Source: Dimorphilus gyrociliatus (taxonomy: Eukaryota; Animalia; Annelida). Taken from it: DNA of 64,000 nt. The stretch spans positions 310,001-374,000 of the forward strand of contig CAJFCJ010000021.1 of assembly GCA_904063045.1 (NCBI GenBank). The letters are read 5' to 3'. The position numbers and the translations under genes were made by a program. Each line of letters begins with the position of its first letter. Within the stretch, counting starts at the first letter, position 1. The notes under the pieces are model-generated. The model was not told the origin of the DNA. It searched no databases and saw only the letters and a program-made list of their open reading frames with translations. Below, in pieces: positions 1 through 64,000 of the stretch.

Positions 1-1547
1 TGAAGTTGTTTCGTAGCCTGCTAAAAGAAATAGAAAACTTTGATTTTTTACTTCGTCCTCTGTGAGCTTCTTTTGTCCATTAACATCGTCAAAAGAGAAT
101 TGCCTTCCAAACGTAGGGGTTGGAGTGGGCGTCGGAGTTTGTACTGGAGAGTCTGAATCAGAACCGAGTTCACTTATGCTGTCCATACGCATTGTCAATC
201 TTCTTCTGGGCTCTTCTTTTTCGGCGTCCAACATAAGTTGTAATAAATCTGGATGTTCTTTCGAAGTTATACCTTCATTGCGTCTTTGTTGAATAACTTT
301 GTCAAGTCTGTCGAGAAGCCATCTGGAAGGCTCATCGACGTATTTTAAAACAAAGGTAAACAACTTGAAAAAGCTTCTTTTAATTTCTGGTACAATTGCT
401 GGTAATAGAATATATAGAGGAGGTGAATCTGCTAATGCAAAAATTTGTCGGGATCTTTGTAAAAACGGATCATTCGGATTTGTTTGGGCTTGAACTTCCA
501 TACCGAAGGCAGTTCGTCCGATTATATCGAATGTCAACGCTTGAAAAGCAGCATGGAGATCTTTCTTCTCTTGACCAAAACAGTTTATCATAGTAGAAAT
601 ACATTCCTCCACAGTACCAGACATTTTCCTCAATTTAACTTTAGAAAAAGTAGGTGCTATTATTGACCTTAACCTCTTCCACCTGGAGGACCTCGCGTGT
701 AGCATATGCATTCCGTCAACTCCTTCTGGGTCAGGTTGGATTGGAAACTCTTTCCGTGCATTCCAGTTTGAAAAATTAGTAATGAATGCATCTTTAAGTA
801 GGGCAAGATCAGTAGTGACAACAATAGGTACACCGCCTTCATAATAACTATTGAACGTAATGAAAGAGAAAAATAAGTTTTTAAATAATGTATTGAATTA
901 ATTTTGAATAGCTTTACCCAAAGGTATCTCCGTACTTTTCTCCCCATTCCGAAAGTAGTTGATGTGCAGGCTGTCAAAAAAACATAAAATAATTTATAGC
1001 AATTTGTATAAACAATAGTTTTACAAGTATATACCGTCTTTTTAAACAAATGTAAACAACCAAATAACCAATTGTTTCCCGGACCTTTTAGACCACCATT
1101 TTTCAAGGAGACCTGTTTCTTTTTTCTATATCTGATAATAGAGCAAAACCATAAGTAATTAGTAAATTTTCCACGCTAATTAATAGGAGTTACATTATTA
1201 ATTAAGTACGAATAAATCTACGCAGTTATTTATAAGTAATAGTGATATATAACATATGCTAAATTCTTTGCTAAGTAGGTCGGTTTGCATTCACTATCGC
1301 CTAGTTCTTAATCTCCTAAACCAATATTGATTTGAAGGAATGTAGGCCTATGCTAAACTTGATCAAGATAGTAATAAAATAAAAAAGTAAAAAGAGAAAG
1401 AAGAAGAAAAAAGAATACTTTGTTATAGAATCGAAAGGTTCTTATCGGGGATTTTAGGAGGAAAGTTATTTAATCTGGTAATACTTACGCGTAAAAACTT
1501 AGTAATGAGAAAAAAGAAATTGATAAGAAAATGACGACCACTTCCAT
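1..1547 (-). CDS. Cytochrome P450, CYP3 clan / thromboxane-synthase-like; multi-exon, 3' end runs off the window start
   Basis: Manual splicing gives MEVVVIFLSISFFSLLSFYA|YRKKKQVSLKNGGLKGPGNNWLFGCLHLFKKT|PAHQLLSEWGEKYGDTFG|YYEGGVPIVVTTDLALLKDAF...RWKRLRSIIAPTFSKVKLRKM...TFDIIGRTAFG...HPDLLQLMLDAE...KLTEDE. This contains an N-terminal TM anchor, a Pro/Gly hinge, the WxxxR C-helix and the DLLQLMLDA motif typical of CYP3/CYP5. The long exon is absent from the ORF track because it has no stop inside the window. Confidence 0.9.
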
Positions 1548-1707
1548 TTCAAATTGTGTGCGACGTTCGACTTTGGCGCGAGTATTATATAGTAATATAC
1601 GCACCAAATTCACCTTGCGTTATCCAATCACCTTTTAGCACTTAAAATTCTATGTATATATCGACCTGTACATTTCTTCTAGTTCCTAGTTTAACAAATA
1701 TTCATAA

Positions 1708-1742
1708 ACAATGACGTCTATACGTACTAGTGACGTCATTGT
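1708..1742. promoter_or_regulatory. Palindrome with CRE-type sites upstream of the P450
   Basis: ACAATGACGTC-N13-GACGTCATTGT is a perfect 11-bp inverted repeat. It contains a full TGACGTCA at 1731-1738, about 160 bp 5' of the CYP ATG. Confidence 0.45.
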
Positions 1743-2164
1743 CTATTAATTAGTACAACTAGTATATTATAATTGGTTTTCTATTCACTATTATAATTTC
1801 TTTAGGATCGTTTATATATTTATTACACTGAGTGCATTTATAATGAAAGAAATTTTTGAAATGCTTCTATATGTTTAAACGTTCAGTGCTTTTTATTTTT
1901 CCATATTTTACAGGACAATTTAACAATCAATTTTTTCTTTTTGCATTTAACAGTCCATATGCATTTTGAAATTTATGTAATAAATGTAATAAAAACAGTA
2001 CTCTTTTATAATCAATAAAAGTGCCTGGATGCAATGAGATCGCACCAGATAAAAATCGATTATCAACGTTTTTCCTTCAGTTCAATTATCGATTTGACCC
2101 AACATTGGTCAATAATTAATCATTTATTTTTTTTTTGCTTCGTCTCCACTCGTATACCTATTAA

Positions 2165-3731
2165 TCACCATTTTATCGTTAAAGCGTTCAAATCTTTTTC
2201 GATAGGCCGATAACTTGTTTTCAGAGCATTCTCCTTAACCTCTGGCTCTTTCAGCCAAATTTCTATTAAATCATTTGCACTTATTGAACTTTCAGGTGAT
2301 ATTGTGCTAACTTCGTCGTATATTTTTCCAACCTCGTCAAGGTTACCTCTTATTTGTCCTCCACCGTTCAGACAGCCGCCTGGGCATGCCATTATCTCTA
2401 CTACATCATATGGGCATTTGTTTCTTTTCATTTTTTGAACGATGTTTTGAATGTTTCTGAAACCATACGCTTTAGCTCCTTTTAGAACAATTAGGTCGTC
2501 GGAGCTCTTTACTGATAATTCAATTAAATCTTTATTTCTTCCTGTAGTATACTCGAAATTATCTTCGGATAAGTTGAAAAGTGTACTTGCAGCCGTTGAT
2601 AAAATATGATGAAGATAGCCCCCGGATCCACCCCCTTTATGATTTATAAATTCATTTTCTAATTGTACTTTTTCGTATTCGTTCAAGTTTTTCCCTTCTC
2701 TCTTTATCATTTCATCAACTTCCAGCGATGTAAGAACGCAATCAACATCTCTATTGTTTCTTTTATTACTAAAGAAATCTTCTCTAGACGCTTCCAGTTT
2801 CTTATCGAAACAGGGCATAATTGATACGTGATAGACATTAGTATCTTTATATAAGAAATCTTTTACGTAGCTGCCCATTAGTTGTTGTGGAGATTTTGTA
2901 TTAGATATTTTTGGTAAAATTTTCCCGTGTGTCTTTTCAGCGTAACAAACCCAACCAGGGCAAGCAGACGTTAATAATGGTACATTATTTTCTGCTTTTC
3001 TACGTAAGAATTCATCGCAAATTTCCTTTAAAGCAACACTTCTCCCCATTGAAACGTCCAAAACTTTTTCAACTCCAAACTGTTTAAAGAACCCCACCAG
3101 ATGTCTCGAGCAGTCGACAAAACTTAAATTGTGAGCCGCTGCAATGGAAGATATAGATTGTGGAGAAAGAGAAACGACAATTGTTTGTTTACACGTTGAG
3201 CAGTCTTTTCTATTACTTTCAACAACTTTATAAAATTCATCTTGATTTTGTTGAGTTATTAAAACAGATTCAGCTGATGTTATGCAACCACTACACGCCA
3301 AACAGTCATTCAATGTTATTTTTACCTTTTCTAATTTTTTAACTTCTCCTTTCTATATTCAATTAAACAAAATTAATAACTCTTGATGTGTTAAATTGTA
3401 AATTTGATCGGTTTTTGTTACCTCATTCTCCTCTGAATATGTACCATCGTCAGAAATTGTTATTCTGGTACTTTCTTTGATTCTATCAACTTTTACGGGC
3501 TTTATACATTCCTGTTAAAGGTATTAATTATTAAATTAGCGTGAATTTCTTGCGTAAATGATAAAAACAAAGTCGCTAATATTTAAAACCCTATTTTATC
3601 GCTCAGAAAATACCTTCTGACTTCACATATACTCTATTTGATGGTTTTCAATGATAATCTTAACTTACTTGTGAAGGTTTGATAAAATCATCTAAATCGG
3701 TTAATTGTAACGCACCGCTAAATTGAGCCAT
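2165..3731 (-). CDS. CIAO3: Cytosolic Fe-S cluster assembly factor NARFL/IOP1/Nar1
   Basis: Three exons: MAQFSGALQLTDLDDFIKPSQ|ECIKPV...|KITLNDCLACSGCITSAE. The ORF contains TSACPGW, MPCFDKKLEASR and EIMACPGGCLNGGGQ (iron-only hydrogenase-like motifs). Confidence 0.96.
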
Positions 3732-3945
3732 GATTTAGACAAAAAACAGCTAATTTTTAAAGCGTGGCATAGGGTGATAATGAGGTGATGTAAATTAAAG
3801 ACTAGTTTCACATAAACTGGTATGAAACCGACTATTAAACTAACTTAAACTGCTTGTAGAGTGTATAAAGAATATGGATTACATGTTAATTTTAAGAAAA
3901 GTATTAATTATCTATTTACACAAAGTAGATAATCAGTCAAAATGT

Positions 3946-5480
3946 ATTTTAAATTCTGAAATTATTCTCTACTTTCAACATTAAAATTGCCAAAAATAAA
4001 AACCACATTTAATGAATAAACACTAATTCGCTTGTATAATACAAACAATTTTTATAAATTGTAATAGTTTTAACTTTCATAGAAATTCTTTAATACTACA
4101 AAAGTATTGAATAAAGAAAATCTTGAACAATAGATACAGGTGAGGCCAATCTGGTTGAAAGGTATATATTTCTTTAATATTTAATAACAAATAAAGGAGG
4201 AAGAAAGAAAATCACGAACTTGGAAATGAACATCAAAGGGATGCTATTGTTTATATATATCTTATGTAGTAAGTTCTTCTAAACTGTTACATAATTTTGA
4301 AAGAATGTGAAAATGAATTAAAATTACTATTTTTGAGATCAGAAATCATAACCTTAAACACGGAACAAATTTTAAATTCATATGAATAATCATTTTTCTC
4401 TATTCATTCTTGCAATAAAACATTTTTTATCATTTGAAAATTTTTAGGAAATGATCTGTTAATCTGTTTATAGTAATTATTTTTATTTTTTAGCTTCTAT
4501 TCTTCCAACGTATCAACAGAAATTAGTAGATTATTTGCCTCAAACAATTTCTCAGGCGGTTAGTCGTTGTTCCGAGGAGAGCAACGTTATTGGAATACCA
4601 ACTTTTAGCGCAGTTCTATCTTCCAAGTTTTCTCAAAGATTAGAACAGTTCAGAAAGCAAAAGTTCACTCTCAAACCTATCTTTCTTTTAAATTATACTG
4701 GAATGCCTTCAACTGAACAACGTACAGAGAGTGGTATATAATAAAATATTATATAAAGACATTGTTTCATTTTTCAATTGGTTTCTTCTTAGGCATGCCA
4801 ATCAATTTAACAAAGACACGCAGTAGCGACCCAAAGTGTGTTTCGTTTAATAAAAATGGAAAATTTAAAGAAGAAGATTGTCTTCAGACTCAATATTTTT
4901 TATGTTAGATTTTTACAAATATTCGACTTTCACGTAATAACTCATTTATTTCATTTGAAAAGGTGAAGAATTCGCTAATGCTACCAGTAACAAACAATGT
5001 TCAAATCTGTACATTGAACCGAATGCTCAGCAAAGAAATTGGATAGACGCTAGGGAGGAATGTAGAAAAAGAAATAGGTCATTGATTGAGATTATCTCTG
5101 TCGAGATGGAGCAAATCGTTGAGAATTATTTGAAATCTAGAAATATTTATTCAATATGGACGGGTGTATCTAATATAATTTGGCAAGAAGTCATTGATGA
5201 TAAGGATTTAAAAAACAAATTATGTGTGGTATATTCAGAACAAAAACAGATTTTTGAATTATTTAAATGTACGACATCATTCCTACATTTGACTTTGAAA
5301 CCAATTGAATTGGTTTGCCAAGAAAGTAAGCACTAACTAAAAAGAGAATGCAATGAATAATTTAAGAATAAACCGAGTTTGTTTTTAGGCAATTTTTCAG
5401 TAGAAGATGTGAAAGAACCGAATTATAATAGTCGATTAAAGCTATGTGAACGTACAATTGAAAAAGAAACTAGTAGTACT
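3946..5480 (+). repeat. Recent segmental duplication, copy A (partner 14266-15814)
   Basis: Near-identical from ATTTTAAATTCTGAAATTATTCTCTACTTTCAAC to TAGTAGTACT, including the promoter and introns, with sharp boundaries. Confidence 0.95.
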
Positions 5481-6605
5481 GAAGAATCAACAATAAAATT
5501 AGTGATAACAACAACATCAAATGAGAAAAAGACATCTTCAAGTTAGAGTTTTCTTACATAAAAGGAAATTAATTTATTAATAATTCTAATTTCTTAACAC
5601 AGGTGCAACTTTAATAATTGCAATTTTAACTTCCATCTTAGTTATAGTTGTAATTGTATTTATTGCTTTATTTATAGTTCTATTTAGACGGTTTGTATTT
5701 GTACTTTTTTGACCTAAAGTTATGCTCATTTTCACTAAAAATATATATCTCTCATTTAAAGATTTAGGAAAAAAAATTACGAAAATAATATCTACGTAAA
5801 TGATATTAACCGTCAAGATATAAATGGAAACTCAAAAAGAATTTTTGGAGAATTTGATCAGGATAGAAAATATGCAAATATTAATTTAGATAGTCCTTCA
5901 AAAGTTAATGACCCAAGCAAAAAGGAAAGTGTTAGTGAAACATCAGATACTGAAGGAAAGAAGAACTATGGAGAGAAAGAGGATAAGGATAAAGATGGAA
6001 AAAGAATGGTAGAAACGCCTAAATCTGAAATTGTAAATGAGAATGGAAGAGAAAAGAAAAAACGGAAAAAAATAGTAAAACCGACAAAAACTGAAAGTAA
6101 AACTACTGGAGGTTACGAAGAAGTTAGTTTGCATAATGAAAAGAAAACGCCTGCAAAGAATTCAGGATATGAAGAAGTAAATGAGAAACAATATTCTAAA
6201 GAAACTGACAAAAATAAACTTAAATTGGATAGAGACGATATGACAAACCGATTAATACCATCAGCTCCAATTGATGATTCTATAGAAATGACGAAAAAAC
6301 AAGCAACTTCTTCAGAATACGAAGAAGTAGGTTTAGAAAATCCTTCGCCTGAAACCAAAGAAAAAAAAGGAATAATCAAAGACAGAGGTGGTTACGAAGA
6401 AATAGGGAATAAATCAGTTTCTCCGAAGAAGAATGGTATTAAAAAGGTTGCTAGAAATAAAAAGCGTAAAGAGGCTGAAGATAAAAGCAATGATAATACT
6501 AAAAAATTGAATATAACAAAGAATAAGCTTAATAAAGAGAGTTTATATAATAATAGCGACGTTATAAGAAGGAAAAATAAGAAGAAGCCTGAATCCCCTG
6601 ACTAA
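4226..6605 (+). CDS. Type I membrane protein with two divergent C-type lectin-like domains and a long Tyr-motif cytoplasmic tail (CTL-A)
   Basis: Signal exon MNIKGMLLFIYILC. CTLD motifs NWIDAREECRKRNRSLIEI, IWTG and LCVVY...FKC...LVCQE. TM exon 5603-5690 (ATLIIAILTSILVIVVIVFIALFIVLFR). Tail exon from 5762 runs in frame into ORF 6006-6605. Confidence 0.8.
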
Positions 6606-7659
6606 AATTGAATAAACAACAACTGCAACAAGAACCAGTTATAGCTATATTGTTTTTTTTTATATGAAATTTACAACGTTATTACACATAGATGATTTAG
6701 TTTTTCATATAAAATTAACTGATTAGTCTATGATACTTTTGTAATTTTTATCGCTGATTATACAGATTATATTGTCTATATAAATACAGTATAAATATAC
6801 ACGTATATACTGAATATATATATTTATATAAATCAAGTGTAAAAAGAGAACACGAATAAACTTTTTAAGTATCAAAATGTATCTTTTTTTAATTAAAAAG
6901 ATGATTATTTATTAATCATATCCTTATCTTCTTTTCAAACTATTCAATAGTCTCTGTTCATTATAGATGTAAATATGATAAATATTCTGTTATATATTTA
7001 AATAAGGTAAGCTGATAGCTTTAAGCTTATGTCTATTAAATGATCGAGATATATGAATTATACATTGAAATGGATGATTTAAAACTTTAGATATGGCTGA
7101 TAAGATACTATTCTAATAGAGCAATATATACAACTTTTATTTATTAATAAATCAAATTCTTTCTCTCTTTTCAATTGTTATTTTAAAAAACAAATATAGG
7201 CTTATTTAGATTTCTTAGGTGCAATTTTAATTACTTGTTCTATATATTCTAAATATAGATTGTATAAGAAGTTTGAAACAATAAAAAAATAGCATATATT
7301 TAGAATATCTGGTTAATTATTATACTTGTTATCCTATTCATTTTTGTGAATTTATCGGTTAGATGAATAAATATGAAACCCATTTTTATCAGCTATTTGT
7401 TACTATACAGTATATTTAATTGTCGGCCATTTTTTCTTTTAAACAAATGTTCATTTCTAATCTCTTCTCTTCTATATACTGTTAATCTCAGCATATTGCT
7501 CCTGAAGAAGATATCTTAATTGAATAATTTTCTTTGCATACCTTTTCTAATTATTCATTTTTAAAGTCTATATACAGTAAGTGTTCGTGTCAATTGGTAA
7601 AAAAATTGCAAAGTTCTCTGTTTTAAACTCTTTTGAAACAAATACTAAAAAACACTTTA

Positions 7660-10213
<2,554 letters not shown>

Positions 10214-11078
10214 TATTGAAAAAATGTAATTTGGCTGTGTGAATGCAAAAGAAATGCTTTCGTTGGGAACTCTTAGAGGAATGAAAAAGAAAATAAGTAC
10301 GCGCCCTCTTATAATTTTTTTCCTATTTTCGATATGATAATCAGTGAATTTGAATTGCTATATTAATATTTTCCATTTCATAACCAAGTTGCTTGTTTCT
10401 TTGTTGTTTTACTGCTTAACTGGTGTCTTTAAAGGAGAGTAGGATGATGTGTACAAAGTTTTCGTATATTTTTATATTTGACAAAAATATAAGTATTGTT
10501 AAAATTTCGTCTTTCCTGGAGCAAAGAAATTAATGATACGAAATTAAGACTTAAAGTGCCAAGGTCTTTTTCTCTGTTAACATTTTCTACCACCTTGAGT
10601 AAATTCCCTTCCGCAAATCTTAAATCTTTTTTTACTTCCTATCGAAAATTTCTCTTTTATCAAATTTTTTGTACTTTCGTTGCTTATAATGAAATTTACA
10701 AATAATTTTTCTATAGACACTTTTATCACATTTTAAAATTTTTGGTCATTATACAGTATAACCTTTCTCTTAGGGTTAGGGTTAGGATATAAAATAATTA
10801 TTATCAAACAGTCTTTCTTGTAGTTAGAAAATTGATTGTAAAGTATTGGGAAAAAGTTAGAAGATTGTGTTTCTTTGAAATTAGACGCTCGCAAATGAAA
10901 AAGAGAATAAACTTTTTGGATTTTTAAACTAACTGTAGTACAGTATGTATTTATAAAAGGTTAATATAAAATATTATATTGTTTAAAAGCATATACATAG
11001 TATTTATACAGTTTCTTTGATGTGCTTGTTGTTCATCTCATAAAAACTTATTCGCTTTGGAATTAATTAATTTGATAT

Positions 11079-12499
11079 TTATTTGATCTTGAAGTTGTGT
11101 TCAATTGATAATCTTGATTTATATCCTTTTCCTTTACAGTTAAACTATAACAGAGGGAAGATTATATTTATTTAATATATTTGAATGGTTATTAATAAAA
11201 TTATCGTAATTAACTTACCTTAATAGTATAAATGGAACAAGGAAAAAGAAGAGGAACAATACACCCAACAAAACATAAGATAAGGTTGGAAAAACGCTTG
11301 GTATATCAACTAATAAAGGTAATATTTTATGTTATTATTGTATAACGGCAGATATAATAATTTTTATTGTATAATTACCCCTGTCATCATCATTGTCATT
11401 ATTCTTTGATTTGTCATTGTTTGGCTTAGGAGTTGAAGTTTCTGGTGAGCATATATTAATTTTGTCGTTGAATATAACTTTCGGTATGCCTTTATCACTA
11501 ATTGAATCTTAAGGAAAAGGGAAAAAATGAACATGACTAAGTTAATAATATGTTTCATAAATATTTCAGTACCATTTTGACAGATATTATTAGCAGTATT
11601 TGCGTTGATGTTATACACTTTGTCATTCAAGTTGTAGGAGACGCATATAGACGAATTGGACTCGAAAGGTAAGGACGTATTTATATACGTCCATTCAATA
11701 TTGGTATAACCAATCCATATAGAAGATAATGAATTTTTTTTCATATAATCTTGAATAATATCTTTATTCTTCTCCGTTAAAATTTCAATCATAGTACCCT
11801 TGATTGATCGACACTTTTCCCTTCCATTTAACCAATTTGTTTCAAAATAGTCGTCGGATGATAATTTATCAATATTTAGACAATCATCTGTGTTCGTTGT
11901 TTCTTTTTCACCTAATGAAATAAAGTATATTATACATATCATTATATATAAATAATTGTGTATACTTTACATAATATTGTAATATTTTTGCTGCAGTCGT
12001 CCAAAAGAAATTGACCATTTTTAAGTAAAACTCCGCAAGATAATGAACGATTATTTGATACTTGAATTGGTGACTTTTTCCCTTTTTAAAAAGTTAATAT
12101 AACTGATTGAAATTGAAAATAATACAATTATTAATAAATATTAAAAAGATTATTTACCACTTTCCCAACTAGGTTCCTTGCTAAGACCAATCATATTAAT
12201 CCAAAATGGTTTATAGTCCTTATTAGAAAAGCTCTCTTCTTTAATTTTTAGTTTAAAACTAGTTGATAGGGTATCAATAAAATTAATAGGCATTTTTGAC
12301 GAAGTTGTACAAGCTTTAGCCGATTCAAAACATGATATATAGCCTGGTTTAGCTTCATCAAGAGTATTTTTACTTGATACACTAATAAATGCTAAAATTA
12401 AGAAGTAGGTATTGTTATTAGTAACTGTTGTTTATTTATTAATATATGAATTATGCATCATATTAATCACTCACATAAGCATATTATAAAGCTTAACAT
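11079..12499 (-). CDS. Type I membrane protein with two C-type lectin-like domains (CTL-C)
   Basis: Spliced MLSFIICL|SFISVSSKN...PFWINMIGL...|...SCGVLLKNGQFLLDDCSKNITILC|...TNWLNGREKCRSIKGTMIEI...IWIGY...ICVSY... followed by TM YVLLGVLFLFFLVPFILL. TATAAAA lies about 30 nt upstream of the ATG. The last exon is uncertain. Confidence 0.7.
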
Positions 12500-12962
12500 G
12501 TAGTTATTTGTCCAGGTAGCCATCCTTTTATAGGTAAAAAGACAGTAATAAGAAAAACCTTTAGAAGTCTTATTTTTGCAAAACTAAACCTGACTTTAAT
12601 TGATGACAATTAATTGTAAAGTCAACAAATTAGTAGTCAAAGTATTATATTTTAGATCAGATTAATTTCGTCTTTCCTCTAACCTGGTATCTTTTTCTCT
12701 CTTTCTCTTGTCACTACATCAAATTTCACCCTTTGTTAAATATTGCTCTACCTTTCTTCGTAAACTTTACTATGATATTGAAATGTATACTACTCATACT
12801 TAATTGCGCTTTCTCCCTCTCTCTCTCTCTCTCTCTCTCTATCTGTCTCAACGTTGCTTCATTAATACAAATCAAGTTTTAAAAGAATACTAATTTAATT
12901 CAAAATTTATTTAAAATAAAAATAGTAAATGATTATGTAAATTTTATTAAGATGAAAAAAAT

Positions 12963-13033
12963 TGCATTGGCCGGGAATCGAACCCGGGTCGCCCGCGTGG
13001 CAGGCGAGCATTCTACCACTGAACCACCAATGC
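12963..13033 (-). tRNA. trnG-GCC: tRNA-Gly (GCC)
   Basis: Reverse complement is GCATTGGTGGTTCAGTGGTAGAATGCTCGCCTGCCACGCGGGCGACCCGGGTTCGATTCCCGGCCAATGCA: canonical A/B boxes, GCC anticodon and a downstream T6 Pol III terminator. Confidence 0.98.
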
Positions 13034-13544
13034 TGACGAAAAGTTATCTAGTATAATGATCATTCAATCAAGTAAAAGATGATTCTTTTATCGGCTTTTA
13101 TGTGTAAGTTTTATGCGGATATCTTTCAAGTATCTAACTTCTCTGCCTTAGAGATTGTCGCATACGGCATTTGTGTGAATTGTATTTCAATAGACAGAGT
13201 AAATCCTTTTTCTTTTGAATCAGGAAGCAAATAGGACGGAAATATACTGCTATCTATATTTGGTAGTATATTAACCTATTTTTTTGGTATTTTGAACAAT
13301 TTTTTTTAAATAGTCCTTCTAAAACTGAAAAATTGAATAGTATGTTCATTTATCTAAAAAGGGTGTTTATAGAAGAAATAAGACGATCCTTAGTTTGAAG
13401 ATTTAAGGATTAATAGAAAAGAATGGAAAGATATTACTCAATGAAATTTAACTACTTCGTCTATCTTTTAACTTTGTTGGTGATCTTTGAGATTTTCTTT
13501 TTCAAAGAATTGAGCAAAATCAAACTCTTACATTTGTATATATT

Positions 13545-14220
13545 ATGCTAATTTTAGGTTTGACAGCTGCCAAAGTTCAGTCAAAGTCATTTATTATATT
13601 TAATGAAGTCTTTGATGTTCTATCTGGCTATCCTACCAATTGTTTTCTTTACAAATCATCAGTAGGGTTTCCAGACTTCACAGTAACTATCTCTTCCAAT
13701 TTTACTTCAACTCTTTACAAAGAGCATAGTAAGAAATCATTTCAACTTCCAATATTCTTCAATTACGTAGGAAGTTTTACCCCTACACTACAAAGAAGAA
13801 GTGGTAAGTTCTCTTTACAATACTAAATCCTATGAGAAAACAATGGTATTTATCTTTACTATTTCTAGAGGTAAAAAAGTTAAACTATCCGTAAAATTTA
13901 TAAAGAAACGTCAGTGTTTTACCTTCAGTTTGGACGGAGTCTTTGTTATGGATGATTGCTGGAAAAGTCATCATTTTTCCTGTTAGATATCAAAGTAAGT
14001 AATTCTAGATAAAAAGATACGAAGAATTAAAAGAAAACTGTGAATATTTTGAAAATCGTTTCTTAGCAATTTTTTAAACGGAGAATATAAGCAAAATCTT
14101 TTACAACGAAATCTCCAAGTTATGTACGCTTTCAGAAGTTTCAGAAGAGCAAACAACTATTCGTAAAACATCATCACCTAATTTACATATTACAACAGCG
14201 TCTACTCGAAAAGGTTAGAG
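13545..14220 (+). pseudogene. Divergent, truncated paralogue of CTL-A/B (first CTLD and stalk exon only)
   Basis: The exon GYPTNCFLYKSSVGFPDFTVTISSNF...PIFFNYVG aligns by eye with CTL-A SRCSEESNVIGIPTFSAVLSSKF...PIFLLNYTG. The next exon CFTFSLDGVFVMDDC ends at the same T|GTTAGAT donor. The stalk exon shares CAAACAACTATT...CCTAATTTACATATTACAACA with CTL-B. No TM exon or clean first exon was found. Confidence 0.55.
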
Positions 14221-14265
14221 AATTTTTGTATAATATAATAATTTTTTGATAGGCCTATATTTCAA

Positions 14266-15814
14266 ATTTTAAATTCTGAAATTATTCTCTACTTTCAACG
14301 TTAAAATTGCCAAAAATAAAAATCACATTTAATGAATAAACACTAATTCGGTTATATAATAAAATCAATTTTTAAAAATTTTAATAGTTTTAACTTTCAT
14401 AGAAATTCTTTAATACTACAAAAGTATTGAATAAAGAAAATCTTGAACAATAGATACAGGTGAGGCCAATCTGGTTGAAAGGTACATATTTCTTTAATAT
14501 TTAATAACAAATAAAGGAGGAAGAATGAAAATCACGAACTTGGAAATGAACATCAAAGGGATACTATTGTTTATATATATCTTATATAGTAAGTTCTTCT
14601 AAACTATTACATAATTTTGAAAGAATGTGAAAATGAATTAAAATTACTATTTTTGAGTTCAGAAATCATAACCATAAACACGGAACAAATTTGAAATTCA
14701 TATGAATAATCATTTTTCTCTATTCATTTTTGCAATATAAGATTTTCTATCATTTGAAAATTTTTAGGAAATGATCTGTCAATCTGTTTATAGTAATTAT
14801 TTTCATTTTTCAGCTTCTATTCTTCCAACCTATCAACAGAAAATAATACATATTTTCCCTTCAAGAATTTCTCAGGCGGTTAGGTTTTGTTCCGAGGAGA
14901 GCAACGTTATTGGAATACCAACTTTTAGCGCAGTTCTATCTTCCAAGTTTTCTCAAAGATTAGAACACTTCGTAAATCAAAGTTTCAAGCGCATTAAACC
15001 TACCTTTCTTTTAAATTATACTGGAATGCCTTCAACTGAACAACGTACAGAGAATGGTATATAATAAAATATTATATAAAGAGATTGTTTCATTTATCAA
15101 TTGGTTTCTTCTTAGGCATGCCAATTAATTTAACAAAGACACGCAGTAGCGACCCAAAGTGTATTTCGTTTAATAAATATGGAGAATTTAAAGAAGAAGA
15201 TTGTCGTCAGACTCAATATTTTTTATGTTAGATTTTTACAAATATTCTTTTAGTTTTCGACTTTCATGTAATAACTCATTTATTCCATTTGAAAAGGTGA
15301 AGAATTCGTTAATGCTACCAGTAACAAACAATGTTCAAATCTGTACATGGGACCGAATGTTCAGCAAAGAAATTGGATAGACGCTAGGGAGGAATGTAGA
15401 AAAAGAAATAGGTCATTGATTGAGATTATCTCTGTCGAGATGGAGCAAATCGTTAAGAATTATTTGAAATCTAGAAATATTTATTCAATATGGACGGGTG
15501 TATCTAATATAATTTGGCAAGAAGTCATTGATGATAAGGATTTAAAAAACAAATTATGTGTGGTATATTCAGAAGAAAAACAGGAATTTGAATTATTTAA
15601 ATGTACGACATCATTCCAACATTTGACTTTTGGACCAATTTATACGGTTTGCCAAGAAAGTAAGCACTAACTAAAAAGAGAATTCAGTGAATAATTTAAG
15701 AATAAACCGAGTTTGTTTTTAGGCAATTTTCAAGTAGAAGATGTGAAAGAACCGAAAGATAATAGTCGCTTAAAGCTATGTGAACGTACAATTGAAGAAG
15801 GAATTAGTAGTACT
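14266..15814 (+). repeat. Recent segmental duplication, copy B (partner 3946-5480)
   Basis: Direct visual alignment with 3946-5480. Confidence 0.95.
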
Positions 15815-16259
15815 AACTATTCGCAAACAACTATTGGTCCTAATTTACATATTACAACAACAACACCAAGTAAACGAGGTTAGATTATTTTATTATGATT
15901 TCTATTAATGATGAAAAATCACTTGAAAATATGTGATTGCTTGCTAATATAGAAGATCGAACAGTCGTTACTATTGCAATGATAGCTTCAAGCGTGATAT
16001 TTTTCATTTTAATAATACTTTTTGTTTCGATAATTGTCTATCGCAGGTTTGATTATACTTTAAATAAATTTCTATTTTTTTTATATATCGAATCTAATTC
16101 TAAAATATTAGACATATGAAAACAAAAGAATATATTTCACATATATATGTAAATGGAGAGATTGGGAAGAAACTGGAAAATGATTTATCGAGCAAAGAGA
16201 ATAAAACCAATAGGAAGAATAGTGATGATGATCATACCTACGAGTCTTTAGTATTTTGA
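14546..16259 (+). CDS. C-type lectin-like receptor paralogue with a short tail (CTL-B)
   Basis: Same exon structure as CTL-A through the stalk. It then has a different TM exon (TVVTIAMIASSVIFFILIILFVSIIVYR) and tail HMKTKEYISHIYVNG...DDDHTYESLVF*. Confidence 0.8.
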
Positions 16260-17297
16260 TTAAAGGATTATATAGAATCTGGTCATCGGTAAATTTCTTT
16301 GTAAAATTATAAAATTATCTGAAATATTTGTATGCAGATTGCATTGCATTAAAGGCAACTAGTCTAGAGAAGAACGTGCTGTTGTATTGATAATAATGGG
16401 TTTTGATAACTCCTAATTTACAATAAATGCTGACTCATAAGACTAGTCTAACACGTCTAATATTATTTAACCAAACCTTAAATATTTCGTTAAAACAATT
16501 TTTAAGTAGATATATTATACTTCCTCGATATTAAAAGAGAGTGTCAACTATTAAAGGGAAAAGAAGATATTCACGAAAATCCGATCAATTCCTCTATAAA
16601 TTTATGTTTATAGTAGTCAAAAGAAAACGATAAATATGGCATTAGGAATCGCGAAGTGAGATTGAATCATATGTTACAGATTTATTAGCAGAGTAAGAAA
16701 TAAATGAATGGAGAAAGCATTCAAAATACAAATTGAATCCGTTGTAGGAAGTTAATTTTTACATTGTTATATATTTTATTGTTATATTCTATAACTGTAG
16801 TTATTCCCGCCTATCTCTTATTTGGTAGCTTGTTGGGATATTTTATAACTAACATTCTTTACCAAAAGTTAATCTCAATTCGAGTTATTATGAGTAATCG
16901 TATTTCTAATAATCTAAGATATAGCTTTTTGTATGGCAAGAGAAGAATAACGTAGGTAAAGAGAAAACCGTCTCATCGGACCATGTAAATGATATTAGAA
17001 ATATAGTTGAAATCAATTCATCGTATGAACAAATTAACAGAAATAAGAAAAGGAATAAAAATGATTACTGAAAACGGGTATAGTATTGAAATATTCATTA
17101 AAATAAACTATTTTTTTTTACATAATACACAAACAACAGAAGAATTATTAACCATTCCAATAGCTATTAATAGAAATAACGAACATAAATTTTGTGTTGA
17201 AATCTCTACTCATAATTTACATATTCAATTGTAAGTATTTCGTTTTTGGTGGATTGTCATTGAAATTCTTTTTCTCTATAAACATTATAAAACAACA

Positions 17298-17651
17298 CTA
17301 GACTTTTGGCTTTTTTATTATTTTTCTCCTATTAAGACCTTCCTCCTTCAGTACATTTCGTATTGTTTTTGAACAGCCAGGAAGACCTTGTTCTTTTTTA
17401 ATTTTTGAACTCGAAAATGAGCTATTTTTAGCCATATCAACTATTTTTTTTCTTTCAATGTCGCTATATAATTTTTTTCTTCCCCTTTGTTTCATTTTCA
17501 CTCCATAATTATCTGGGTCTTTAATGTATCTGCTGATGGTTGCATGGTTTCTCTTCAGTTCTTTACCAATTTTCCGGCACGAATATCCTTCCTTTCGTAA
17601 ACTTTTTATCCTAGTTTGCTCCTCTTTCGATAGGTTTGTTCCAGTTACCAT
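17298..17651 (-). mobile_element. Tc3/Tc1-mariner transposase N-terminal DNA-binding domain only (no DDE domain, no TIRs seen)
   Basis: MVTGTNLSKEEQTRIKSLRKEGYSCRKIGKELKRNHATISRYIKDPDNYG...RGRKKLYSDIERKKIV...SSSKIKKEQGLPGCSKTIRNVLK matches the bipartite HTH of C. elegans Tc3 transposase (YLKDPVSYG motif). Confidence 0.85.
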
Positions 17652-17892
17652 TGTTATCACCGAGTTAAGTGAAATTGTCTTGATGGCTTTCTTTGTGTAT
17701 ATGAAACTCCTCACTCGTTATGAGTTGTTAAGAAAAATAGACTTAATTCAACAGATGAAACAATTCAATTGATTCTTATTGTCAAGCCTATTCCTTAGCA
17801 AGTATCATTAAAATATTATCACTTCGTTTGAAATTTGTATAAAGAAGAATACAAGCATCTTTCATTATTTATAAATACGGCAAAAAACCTTG

Positions 17893-18903
17893 TTAAAATA
17901 ACTGTTTTAACACTTTTTTCCATAGTATTTTAAATTCATTTCGAAATTTAGAACCACTTAAACAATAGACATAAAAGTTTAAAGCATTATTTGTAAATAG
18001 AAGAGGAGTTAATAATCTTGAAAAATGAACGATTTTCACATCAGAATCTTTTCCAGAAGAATAAAGATTTGTAGCAAAAAATACTATTGTACTGATATGA
18101 AATGGTAACGATGATATCAAAAAGTATAAAGATATAAATATTAAAGATTTTGTCATTTGACTTAATCTTTCCGTCTTATTATGTTCCGATAATGTTATCC
18201 GACTTCTCCTCTTTGACGCTTTAAAAATTTCAAGTATCATAATTGCATTTACAATAAGTACAACTACAGATGGAGCTAAACATCCAACAGTGGCTAGTAG
18301 TGGTGGTAGAATTTTATTATCCAAATTTTTCACAAATTCAATATTAGATTCACAAAATACGAGAGCCATCCATTTGTATTTTGTATTTGTTAAAATCGTT
18401 ATATTACCAATTCCATGTGTTATGTAAATGTAACTGAAGAGTAGAAAGCTAAATCCAATTGTAATTGAACAGATAAACTTTGTTCTTCGTTTAGTACAGA
18501 TTGTCGAAGCTTTTACTGGAGATAAAACGTGAATAGATCTATCAATTGTCATAAAAACAATTAACCACGAATTTGTAACAGTTAAAAAGAAATGCGAATG
18601 ATATCCAAAAGAGCAAAAGAAAATTCTCTTAAAAGTATCAGATATTACCTTCACATTTACCATATTATTAATACAGCCAATTAGAGTGTATACAATTAAT
18701 TGTAGAGAATCAGTTATTGCTAAAAATCTTAAATATATCGACATTGTTGACAGTTTAAAATCATTTTGACTATTGATAATAAAACTCATAACATTTCCAA
18801 ATATACCAAAAACAAAGATGATTGTATAGAGTATTAAAACAGTAAAATTAAGATATTTAAATTGAGAATATAAAGAAGTATGATTATTATTAGTTGTATT
18901 CAT
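17893..18903 (-). CDS. Intronless rhodopsin-family GPCR (FMRFamide/peptide-receptor-like chemoreceptor type)
   Basis: Seven hydrophobic segments with GIFGN (TM1), LAITD (TM2), MTIDRS (TM3), SLP (TM6) and NNALNFYVYCLSGSKFRNEF (TM7/helix 8). Confidence 0.92.
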   Translation of the reverse strand: MNTTNNNHTSLYSQFKYLNFTVLILYTIIFVFGIFGNVMSFIINSQNDFKLSTMSIYLRFLAITDSLQLIVYTLIGCINNMVNVKVISDTFKRIFFCSFGYHSHFFLTVTNSWLIVFMTIDRSIHVLSPVKASTICTKRRTKFICSITIGFSFLLFSYIYITHGIGNITILTNTKYKWMALVFCESNIEFVKNLDNKILPPLLATVGCLAPSVVVLIVNAIMILEIFKASKRRSRITLSEHNKTERLSQMTKSLIFISLYFLISSLPFHISTIVFFATNLYSSGKDSDVKIVHFSRLLTPLLFTNNALNFYVYCLSGSKFRNEFKILWKKVLKQLF

Positions 18904-19241
18904 TATTCCTCCGTAACTTTCTCTATATTCAATTAACGATAAATACCGTATTAAACGTTGAAATTTGAATATGTCTCTACAATACTACGATAAAAATAAT
19001 AAGGAAAACAGTGTTGTAACAAATTATTAATGAAGTTGAAGCGATATTTAAATAATAGATGATACTTTTTATCATATGTTAATTATGTAATACAAATACA
19101 GCATAGAGTGTACTAGAGTAACAAAAACATACTACTTTTATTAGATGTAAAAGCCTAATATGTATACAGTATAATGAATATATAAATATGCTATAAATCT
19201 ACATTATTAAATCTCTATAATGAAGAATTTGCAATGATTTT

Positions 19242-20270
19242 TCAACAAAAGCTTTTAAACAAATCTTTCCAAAATAGTTTAAATTCATTACGAAACTTTG
19301 ATCCACTTAGGCAATAAATATAAAAATTTACAGCGTTATTGGTCAAGAATACAGGTATTAGGAACTTTGAGAAATGAACAACTTTTACATCCCATACATT
19401 CTTTGAAGAATATACGTTTCTAGCATAAAGTATTATATTAGTTACGTAATAAGGTAATGAGGAAAAGAGAAAATGAAGTGATATAATAATTATTAACTTT
19501 GTTACTTGATTTAACTCCTTTACCTTTTTCGGCTGTAATGAAGTTAGTTCAATTCTTCTTTTAGATGCTTTTAATACTAGAAACATTATTTTACAGTTTG
19601 CTGTTAGAACAATAAATGATGGGATTAGACTTCCAATTACAGCAAAAGTTGGAGGTATTATTTTCTCATCGACATATCTTGCTAACTCAGAATTTGCTTT
19701 ACAATATATAGAATGTATCCAACCATTATGAACATTTTCAGTTATAATACTTTGACCAAATCCATGAATATAATAATTATGAATAAATAATAAAAAACAC
19801 ACTAAAATAGTTAACGAACAGATAATCTTAGATTTATATTTTGTACAGATAACAGAAGATTTCGCTGGCAATGAAATATGAATACATCTATCAATCGTCA
19901 TAAATACAACTAACCACGAATTAGTTAAACTTAAGAAAAAATGTGAATGAATACCAAAAACGCAAAATATAAAATGTTGAAAATCATTATTCATTGTTCT
20001 TGAACTCAACAAATTCGCTTTATATACATTAAATGTATATATTAACAATTGTAAAGAATCTGTTACGGCTAAAAATCTTAAATAGATTGATATTGTAAAC
20101 ATATTAAGTTCTTTTTTCCCATTAATAATAAAACTCATAATATTTCCAAATATTCCAAATACAAAGATCAAGGTAACTAGGATAACAACAACAAGATTAA
20201 TATATTCGTAATGTATATTCAGAGAAATTATAGTTTCATTTAAAGATGAAGTATTCTTTAATTTATCCAT
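19242..20270 (-). CDS. Intronless rhodopsin-family GPCR, tandem paralogue of 17893-18903
   Basis: Same motifs: GIFGN, LAVTDSLQL, MTIDRC and NNAVNFYIYCLSGSKFRNEF. Confidence 0.92.
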   Translation of the reverse strand: MDKLKNTSSLNETIISLNIHYEYINLVVVILVTLIFVFGIFGNIMSFIINGKKELNMFTISIYLRFLAVTDSLQLLIYTFNVYKANLLSSRTMNNDFQHFIFCVFGIHSHFFLSLTNSWLVVFMTIDRCIHISLPAKSSVICTKYKSKIICSLTILVCFLLFIHNYYIHGFGQSIITENVHNGWIHSIYCKANSELARYVDEKIIPPTFAVIGSLIPSFIVLTANCKIMFLVLKASKRRIELTSLQPKKVKELNQVTKLIIIISLHFLFSSLPYYVTNIILYARNVYSSKNVWDVKVVHFSKFLIPVFLTNNAVNFYIYCLSGSKFRNEFKLFWKDLFKSFC

Positions 20271-21390
20271 TTAGAATGAAGAAATGTTAAAATTCAAAGA
20301 TAGTCTCTTTTCTAATTTTGTTGCTAAACTAAACGTTTCGTTCTACCGTTTGTATATATTAACTATATAATCAGATATAAATACACAAGCTTTGACAGTT
20401 TGTATATAATACTAAAAGAAATGTTAATAATAGTAAACATAATTTGTAATAAATGAATAACTCTTACTATATTAAATATTTATTATCAATTATTTAAATT
20501 TATAGATCTATTAGTTCAATCTCTTTTTTTATACCTAATTATACAATCACTGTTTACATTGTTTAACATCGTACACTATCTTTCTCATCTCATTTCACCT
20601 TTATGTATAATAAATAGAGATAAATGACACATAGTCAACTGAAAAAATAATTGGGACAGTTTATATCGTAACCTTAATTATAATAAACACGGTGAAACAG
20701 TTTTTTTTAGCCTATGTAAGTATATAGTTTTTATACTAATCTATATGACTGTAGTAATAGTTATTCGAATAAGGCTGAAGAATACGTCTTTCATGTTGAA
20801 AACTGTTACAAATCTCTATCATATTTAGAAAGGATATACGCGATCTTAGAGTCTATCTATAGCTCTGTAATTTTCCAGTTTTTCATATAAAAATAGATTT
20901 TCTTTTATGTTTTTAAGCAAATAACCAACTATCCTTCAAATTACTTAAAAGCTTTTTTTGTGTTTCGAACAACGTTTTAAGGACTTGTAAAACATTACCA
21001 ATGACAGTACATTTGGGAAAATGATCCTTTTATCGTTAAAGGATTAGTAACTTGATCTGCAAAATTCTAAAAGGAGACGTAAAATTGTCTTTGAAGTAAG
21101 TTAAATTCAAGATGTAGATTAGTCCAAAGAAATACGACATTACACGTAACGTTGTAAGTAATTAAATTTTAAATATTAATATCAATTTGGCCTTGTTATA
21201 TTTATTTTAGTTAGTAATATGTATAAATCACGTCAGATAGCTTTCTCTCCGTCTTAAAAAGAGGCATAAAATAAATATATATTGGTAAAATAATAAGAAT
21301 TATAATACGAATATAGAGAAATGATAAGAATTACACAATAAAGACTAATAGAAAGAAAAACAAACTGCTTAAAAAAAGTTTTGCAAATAT

Positions 21391-21621
21391 TTATGCTGTT
21401 AAACGATCAAGAGCTGCTTCTTTAACTGCTTGGAAATGCTCTCTTCTAAATTTCTTTTCGTTCTTCTTCATCATTCTTCTCGCTACTGATTTTAGATAAA
21501 TTTCCATTGCTGTAACCAAAAAAGCTTGTTGAAGAATAAGAGTTTTTGGTTCGTGCTTAATTCGTCGTTGTCTTATACGCCTCCTCAAATTATTACGTCT
21601 AAATATGCTCCATGTAGTCAT
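21391..21621 (-). CDS. Small basic histone-fold protein, CENP-W-like (putative)
   Basis: 76-aa single-exon ORF with a helix1-loop-long helix2-loop(EKKFRREH)-helix3 pattern resembling CENP-W (RVINKEHVLAAAK). A motif-rich promoter lies directly upstream. Confidence 0.55.
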   Translation of the reverse strand: MTTWSIFRRNNLRRRIRQRRIKHEPKTLILQQAFLVTAMEIYLKSVARRMMKKNEKKFRREHFQAVKEAALDRLTA

Positions 21622-21695
21622 CTTTATACGTCTAATTTATCTAATCGACTTATCGATTCGATGCTTAAATAATCTTCTTAAATATTTATAAATAA

Positions 21696-21745
21696 GGTTT
21701 GAAATTCGACTGTTCCGTTTCTCGCGAACTACGCATGCGCAGTGG
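21696..21745. promoter_or_regulatory. CpG-rich promoter patch (NRF1-like CGCATGCGCA, TCTCGCGA, TTTGAA CHR-like)
   Basis: The sequence TTTGAAATT...TTCTCGCGAACTACGCATGCGCAGTGGGA sits between the RARS2 stop and the 76-aa ORF, in an otherwise CpG-poor background. Confidence 0.5.
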
Positions 21746-21921
21746 GACTGGACATCGAAAAGATTGGGGTTCTTTTCGATTAATACAATTTGAAAGAAAT
21801 ACGAGATGTTGGGTTATAGAAGTTCTTGAAAAGTGCTTCAATAATCTTTTATTGTAATTTTTAACAGTATTATTATTAATACGAAAAGTAAATAAAGGGA
21901 TAACATACCTAGCATAACATA

Positions 21922-23845
21922 CTACATTCTCTCTATTGCTCTTAAACCAATTAATTTAAGACCTTCGCTTAAAACTTTCTTCGCAGATTTAAAGAGATAG
22001 TACTGACAATGTCTTTCATCATCTGATGAAGCATTAATAACTTTAATTTGATCATAGGCTGCGTTAGTTGCTTTGCACAAGCTATGCAAATAGGATGCAA
22101 CGTAATGTGGATCAAGATTGTTGTAAGCTTCGTAAATTGCATGCTCAAAATTAACAAATGTTTGAATCAAACGATCAGCAGCTGGATGATCTAAACCGGT
22201 AATATATTTGGGAAGAGGGAGATCAACCAATTCAGGGAATTTTCGTTCCAGACTACATAATCTAGCATGAGTGTACTGAAGATAAACACCGGTGTTGCCT
22301 TGAAATTGTAAAACTCTATTCCAATCGAATTCGTAATTACGTATTCTTTTCTGGCGTAAGTCCTGATGGAAAGGGGAGAGAAATATAATAAACTACGAAC
22401 AATTATAACATGTATGATTACCTGAAAAACTAGGGCACTAATAGCCAATTGTTCGGCAACACTGTTTAATAAATCATCTTGAATTTTAGTTGTTTTTGTT
22501 TCCCGAATAACAGTCTTCATCTTATCCGTAGCTTCATCAATAATATCTTGAAGAAATACTGCAGTACCTTTCCTTGTACTCATTTTATCTACTCGACCAA
22601 ATTTAACATGAAAATTTGAGTTATTTACAACGTCCTTCCAGTCTAAATTTAATTTTTCAATGCATCCTTTCAATTTGGCAAAGTGGCCATGTTGTCCATT
22701 TTCAACAACATAATGAATCCTATTAAAGTCATGAAATTGTTTACGATGTAGTAGAGCTGCCAAATCTCTTGTTAAATATAGACTACTTCCATCACTTTTC
22801 AATAGAGTAGCATATGACGTGTCTTTATTTGTTGTAGAAAGTTCCATATTGAATAAACCACTCGTTTCATTCTTAATTAAAAGGTTTTTATCAATCAAAG
22901 TTTGACTAAGATCCTTACTTTTTTTAACATAATCAGATTCTCCTTCAGTCAAGTCGAATTTAATATTCAACCTAGGAAAACAAAGGGGTTGAGTGAAGAT
23001 GACAAAAGAGATAAAAGAAAACAAATTAACCTAAATTCATGATAATTGACTTACTTTGAATAAGATAAATTATATTCATGTAAACTTCTTTCTCTAATTT
23101 CTTTCCAAATATTAACTTCATAATTATTTCCTTGTTCTAAATTTGCGGCTTTTTCTAAAGCTAAACTTTTTAAATGCGGATCTTGTTCGCAATCTTTGTT
23201 TATTTGAACGTAAATTTTATATAAGTCTTCCATGATGTTAACAGAGCTATTTAAATCAAATCTATACAATTCAATCCCAAGTATTAGTAGTCCAAACTGA
23301 GTTCCCCAATCTCCTAGATAATTTACTCTTAGTACTTGATGGCCTAAATATTCGTAGAGGTTTGAAATACAGTTTCCCAGAACTGTTGATCTTAAATGAC
23401 CGGCGTGAAAAGGTTTTGCAATATTTGGCGAACTGTATTCAATAAGTACCTTATCATTGTCTATCTTATTTAAAGCACCTTGGCTCTCTTTAAATGAAAA
23501 TAGCGCATTCTGATTTATTGCTCTGCTTATTCCATTGTCAATTTCTTTAAAAGTAGACTTAGCAAATTCGTTCCTATCACAGAATACAAGTAATCCATAT
23601 TCATTCTTTATCGTTTTAAGAACATACGGATGATCGTTTAATGTTTCTTCAATACCTTCTATAAATATATCTATATTATAAGTTATTTTACATTGATCAA
23701 GATATTTTAATGGTAAAATATACTGTGGCCAATGTTGATTATCTTTCCTAACTAATTGAGATCGAAATGCCCAATTTATTATATTAACATTGTCTCTTCC
23801 GGCATTTTTCAAGCCTTTAGTTATAATATTTCTTAAAGTATTCAT
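21922..23845 (-). CDS. RARS2: Mitochondrial arginyl-tRNA synthetase
   Basis: IEYSSPNIAKPFHAGHLRS (HIGH), NYLGDWGTQFG, YLTRDLAA, FGRVDKMSTRKG and the C-terminal LIGLRAIERM. Two short introns. Confidence 0.95.
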
Positions 23846-24459
23846 ATGAAAAGTAAGAAGATGTTATAACACGAAGTCAAAGCATGATAGCAGACGAACT
23901 TGAATTTCGAAATTATTCACAAGTATAATACGATGTCCATATTAAGCGCGAAAATCAATAATTACAAAGTTAAATTAATTGAATCTAAAACTCGCTTTGC
24001 ATAATATTTGATTTCCTTTTGTTGTTGTCAATCATTCTGATAAATTAGGTTAATTAACGATTTACATAAAGAACTAAGTCTCTAAGGAATGAAAGTTAAC
24101 CCTATCAATTCTTTTTGGGCTATAGAAAATCCCTAGTGATGTTGAATAATGCGTTTTAGACTAGATTTGACATTGCACGAAAAGATTTATTAGAATAACT
24201 AATACTTTTATCGATAGGAAAAATTGAAATTCAATTGACTTAGACTATTAGCATAGTCAACTTTCTCTTTTTATGTTTTTTTTTTAAACTTTTCAGAAGA
24301 TTTTACAGAAAACTTTCCTTGTTAATTTTTCAAGAGAATTAGAGTTTATTATCTTTGAGAATTGTATTTACACTTTTATTGAAGAAATTAGTTGTTTTTC
24401 TTTTTAACAAATAAACCTGGGAGTATAACAAAGATAAAATACTTTATAATTTAATAATT

Positions 24460-25368
24460 TCATTTTCTATAACTTCGATTTTTCACATTAGCTTCATCAT
24501 AATAATGTACACCAATTTTTCTAACTTTTTGTTGATTATATAACTTCCTTTTCTGTAAAGGATATAATAAAAGAAAGTGTAAGAAAATAAAACAATCAAT
24601 TATTAATATATAGCAGTTTAATACCTCTCTTCCGCTTAGCTTTTTGGGAATTTCTTCCTCTTCATCAATTTCCTTTGATTTTTTCCTCTTTGTTGTTGTA
24701 TTTTTATTCTTCTTAGATATTTTTTGAGCTGAAAAAGAAATTTTCTCTATTTTTAGCGTACTTGAAGGGGTTTTGCTAGGAACTGATTTAACGCTCCAGG
24801 CGCCTGAAGAGGATTTTGTTACTGATTTTAAATTATCTGATAATTTTTCTTTTTTGTTTAGTTTTTTAGATTTCTCAATTTCGTCAATTGATTTTTTTAT
24901 CTCTATTAACTTTTCTTCATTAGCTGGTTCTTCAGTGGTTGCTTTTTCCGGTTTTGTGATTGAACTTTCCTTTTCAACACCAGCCTGTAACATTTCAAAG
25001 AATTTCTCTACATCCTTATCTTCAATTTGGCTATCGGCTTTCTTAGCCATTTCCCTCTCTATTTCTTCAGTATCGCCATCATCATTTTCGTCACTAAATT
25101 CTTCATCACTTTCTTTCACAGGATCGATTTCTTCGATTTGCTTAACATCATCTCCAGAAAATGTAGGCTCTACGTCGATTTTTCTGTAATCTTGTTTGAC
25201 ATTTAGCTTATTTATCGTTTTAGTTTTCTCTTCTTTGAGTTTTGTATCTCTTTCGCTTTCGGGTGGTTTAACGAAGTAAGGGATTTTTCCCCGTTGCCAA
25301 TCATTCAGAACCATTTTCGCAACAGTGCTATAATCAGGGTTACCGCCCTATTTGTGAACAATAATTGT

Positions 25369-25412
<44 letters not shown>

Positions 25413-27206
25413 TGTACTTGAATACAATATATATGCTATTATTTCTTACTTTCAGAAGCTTTCCACTTCTAAATGCTATCATTTCTAAGAAATGCTCCGA
25501 GTCTCTCCAGTCCTTTACTTTATACAACTTTTCAAGGTAGTCTTTTTTTGCTCTAGTTAAAATTTCATCAATATGTTGTTCAGGCATATGAACATTTTCT
25601 ACTCTGACCTATGGAAGAAGAAACGCACAAAATATAGCATTTAAGTCTTAAAAGTTGGTAGTTTAGTCATTTATATAATAGTAATTTTTACTTACAACTC
25701 CTTTCAGCACTATTTCAGTTTCAGTATCTCCAGTGGGGTAAACAACACCAGGGCAATCAATTAAATATATTCTTCTCATTAAAGTTACATATTGCCACAC
25801 CTAATCAAATAATAAACTTACTACTTTTTTTTACAGTTTAATGTGATATAATAACCTTAGTTTCACCAGCAATTGGAGCTACTTTGCAAACTTTCTTCTC
25901 TCTTAAGGCATTAATAATTGAACTTTTCCCGACATTTGGATATCCGATGAAACCCACACTTATTTGGCGTTTGTCAGCATGCAACTAAAAAAAACCCATC
26001 AATGTATTAATTGAAAAAGAAACTTATTTTTATACTTTTGAAAACTGTCGCAGTAAGTTTATCATTGCCCCTTTTCCGAATGGATTAGTTATACTCGCAC
26101 GAAAAGCCAAAGTTGGATAGCTTTCAGATAGAATGGCGACCCACTTTTGCTGTTTAAAGACATATTTTTCAATAAAGTATGTACTTCGTTTTCAACACTT
26201 ACTGTAACCCAAGTAGGTACAAGATCACACTTGTTTAATACAAAAAACAATTGCTTGTAGCCTTTCTCTTTTTTCAAGTATTCCTCAATATGCCTACTCC
26301 TGGTACCAATTGGATCACGGGCGTCTAAAACTTGAACAACAATATCAGATGAGTCGACAACTTTGTAGAGTTCGTTCCAGATTCTTTTAGATTGGCCAGC
26401 TTTAAAAATAGGCTGCATTGGTTCATCTCTGACTCCAGTCTCTTCTTTAACAATATCTCGATCGTCATCGGCTTTATATTTGTCTACAGATTCTTTAGCA
26501 CTCTTTAGCAATTCCTATATTTAAATAATTATACTGCATATTTTTCTATATAATTCTCAGAATTCTAAAAACAACTACATACATCCATATCTGAAATGTT
26601 CAGATTAGGTCGTTTTCTTTGCTTCCTTGGTCCGAATGTATTCTCAAAACTTTCTGTTTCCAATATATGCACTCGTTTAAACTGATGATGAAAAAAAATG
26701 ATATAATAAGGAGAAAAATTTTGTGAACATATAAAAACCTTTGCTGTCTCATTTAATAGTGTTACTGGTACTTTTGTTTGTCTCATGACAACTTTATAAG
26801 GATCTTTTTTAACTTTATCCATCTCATCTTTAAAGGTTTGTAAAGCATTCTGACTTATAACACGAGTATTTCCAAACCATTTTCTATTTGGTTCCACTCT
26901 TGCAACTGTTCCAGGTGTTAATTTGGATTGGAACAACGCTGGTCTGACAACCTTTCCTTTAGAGTCCCTCTTTGCTTTTCCACCTTTATACATCTGAAGT
27001 CTCTTTATGGTGGCTTTGTCTCTCATATTTTGACCTCCTGATCCTTCGGTTCTTTCTGCAATTGATCAAGATTTTTCATTATCGCCCGTAAACTTGCTTA
27101 AATTTTTAAAAAATCCTTTTTACTAACCTGGATTCATACTATGTTGGGATTTATTAATCCCCGTAGGGGTTCTAGGGGTAGAAGGCTTCTTTCTTACTTT
27201 ACCCAT
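24460..27206 (-). CDS. GNL2: Nucleolar GTP-binding protein 2 (Nog2/NGP-1)
   Basis: NGP1NT domain ([14 protein letters not shown]...[15 protein letters not shown]), [19 protein letters not shown]4 [17 protein letters not shown] and [17 protein letters not shown]. Confidence 0.97.
25371..25408. repeat. (TA)n microsatellite in a GNL2 intron; others at 30655-30710, 50499-50627 (TA/CT/GT) and 58543-58577
   Basis: Directly visible dinucleotide runs. Confidence 0.95.
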
Positions 27207-27666
27207 TTTGTAACAATAACTTTGACTTTTTATTAGAAAAAATATCTAAAGGATCTAAGACATGTGCTTACGTATATCCAATAGTCATCAAGAAAAATTC
27301 TCGAATCGAGCGATAATATAGTATTTATAAACTAAGCCTCTTTAAAATTTTCGTATTTTTTACAGTAAATGACTTTTATATATTACACATTTACGTAAAT
27401 ATATAATAATTACGGAGTCATTTTAAATTTTATTCTTCGAAAAAATTTAATACGTGGGTTGGGAAATTATCGTAAATTAGTTTCTTGATTGACTGCCCGT
27501 GTTGTTTAGAAAAAAAATATCATTCTATTTAAAGATTTCTTAGCACGAAGTTAGATTGGAAATATTTTTCTGGATTCTTAATAATTTCTTACTTACAGAC
27601 TTCGTAAATAAATGAAGAATTTTATAAATCTTAAATAATTTCTTATTGTTATTCTAGGAAATCATT

Positions 27667-30600
27667 ATGGTTCTGAAGGTGAATTTGCTCTATTTTAAAA
27701 TTAATTCGATTAATTATTTATATGTATTTTCTAGCTATTTTCTGTGTCGGGTACAATTAAGAAAAGACTGCTCTGTATAGTGCTCCTTGTTGCCTTGGTC
27801 GTTGTACTATTTTCATTATTGTTAGACAATTCGCAGAATAAGAAAAAAGACAGAAAATTGATTGAAAATTTTAAACCACTCGATACAAATTCTCCGGCAC
27901 CTTTCGATCCGGTAAGTTTATGCTTTGTAAATCGTTTTGCTAATCAATAGAATTTATCCAACCCTATTTTATTCGTAGGAAATCATTCCGAACTTTGTCG
28001 GCAATAAAAATAATAAAGATGCAGAAAAATCAACACTTCACGTTGAAAGTGAAAAACACAATGTAGAACCCGAAAGAAACATTCCTCCACGGTTCTTAAA
28101 GAAGCCTACAACAGAAAAAGTAAGTATAAATAAAAATCTGCCTTGATAGTTATAATGTGGAATGTTGATTAAAGAGTAAGTCATCTCGTGTACCGGTCAA
28201 CGTGGCTGAAACGATCGAATTTAAAGGTTAGAATCTTTCTCATAAATACTTTACGTGTTGCTAAAGCAAATGTGTTGTTTACAAAAGTTTTGTTTGTATT
28301 TATCTTAAGATATTTTGAAATTTGGATGAGGTAAATGGAGGAATGTATTCTTAAATGATCTCTGAATGTGTTTTAACACTTAACCTAAAAACTTATCTGT
28401 AGAAATGAGAACTTATAATAAGAAAGATCTGTCTTCTTAAATTGATAATCGTTTTATGTCGGTGCATTTAATAATCGTCTCTTATTACAAAAGATTTGCA
28501 TCTGTTGTCAATAAGTATACATTGCGAAGATAATCAATTTACAAATTTCGCCGAGAACGTATATGGGAACTTTTTTTCCCGGTTTACTAATATTTACTTT
28601 GTTCAAAATGCTAATATTGAACATAATAAATTAATTTCGGATGACATCATCCTTTTAAATTCATCGAATTGATAGAGTTTAACAAAAGAATATTTCATGG
28701 ATCACGTGAAATCTGCTAAATATAATGCACTTTACCACTCGGATAAATTAATAGTAATTAAATATTTCTATCTCAGTAAACATTTATGTTTTAACTGAAT
28801 CAAGTTTATAATTTTGTTTAATTTGTTTTGTAATTAACTCATGTTTAATAAATAGAACATTATTTACCTTATTGCTTTTGTAGGCTTACATATTACTATT
28901 TTAATAACTAATTCTTCGTTTACAAAGCAAAAAATCAAATAATAAAAGTGACACCTGTTTTTTCTCAAGGGCCATCTAATAAAGAACAACAAGAAATTGT
29001 CAATGCATTCTTACATGCCTGGAGAGCATATGAAAAATATGCCTGGGGAAAAGATGAATTACATCCATTGTCTAAATCAGGAGGAACTTGGTTCAATTGT
29101 GGTCTTACCATACTGGATAGTTTAGATACAATGTGGATAATGAATTTAAAGGATGGTATGTCACTGTTACTAGCTATTAAATAGACTGTACGATATTATT
29201 TGCTAACGCATCATTTATTAATGAATTAGCTTGAAATACTTTTCTTACCTTACATGCAAAATTGAAAGACTTTTTTATTAATATATGCCAGAATTTGCAA
29301 AGGGACGCAAATGGGTAGCTGAAAGTCTCAGGTTTAATCATCCCCATGTACAATTATTCGAGATTGTGATCAGGGCCCTTGGTGGATTGTTGAGTGCATA
29401 TCATTTTTCAGGAGATGCAATTTTCGCTGAAAAAGCGGTAAGATTAATACTTTCATATCATGACTTGCAATAAAACTTCTTTCTTTTTTTCGATTATATA
29501 GAGAGATTTAGGCAATAAGCTAATGCCATGCGTCAAAGCTGGCCTTATTCCATGCCGTTTTGCAGATCTGAGTGTAAGTAATATAAATAATTTATATGTA
29601 CTGTATATATAAATAATAATCGCTTTATAGAAGAGGGATAGTATTTTGTCTATTGTCTAAAATCTAGTAGTTTAGTTTTCACTATGTTTCATGTACTATA
29701 AAAGCTTTATAAAACCAATAGATTCCATATGAAAATTTAATGTTATTATTGAGTGTGAAAGATAAACCATGAACATTTATTTATCTCATCGTTTATGGGT
29801 ATAACTACTATCTTCTCTCAATTATAATCTATATTTATTATCTTTTTCAGCCTATTTCTTTTTAATTATGTTTTTATACCTTAGAAAATTTAACTCTTTA
29901 TATATAAATAGTTGAAAAATAACGGCTCTTAGACAAAGTAAACTATTTTCTATTAGTTACCACACATATATGCAGTACATATATATATATATCAACCACT
30001 TGTGGTTTGACTGATTATTCCTGTAATTGTTTTAACTTTTATTTATTTAATGTTTTAGAATCCTAAATCAAATAGAATTGGTGACCATTCAACTGCAGAG
30101 GTTGGAACAATTCAATTAGAATTTAGAGATTTGGCAAGAGTTTTTGAAGATAAATCTTATGAGGTTTGTAACCAATAAACTTTGTTTATTTTTCTTTGGT
30201 GTTTCTTATAATGAGAAATATAATTATTTGCAGGATCCAGTAAACAATATTATGAGGAGATTAGGATCAGCAGACAAGTTTGACGGTCTTGCTTCTGCTA
30301 ATGTAAACTCTCAGGGAGAATATCAAAGATCTGCTACTGTAGGCGCTGGGGCCAGCATTGATAGCTATTACGAATACTTGGTGAAAATGTGGCTACAAGG
30401 TGGAAAGACCGAAAATGAGTTTGTTTTTTTTTTTTGCAATATATCCTCTTAATTTAATTAATTGTTAATAATTTCTTAATCAAAGTTTGAAAAAGGACTA
30501 CATAACATTCGTGGGTGGTATGAAAAGACATTTATTGAAATATACAAAGCCTGGTAATTTAGCATTCGTTGGGAGTCTCAACGGATTCCATGGCTCTTTT

Positions 30601-30669
30601 AGAAGCGAAATGGTAAGTCGATTGTCAATATTATACATATAAATTTATATATTTTTGTATATATATATA

Positions 30670-30717
<48 letters not shown>

Positions 30718-32370
30718 TGTGTGTCGAATATGGATTTAATATGACGAGTATTTGAAAGGAAAAACACTATTGCATACAATAATTTATTAACAAATAGAGG
30801 ATTCATACACGTGTAAATGACTCACATGTGCGTTGTGTATTAATTCTGAGTGTGTTTGTATGTTTAGACATGCGTTAGCAATTAAAATTTCTACCAATTA
30901 CATAATTTATTATTGTAAACTACGTTTCTCATTTGTATTTTAATCGAGTTTCAATTTCTCCAGGAACATTTAGCATGTTTTCTACCTGGAACAATGGCAC
31001 TAGGTGTAATGAAAGCAAATATGCCAAAAGACCATTTGGATATAGCTGCCCAATTGACAGAGACTTGCTACCAAATGTACGTGAAGCAACCAACTGGATT
31101 AAGTCCTGAAGTTGTATATATGAATACTGACCCTGGCAGTTCCAGGGATTTCGGTCAATCTGTAAGTGCATTATAATTCATATTATGATAATTTCTGTTT
31201 ATTTCAAATTTGTGTAATATCAAAACTTGTTAGGGCTATAAGATATATTTATGACCCATTTTGCGGTTTCGGATTCGGTACTAGGGAATATAAATAATTT
31301 ATAAGATGTTATTTTAAGAAAGATAATCATCTGAATATATTCCTAAGTGGAATAGGCTGGATGAGGGAAAGGTGGGGAGGGGGAGTAAGTTCTGTCACAT
31401 AGCTTTGCGTGTTTCGGCGAATGGCAAATATCTAAAAAAATATGTAAATTTTACATCATTAATGTCAACAGAATCTAGTCCAAGTTAAACAAGTGATGTA
31501 TATAACGATAAAAGTGCAGATATTTATAGATGAATATATAATGCATCGTACATTGTATCCATTTTTACTGCTTTTTTTCTATTATAGTAATTGAAAGATT
31601 TTATTATCGAAAATATCTTTATTTAAATGAAAGTATTATTTGATTTAATCTCTGTAGAAAACTGTATAATTAGATAATTAACTCGGGATATTAGTCTTCG
31701 TTCGTGAGCGGAAATTTTCCGCTTCGGTGATAAAGTGACTTTGCTTAGAAACGGACTCTGGAAGAATCTCTTTATCCTTCTTTTAATGACATTTTTATAG
31801 ATTCATAAACTGAATGACATTCTGTCAAAGAACAATTTTTTTCTCACTTTAGATAATTCATTATCTTTACTGGAAAAATGTAAATGCTTACAAAAGAAAA
31901 AGCAAGTCACTTATTAATTTAAAAAATTAAGACCTAATTACCGTTATTCCATTCATCGTATATTAAATTTCTATTTTTAGATATGTTGGCGTCTATAAAT
32001 TTGCATTTGTTTCTCACAGGCTGGACCCGCTTATAACATTCAGAGACCAGAAGCTATTGAGTCAATATATTATATGTATAAAGCTACAAAAGATAAAAAA
32101 TATCGCGATATGGGCTGGAAGATCTTTAAAGCATTTGAAAAGTATACTAAACTCTCTGAAGGCTATGATTCGATAGACAACGTTTATGACTCAACAAACC
32201 CTGGTCATAGGAATAAAATGGAAACGTTCTACTTAGCAGAAACACTTAAGTATTTGTATCTACTTTTCGATGATAACGATGAACTGCCTCTAGACAAATG
32301 GGTTTTCAATACCGAAGCACATCCACTACCGGTATATAAACCTGATTTTTGGGATTCTATAGGCAAATGA
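27667..32370 (+). CDS. MAN1B1: ER mannosyl-oligosaccharide alpha-1,2-mannosidase (GH47)
   Basis: Type II TM (RLLCIVLLVALVVVLFSLL), AFLHAWRAYEKYAWGKDEL, LTILDSLDTMWIM, FEIVIRALGGLLSAY, TAEVGTIQLEF, DSYYEYLVKMW, QRPEAIES and METFYLAETLKYLYLLF...NTEAHPL. More than ten exons. Confidence 0.95.
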
Positions 32371-34839
32371 GAATAAGGTATTGTTGATTTATATACTCTG
32401 CAGCATTCATCTTTTATGCAGTATCGTTTTTAAAATAACAAATAGACAACACACTATTTCAAATGTTAACATGTTTTAATAATTATTGTGCCATGACCAT
32501 ATCAATGGAAATGCTATAAAAAATGATATTATATCGTGAATTCCGTACCTTTTACGTCATTTTTCTGCTGTATAATATTTATACAGATGGCATCAGTTGT
32601 TTAGACATTCTGTTTGACACAAACCACTTTAATTGTTAAAGAAGACTATTGTAGTGTTGAACATTGAATATTTTGTGAATAATATTTCTGTTTTTCGTTC
32701 TTAGGCATAATGCACAAAATTATCAAGTATTTGCTTTCTTGTTTATACTCTATATAATGTATTGTGACCTTTGATATTATTACTGCTTTATGATAGACAA
32801 TCCCTAAAAATAGAAAGAAAGGCTATAAAGGAAGTTAGCTTTATTTATGCAATATACGACAAACACAATGTAGACATGTACAGTATTTTGTTAAGAATAC
32901 ATTGTCTGGTAAGATTTGTCCAATAAATGCAAAATAAATTGTAAACTCTGTAGTTTATATTTGCTACACTGCTTTTTAAGTTATTTTACAGAAAGAAATC
33001 GCATATGTTACCAAAATACCGAGTAATAGGTTACTTATTCAAGTTTAAAGTCATGATAGCAATTGTTTGATACGAATATTCTATTCTTTCCATGATTATC
33101 TAGTTCAGTGCAGAGAAAAAGCAATTGCCCCAGTTTTCTTTTCTAGACAGTGACAGGCAATGACTCGGAATAGTTCTCTGTAAATTCAATTTATCCTGTT
33201 TAGAATAAGTAAAGAATTCCTTGTAAAGTTTTAACTTTATTAAAAATCCGGAGACGTTATCTGGAAGAAAGCTTTTCAGATGCTAATTTGCATAAACTAT
33301 TCATGAAAGTTAAGTTTTAATATGCAATATATATATATATATATTAAGAGAATTTCGAACGATTATTTAAGGTTTTAATAGTATTTCCTTATTTATTCTA
33401 CAGTTTCTTATTTGAAGAATATTAAGTAGATTGAGATAAAGAATATCTATTTCACCTTGGAGAATTTGGTAAATAAGACTCATCTAACAAGATGAGGGAA
33501 GAAGAAATACGAACATATGCAAAGAGAAATTTCCCTCTGTAGACTTCTGCGAGAGCAATAGCTAATATATTACCAAGAGATATTTTTTATTATAAATAAT
33601 ACAATAATGATGTAATCCCTTAAATAGTTTATCCTTATGAAAGGACTCTCTCGTTGTCTTTATTGAACTATCGATGATCTCGATTTGTCTGACCGAAGGT
33701 TGCAAGTGTCATACCATTTGGATTGTTATTATCAAAACACGCCCTTACCCAGTTATAAATCACAACTTCCATCAATCATTATCTCTATAGTAAATCTACT
33801 GGGATCCTTGACCTATTTCTTATCTGGATGATTTTGTTCAAATTTCTAACCGAAAAACCCCTATATATTTTTTCCATTAAGTTTTCTTTGATACTGTAGA
33901 TGTCACTGATAAACCATCTCTCACCAAACCTATAATGATAACAACGATTTTCCATAGTTGTTTATCATCTTATTATGGAATTGAGTAAAAAACACATTTA
34001 AATTCTTTAGTAAGGAGTCGATAACCCACTTATTCTAAAAGTCAATTCTAAATCGATGAATTTCTATGAAATTGACTAAAAAGCAAAAATAATAATTCAA
34101 TAGTGTTTACGTTCCGTTCCAAATATGATCGTCTCATTGAATTTTAATATGAAATTGTTAAGCAAGTATTGATTCATCAATAATATCCTTAAATACACTA
34201 CAATGATGGAAAATACTATTAAAATTAAAACCTAATTAGTTATAATATTATATTAAAAAATTTTACGGTTTATTAAGAAACATTTAATAAAGTTGTTTGT
34301 CAATCGATTTTCTTCAAGTAATGCAAGTCTTTCTATAAAGGTCAAACTAGCTATCTAATAAAAATTCTTCGAATTTTCATATAAGATACATAATCATTAG
34401 ATAAAAAATTGGATAGAAGATTGATGATGATGTATGATATTTGAAAAACTATATTGAACGATCAATTTATATTAAACTTGCTTAAAAAGATATATGGTAG
34501 GTATTTTAAGATTGTATTCTTTCAACACCTTTGTAGAATTCACTTGGATATATCATTTTTATTATAGGAACGTTTCTTTAAGAGAAATTCCCGTACGTGT
34601 TTAACTGTGATCAAAACCGGAAGTTTATAAGGAAGTTTCATATATTTCTTCTTCTCTTCTTCTTCCTCTTTCTTCTTATTATTGTAAAGAAGTATATTGC
34701 TTTTTACTAAAATGTTTCAAGAAGAACAGTGTATAATATACTGTATATGAAATACACATTCTAGATATCTTATTCTTATAAGTGATGTCATCAAGATTTA
34801 AATTAATTATTAAAAATCTTCACTAAATTCTTGGTGATA

Positions 34840-35555
34840 ATGAATGAAAATGACGAAAAGAAGAGATTAAATACCAACAAAACATCAGCAAAAAGAAGAT
34901 CACCAAGCCCTAGACCATTTATTTTTTCTACCATTACCAAATCTGATAACTTTGATATTAAAGAGAGATTAACGACAAATAGCATACTGTCTGAAAAAGC
35001 ACAATTTGATAAAGATATTGAAAGAACCGGGAATATTGTTGAAAATACAGACTCCCAATTAGCTAATGTCAATAGATCGTCATTTAATAGATCATGTAGA
35101 AGGCTATCATCTTATGTTGATGAGGATGATGTTTGTTTTCAATTATTAATAGCTATTTCTACAGACTATTCTAATAATACATTATTTGATTAAACGCAGG
35201 AGTTGACTGGTCCTTATTTAGTCCATAGAAAAAATCGTCAATATGCAAGTAGGTAAATTGCTAACATACTCTCTCTCTCTCTCCCTGTTTGATATTCTAA
35301 TCATTTTATTGTTTATTAGGAAAGTCCGCTGATTCTGACTTTGGCCAAAGATTTAGAAGATTAAGTAGTGAGATTGGATATAGTTCCGAAAGAACTGATA
35401 TTGCTAACGCTGGAATTATACCGGAAGCTTTATTGAACGATATCGGTTCTTCTGTTGATGGACTTGATAGCGATAATCGAAAAGATATTAGAAAAAAATA
35501 TCAAGTTATTGATGATGAAGATTTCGGGCAAACTGATCTGAATGTAGAATATTGA
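34840..35555 (+). CDS. Uncharacterised hydrophilic protein (about 210 aa, 3 exons)
   Basis: Exons join in phase: ...RRLSSYVDEDD|ELTGPYLVHRKNRQYA|RKSADSDFGQRFRRLSSEIG...DFGQTDLNVEY*. Confidence 0.6.
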
Positions 35556-35811
35556 TTGGTCAAAAAGTGTGATATTTTCGTATAAAAAAAGAAATCCAAT
35601 TTCAGACATAATCGTTACTTGCAACATCAATATTGCTGTAGACGCGTTTATAGCCATTATTAGGCCAAATATTGATCAACCCATATTAAAATTCTAACAA
35701 ATTAATAACTTTAAAGAAAATCAGTAAAATAATACAAAAACAAGGAAATATAATAGTGAAAAAAGATCGTTTCCTAGAAATGTAACATCTGCATTAACAT
35801 TCTAATTCCAT

Positions 35812-38682
35812 TTAACCTATGTTTAGTACACTTTGGTTAACTTCATCTGGACATAATTCACAAGCCACTATATGCTCAACAACTTCGTCCGTCAGCTCAA
35901 ATATATCATTTGCAACCTCGTTTAGACAATCGTCTAAAATGTCCTCGCATAAACTGCAGAAAAATAAATACTAATGAATATAAATATTTTATGAAATAAA
36001 CAGTTACATTAATTAATTAAAATTTTAAAAACTATTGAAATATTGTTTATACGATTACCTGTCAACAATTTTGTTTGGATCAAATTTGTTACTTTCTCTT
36101 CGTTCAGAGGCTTGCTTCATAATAGCAGAAGAGGCCGTAGTCGTTAAACTAATTTTTATCTTTTTTAGAGGTTTCGTTGGCGCATTAATTTTTCTAGGAG
36201 AAGGTTTCGGTTTTGGAGCAAGAGTAATTAATTCACCCTCGAAGAATGGGCCAAAAGGTCTAATTATAATGAATAAGCTCAATTACATTTATAATAAGAA
36301 GGATAGACACTTACTGAGGTTCAGGGTTCTTTGACAGGAATTGCTTTGGGATATATTCTTCAATCTCTTTTTCTTCTTTTCTTTCCAATGATACTCTTTC
36401 CGAGTTGTAAGCTTTGTGTTTAATTAATCGTTGCTCGATTTCATCCCTTTCTTCCTATTAAAATTGAATAAAATAAACAAAATTCGCCTGAGATTTTAAA
36501 GCTAATTTTTACTTGAAAAAGGGCCAATTTCTTTTGAAAGTCATCAGCAACAACAGAGTCCAAGGACATCGTTGATTGATTTATGCTAATCATCTGAAAA
36601 ACAAAAAATATGTCGAATGTACTTGTCATCTATAAAGCATATCTGACCATAATGTATAATATATATTCAAGACTAAATAATAATATACCGAATTAGAACA
36701 CAAGCTAGCTGTATCAACCTCAACCGCAGCAACCTAGAGAAAAAAATAACAGTTGTAGTTTCCTAATATAGACTTAAAGACATTGCTGTGAGGAAAGATT
36801 TCCCGGTTTTTACCTTTTTTTCAACCTGTAACAGGGAAAAAACGATTACCAATACAGAAAAAATATTTTTATTAATTAAGTATATTTTTAAATATTAAAT
36901 CGTAACATTCTACTCCCCAGTAATTATCTTTATGATTAATTACCTTATTAGGCTTAGTTGTAATAGATTTTGGATGAGAATGAAGGACAGACTTCTGAGG
37001 TTTACTAGAATTAATTAAGAATTCAATAAAAAATAGTGCAAAAACACACAACAAAATATAATGTATTTATCACCTTTTTTCATCAGTTTGTTTCATAACT
37101 GAAACTATTGTTGGTTTTCTGTTTTATGATAAATGCTTTTTCAGTACGCTTGTCATAATGCATTGTGTTTGTTAGAACTTACCGAAATCCCCTACCCGAT
37201 AAGGTTTGTTTGACAACTTTCTTCTTTTTAGCTTGTTTTACTGGAGCAGTATCAAGTTCTTTATCTATAGAAAAGACAGTTTAGTACTTGTATGTATGTT
37301 TATATAGTTAAAAATGAATTAGAAACAAAATGTTAGACTAACATGCTTCTATCAGATCAATAAATCTTTTATCAATGTCTGCGGAGGAGAGTTTTGCAAT
37401 TGCCTGTGTGGATGTGATGGATTTGACCTTCTAAAAAAAATTGAAGTTTTAAATGGCATTTTCCTCTCTTATGATGATTTCAACCTTTTCACAAACTTTT
37501 TCTTCAACTTCCTGAGATCTTACAACCTTTGGAGGACATTCTATATCATATTCAGGGCAAATGACATCCAGTTCATTCCGAATTGTAAAAATACTCTAAA
37601 AAATTAATTATGATAATTTGAAGTTCAATAATGAAAATTATCATCACTATTACTTCATAAGGTGATGGTAATAAATAGTTTTCCACTTTAACAAATGGGA
37701 GTACAGTCCAAAGTGTTTTCGCTACGTTAAGTATTTCATTCATGCATCGAATCAGTCGTGTGTATTGAGAAATGTTATTCTGAAAGGTTGAAAACTTTTG
37801 ATAAGCTAATTCAAATTGACAATAAACTATACCTTATTAAGTTTACTAGTAAGAGATTTCAGATCATCTTGAATAGTATAGCATTTTCTTTGGCAATGTC
37901 TCATTGCTAAATTAGCTTTATTACAATTTGTTAAAAATTCTGATTCTGTCATTTTCTTTTTCTGATCTCTTCCCGCATTAAATCCTCTCTTTATCAATCG
38001 TATGATATCATCCATACGTACTAAAACTTCTTCCAAATTTTCTCTTACGCATTTTCCATCAGCCCTGAGTGTTCTTATTTTAACTTCACTTGATACCAAA
38101 TTCTGAGAATTCCACTTTTCTTGCCCTTTTTGATAATTATTCTACTTGATACATCTTTACACTAGACAAAATAGCACTTACTTAAAGACTTGTGAACGTT
38201 TGGTACAGGTTTTGGGGGTTCGTTTTCTTCTCTTTCTTTTCCATAACGAGAACAAAATCTGACCTATATTTGGACAATTAATTAATGGTTTTTATTAGCC
38301 ATAATAATATTAGTTAACACTTATTAGCGAACCTTTCGATACTTGTCAGTTTTCGAATTTTGTTTATTCTTTTTCGGACTCAAAGATTTTCTTTCCATTT
38401 CCTTTTTTAAATCGCACTTTGCTAAAAAATGACATTTTTCCAAAAGATCTTCTCTAACAACTTTAAAATGGGAAGTATCCTTTTTAAAATACAATTCAAA
38501 ACATTCAAATATTGAGCGATAATACATATATTTTAAAGAATTCTTACAGAAGTCGCTTTTGGTATACGTTTTTCAATTATAATAGGTGCATTAGTTTTCC
38601 TAATAACTGGTTCATTAATATTGAAATTTGTTGAATCCTTCAAACAGAATAAGAACTGATTATCCCTATTCGGAATGGCCAT
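35812..38682 (-). CDS. KIAA0753: Moonraker/OFIP-like centriolar satellite protein
   Basis: N-terminus RDNQFLF...RKTNAPIIIEKR and C-terminus NKFDPNKIVDR|FARTFLDDCLNEVANDIFELTDEVVEHIVACEL resemble, from memory, the two conserved ends of KIAA0753 (NQLQFN...[33 protein letters not shown]). About 11 short exons. Confidence 0.6.
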
Positions 38683-38794
38683 ATCAACAAACCCAAACAA
38701 GCTTCGACTCGGAATTCTTTACCAAATAGTCCAGTGAGAACGGGTAAATTGTGTTTACGATGAAAAACGATTAAAATTTGACTTTCAATCGTTT

Positions 38795-39425
38795 ATGTTG
38801 TAAAATTATAGGATATCTTATAGTTGATGTACGTATATGAGTGTATATTATCTTTTTTCTTAGAGATCATTAGAACACTTGATTGAGTAATCTATTAATA
38901 TTGCGTATGACTAGACGATATTTCTTTTTCTATTCGAGTCTTATAATTCGATATACCTTTTTTGCAGGTCGTATACAAATAAACGTCCAAGAGAGGATGC
39001 GGATGATAGCCTTCCTATTTCTAAGCGTTTTAATGGACTACGATTGAATCAAGGGTTTGTTGGTTATACATTCTTAACGGTTAAAGGGAGATATTTTTAA
39101 ATAGACATTCTTTCTTTTTTTTTTTAGGAACGATTCAGCACACATTCAACAAGAAATTCCAAATGTATGTATTTTATTATAAATTTCCTTCATAATTGTA
39201 AAATAACTTGTATATTATTTTTAGAACCCCATTTTAAACAATATCAATCACACTTCCGCTAACGTTTCTACTGCTTCAAAAAGTTCAAACAACTCTGTGG
39301 CTTCTAATTTACAATCCTACGCTCCTGATTTAAATGAAGAAGAGAATCCTCATTATTATCGAACGAACGAAATACTATTCAATGCTTTTTTACAAAGGAC
39401 GTCTAGAAACGGCAATCAGTATTAA
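38795..39425 (+). CDS. FAM104/VCF-like small nuclear p97 cofactor (putative)
   Basis: Spliced product has NKRPREDADDSLPISKRFNGLRL (NLS-like) and C-terminal PDLNEEENPHYYRTNEILFNAFLQR, which resembles the FAM104 C-terminal helix (YFHINQTLREAH). The start exon is uncertain. Confidence 0.5.
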
Positions 39426-39517
39426 AAAAAAAAGTGTTAACTTATTGAATTAAAAGATATTTTGTAGGAAAAGTTGGTTTTTTATATTCTATTTAATAAC
39501 AAAGTAGAAAAAGTACA

Positions 39518-40450
39518 TTATAATGCCATTGAAAACCATGCGATCAGCAATGTAACTCCACCGTACGGTGTAAGCCAATTGTACTTTGTCTTGCCAGTTA
39601 AAGCATGATAGTAGCAACTTCCACAAAATATTGTCATACCGGTTGTCATTAAAAATCCACTCTGTGATGACAAAAAAAAGGTTAAGTTCTAGTCTAAAAT
39701 TGGCAAAACCTTTTTTTCAAAAAATTTAATTAGAAGACTGTGATAAGATATATTTCCGTTAGTTTGTTTCCCTTTTCCTACTACATTTTATAAATTGTAA
39801 TTAATCTAACACAATGATTTTTTATGATAAATGTTTGCTCAAATTACTGGAGAATTTTTTTTAATATGCAAAGAAAGGCGTAGTCGTTTTCATTATTTAA
39901 CTTTACAGTATATTGTAATTATTTTGGGCAGATTTGCTTATTCATGCCTAATTCTTTCTCCTTTGTGTTTTCGTATATGAAAAACAAAAAAAAAAACAAA
40001 AAACTACCAATAAGAAACGTACTAAATACGGATGTCTCATTCCAGGAGTAGCTAACAGACATAGTGTTGATACAAAATGATAACGATTTCCTATTTTGAA
40101 AACGTATTTTAAATCGGAACTGTCAATTAGATCTGTATCATCTTCATCAATCTGATTTCTAAAAACTGTGAAATAAAGAATTATTATAAATCTAGATTAT
40201 ATTCTTTGAATTATATATATTTTATTATCTCGATTAATTTAATTGCCGTACTATGGGAGCCGTAAGCGTCTAGGAGCATAGCAATTATACCCGAAATACC
40301 AGCTATTCTAACAAAAAAATCTTTTGACTCTGAACGAACTTGCTTAGCGATAAATCTTTCAGCAAACTCTTTTAAAGCATCGCCAAATTCTTTGAAACTT
40401 TCCCTTCCATCTGAAGTCGGATTATTGACGTTCTTCATGGTAAAACTCAT
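39518..40450 (-). CDS. TMEM256: Transmembrane protein 256 (DUF423)
   Basis: AGISGIIAMLLDAYGSH|...GNRYHFVSTLCLL...|SGFLMTTGMTIFCGSCYYHALTG...LTPYGGVTLLIAWFSMAL*. Confidence 0.88.
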
Positions 40451-40991
40451 TACTTTTAACTATTCTTTCTAACCAATAATTCAAAAATTCAAATACAAAT
40501 ATTTAGAATCATAAATATGAGTGGCTTTCTTTTTCTTAATGTCTCTTTTTATATGTTTATATGTTAAAATCTCTATGATTCAGATAATAATAGTAATATA
40601 GAAGTAATTTGAACAAAATCAAAAATTTGAAACTGGAAAATAAACTTAAAATATGAAAAGAGTCATATAAAGATGAGAAAAAAAACAATGAACTTTATGA
40701 GTATTTTTCGCTTTTTTTGTCATTATAAGATAGAATAAAATTAGATTTTATTTTAAATTAGTACAATAGCATTAGTATAACATTTGATGACGATAGATGG
40801 TAACGCTTAAAATCATTTTGTCGGCACCAAAAAACGTAGTTAAAAGAAACACATTTAATTGGATTTGTATGGATAACACAAAACACTTGTCTCGGAAGAG
40901 TCAGTAAAACGTATATAAGCACATGAAATAAAAGAGATGAAAAAAGAAAATAAAGACTTATGAATGTGCCTGTTCTCTTCCGCTATTCCAA

Positions 40992-43900
40992 TCATAAGAA
41001 AGGGTTGGTATTAGCAGCTGCCCCGCCAGCTCCACCTAACGGTACCAAAGGGGCCGGCATTTGTTGTTCATTTCCGAATTGAAAAGTCGGTGAATTTCTG
41101 GCCATTTGATTCATTGGAATTCGAGGTACTGCCTGCTGTTGGGCAAATGGATTTCTTGCTGCTGGATTGTTTGTAGTAGGAGGCACTCCACTCGCTAAAG
41201 CTGCAAATGGATTCGTATTGACAGGACTTGGGGTTGGTCGGCTAACTAAATTGTCCATGTTCACCAATTTGCTATGTTCACCGAGAAAATTTTCTGGTGT
41301 CTTTTTCGATGGCAGATTTGTTTCAAGAGAGGTCAAGTTAAAGGCGTCCGCTGTGTTATTATCTAATAGATGGAAAGGATTATTAGTAATCGCATGGTCA
41401 ACATGCGAAACTTAAATCATAGGAAAAGTATTTTCGACCTACAACAATTACAACCTGAGGATCTATGAAAATATTTAATAAGCAGTTGATACTTTTCTAT
41501 TTTACAATCTCTTTTAGGCAAAAAAGACTTAAGCTTAATCTTCCTTTCCTCTCGCACTTAAAAATTACATACAAATAAATACAACTTGTATATGATACAA
41601 TTCAATTCTTTACGTACACAAAAGTAACTCTGCAGTACAAACCTAAAAGGAGCGTGTTAGATCTTAGCTATTTTTAAATTACACCTTGAAACGATTCACA
41701 TTGTTTTATGATCTTGTTGATGTACTGTTTATTATTTTACATCTAAAAACTTACAAAAAAAATGACATTTATATACCATTTAAGTTACGCTAGATACATA
41801 AATGAAAATCTGCACCATCTACTTTCAGTAAACCAGAATATCTACAAATATACTTTTTAAATCTATTTGAATTCGACTCATTTTCTAGGCCTTGAATAGT
41901 AAGTTGATTTTCTCTTTCAAAAAGACTTTTTATTGTGATTTGCATAACGCTTATTTAAAGACTAGGGAGTTGTATATTGATACAAATATTACTTAGCATT
42001 TTCCTCTCTTTCTTTTTCTTGCAAATATCATACTTAGCTCAAATGGAAGATTTATTCAGCTTTGTAATTAATGATTCATTTTTAGTCGATTTTGTTATAT
42101 TTTTCATATCACTATGAATGACTAAAATCTAGATAACATTCTATATTAACTAGTAAAATGATAAAATTCTTTAAAAAAAACATAGTTCAATTCCTTATTG
42201 AAGGATTAAGAGACATTAAAGGGTGACTCACCTATATTTACCGAGGTGGTGGTTGTGGTGTTCGATCTGTTTCCTATGAGATCGAAGTCATCTAATGGAT
42301 TGGCCGCTCCTGGCTTATTTAAATTACTATAATCTTCCCAGGGAGATTCTTTTTGACTTGGAGCTCCCCAAGGGTCATTTGATCCGGTCTTCTCTGGAGC
42401 TGTTCAAAATAAAATAGGAAGAATATAAATTTAATACGAGAGATTATACTTCAAACATATATGATTTAATATTTGCAAATTATTATAGCTTGTTCAGTCA
42501 CACTCTACTCTTATATTGTTAACATTATTTTTGTTCTTTGTCAATTGAATAAAATAAGTGTTAGAATGGCGAAAAAATATTTTATGTATTCGCGATTAAA
42601 AGGTCATAATATTACGATCATGTTTTATGATTGATACTCACATTTAGATGAACTCCATGGATCGGTTTGTTGCTGCTGCGGAGCACCCCATGGATCTGAA
42701 GTAGCAGAACTGGAACCCCAAGGATCATCCTTATTTCCATTGGTAGGTTTACTTCCTGATGCCCATGGATCGTTAGCGGGTACTGCAGCACCCTTCTCTA
42801 GTTCGGGGTTTTGAAGATAAGCTCTGAATTGTGGTGATAAAACACTGTCGTCGTCATTTGTTGCTGTCGCTTGTTGTAAACTTAAGCCCACAAGGTCGTT
42901 CTGTTCTTGATCAGACTGCAAAAAAGAAAATAAATATAGACTTTTTGTCGCAAGCAAGCACCCTAAGATATTTCTTTGTCAGCAAAAGTAGTGTAGAGCA
43001 TCGAATCATCAGCTAAGAAAAATGGAAAAGAAGGCGAGAAAAAAAAATCACAACACAACTCTAATTTAATCATGCCACGGTAAATGGACTTACAAAACTC
43101 AGATGAGCCTGTACTTTCTGAAAATATCATGGAATAAAGGAAATAAATGTACCATAGCCGAGGATTAAGTGAATTAACAATAAAGAACTTACTTCCTGTT
43201 CCTTTTTGCTCTCTTCTATTGCCATATGCAGTTTCATGTCATCGCCTCTTCTCTTTCTCTCATCTTCTTCGGCTTCTTCCTTACTCATTGCTAATGCGAG
43301 TTGAAGCTGGAGCTCTTCTTCGTTTGAATTTGATGGTCGAGCAGCATCCAATTCACCTAATAATTCACAAGAGACAAATGTAATTACTCAACTAAATGTA
43401 TAGAAAATGGTTGCGTCAAAAGAGATTCTCTGAATCCTACCAAGTTTTTCCTCTTAATTACTTCCCCTGTAATCCCTTTATTATAAAAGACTATCTGCCT
43501 TTAATAACTTATGTTTACAAATTTATAAGTAAACTGCGATATGACACATAAATTCAGGCCTGAAGGAAATACCCTCTCCAGAGATTCCGAAATGAATAAG
43601 AAAATTGTTATATGTGACCTTCATATATAAGTCAGAGAATTAAGATTTTCTCTTAATGATTAAAATCTTAAGAGCTTACTTGCAGCAACATTCGGACGTG
43701 GGGAGAATGTCTCGCCGTAACTCGACGAGGTGTGCATTACAGTCGGGCTGGTTGTCTGCAATTTAACGTAATTACAATTATGGAATCTCTTACATATAGC
43801 TCATCGTAAAACGTACATTACTGCCGTATCCCATGGCACTCTGTGCGAATCGTTCTTTGGCCTTCAAGGCTTTAGCTCTTTCATTTTTCAATCTTTCTTC

Positions 43901-44296
43901 GTCCTTTAATAAAGCCACCAATTGCTTTGCTTTTTCCCGCACACTAGCTCCTTGGTCCCTGTTATCATCCATGTACTGAAAGTCTTTTAAAGTTTGAATA
44001 ACATAGATATTTTCTCGACACTGTTGGGCTACTTTTTCACTACCAGTTTTTACTATGTAATCCAAGAGAACAAGAGATTTATAAACATGCCTCCAGTTTT
44101 TGCCATGATCATTTAAACGCTTCCAAATAATCTGCATAATTTCCGTAAATGCTACAACATTATAGGTTAAATCGGCAATCCCAGCCATCAGTGTAGAAGA
44201 AGGATTCCACGGGTCATTACTAGTAGCTTCTCTAACTTTAACTTGAGCGTCCGAATAGTTTTTTACTACGTTTTTGATCGTTCGCCTTATCGGCAT
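40992..44296 (-). CDS. EPN: Epsin (ENTH, UIM, DPW and NPF motifs)
   Basis: NYSDAQVKVREATSNDPW...HGKNWRHVYKSL (ENTH), EEELQLQLALAMSKEEAE (UIM), several DPW motifs and terminal NPF repeats ending TNPFL*. Confidence 0.96.
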
Positions 44297-45688
44297 TTTG
44301 CTTAATGAAAAAAGACACAAATTATTGAGGAAAATATTAGTCGCTATGCACTAATAACCTATTGTGGTGATCTATTACTCATATTTCTGATAACATCATT
44401 ACCGTAAATTTAAATTGTGATTGTTAATAAAACAAATACCTAGATGGTATATATCCTGAATATTCTCAAAAGCTCACACAAAAATGGTTATGTAGCGGAA
44501 AATATTTGGAATTTATCACTAGTTGAAAATATGGCGTCGTAATCTTCCGTTCCTGGTGGGAGTAATGACGGTGGATGGAATTACAACCGGTTACAAATAT
44601 TTTATTTTTGACACAGCCAAAATAGTGAGAACTTGATGCTAGCTCTTCAAATTAATGAGTTAATAAGATAAGATTTATTATTTTATCTTATTCTCAATAG
44701 GCTTCACCTCTAAAAGAAAGAATTAGCAAAGAATTAGCCGGAAATGACTCATATTTTCAACAAAATAAATTTTTTTAAAAGTTGAAAGATAAAGCAACAT
44801 TTTTCCACAAACAAAAACTTACAGCGTTTTTATTTTAATAAAATTTTCGATTTCAGCCTTCTTCTGCGGACCTACTACTTATTGACTGCGGGACTATCAA
44901 GCACATCGGCTTGTAATCAGCTGATCGATATAAAATCTTTAATTTTCTTATTCAAGAAGAAATCAAACTGGAATAAATTATCAAGCTATTGATTTAAAAA
45001 ATATTTACTTCTATGTCAGAGTTAAGCATCAATAAGTTAGTATTTAAGCTCGAGTATTGGCATTTAAGAAACAACTGCCTCTAAAGCAGTTCATTATTTA
45101 TTCAAGAGTTTATTGCGAAATGTTTTGAATTAGTCCCAAACCATAACACATTTTAATTTTAAATTTCTCCTTTTTCTTATCGTATAAACTTGTTTAAAAG
45201 TAATTAATCTATATAAAAGAAAACATTTACTATTTTGGTTTATTATCGTTCTATGTCAGGTGTAAATAATAAACTAATAATAATATTGAATTATTTATAT
45301 ATAAGTACATATAAGCAAGTATTTACAACTTGTTTAAATAGAAAGAAGGCTAAAATTATATATTCGTTTCTAAACATAACATACATTATTTGAAAAGAAC
45401 AAAAACAAAGATCGATTAATGAAGGTAAAGAAATTCAAAGTATCCAAGGGCAGTCGTTCGAAGGAATGCAAACTCTTTCAAGGTCGAAATGAAATGTTAG
45501 ATACTGGATTTGTTTCAATTTGGCTGTAAAACTGTAAGGTCGTCAATTACAACTCAGCAATAAATTATTAATAAACGTAAATTTAAACTTAATTGACAAG
45601 GTGATCGACTTTTTAAAGTTACGAAGAATATTGCACAACGTTTATAGTATATATTATATTTTTATTTGAAACAAACAGTTTGACAAAC

Positions 45689-47377
45689 TCAATATCTAAA
45701 ATTCTGTGCGTCTATTTCGTAGCAAGGTTCAACATAATTTTCGGATCTAAGATGCTCTGGTATCGAAATCGGACAATTGTAGCATGAATCATTCTCTTCA
45801 TATATATAGTCTAATGATTTTATTGTTACTTTGTCATTCCCTTCGTTTAGGTCTATATTTAAAAAATTTTCAAGTAAACTACCAAAATTAATAGCATCTT
45901 TTAGAATCCAGTTATTACCAAATAGATTATCTAAACTCCCAGAAAATGGTCTTTTTATGTGTTTCCTAACTACATAGGAGCTTAAAAGACATAGAGATTT
46001 AATTGTTGGTAATCCGTTGTCGTTTAACCATTTGCGTTTTGGACTAATGTTACCATTTAGTCCTAACCACATAAGCTTTGATAACTCCTTATCATTTAAA
46101 TATCGTACGTATGAGTTAAATAAACAACCATGTTTTATAAGTAATGCATATGTATATTTAGCGAATTTTAAAAATTCATCCAAATATTCTTCTTCGATTG
46201 ATAGTTTTTTAAAGCAATACTTGAAGAATAATTTAGAAAATGGCTCTAAAGATAATTTATACATTTGCGAAAATTTCATCAATAGATTAGATAATCTCAT
46301 TAATCTTATTGCTCTATCATCCGAATGAAAATTATGTGATATTCCTTTAAACCATTGGCGAAGAATAGTTAGATATAGTTTCTTAGCAAAGGATCTTCTA
46401 AAAGTTCCAATACTTAAGTATACCTCCAACTCTTTAAAGCTATTTCCAGGCAATCTGAAATTATAAACTGCAACATCACAAAGGTCTTCTGCATCATTCG
46501 TAAAGTCCTTTTCTATAAATTGTATGAGCTTGTCAGAATAGTGTCGTACTAAATAGATACCAATAGATCTACTCTGATTTTCGTGTCTCAGATCGTTATA
46601 CCATTGATAAAAATAAGAGTCAATAATCAATTTAAATGAATTCTTCCTGTCATTTATTAGAAAATCAAAAATATCTGGCCTATCGTACTCTAAACTGATG
46701 TCAATCAATTCTTCGACAGTTCGTTTATCGTCTTTCTCAGCTAGATAGTCCCACAATATCCGGAAATGTTCCACCTTCATTAAAGAGAGCATACAGGCTT
46801 TAAATAATCTAAAGCAATAGGTTTTCCTGCTTTTTAAATTACTTTTTTGTATGATCATTTCTAATATGTAAATTTTTTCATTCTCAAATATCGATTTTAG
46901 ACAGTCTATAACACCAATCCTCCTGTCTTCCATATACGATCGAAAATCAAAAGTATATCTACTCAAAAGATACTTTGTCGATTGGAAACACATACTTTTA
47001 CAAGAATAAAATAGAAGGCCATTAATTACGCTAGATCTCCAAAAGTTAGCTTCGTCCAAGTTGATTTTATCAAGGAATAATCTTAAATTTCTTGGATTAT
47101 CATTCTTAATTAATAAGCTAATGATTGGCCAATAGTTTTTCTTGTAAAAGTAGAAGAAATCAGTAGGATTTGGATCAGTTTTAACATCAGTGTAGAAATA
47201 ATGTTGATAATTAGCTAGTTTTATCATATTCCTAATACCTTTTGAATTTGATTCAACACGACGAAGAATACTAGAGAAAGCTAAAGGATTATCCTCTAAA
47301 ACTTTCTTTAAAGTTCCATTTTTATTGTCTAAAGCAATATGAAAAGGTATAAACTTGCCTTTTTCTTCCAAACTCAT
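45689..47377 (-). CDS. Intronless divergent ankyrin-repeat / SOCS-box (ASB-like) protein
   Basis: 562-aa single ORF. Degenerate ankyrin-like units (PFHIALDNKNGTLKKVL, LLFYSCKSMCFQSTKYLL, LIDISLEYDRPDIFDFLI) and a C-terminal SOCS-box-like LPTIKSLCLLSSYVVRKHI...LDNL...LKDAI. Confidence 0.65.
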   Translation of the reverse strand: MSLEEKGKFIPFHIALDNKNGTLKKVLEDNPLAFSSILRRVESNSKGIRNMIKLANYQHYFYTDVKTDPNPTDFFYFYKKNYWPIISLLIKNDNPRNLRLFLDKINLDEANFWRSSVINGLLFYSCKSMCFQSTKYLLSRYTFDFRSYMEDRRIGVIDCLKSIFENEKIYILEMIIQKSNLKSRKTYCFRLFKACMLSLMKVEHFRILWDYLAEKDDKRTVEELIDISLEYDRPDIFDFLINDRKNSFKLIIDSYFYQWYNDLRHENQSRSIGIYLVRHYSDKLIQFIEKDFTNDAEDLCDVAVYNFRLPGNSFKELEVYLSIGTFRRSFAKKLYLTILRQWFKGISHNFHSDDRAIRLMRLSNLLMKFSQMYKLSLEPFSKLFFKYCFKKLSIEEEYLDEFLKFAKYTYALLIKHGCLFNSYVRYLNDKELSKLMWLGLNGNISPKRKWLNDNGLPTIKSLCLLSSYVVRKHIKRPFSGSLDNLFGNNWILKDAINFGSLLENFLNIDLNEGNDKVTIKSLDYIYEENDSCYNCPISIPEHLRSENYVEPCYEIDAQNFRY

Positions 47378-48140
47378 GTTTTCCGAAAGAAAAAGAAAAC
47401 TTATTATATAATATTTTCTTAACTTTTTGGAAAATATGCTTTGGATAGGAAAAAATGGAAGAAGCTAAATTTCTTTAGTTTTTAGATATTTTGAATTGAA
47501 AATTTTGAATAGATTTAATTAACTTGAATTTTAAAAAGAAAAAAAAACAAAGTATATATGAAAACAGAAAAAAGAAACAATAAAAAACGAAAGAGAAAAG
47601 TATAATTAACATTTATTGTGTAATACAACCTTGATAACTCATTGTAGTCATTAGTCTATACTATTCTGTAGTAACCAAAGGTTCAAGGCTTCAATTTTAA
47701 ATGATCTATTAACATTTTTGCTCCTTTTGTTTTTGTTTTCATTGTTAAAACTATAGTTAAAAAAGTAAAAAATATACGTTTGCATAATAGTCATTTTATT
47801 CAAGGTTTTCTCTCTTTTGTTTGTAAAATAAATGTATCAGTGCACAGGTGTTTTTCATATTAAAATGACCTTGATTTCTGATATTTTTTACAGATATACT
47901 ATATTATTATATTATTAAGTGATAACGATCAAGGTCATATTTTATCCTATTTCATTCTTTCGTTCCTTTTTTACGAACGCCTTTGTTTTAGCTCTTCTTT
48001 CCTTTTTTACGATTATCGTTAATACAGCCAATGGCATGTATAACTTTTTAAAAAAATCTTAAAATCTTGACAAATTGTTGACATGAAATTTCAGCTTTTT
48101 TTCTTCTTTGAATGAGATTTTCGCCTCTTTTGAATAAGTT

Positions 48141-50171
48141 TTATAAACAAATAGTTGGCCAAGCGCTACCCTCTACTTCTTTATCGTTGTCGTTCACCAC
48201 CGAATGTTTGATAAAATCGTCTGTAAATGACGCTAAATAGACTTTTTGTTCCTCTCTATGTCTTTTTTGAACTTCTCGAACCATTTTATCCCATTCTAAT
48301 TTTATATCGGCTAATTTCTTTTGTAGTTGCAGTAATTCTTTATTCTGTCGTTTAATTAGAGATTGAAAATCGATAGTTGCTTGATCTTCTACAACAAAGA
48401 CTTGATTACAGTATATTTCATTTGTGAAAGTTTTCTCGCCGGATTTCTCCTCTTGACCTAAATTGAGTACATTCCTCTTTAACTCCTCTGCATTTGCTTT
48501 ACTTTGATTATTTTTAATTTGTCCAATGTCTCTCTCTTCGTCTGCCAATCTCTTCTGATTTTTAATTTTTTGACGTCTGTTGTGTTTAGGACGCCATATC
48601 TTAATTTCCCATATGATGAATAAGATAAAGACAGCAGCCCAGACAAGAGCGGCATACCACATGAACATCAGAGTTGTTGGTTGAAAAATATTTTGAGCGT
48701 TATCTGCTGCATTTGTTTTATAGATTATCAAAGGCTTTGTCCACTTATCTATTTCATCGACAAACTCTTGCTTATGAACTAGAACAGTTGTCTTTAAACA
48801 AGCTCGTACGGACGGAGATAGTCCTTTAAATAGGACTCCGTGTAGGACAGGATTGCTATAAAGTATATGGAATATATCAATGTATACTTTAAAGATTAGA
48901 GGAAGAAGAGTAAAGAGTTCTTACTCTAGAGTTTGCTCAAGTAGAGTACTCGCGTTCATTTTTTCCTGTTGAGCTGCAAATGAGAAATGGTCTATTAAGC
49001 CACCCCTAGCTTCCTTGTTGTTCATCTTTTCCAAAATTTCGTCGAATGAGTTACACACTATGTAGTAAAGAGAAAATTTTTAAGTTTTCTGTCTTGGATA
49101 TTAACTGTTTCATAGTAAATATTTAAATATTACTTACAAACAGGATCAGCCCCTTTCTCTAAAGCTCTTCGAAAATCTTCACTACCATTTAGGACTGCAA
49201 CCTTTGACCCTTCAATTCCAGAAGTAACAAGAGATTCTTGAGTTAAAACCGTTGTAACAGTAGCCGTAAAAACACTCAAAATTGTTATTCCAACAACAAT
49301 CCATACTAGACCATAGATTCTGGCTTGAACTGATTTTGGCGTTGTATCACCATATCCAACAGTTGTCATTGTCACAAAAGCCCACCAGAAACCTTCCCAG
49401 AAACCTCTAAGAAAAGGTTTGGGAAAGTTTGTTGGATTCCATAATCTATCCAGTAGCCATATGATTATACCAGAGTATGCGGCACCCAATATGATGAGAG
49501 TTAATAGGGGCCATCCTGAGTTGATTGTAAAGGCAAGAGGTTAAAGTACATAAAAGATAGAATTAAAACTCTAAAATATACAAAATATATCTATGTTCAT
49601 TAGTAGTTAAATAGATAGATTATTGCTTATATAGACTATAATTGTTTGGTGGAAACTTGTTTTTCTACAAATATCACCTTCCACCTTTACAACCTTGAAC
49701 TATAACTGCCATTAAATCCGATCCGACACTTGCCGCTCTCTTTTCAAAGAAGTAAATAGATGTAGAAACTTCGATGAGAGGTAAAAAGAATGTTGATTCA
49801 TCTTGAAAGCCAATAGAACTAGCCAGAGTAGAGGACGCAGAAAACGGCAAAAAAGCCATGACTTTACCATTTGAAACGGAAGATGCGGCGTCTCTCTCAA
49901 AGTCTATTGGGTTAACAACCCTTCTAAAATCCCATGTAGAATTTGAAAACGTATTAGGACATTCCTTATGTAGTCTTAATATTGCTGCTTGAAAGAAACC
50001 CTGAAAGGGTATAGGATATTGAGATGCGCTTTTATTAAAAATTGTATACGGTTCAATCTGCCACCAGGTAATTTTAGTTTGGTCAACTTCATCTTTACAA
50101 GATACCAACAAAGCGAAAATTGAAATATATATGAGAATTTCAAAACAAATTGAAGCACGAATGAACAACAT
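48141..50171 (-). CDS. Ligand-gated channel with iGluR topology and K+ selectivity filter (GluR0/AvGluR1-like)
   Basis: Four exons joined in phase. Order: signal peptide; S1-like lobe (WWQIEPY...FFLPLIEVSTSIYF); M1; pore helix and filter FWWAFVTMTTVGYGD (49346-49366 = TTVGYGD); M2 (SVFTATVTTVL); S2-like lobe (VAVLNGS...GGLID...HGVLFKGLSPSVR); extra TM (LMFMWYAALVWAAVFILFIIW); coiled-coil tail. Confidence 0.85.
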
Positions 50172-50597
50172 GAGTTCACTAAGAGATCGAAACCTATTCC
50201 CGACTGCAAAAAGTTTCAATTTCTCCCATTTTTTTGCAACAGCTGTTACAAACAAGTCCTAATGATTTTTATAATTTTCTTTTATTTTAAAAAATATGTA
50301 GGATAAAATATTCAAAAGGTGGATGGCAACAACCTATTCTATTAAGTTAGTGTGTTGAACTGATCTTTGTCCACAAATTAGGCACTATTAGGCTTCTTAG
50401 AGTTGAAGTTAAAAAGAGAACTAGGCTATGAGGTTTCTGGGGGAATATACGTAAATAGCTTGTTGTTTTCCTCTACTTTTCAACGAATTCTCTCGCTAAA
50501 TATATATATATATATATATATATATTCTCTACATTTCCCCGTTCCCTTACCCTTCCTCGTCTCTCTATCTCTCTTTTTCTCTCTCTGTCTCTCTCTC

Positions 50598-50631
<34 letters not shown>

Positions 50632-51582
50632 TCTATACAGCTACCCATTATCCCTTCCTCTTCACACCGAATATAGACCAAATTATCTTCAAAAAAGAGT
50701 GAAACACTATCCAAAAGCTTAAATTATAAACATATCTGGCTTACGTAATGTTTGGCGGATGTTGTATATCTTTCTTCAAGATCGGTTAAGTAATAATTTT
50801 GTAATCGATTTGCCACTCCCCTTCTATAATTCTAAAAATATCTAATATTAACTACAACATAAGATTTCAAAGAAATAAACAAACTTTAAGATGAATTACG
50901 TTAACATGATTAAAGGCTTCTTCCTTTAATAAAAACGAATATAAAGTAAGCAATATGTATATATATATTTTTTTAATTTTCTCTTTAATACACCTTTAAT
51001 TTACTTCCTAATAGCTAAAATTATACATATAATTATATATTAATCAATGCAAAGTATAACATCTTTAGTTAGTTTTCAATCAAAGGTAAATAATTGAACA
51101 TCTAAGTAAATCTCTGTATTTGTTTCAGTCATACGTTTTTTTCTTACACACAAAAAAAGAGAGAGGAATTTGGCCTACTTCAAACAAAAAAAAGAGATTA
51201 TTCTCTGTTGTTTACAGACCTTGTACCCTGAATGTTCCTATTGCACTACTTAAAGGCTGAATTTTTTTAAGACAGTAAAGGTCAGACACGGTCGAATCAA
51301 TAGCCTTATCAATACATTTTGAGATTAAATTCAATATGCAATTTATATACAGTAATCATCTAAATACGATCTTTTTTGATGTTTTCTACTGAATAAAAAC
51401 AGTGTAAAAAATTAGGTTCAAAGAGCAATGATATAAAGTTATTAGCAACCAAGCATCTTTTGTTTGAGATGTGTGTATGTGTGTACTTTTTTTACACATA
51501 TTTTGACTGATTGCCGTTCTAAGAGCGGCTATTTATATACGCAATAAAAAGTAATATGCTGTCAGGTTCGTAGAACACTGAT

Positions 51583-52088
51583 TTAAAGGTCATGTAAAGA
51601 TGAATAATGCCTCTTTAGGTTACTCTTTGTAGTAAAAGTTTTGTTACATATATGACAAATAGGTCTAATGTTCAAGTGAATACTTTTCTCGTGATTACGA
51701 AGAGACGTTCGATTCTTGAATGTTTTTGGACATTTTAAACAGTAATGGGGTCTTTCACCAGTATGAACAACCAAGTGTCTCTTCAATGAATAGTTATCCT
51801 TTCCCACAAATTCACACGTTGCGCATTTTATCTTCTTCGATTTGGTGACCTTGTTGTTAGAGAGTTCGTTGACTGTCTTTAACTCTTTATCACTTTCTCT
51901 AACGTCCTCGACTTTAATCTTTTCAGCGCTAGGAGTATTTTTAACTTTTCGTAGAAATGGTAAAGCATTTCACAAATTAAAGAAAACAAAGAAAATATTG
52001 AATTTCTACCTTCGAATTGAACTTCGTCTCCCATTGTTCTTAAGCCATTTGCATTTATATTCATACCGGAAATCATAAGTTTTCCCAT
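51583..52088 (-). CDS. C2H2 zinc-finger protein (3 fingers); 5' structure uncertain
   Basis: CATCEFVGKDNYSLKRHLVVH-TGERP-HYCLKCPKTFKNRTSLRNHEKSIH...CHICNKTFTTKSNLKRHYSSLH. An in-phase upstream exon reads MGKLMISG...QFE|VKNTPS. Confidence 0.85.
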
Positions 52089-55000
52089 AAAGTTTATTTA
52101 CCTCTTTACTTTTCTTTAAAAACCATCTTCTCGTTTACTTCTGTTCAAAAAGTAATACAAGATTATATATATATACAGTATATACTATATATTCATTTAC
52201 AACATTCTTCTGCTTGAAAAGTTTATTTTCTCTCTCCCTCTTTCCCTCTCTCTCTTCACATAAACTCGTTGTAGGATAACGAATAAAAAAAGAAATTCGT
52301 ACAAACACAAACGTGTTATGTAATAATAGAATCGAGGAAAAAGCCTATTTAGAACAAATTCTTAACGGAGTAAAATAATAGTAATAATAATAATAAAAAA
52401 ACTCTAGTTCTCTTTTCGTACCTTCTTTTTTACGTTATTATTATTGTTGTTGTAAGGATTCCTTTCAAAGAATATGGAGTATATTCTGATAATAAAATGA
52501 GCATTGTTTAATATACAATGTAACCATTTAGCCCATTACGTGCACATGTATAATTTTTGCCAGAAATGATGGATTAATATTTGCATATTACTTGTATGAT
52601 ATTCTTTATATATTAAACGAAAAAGTATACTACTAAATACGGCATCACGTTTTATCATTAATCTTAGTTTGTAGTTACTGCTTATCCATAATTAGACTTG
52701 ATAAATTATTGAATTTTCATTCTAATTAGATTTTGAATATTTAATTATCATCACTAAAGAATTAAAAGCATGAATAATCATATAGATGTTTTATTTCACT
52801 TTTATATTTTAGGGCTGATTGGTGAAGAGAGAAGATGATGGGCTGAGAAAGAGAAAGACTGAGGGGACAGTGTCATCTATACTATACTTTAGTTGTATAT
52901 ACTGTATTTATTTAACTTATTCTTTATTGAAGAGGGTAAGAAACAAAAAGTAAAAGGTTAATGGAATAATGTAAGAAAACAACACAATTAGATAAATCTG
53001 TCTGTCAATCTGTCTCTCTGCTTGTCTTAATCTGTCGTTCTCCCTTCCTTTCTCCCTCTGTCTCACTCTTCAGCCCTTTTATTTTCTAAGTATATAAAAG
53101 TCTTTATGGCAGAGACTATCAAAGTATTGTCTTTTTATTCAGTTTCAATACTAATGGAATTCAATATTTACAGCATTTGCTTGTAAATCTTATATCTTCA
53201 AGTAATAAAAATTTCCCTCAAGGAAAATGCATAAATTGACGTTTCTTTTAGTTTAATTAGAGAGAGTTTTGTATATAAAGAAAGTGTTATTAACTAATGT
53301 AGATTGGCTAATAAAACAAAATTTTGACAGTGGAAGATATAAAGACAAAATTCTCACTCCAGTAGAATATAGCTACTCTTCTAGAAAGTTGATATTAAAG
53401 TAAATAGAAACAATACAACTATTCAATTGATATTCTAAGTTAGTAAAAGCTACTGATAAAAAGAAATTCAACTCTGATAAATCCAATTGGCTACTTTCAG
53501 TACTAATATAATTTGAGATGGGAGAAAAAGATATTTTTTTAGGTGGTTTAACAATTTCACAACGAATTTTTACTGGTTTGGCAACAGATTCATTATTTTT
53601 ATATACATATATAACATTATATACTTGTGCTAACACATATAAAATATATTAAAACTGTTCATATATATTAATTAATTATATTTCACTATAGTCTCATTTC
53701 TTGGAAATTGCAATATATAAAAAAAATGTCTTGCTATTCATTACTTATTCTCTCTCTCTCTTATTCTTTACAGTTGAAGTTTTTTATTGGTAGAAATGGA
53801 AATGATTTACCTGAGAATTATATAATTATCTCTTTCTTCATTTTTCTTGAGGTCAAGGAGAAATCAGGTAGAATTTAATTACTCTGTCATGTAAAATATT
53901 AAATGAAATAAGACTTTTAAAACAAGCATTTTTGTACATGAACTTTGAGCAAAGGTCTATGAATAGGCAATCTTCACTTTTAATGGATAATTAATGAATA
54001 TGCATATATGCATATATCTCTATAAATATATATATATATTTATTTAGTTTGGAAAAGAGCTTGTAATTTGACAATAACTCTGTAGTTTTTACTTTTTTCT
54101 TCCTTCAAATGATTCTGTTGTCTTTCGTTAATATTTAAACAGTATTACCAAGTAATAAGAAAACAATATTTATATAATCTACACGTAATGATTATCATAT
54201 TTGTATCGTCCACTTTCTATGACTAACGTTGAAGGCGTTAATGAGTAAAACAAAACAAAAATGGTCTCATTTGAGGAGAATATTGAACGAATGAGACGCA
54301 TGAAATATTTATGCTACTGAATTATTGACAGATATAATTGATATTCATGAATAAAATTCTACAGAATTAGCGGAATATCGGTTAAAGAGTTGAACAAATG
54401 AAATAAATGGAAGAGAAGAAAAAAATGAAAAGAAAAAAGGGATTAAGAATAAATTGAAAATGTATTTCTTTTTTTTTATTTAAAAAACAACTTTATTATG
54501 AACTTTATAAATTTTGGATTAAAAGAAACTAAAGAAATATATAAAAAACAGTTCATCCTATATTCAGTCTGTAAAATTTTAATATGTAATACATTGTATA
54601 GATCATTACTTTTTAATTAGAGTGTCTTCTATTTGGTTTTTCTTTTTCTAATAGCCAAACTATGATAATAATAACAATTTTTTATCTTTAAAGTAAAATT
54701 ATTAAGTAGTTACTTCATCCTCCTTCAAACGAAAAATTCTTTATTATCTTTTGTTAGAAATTAGAAAATATTTATTAAAAATGTACATGATATTTATCTA
54801 TATTTAAATACAATTAATTCTATATTCATTATAATGAATTTCTTAAGAAATTGAGATTTTTAATCCTTTTTTTTCTATATCAATTATAAAAGTAAAATAT
54901 TCCTTTTCAAAGTGTCAAAAAAATAAAACATGTATAAGGAGAGAAAGATATAATAGCTACGACTATTATGATATTAAACAAGAGAATACATTAAAGTCAT

Positions 55001-58000
55001 AAACAGTGCACAATGAGAAAAAGGGATGGGAAAATATGAATATGGAATATATAGTAATATATAATAAAAATTTATGCAATAAATTGAGCGTCTTTCTTTT
55101 CAATAACAGTGCTAAAGTTTAATAAACAATGATTATTATTACTACTCTGCTATTTAAAAAATAATATCTATAAAATCAAACTTTAATTAGTCTCTTTTCT
55201 TTTTATCTATATGTCTTTATTATATAAATACAGTGTACATAAATCTACTAAACGAAAACTCTCATATTTATGTTACATTTTAATAATGCAATAGCCACAA
55301 AACGTAGTCTCTATGGAGATATCGTCTAATTGTTGTATCTAGAAATAGTCTGAATAATCTAGTCATTATTCCGTCTAGAAAGCATTGAAACAGGTGATTT
55401 CCTCTATTTCTCATTTTTCGAGGATAATCGACATGGATCTTTTCTCTTTTGGGGAAGAAAACCAAAAACAAAAAAAGCAACTTAAACTATAAATTAAGTG
55501 AATTTTTACTTGAAAACAAAAGCCAAAAGTAAAAAACTCGTTTGTTTATGCCATTATATACTTGATATATGTAGAGAAAGGTTATGAATAAGATATGCAA
55601 AACACTTTGAATATAGTTATCATATTCATAACTGTTAATAAGATTAAACTTAACAGAGTAATTAGAAATATCTAAATACTAGTTATTGACATTATTATGA
55701 CTAAAATCAATTAGAGATTTTATATATATTATCAATACATATTGTCGACTTACAAAACAGCAACGATACAGCTATTAAAATATTGCAAACTAATATGCTT
55801 TCATTGGATTAAACAGAAAAATACAGTATATATTGCTAAATGAGGGTCAATAACATTTGAAATTCTAAAATTTCCTAATTCAAGTATGAAATTACACCTG
55901 TATATACAGTATCTCAATTATATTACACCAAATTGTTGTAAGTAAATGCCTTTAGCAGTCTACATTTAAAGAAAACACGGAAAGAATATACGTAACAGAC
56001 AAATGTACATAAGCATAATTACATATGTATATATATTCACTCATACATATATAAATACCATTCAATAGGTAAAATATTTGACTTTTAATTTATTATAATT
56101 AAGGTAATTAAAACATTGATTTATTCGTTGTAAAAGAAAAACGCTAAAGGAAAATAAAGTAAAGTCTAGTAAATAAACTTTATTTAGAAAATGAACCAGT
56201 TAGTTTACCATCAATTTCTTGTTTTTTTCTACGTAAATAATTATCTTTTATACATATGTATATACTACGTATTCAGTATAAGTATTTTGTGTTTTTTTTT
56301 TACTTTTTCTTCTCTTTCTTTTAGTATTCTATAGAAAATATTAATAAAATATTCAATAACCAAAATGTATATATATATATATATATACCCGCCTTTGTTT
56401 ATATTATCAAAAAGACTTTACCCTTTTTCTTTTAAGATTTACAGCTTTTTATAAAAACATGGTAAATTAACGTCATCATTTAATCGGACAAGGACAAAAG
56501 TTGAAAGACCTTCCGATCGTATATAATAAGCTTATGAAAAGAGAAAAAAAATGATGAGTTAGACTTACCTGGAATACTGATTCATAGGCTGTTTATAGCT
56601 GCCAAGTATATTTTCCCATAAAAGAGAAAGATAAAGGGAATGGGAAAAACAACTAGATGATAGGGGCAGGTAAACAGGCAAGCAAGCAGGCAGGCAGGCA
56701 GACAGACAAATAATAAATTCAATTAAATATATATTCTTAAAAATCATATACAGTATACATAGTATACATACTATATAAATTTATATATAAAAGTATATGC
56801 AATGCTGTATATATAAGCTCTTTTGTTACACGAAGAGTTATAAATATATATGCTTATATGGTAATAAGGAGAAAAGTCATGTTATTTATATATATTCAGA
56901 CAAATGACATGTCTAGGAATTCAACTTGATTTATTTCCCTTTAAATATTGTAGAAATAGAATTAATCCTATATGATTAATTCTCAAACACTATATAATTA
57001 TACTGTATATTAAAGTTTATATCTTATCACTATCAAGGGTATTTTATATTATTAAATTAAGTTATCAAACATCTAACTTGATTGCTATACTTAAAATTGA
57101 TTTTTATATCGTACTTGCTCTTTAATCATACATATTAAAACAAAGCATTAAGCGTAAACATGCATAACAATTTAACTTAAATTCATACCTAAAGTCTATA
57201 TAAAAAAAACGGAGACAAAGTAATTATCTAAGCCTTTAATGAGGACAACTAGTGCAAATAAAAAAAATTCATAATATTAGACCTTGTATGCGTACTTTAT
57301 AGCATCTTTACCAGTTTCTTCAAACAATATATAGCCGTTTTATTTCTTTCTTTCTTGGCCTTTCATTTGAAAAAAACTTGCTCTAGATATTTTTAAGTGC
57401 AAAGGAGTCATCTGCACTCAATGTACGTTTAGTTTAAACTTTTCCTCTCAATGATTCAAATTAATCTTTTAATTATTAATACCTTTCAAATAGTACTCTG
57501 AATATATATATTTACAGTATACAGATAAGTTATATATACATTTACATATATATGTATATTCACGCAATGTTATTTTGTTTAACGTATAACTTAACTATAT
57601 TAATAAATTATTCGCTATCAAACAATATTTCAACACCCACGAGCTCTTTTACATTGGCCAAATTTTTCTTGGTCAAGTGTACCTAATGTAATTTGGCCTC
57701 TTTAAACATAATTTTATTTTTATACTTGTTTTTATTTAAGCCTCTTTATACTATTTGACCTAGTTTTCTACTTTTTAGTGTTATTATAGGTTTTATATAG
57801 ATACGTTATTTTTTTTTATATCAAACTGTTAAGCATTATAATATTCTACCTATTTCGAACTTAATTAAACTTAAAATAGTCCTTTAATGTTGATCTCTTT
57901 TTAACTTGAGAAATAAATTACACAAATTTCTTCAAAAAGCATCTTAAGGAGAGAAGAAAGGATAGGAAACAAAGGAGAAAGATTAATTTCTAATTATCAT

Positions 58001-58534
58001 TACTTCTTTTATAATTTTCTAAGGATTTTGTTTGTTCCTAGTCTCTTCTCTTTCTTTTTGTCGTTACTCTTCCTCCATTCCCACTCTTTTCTTTCTTTCT
58101 TTCTTTCTTTCTTTCATTTTCTATATGTACAAATATTCAATCATCTATTTAATATCCAATTTCCGTTCGATAATTCAAGATGAATTGCTAAATTCATAAT
58201 AGCTCTTTGGAAAAAAAAATAAACAAGAGCCGCCTTTTTTAAAAAAAAAAAGGCGTTTCCTTATCAATATATAACACAAGATAAAAAATCTTTAATATTT
58301 GTCTATTTATAATTAAATAGTTCACGGATTCCAACAATAATTCGAATTGATGATACGAAAATTGTTCAATAAAGATCTGTTCTTCAGGTTCATTAGTAAG
58401 TAACTATTTTTAAAGCTTCAAAGAATTAAATTGAATTACTTAATTTAATTATAAGGGAACGCTTTAGAAGGACGTTTCCTTAGAACATTTCATTAGATAT
58501 TTAGGTAAGTTATCATTATATATACTGTATATAT

Positions 58535-58579
<45 letters not shown>

Positions 58580-59156
58580 AGTATATCATACTTTTCGCTC
58601 ATTTCCTTCAGTCACTTTCTAAACTTTATGAATATGTTTATCAGCCCAATATGAATTATACAAACCAGAGTACTTGTCATTGTCGTGAGCTGCTTTAATT
58701 ATTGCAAACGTGAGAAAAGAATTGAATTGGTCTCATTTTTAAAATTTAATAATACATATGAATGGAATCTTTAAGAAGGAGAAGTGAAAAAGTCTACTAT
58801 TCTGACCCTATTTTAAGACTGTTTTTAGTTCGTAAACGTTCTTTCACCTGTACAGTAACGATAACTTTCATTCAATAAAGTACTCAACAATCACCTTCCA
58901 TTTTTTCCCCTTAGTTTTCATTAACTAATTAAATAAATGAGTTTTTTTTCAATTAATGAAATTTTTCAATTTAGACCTAAAATTATTTATAGAAAGAATT
59001 CACTGTTATTCTGTTACATAACATACTCACTTTTTATTGCCTTTAAACCTGTTTTTTTCTATTTTTTTTGTGTTTTAATTAAACTTTCCTTTTGTTTGAA
59101 GAAAAAGAAGAGTGAAAAAAAAAATACATAAAAAATTGTGTTGACTAAGATGAAAA

Positions 59157-60492
59157 ATGTTGGAAATTGTTGCATGCCTCTTTTTATTTGCATATACTTT
59201 AGAACAGATTGTAATAGAACAGTTTATTTTCGCTAAACTGGGAAATTCTACAGAAATCAAAGGGTTTAATTGTTCTATTGGAAATCTAATACAAAATGAA
59301 TTGGCTTCTAGGTGGATGATATACTTAGAAGTCGCAACAAATTTACCCGGAATTGTAACTAGCCTTTATCTCGGCTCGTACAGCGATAAAAATGGTAGAA
59401 AGTTAAGCTTTCTACTTCCGAGTTCATTCAGTCTGATCAAATGTTTTATCTGTTCAGTGGTTATTCAATTTGATCTAAATTTATGGATTTTTACCATAGG
59501 CTGCGTAATTCAAGGCCTTGGAGGTGGAAAATTTGCCTTAATGATGGCGACATTCGCAACATTATCCGATAGGACGACAAAGGAGCAAAGATCTTTCAGG
59601 ATCATGCTCCTACACGGCCTTATGGCAGTCGCTGCCACTATTTCGAACATAATTAGCGGCATTGTTATATCAAAATTTGGTTATATAACAGTTTTCTTTA
59701 TCCTCGAGAGTGTTTACGCATTGTCCTTTCTCTCAACATTCTTTCTTAGCGAAAAGAATCATGACCGGAAGTTGTCAAGAGCTTTTTCCATAAAGTACAT
59801 GCGAAATTCATTTGATCTTTATCTGAAATATGATGGAACACCTAGGAGACGCGTTTTACTTGTTTCCGCCTTGATATCACTATTAGCCGGAGGAGCATGG
59901 ACTGGTCGAAAATCGCCAACGATATTTTATCTCAAAAGTCCACCTTTCTGTTGGAATGCATTCTTAATTGGCCTTTTCTGGGGTGTCTATATATTTTGGG
60001 CATATTCTACTAGTACTCTTTTAACAAGATTTCTAGAAAAGCCATTATCCGATTATGGACTAATCTTAATCGGATGTGTAATGTCAGTTATTTCAATTGT
60101 GACATTTGCATTCTCACAAGTAATATGGGTAGTGTTTTTATCAGTTTTCCTTACAATTGGGATAGGATGCATTATACCAATGGTCAATTCAATCAATTCA
60201 AAATTGGTCAACGAAGAGGATCAGGGCGCTCTTTACTCGGTCATATCCTGCATTGAATCTGTTTATACCCTTTACGGATCAGTTGCTTTTAATGCTATAT
60301 ATTCTACTACTGTACACGTTTTCAAACCGATTATATTTTTGGTTAATGCTGCTGTCTATATCGTTGTAGGCGTTTTAGTCATGTAAGTAATTGGGTCAAT
60401 TATTAGTAATTCATATATTTATATACATAAATATCTATTTATATATTGATATTTGTTCTATTTTTAGGTACATGAGGCGAATACAACAGTGA
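59157..60492 (+). CDS. SLC46-family MFS transporter (PCFT/heme-carrier-like)
   Basis: About 12 hydrophobic segments, LYLGSYSDKNGRK (MFS motif A), ATLSDRTTKEQRSFR and SKLVNEEDQGAL. The short last exon YMRRIQQ* follows the GTAAGT intron at about 60383. Confidence 0.88.
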
Positions 60493-60668
60493 AAGGCGAA
60501 TAAAGACTTTCTTAAATGTTCTAGATTAAATCAATTTCTCTACTTTTTTTGATTAGGCATTGATAAATAAACTTTATATAGGCTTAATACGATATATTTT
60601 AATTGGTTCAGCGCCACTACGCGTCGCTGTACTCGAAAATTGACCTTGAATGCATTTTACTTACCCAT

Positions 60669-60678
60669 AGATGGCGGC
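60669..60678 (+). promoter_or_regulatory. YY1-like AGATGGCGGC in the CpG-richer BBX promoter region
   Basis: Matches the AAGATGGCGGC-type YY1 consensus except at one base. A similar AATATGGCG occurs upstream of epsin at about 44528. Confidence 0.4.
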
Positions 60679-61515
60679 AGGCGTTTCTGTTGTATTGGCA
60701 GTTCGTCACAAAAAGATTTGTACTTGAGAATTTAGCGCTTTTTTTTCACTCGAACTCGTCTGAGGAATAATTAGTGCATACAGGTAAGTGCAAATATTTG
60801 TTTACATCAAATCTTCGATTGTTCGATGGCAGTAGCATAGCCGATGCGTTTGATAGAGGTTAAAATATTAGTGCAGCGGTCAAGGTAGGAGTGTTTTGGG
60901 CGAATGACCTAGTAAGCGGAATTTTTAAGTTCTACCGATCGTACTTCGTACATTTCATACTATTAGGAGGTTCTAGAAGGCGATAAATTGTTAAAGTTGT
61001 TTAACGACCATTCTATTATTGTGACGTATTGATTACAAAATGCGTGGCATGGCAAGTCGACCTCGTTTTCGCGACATAACGGACTATCTTTTATCTCAGT
61101 AAGTAATTTAGCGCACCTGCTCAACCTGCGTGATTTACGTTGATCCCCAAACCTAATTTATATCCAAGTTTTATTTACGCTGCAAAATCCTTTACTAATA
61201 TGCTATTGGAATTTTAAAAATGACGTATTTTTCTGTGGGCGTTATAGTAAACAATATCTATAGACGTAGAAAGTTAGTCCAGTCTGGCTGTGGGACTCAC
61301 AGTATGCTAATAAGATGTAGGCCTCTGTTGTGTATAGGCTCAGCGTGGCTTTGTTCTGCTATCGATTTCCGAATCGAACTCTACTGATAAACAATTACGT
61401 CAAGTATTTGTGAATATTCATTAGGCAACTACTCTATATTGCTATTGATTGAGTGTCCTTCTTCTGGGAAGACGTGAGCGACGTCTGTCGAGAGATTTGT
61501 ATTATTTCGTATAAA

Positions 61516-64000
61516 ATGGAATCGGTAGCGAACGAAGGGTAAATACTACGTTAGAATACGGCATTTGGCAGTGTTAATAAAACATCTTACATTTGTTTAT
61601 TAGAACCACCGCGAAGCGGCCCGTGAACGCTTTCTTAATATTTTGTAAGCAACATCGTAATCGTGTTAGACAATCAAATCCCACTATGGATAACCGGGCG
61701 GTCACAAAGCTTTTGGGTGAAATTTGGGCGAAAATGAGACCAGATGAGAAGAATGAATATCTAGATAAGGCGCAAAAGGTAAAGAGCTATATAAGGCATT
61801 GCTGACAGGACGACGACCTTGGAATAGTCATGACTAATCAGATTAACTTTTTCCATAGCAAAAAGAAGGTTTTACCAATAAAAATACGGAATATAAATGG
61901 CACTCTTATCAGCATAAACTGGCAAGAGAAAATTCCAGTAATCATGAAGGTGGGTAATTTTTATGTTCTATTGTTTTTTTTTGTCCGAATTACAACCGCC
62001 ACGTGACCGAAACATATACTATAGAGGGCGTAATAAAAAGTAATAACATTTCAAAACACTGACTAAGCTCGTGTATCATCAAATGCTTGTCGGGATATGT
62101 TATTCATACGTGGTTTTTTTTCTAAAAACTTGGTTGCCTAATCATTATTAGTCAGCAGAGCTAGAAATTTCTCAATGCCGATTGGCCGCCATTATTTTGC
62201 TTTATTATTCCGCTAGTCGAGGTTATTGCATACTATTTCGAAACTAGGAAATTTTACGCAGTCGCAACTTTATTTCGGTTTTCCTGCTGGTCAACCGCAA
62301 GTTTTCTGCAATTTTCTTGGCGATAAAGAACATTTAATTATGCCTAAATTACGTAATTGGAAAAAGAAGGCTGCTAGTAGACGTGCTGCCCTTATTCGAT
62401 GGGGCAAAATTAATCCTAGTTGTAAGTCAAACTTTAAGGCTATTCCTCACCTATTTGTTCTTACTTTCGCTTATCCGTCTCTGTTCTTCGATACTGATAA
62501 CTAAACGAACACTTATTCTTCGTATTATCTTTTTTCATCTGTCATTATTCATTAAGTTATGCTTTAACTCTTTGTTATTTTTTTTCTTTTACAGCTACAA
62601 TACAGCCTCAACTGAATGATTCACCACAAAAAATGGCGCCTAAAACCGTTCAGGGAAGAATGGGTGGTTTAGATATGCTACTTCTTGCAGGACAACAACA
62701 GCTCTACAATGACGAAGCAAAAATCAAAGCTGTCCATCCCCCTCGTCCAGTTCAAGTTCCTCAACAGAACCTTTCTTTATACGAACGACAAAACAACATT
62801 CCGAAATTGGCTACGCCAGCCTTAACGAGCTTCAGTCCACATTCCTCAGAAAATACAAATGCAAGAACCTTTTCTCAAAGACAATCACACGCGACCGTTT
62901 TAAATCGTTCGCTCAATTTTGTACAACATCCCTCTCAGCCTCATCAGCTACCTCCTTGTGTTTATCCTAATGAAAATGTACACAATTCCACGCATTTAAC
63001 TAGGACATACGACCAGAATATACCTATTGATTATTCTAGTTCCAACGATATGCCTTTAGATTTATCTTGCAAAAAAGGGAAGGACGAAAAACAAAAGAAA
63101 ATGTCGCTGATGCAATTGGCTGAAATGTGTTCATCTCAACTACAAGCTGTAGAATCACAGAAGCCACCTCAAAATCAATCTACTCCTAAAAGGCAGCCGA
63201 GTCCTGCAAAACCATTAAATACTGCGTTGAACGGTTCATATCAGAGTTTATCTGCTTTCATCTCTCATAAAATTGAAACTACAGTAAGAGGTGGTGACAC
63301 CCAAATACCAACGGTAAATACAACAGTAAATAAGAAGGACGAAAATTGGAATGAAAGAAAAAATGAACCGAAACAAGAACAACTAAATGGTAAAATGATG
63401 ATGGATCGAATAATTGAAAATTTGCTAAGTCAAAACACATCTAATAACTCAAAGTCAGGCGTTTCTAGGTCAGCCATGTTTCAGAATGCGATGGTCAAAG
63501 CGGAAGGTCAGCCTTCAGAGAACAATGTTTATCAACCGGTGAATACGAATACTAGTTCAAAGATGAAGATGAAGACAAACGCAAACTCAAACGCTAATAC
63601 ACATACAAATTCAAATATAAGTGTAAATCCCAATGCGAACTCGAGAAATTCTGCTCCGCCAAAAAAGAGATACCAAGCCCAAGCAGCAAACACGAAAGAA
63701 AAGACTTTTGTAAATTACGGCGATGTCCAAGAATCGCTCATACGAAGTATTATTTATTCAGATAGTCAAATGGTAAAAGATGAGAAGGAGGAGAAAAAGA
63801 TTGCCGTTGTCCCTCCACATACGGCTACTGCCGTTAAACAGTCTAATCATTCACACCAATCTAATCATTTGAAGGAATTAAGTAAAACTCCAGTGTCTTT
63901 GACAACCATTGGAAAGGGTTTACTTAATACTCCAACTATCACGGCCATGGCAGCAGTTATACCGCATGTGATGTGGAATCACAATCATATCGACACACCT
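61516..64000 (+). CDS. BBX: HMG-box transcription factor bobby sox; runs off the window end
   Basis: KRPVNAFLIFCKQHRNRVRQSNPTMDNRAVTKLLGEIW...EYKW (BBX/HBP1-type HMG), plus BBX-specific MGGLDMLLLAG and LMQLAEMC motifs. PLDLS (CtBP-binding type) at about 63053. Confidence 0.9.

What the first reader, a model, noticed from the sequence alone, without database searches (positions are those of the whole stretch)
48141..50171. Animal gene with glutamate-receptor architecture but a K+-channel filter and a degenerate ligand site
Seen: the spliced gene encodes signal peptide - S1 lobe - M1 - pore loop TTVGYGD - M2 - S2 lobe - third TM - coiled coil, with no amino-terminal domain. Established: this split binding-protein topology defines iGluRs, whose pores normally lack GYG. 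The K+-selective cyanobacterial GluR0 (two TMs) and bdelloid rotifer AvGluR1 (TXVGYG) are the known intermediates. Inference: this is an intron-containing, hence resident, animal member of that intermediate class. The S1 segment that carries the invariant carboxylate-binding Arg in iGluRs (T-x-x-R) here reads PFSASSTLASSIG with no Arg, and the SYTANLAAF gate reads VFTATVTTV. It may therefore be a K+-selective (hyperpolarising) channel gated by a non-amino-acid ligand, or an accessory subunit.
Basis: partly seen in the sequence, partly recalled or inferred. Interest (0 to 1): 0.88.

Follow-up and report, generated by a model that had tools for sequence, protein, structure and literature searches.

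The report
Animal glutamate-receptor-shaped potassium channel gene
This is a real, spliced and transcribed gene of the small annelid Dimorphilus gyrociliatus that encodes a glutamate-receptor-shaped channel with an intact potassium-channel filter, and it belongs to an old, unstudied animal family that may be directly ligand-gated inhibitory receptors.

Summary
A four-exon minus-strand gene (ATG 50171, stop 48141) encodes 567 aa. An RNA-derived contig removes all three GT-AG introns, and the protein is identical to DgyrCDS12770 of Dimorphilus gyrociliatus.

An AlphaFold model (pLDDT 83) gives signal peptide, S1, M1, pore loop TTVGYGD, M2, S2, a third TM and a long C-terminal helix, with no amino-terminal domain. 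S1+S2 superpose on the GluR0 ligand-binding core (Z 21.5). Residues 24-487 align to GluA2 407-880.

The gene is not a one-off. Its relatives occur in cnidarians (many copies), a flatworm, annelids and hemichordates, and group apart from bacterial GluR0. TTVGYGD is essentially invariant across 56 aligned members.

The carboxylate-binding Arg is missing family-wide and is often Asp or Glu (Ala117 here). The binding site is not simply degenerate, though. The lobe-2 Ser/Thr, the amino-binding Asp308 and the aromatic lid are conserved.

My best reading (0.55) is a tetrameric, K+-selective channel gated by an extracellular ligand that is not a standard alpha-amino acid.

I found no paper on the family. 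This scan already flagged a paralogue elsewhere in the same genome (s1-080312). Ligand, selectivity and gating are all untested.

The parts
47630..50524 (-). Approximate transcript extent: long 5' UTR, CDS and a 3' UTR of about 510 nt
   Evidence: One 2568-nt RNA-derived contig covers the whole laid stretch 47800-50450 at 100% identity and runs 170 and 74 nt beyond its two ends. The outer ends are extrapolated and were not read.
49694..50171 (-). Coding exon 1: start codon, signal-like hydrophobic segment (aa 1-24), S1 lobe (aa 27-148) and pre-M1 helix
   Evidence: The donor CAAG|GT at 49694/49693 is fixed by the transcript joint. The first in-frame ATG after an upstream stop is at 50171.
49138..49515 (-). 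Coding exon 2: M1 (49448-49513), pore helix and filter (49346-49414), M2 with the FTATVTTVLT gate motif (49235-49330), and the start of S2 including the VLNGSED motif
   Evidence: Ion_trans_2 54 bits and Lig_chan 41.9 bits on this exon alone..
49346..49366 (-). K+ selectivity filter TTVGYGD (aa 210-216), preceded by WW-x5 as in canonical K+ channels
   Evidence: In 56 family members T210, T211, G213, G215 and D216 are invariant, and V212 and Y214 are each 55 of 56.
48925..49057 (-). Coding exon 3: middle of the S2 lobe, including GGLIDHF with Asp308, the counterpart of the alpha-amino-binding Asp/Glu
48141..48855 (-). Coding exon 4: end of S2, third TM or M4 (48600-48680), basic juxtamembrane helix, disordered linker, conserved C-terminal helix (48201-48383) and stop codon (48141-48143)
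49516..49693 (-). Intron 1 (178 nt, GT-AG)
   Evidence: joint 49514/49693 with cut +1.
49058..49137 (-). Intron 2 (80 nt, GT-AG)
48856..48924 (-). Intron 3 (69 nt, GT-AG)

Best explanation
DgyrCDS12770 is a pore-forming subunit of a tetrameric channel built like an iGluR that lacks the amino-terminal domain.

Proposed topology: an extracellular two-lobed clamshell (S1+S2) sits on an inverted K+-channel pore (M1, re-entrant loop TTVGYGD, M2). A third TM and a cytoplasmic helix follow; the helix probably helps assembly or anchoring.

Proposed mechanism, inferred by analogy with GluR0 and iGluRs: an extracellular small molecule closes the clamshell, which pulls on the short M2-S2 and S1-M1 linkers. 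This opens the bundle crossing at FTATVTTVLT. K+ then leaves through a canonical filter and hyperpolarises the cell.

The ligand is probably not a standard alpha-amino acid. The carboxylate-binding Arg and Thr of lobe 1 are gone across the family, and the Arg position is often acidic. The ammonium-binding Asp and the Ser/Thr-Glu-Glu motif of lobe 2 are kept, which fits an amine or other cationic ligand.

Shown: gene structure, transcription, fold, family membership, and the conservation pattern.
Inferred: tetramer, topology, K+ selectivity, ligand gating, and ligand class.
For: - Spliced transcript with three GT-AG introns.
- Protein identical to the annotated DgyrCDS12770.
- Pfam Ion_trans_2 and Lig_chan both above threshold.
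- AlphaFold model with mean pLDDT 83.4.
- Foldseek: AMPA-receptor LBD-TMD chains at E about 1e-14 over roughly 440 columns. Model residues 24-487 align to GluA2 407-880.
- VIA-align: GluR0 core 1ii5 at Z 21.5, rmsd 2.9 A, 212 of 221 residues; Nostoc GluR0 at Z 20.7; glutamine-binding protein at about Z 20; AvGluR1 core at Z 18.1.
- Profile-profile match to bacterial GluR0-type proteins: probability 100%, E 4.9e-50, 294 columns from S1 through the pore into S2.
- S2 profile finds GlnPQ (1e-13) and the GluR0 core (2.4e-6) in the PDB.
- TTVGYGD, the WW pair, Pro219 and Gly235 are invariant or nearly so in 56 members.
- Ser/Thr271 in 50 of 56, Asp/Glu308 in 54 of 56, Tyr/Phe42 in 53 of 56, while the Arg-equivalent column reads D14 S8 E7 A5 N4 R2.
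- The animal family is monophyletic against bacterial GluR0 (SH-aLRT 100), with one bilaterian clade (89).
- Four hydrophobic segments sit at the expected places.
- Engineering precedent: a non-amino-acid binding protein (ectoine-binding EhuB) can gate the GluR0 pore (bioRxiv 10.1101/2021.01.27.428399).
Against: - No functional data exist for any family member.
- Neither S1 nor S2 reaches the Pfam SBP_bac_3 or Lig_chan-Glu_bd thresholds, and the S1 profile finds nothing in the PDB by sequence. The lobe-1 half of the site is poorly conserved.
- This copy departs from the family consensus at several points. It has His335 for Tyr, Phe310 for Tyr, Thr217 for Arg/Lys, and Pro72 where 43 of 56 members have the second Cys of a CC pair. 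It has no basic residue at all in the S1 loop. It could therefore be a modulatory subunit and not a ligand-binding one.
- A GYG signature does not guarantee high K+ selectivity.
- An N-G-S glycosylation sequon lies inside the lobe-2 binding motif.
- The monomer model says nothing about stoichiometry or the coiled coil.
Confidence: 0.55

Rival explanations
1. It is an amino-acid-gated K+ channel after all, an animal GluR0. The ligand carboxylate would be held by something other than the canonical Arg, such as backbone amides, a nearby Lys in other members, or a bound ion.
For: The closest structure is the glutamate-bound GluR0 core. The amino-binding Asp308 and Ser/Thr271 are conserved. Many cnidarian members carry a Lys 4-6 residues after the conserved Pro (PIYGDMK, PITGKS). 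AvGluR1 is reported to use chloride ions as part of ligand binding (as described in PMC12226733).
Against: This copy has no Lys or Arg anywhere in the 21-residue S1 loop. At the Arg-equivalent column the family has Asp or Glu in 21 of 56 members, which should repel a carboxylate. The Thr equivalent is also not conserved.
Confidence: 0.17
2. It is a non-ligand-binding, modulatory or obligate heteromeric subunit. Alternatively it is a K+ channel whose clamshell is a structural or protein-binding module, gated by something other than a small extracellular ligand.
For: This copy deviates from the consensus at several cleft and disulfide positions. At least two paralogues exist in the same genome. 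Cnidarian relatives carry large CUB, Ig, FN3 or discoidin ectodomains in front of S1, which hints at protein or matrix partners. The conserved C-terminal helix could mediate co-assembly.
Against: Lobe-2 pocket residues are conserved across more than 500 My of divergence, which a purely structural clamshell would not require. The pore and gate motifs are fully intact in this copy.
Confidence: 0.2
3. It is a weakly selective or non-selective cation channel despite the GYG motif, and so depolarising. Or it is an intracellular K+ channel with no receptor role.
For: A signature sequence alone does not fix selectivity. The N-terminal hydrophobic segment could act as a signal anchor and not be cleaved.
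Against: The whole pore-helix and filter block, WW-x5-TTVGYGD-x2-P, matches canonical K+ channels and is invariant in the family. GluR0 with the same motif is K+ selective (PMC12332018).
Confidence: 0.08

Closest known systems
Bacterial GluR0 (Synechocystis Slr1257, Nostoc GluR0): glutamate-gated K+ channel
   Same: It has a split class-II binding-protein clamshell around an inverted two-TM K+ pore with TXVGYGD. It has the same M2 end motif (FTAxxxxxLT). It is the best structural match (Z 21.5 and 20.7) and the best profile match (E 4.9e-50).
   Different: GluR0 has no third TM and no cytoplasmic helix. It keeps the Thr/Arg/Asp amino-acid triad (T129 and R132 nearly invariant in 18 bacterial sequences) and it is prokaryotic. 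The animal family forms a separate clade, has introns and a signal peptide, and lacks the Arg and Thr.
AvGluR1 of the bdelloid rotifer Adineta vaga
   Same: It is an animal receptor of iGluR type with a TXVGYG pore signature, described as resembling bacterial iGluRs and as K+-preferring (PMC12226733, PMC12332018).
   Different: AvGluR1 is described as having the full eukaryotic iGluR architecture and is gated by amino acids. The gene here has no ATD and no carboxylate-binding Arg. The family's S2 profile does not find the AvGluR1 core in the PDB at E<=10, although it does find GluR0 cores. Structurally AvGluR1 scores lower (Z 18.1) than GluR0. A joint tree could not be built.
Eukaryotic iGluRs (AMPA, kainate, NMDA, delta, epsilon, lambda; plant GLRs; insect IRs)
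   Same: The domain order S1-M1-P-M3-S2-M4 is the same, the Lig_chan HMM is met, and the model superposes on LBD-TMD chains of AMPA receptors and on AtGLR3.4. Like many insect IRs it lacks an ATD.
   Different: It has a K+ filter in place of the Q/R/N pore, and a GluR0-like gate motif in place of SYTANLAAF. It has no Arg and a conserved C-terminal helix. The metazoan iGluR phylogeny (PMC6307864) does not mention potassium or GluR0 in its text, so I take it that this family was not covered there.
Canonical K+ channels (KcsA, KvAP, Shaker, Lmo2059)
   Same: They are the best sequence matches in the PDB for the pore (E 1e-9 to 1e-17), with identical WW-x5-TTVGYGD spacing.
   Different: The pore is inserted between the two halves of an extracellular binding domain, so it must be inverted in the membrane. 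There is no voltage sensor, RCK domain or T1 domain.

Membership tests
iGluR superfamily (Pfam Lig_chan, S1-M1-P-M3-S2-M4) | Lig_chan (PF00060) HMM above the gathering score | tested here: met
   37.7 bits against a cut-off of 30.8 for the whole protein; 41.9 bits for exon 2 alone.
iGluR superfamily (Pfam Lig_chan, S1-M1-P-M3-S2-M4) | Two-lobed binding domain split by the pore module, followed by a further TM (M4) | tested here: met
   Model residues 27-370 superpose on binding cores at Z 18-21.5. Residues 24-487 align to GluA2 407-880. A fourth hydrophobic segment lies at aa 389-418.
iGluR superfamily (Pfam Lig_chan, S1-M1-P-M3-S2-M4) | Amino-terminal domain (ANF_receptor type), present in most eukaryotic classes | tested here: not met
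   S1 starts about 3 residues after the signal-like segment, and there is no Pfam hit.
iGluR superfamily (Pfam Lig_chan, S1-M1-P-M3-S2-M4) | Arg in S1 that binds the ligand alpha-carboxylate | tested here: not met
   hhalign maps bacterial R132 to Ala117. The family column holds R in 2 of 56 members.
iGluR superfamily (Pfam Lig_chan, S1-M1-P-M3-S2-M4) | Acidic residue in S2 that binds the ligand alpha-amino group | tested here: met
   Asp308 aligns with the D of the bacterial VYDAP motif. The family has 49 D and 5 E of 56.
iGluR superfamily (Pfam Lig_chan, S1-M1-P-M3-S2-M4) | SYTANLAAF gate motif and a non-K+ (Q/R/N) pore loop | tested here: not met
   The gate reads SVFTATVTTVLT, sharing only x-T-A-x5-L-T. 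The pore loop is TTVGYGD.
Bacterial GluR0-type channels | Homology across S1, pore and S2 | tested here: met
   hhalign probability 100%, E 4.9e-50, 294 columns. The family profile scores bacterial GluR0-type proteins at 127-172 bits, against no more than 83 bits for plain K+ channels.
Bacterial GluR0-type channels | Only two TMs, nothing after S2 | tested here: not met
   A third TM plus about 150 cytoplasmic residues follow S2.
Bacterial GluR0-type channels | SBP_bac_3 and Lig_chan-Glu_bd HMMs matched | tested here: not met
   Neither is reported for P0170 at E<=1. All bacterial comparators carry them.
Bacterial GluR0-type channels | Placement inside the bacterial clade | tested here: not met
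   Animal sequences form their own clade, SH-aLRT 100 (quick search).
AvGluR1-like receptors | Close sequence kinship of the binding core | tested here: not met
   The S2 profile lists 51 PDB sequences at E<=10, and none is AvGluR1.
AvGluR1-like receptors | TXVGYG pore signature in an animal iGluR-type protein | tested here: met
   TTVGYGD at aa 210-216.
K+ channels (Ion_trans_2) | Ion_trans_2 HMM and a complete pore-helix and filter signature | tested here: met
   49-54 bits against a cut-off of 22.5. WW-x5-TTVGYGD.
K+ channels (Ion_trans_2) | Measured K+ selectivity and tetrameric assembly | not testable with these tools
   Needs electrophysiology and biochemistry or a multimer model.
Unnamed animal family (GluR0-like core + M4 + C-terminal helix) | Full-length similarity, shared invariant residues, and the shared post-M4 motif IWEFxxWRPxHxRR plus the C-terminal RQNxELL helix | tested here: met
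   31-36% identity over 430-530 residues to hemichordate and other members. Profile E 1.8e-122. C-terminal alignment. Sister to the Capitella gene.

The most novel reading that the evidence does not exclude
Animals other than vertebrates, insects and nematodes keep an ancient class of ionotropic receptors that couple an extracellular clamshell directly to a true K+ pore. That would be fast, G-protein-independent, hyperpolarising chemoreception or neurotransmission, gated by an amine or other non-amino-acid ligand. Cnidarian members add adhesion-type ectodomains (CUB, Ig, FN3, discoidin).
Probability: 0.3. Interest if true: 0.9.

Novelty: new variant of a known kind. Interest (0 to 1): 0.72.

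Why it matters
To my knowledge, fast inhibition in animals is carried by ligand-gated chloride channels, and K+-mediated inhibition goes through G proteins.

A natural, directly ligand-gated K+ receptor family in animals would be a new class of inhibitory ionotropic receptor. It would also document what the step between a bacterial GluR0 and modern iGluRs looked like: an M4 has been added, the K+ filter is still in place, and there is no ATD yet. It would offer a compact natural scaffold for chemogenetic silencing as well.

The family is large in cnidarians and present in hemichordates, annelids and a flatworm. Testing it is therefore straightforward by expression in oocytes, and localisation in Dimorphilus, Nematostella or Saccoglossus could follow.

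Tried and rejected
- My first exon-1 donor (49685) was in frame but wrong. The transcript uses 49694.
- Pfam on exons 1, 3 and 4 separately gave nothing.
- The S1-only family profile found nothing in the PDB.
- phmmer of the whole protein against the PDB sees only K+ channel pores.
- I could not obtain AvGluR1 or eukaryotic iGluR sequences as session objects. The word-indexed searches returned only family members, bacterial GluR0-type proteins and K+ channels.
- The paper on the AvGluR1 core (PMC4096996) is not held.
- Eight literature searches found no description of the animal family.
- There is no tandem paralogue in the window.
- Pseudogene or annotation artefact: rejected, because of the intact frame, the transcript and the conservation.
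- Recent horizontal transfer from bacteria: rejected, because of the introns and the tree, which roughly follows species relationships.
The pocket was mapped through alignment only, and no tetramer or coiled-coil prediction was possible.
Full report
**Observation**

Translating the minus strand of 48100-50300 shows four open stretches that join through GT-AG sites. One public run holds 78% of the sampled words of the stretch. Laying it gave a single 2568-nt contig, 100% identical, that skips exactly 48856-48924, 49058-49137 and 49516-49693. Those skips, all with GT..AG ends on the gene's strand, show that the contig derives from spliced RNA and that all four exons sit on one transcript.

The contig corrected my exon-1 donor from 49685 to 49694. 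The resulting 567-aa protein is letter-for-letter DgyrCDS12770 of the annelid Dimorphilus gyrociliatus, so the organism and the public gene model are settled.

**Anatomy**

Hydropathy gives four hydrophobic segments: aa 1-27, 151-184, 221-251 and 389-418.

Pfam finds Ion_trans_2 (49 bits), Ion_trans and Lig_chan (37.7 bits against a cut-off of 30.8) on aa 163-257, and nothing on the flanks.

An AlphaFold2 model built on a 56-sequence family alignment has mean pLDDT 83.4. Only aa 463-488 and 550-567 are disordered.

Structure comparisons agree with one another:
- Foldseek against the PDB puts LBD-TMD chains of AMPA receptors first, at E about 1e-14 over roughly 440 columns.
- Against Swiss-Prot models, residues 24-487 align to GluA2 407-880, which is everything after the amino-terminal domain.
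- VIA-align on the same candidates puts the GluR0 ligand-binding core first: 1ii5, Z 21.5, rmsd 2.9 A, 212 of 221 residues, model range 27-370. Next come Nostoc GluR0 (Z 20.7), glutamine-binding proteins (about Z 20), AtGLR3.4 (Z 18.8 over 302 residues) and the AvGluR1 core (Z 18.1).

The flanking segments are therefore the two halves of a class-II periplasmic-binding-protein clamshell. The refutation criterion "does not model as a split PBP fold" fails.

**Family**

A full HMMER scan with exon 2 found 1275 cluster representatives at E<=1e-10. The best are 440-600-aa proteins with the pore at the same relative position. The named ones come from several phyla:
- Hemichordates: Saccoglossus, Ptychodera and Glandiceps.
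- Annelids: Owenia, and Capitella, where the gene is split into two adjacent models (188994 and 188993) that share 91% and 68% identity with exon 2 here.
- The flatworm Macrostomum.
- Many cnidarians: Nematostella, corals, Hydra, Hydractinia and Rhopilema.

All are labelled "uncharacterized" or "Potassium channel domain-containing protein".

Dimorphilus has at least two further paralogues, DgyrCDS8531 and DgyrCDS8581. None lies in this window. Some cnidarian members carry CUB+Ig, FN3 or discoidin ectodomains in front of S1, up to 4000 aa long. The ESM Atlas places the protein next to cnidarian clusters of 54-154 members.

In a maximum-likelihood tree (quick search, LG+C20, 67 rows) the animal proteins separate from 15 bacterial GluR0-type proteins with SH-aLRT 100. 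All bilaterian sequences form one clade (89). The window's protein is sister to the Capitella gene (94), within a group that also holds the hemichordates, Macrostomum and one unnamed sequence. The other two Dimorphilus genes sit with Owenia in a second subclade. Together with the three introns, this points to vertical inheritance from at least the cnidarian-bilaterian ancestor.

**Nearest relatives outside the family**

The family profile scores bacterial SBP_bac_3+Lig_chan+Ion_trans_2 proteins at 127-172 bits and plain K+ channels at no more than 83 bits. Profile-profile comparison with 18 bacterial GluR0-type sequences gives probability 100%, E 4.9e-50 and 294 aligned columns, running from the first S1 strand through the pore to the end of S2.

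A profile of S2 alone finds bacterial binding proteins and both GluR0 cores in the PDB: GlnPQ at 1e-13, 1ii5 at 2.4e-6 and 2pyy at 1.2e-5. It finds no eukaryotic iGluR or AvGluR1 core among the 51 sequences at E<=10. S1 alone finds nothing.

So the core is GluR0-like in sequence and fold. The extra TM after S2 is the feature it shares with eukaryotic iGluRs. AvGluR1 is not a close relative by these measures.

**Pore and gate**

T210, T211, G213, G215, D216, W203, W204, P219 and G235 are invariant in 56 members. V212 and Y214 are each 55 of 56. The spacing WW-x5-TTVGYGD is that of canonical K+ channels, which are the best PDB sequence matches. This is strong indirect evidence for a K+-selective filter, but it is not a measurement.

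The end of M2, S-V-F-T-A-T-V-T-T-V-L-T, follows the bacterial consensus S-x-F-T-A-x-I-A-S-x-L-T-V. F242, T243 and T247 are each 51 of 56, and A244 is 46 of 56. It is the recognisable counterpart of SYTANLAAF and not a degenerate version.

**Binding site**

hhalign maps the nearly invariant bacterial T129 and R132 to Ser113 and Ala117 here. Across the family those columns are not conserved. The Arg column reads D14, S8, E7, A5, N4, R2. This copy has no Lys or Arg in the whole 21-residue loop after the conserved Pro109 (55 of 56 aligned members), whereas many cnidarian members have a Lys 4-6 residues after it.

Other classical pocket positions are conserved:
- Tyr/Phe42 in the PPY strand, 53 of 56.
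- Ser/Thr271, 50 of 56.
- Glu272, 33 of 56.
- Glu/Asp273, 40 of 56.
- Asp/Glu308, 54 of 56.
- Tyr335, 41 of 56 (His here).
- Gly336, 50 of 56.

The pattern is a maintained lobe-2 half-site with an acidic flavour plus a lost carboxylate clamp. I read this as selection for a ligand that carries an ammonium or cationic group but not an alpha-carboxylate. That is inference.

Four Cys are conserved in the family (C25, C71, C72, C349). This copy has Pro at 72.

**C-terminus**

After M4 there is a conserved basic motif (IWEFxxWRPxHxRR). After a variable linker comes a helix, LIxRQNxELxxLxxExxxFxxxWxxxxxxxxxRH, shared by annelid, hemichordate and cnidarian members but absent from DgyrCDS8531. A role in tetramer assembly or anchoring is plausible but untested.

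**Literature**

Eight full-text searches found nothing on an animal family of this kind.
- A 2025 review lists GluR0 and AvGluR1 as the known K+-signature receptors (PMC12332018).
- The metazoan iGluR phylogeny (PMC6307864) does not mention potassium or GluR0 in its text.
- A 2025 eukaryote-wide iGluR study treats AvGluR1 as the atypical bacterial-like case (PMC12226733).
- The Dimorphilus genome paper does not discuss the gene.

Absence from this library is not proof of absence from all journals.

**Earlier scan note**

Finding s1-080312, on another piece of the same genome, describes a paralogue. Its follow-up reached the same general reading. I used it as a lead for the organism and then verified that independently through the identical protein.

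**Verdict**

The gene belongs to a large family. Loss of the Arg is family-wide while half of the site is conserved. The gate is GluR0-like. AvGluR1 is not close kin. Function is unknown experimentally. I commit to an extracellular-ligand-gated, K+-selective tetramer with a non-amino-acid ligand at about 0.55.

Noticed in passing
window 45689-47377 (-): A 562-aa intronless ORF lies directly downstream on the same strand. Its ATG is only about 250 nt from the extrapolated 3' end of the channel transcript. It has no Pfam match at E<=0.1.
   Followed up: partly
window 50495-50630: (AT)n, (CT)n-rich and (GT)n microsatellites lie at or just upstream of the 5' end of the transcript contig. The 5' UTR is at least 280 nt long and probably about 350 nt.
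   Followed up: no
P0034, P0186, P0082, P0133 (cnidarian relatives): Some cnidarian family members carry CUB+Ig, FN3 or F5/8-type-C ectodomains in front of S1, up to about 4000 aa. CUB domains are otherwise known from Neto, an auxiliary subunit of kainate receptors.
   Followed up: partly
P0098 + P0136 (Capitella teleta CAPTEDRAFT_188994/188993): The Capitella orthologue is annotated as two adjacent gene models that break inside the TTVGYGD filter. This is probably a mis-split single gene.
   Followed up: no
P0010, P0013 (Macrostomum lignano): The flatworm members are named 'SGF29 C-terminal domain-containing protein' and are 706-976 aa long. These are probably fused gene models.
   Followed up: no
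window 49187-49195 (aa 269-271) and aa 72: An N-G-S glycosylation sequon sits inside the lobe-2 binding motif VLNGSED. This copy also has Pro where 43 of 56 relatives have the second Cys of a conserved CC pair.
   Followed up: partly
P0269 (250 aa, Logan assembly): A fragment 68% identical to the C-terminal 42% of this protein exists in another public assembly. It is likely from a related annelid.
   Followed up: no
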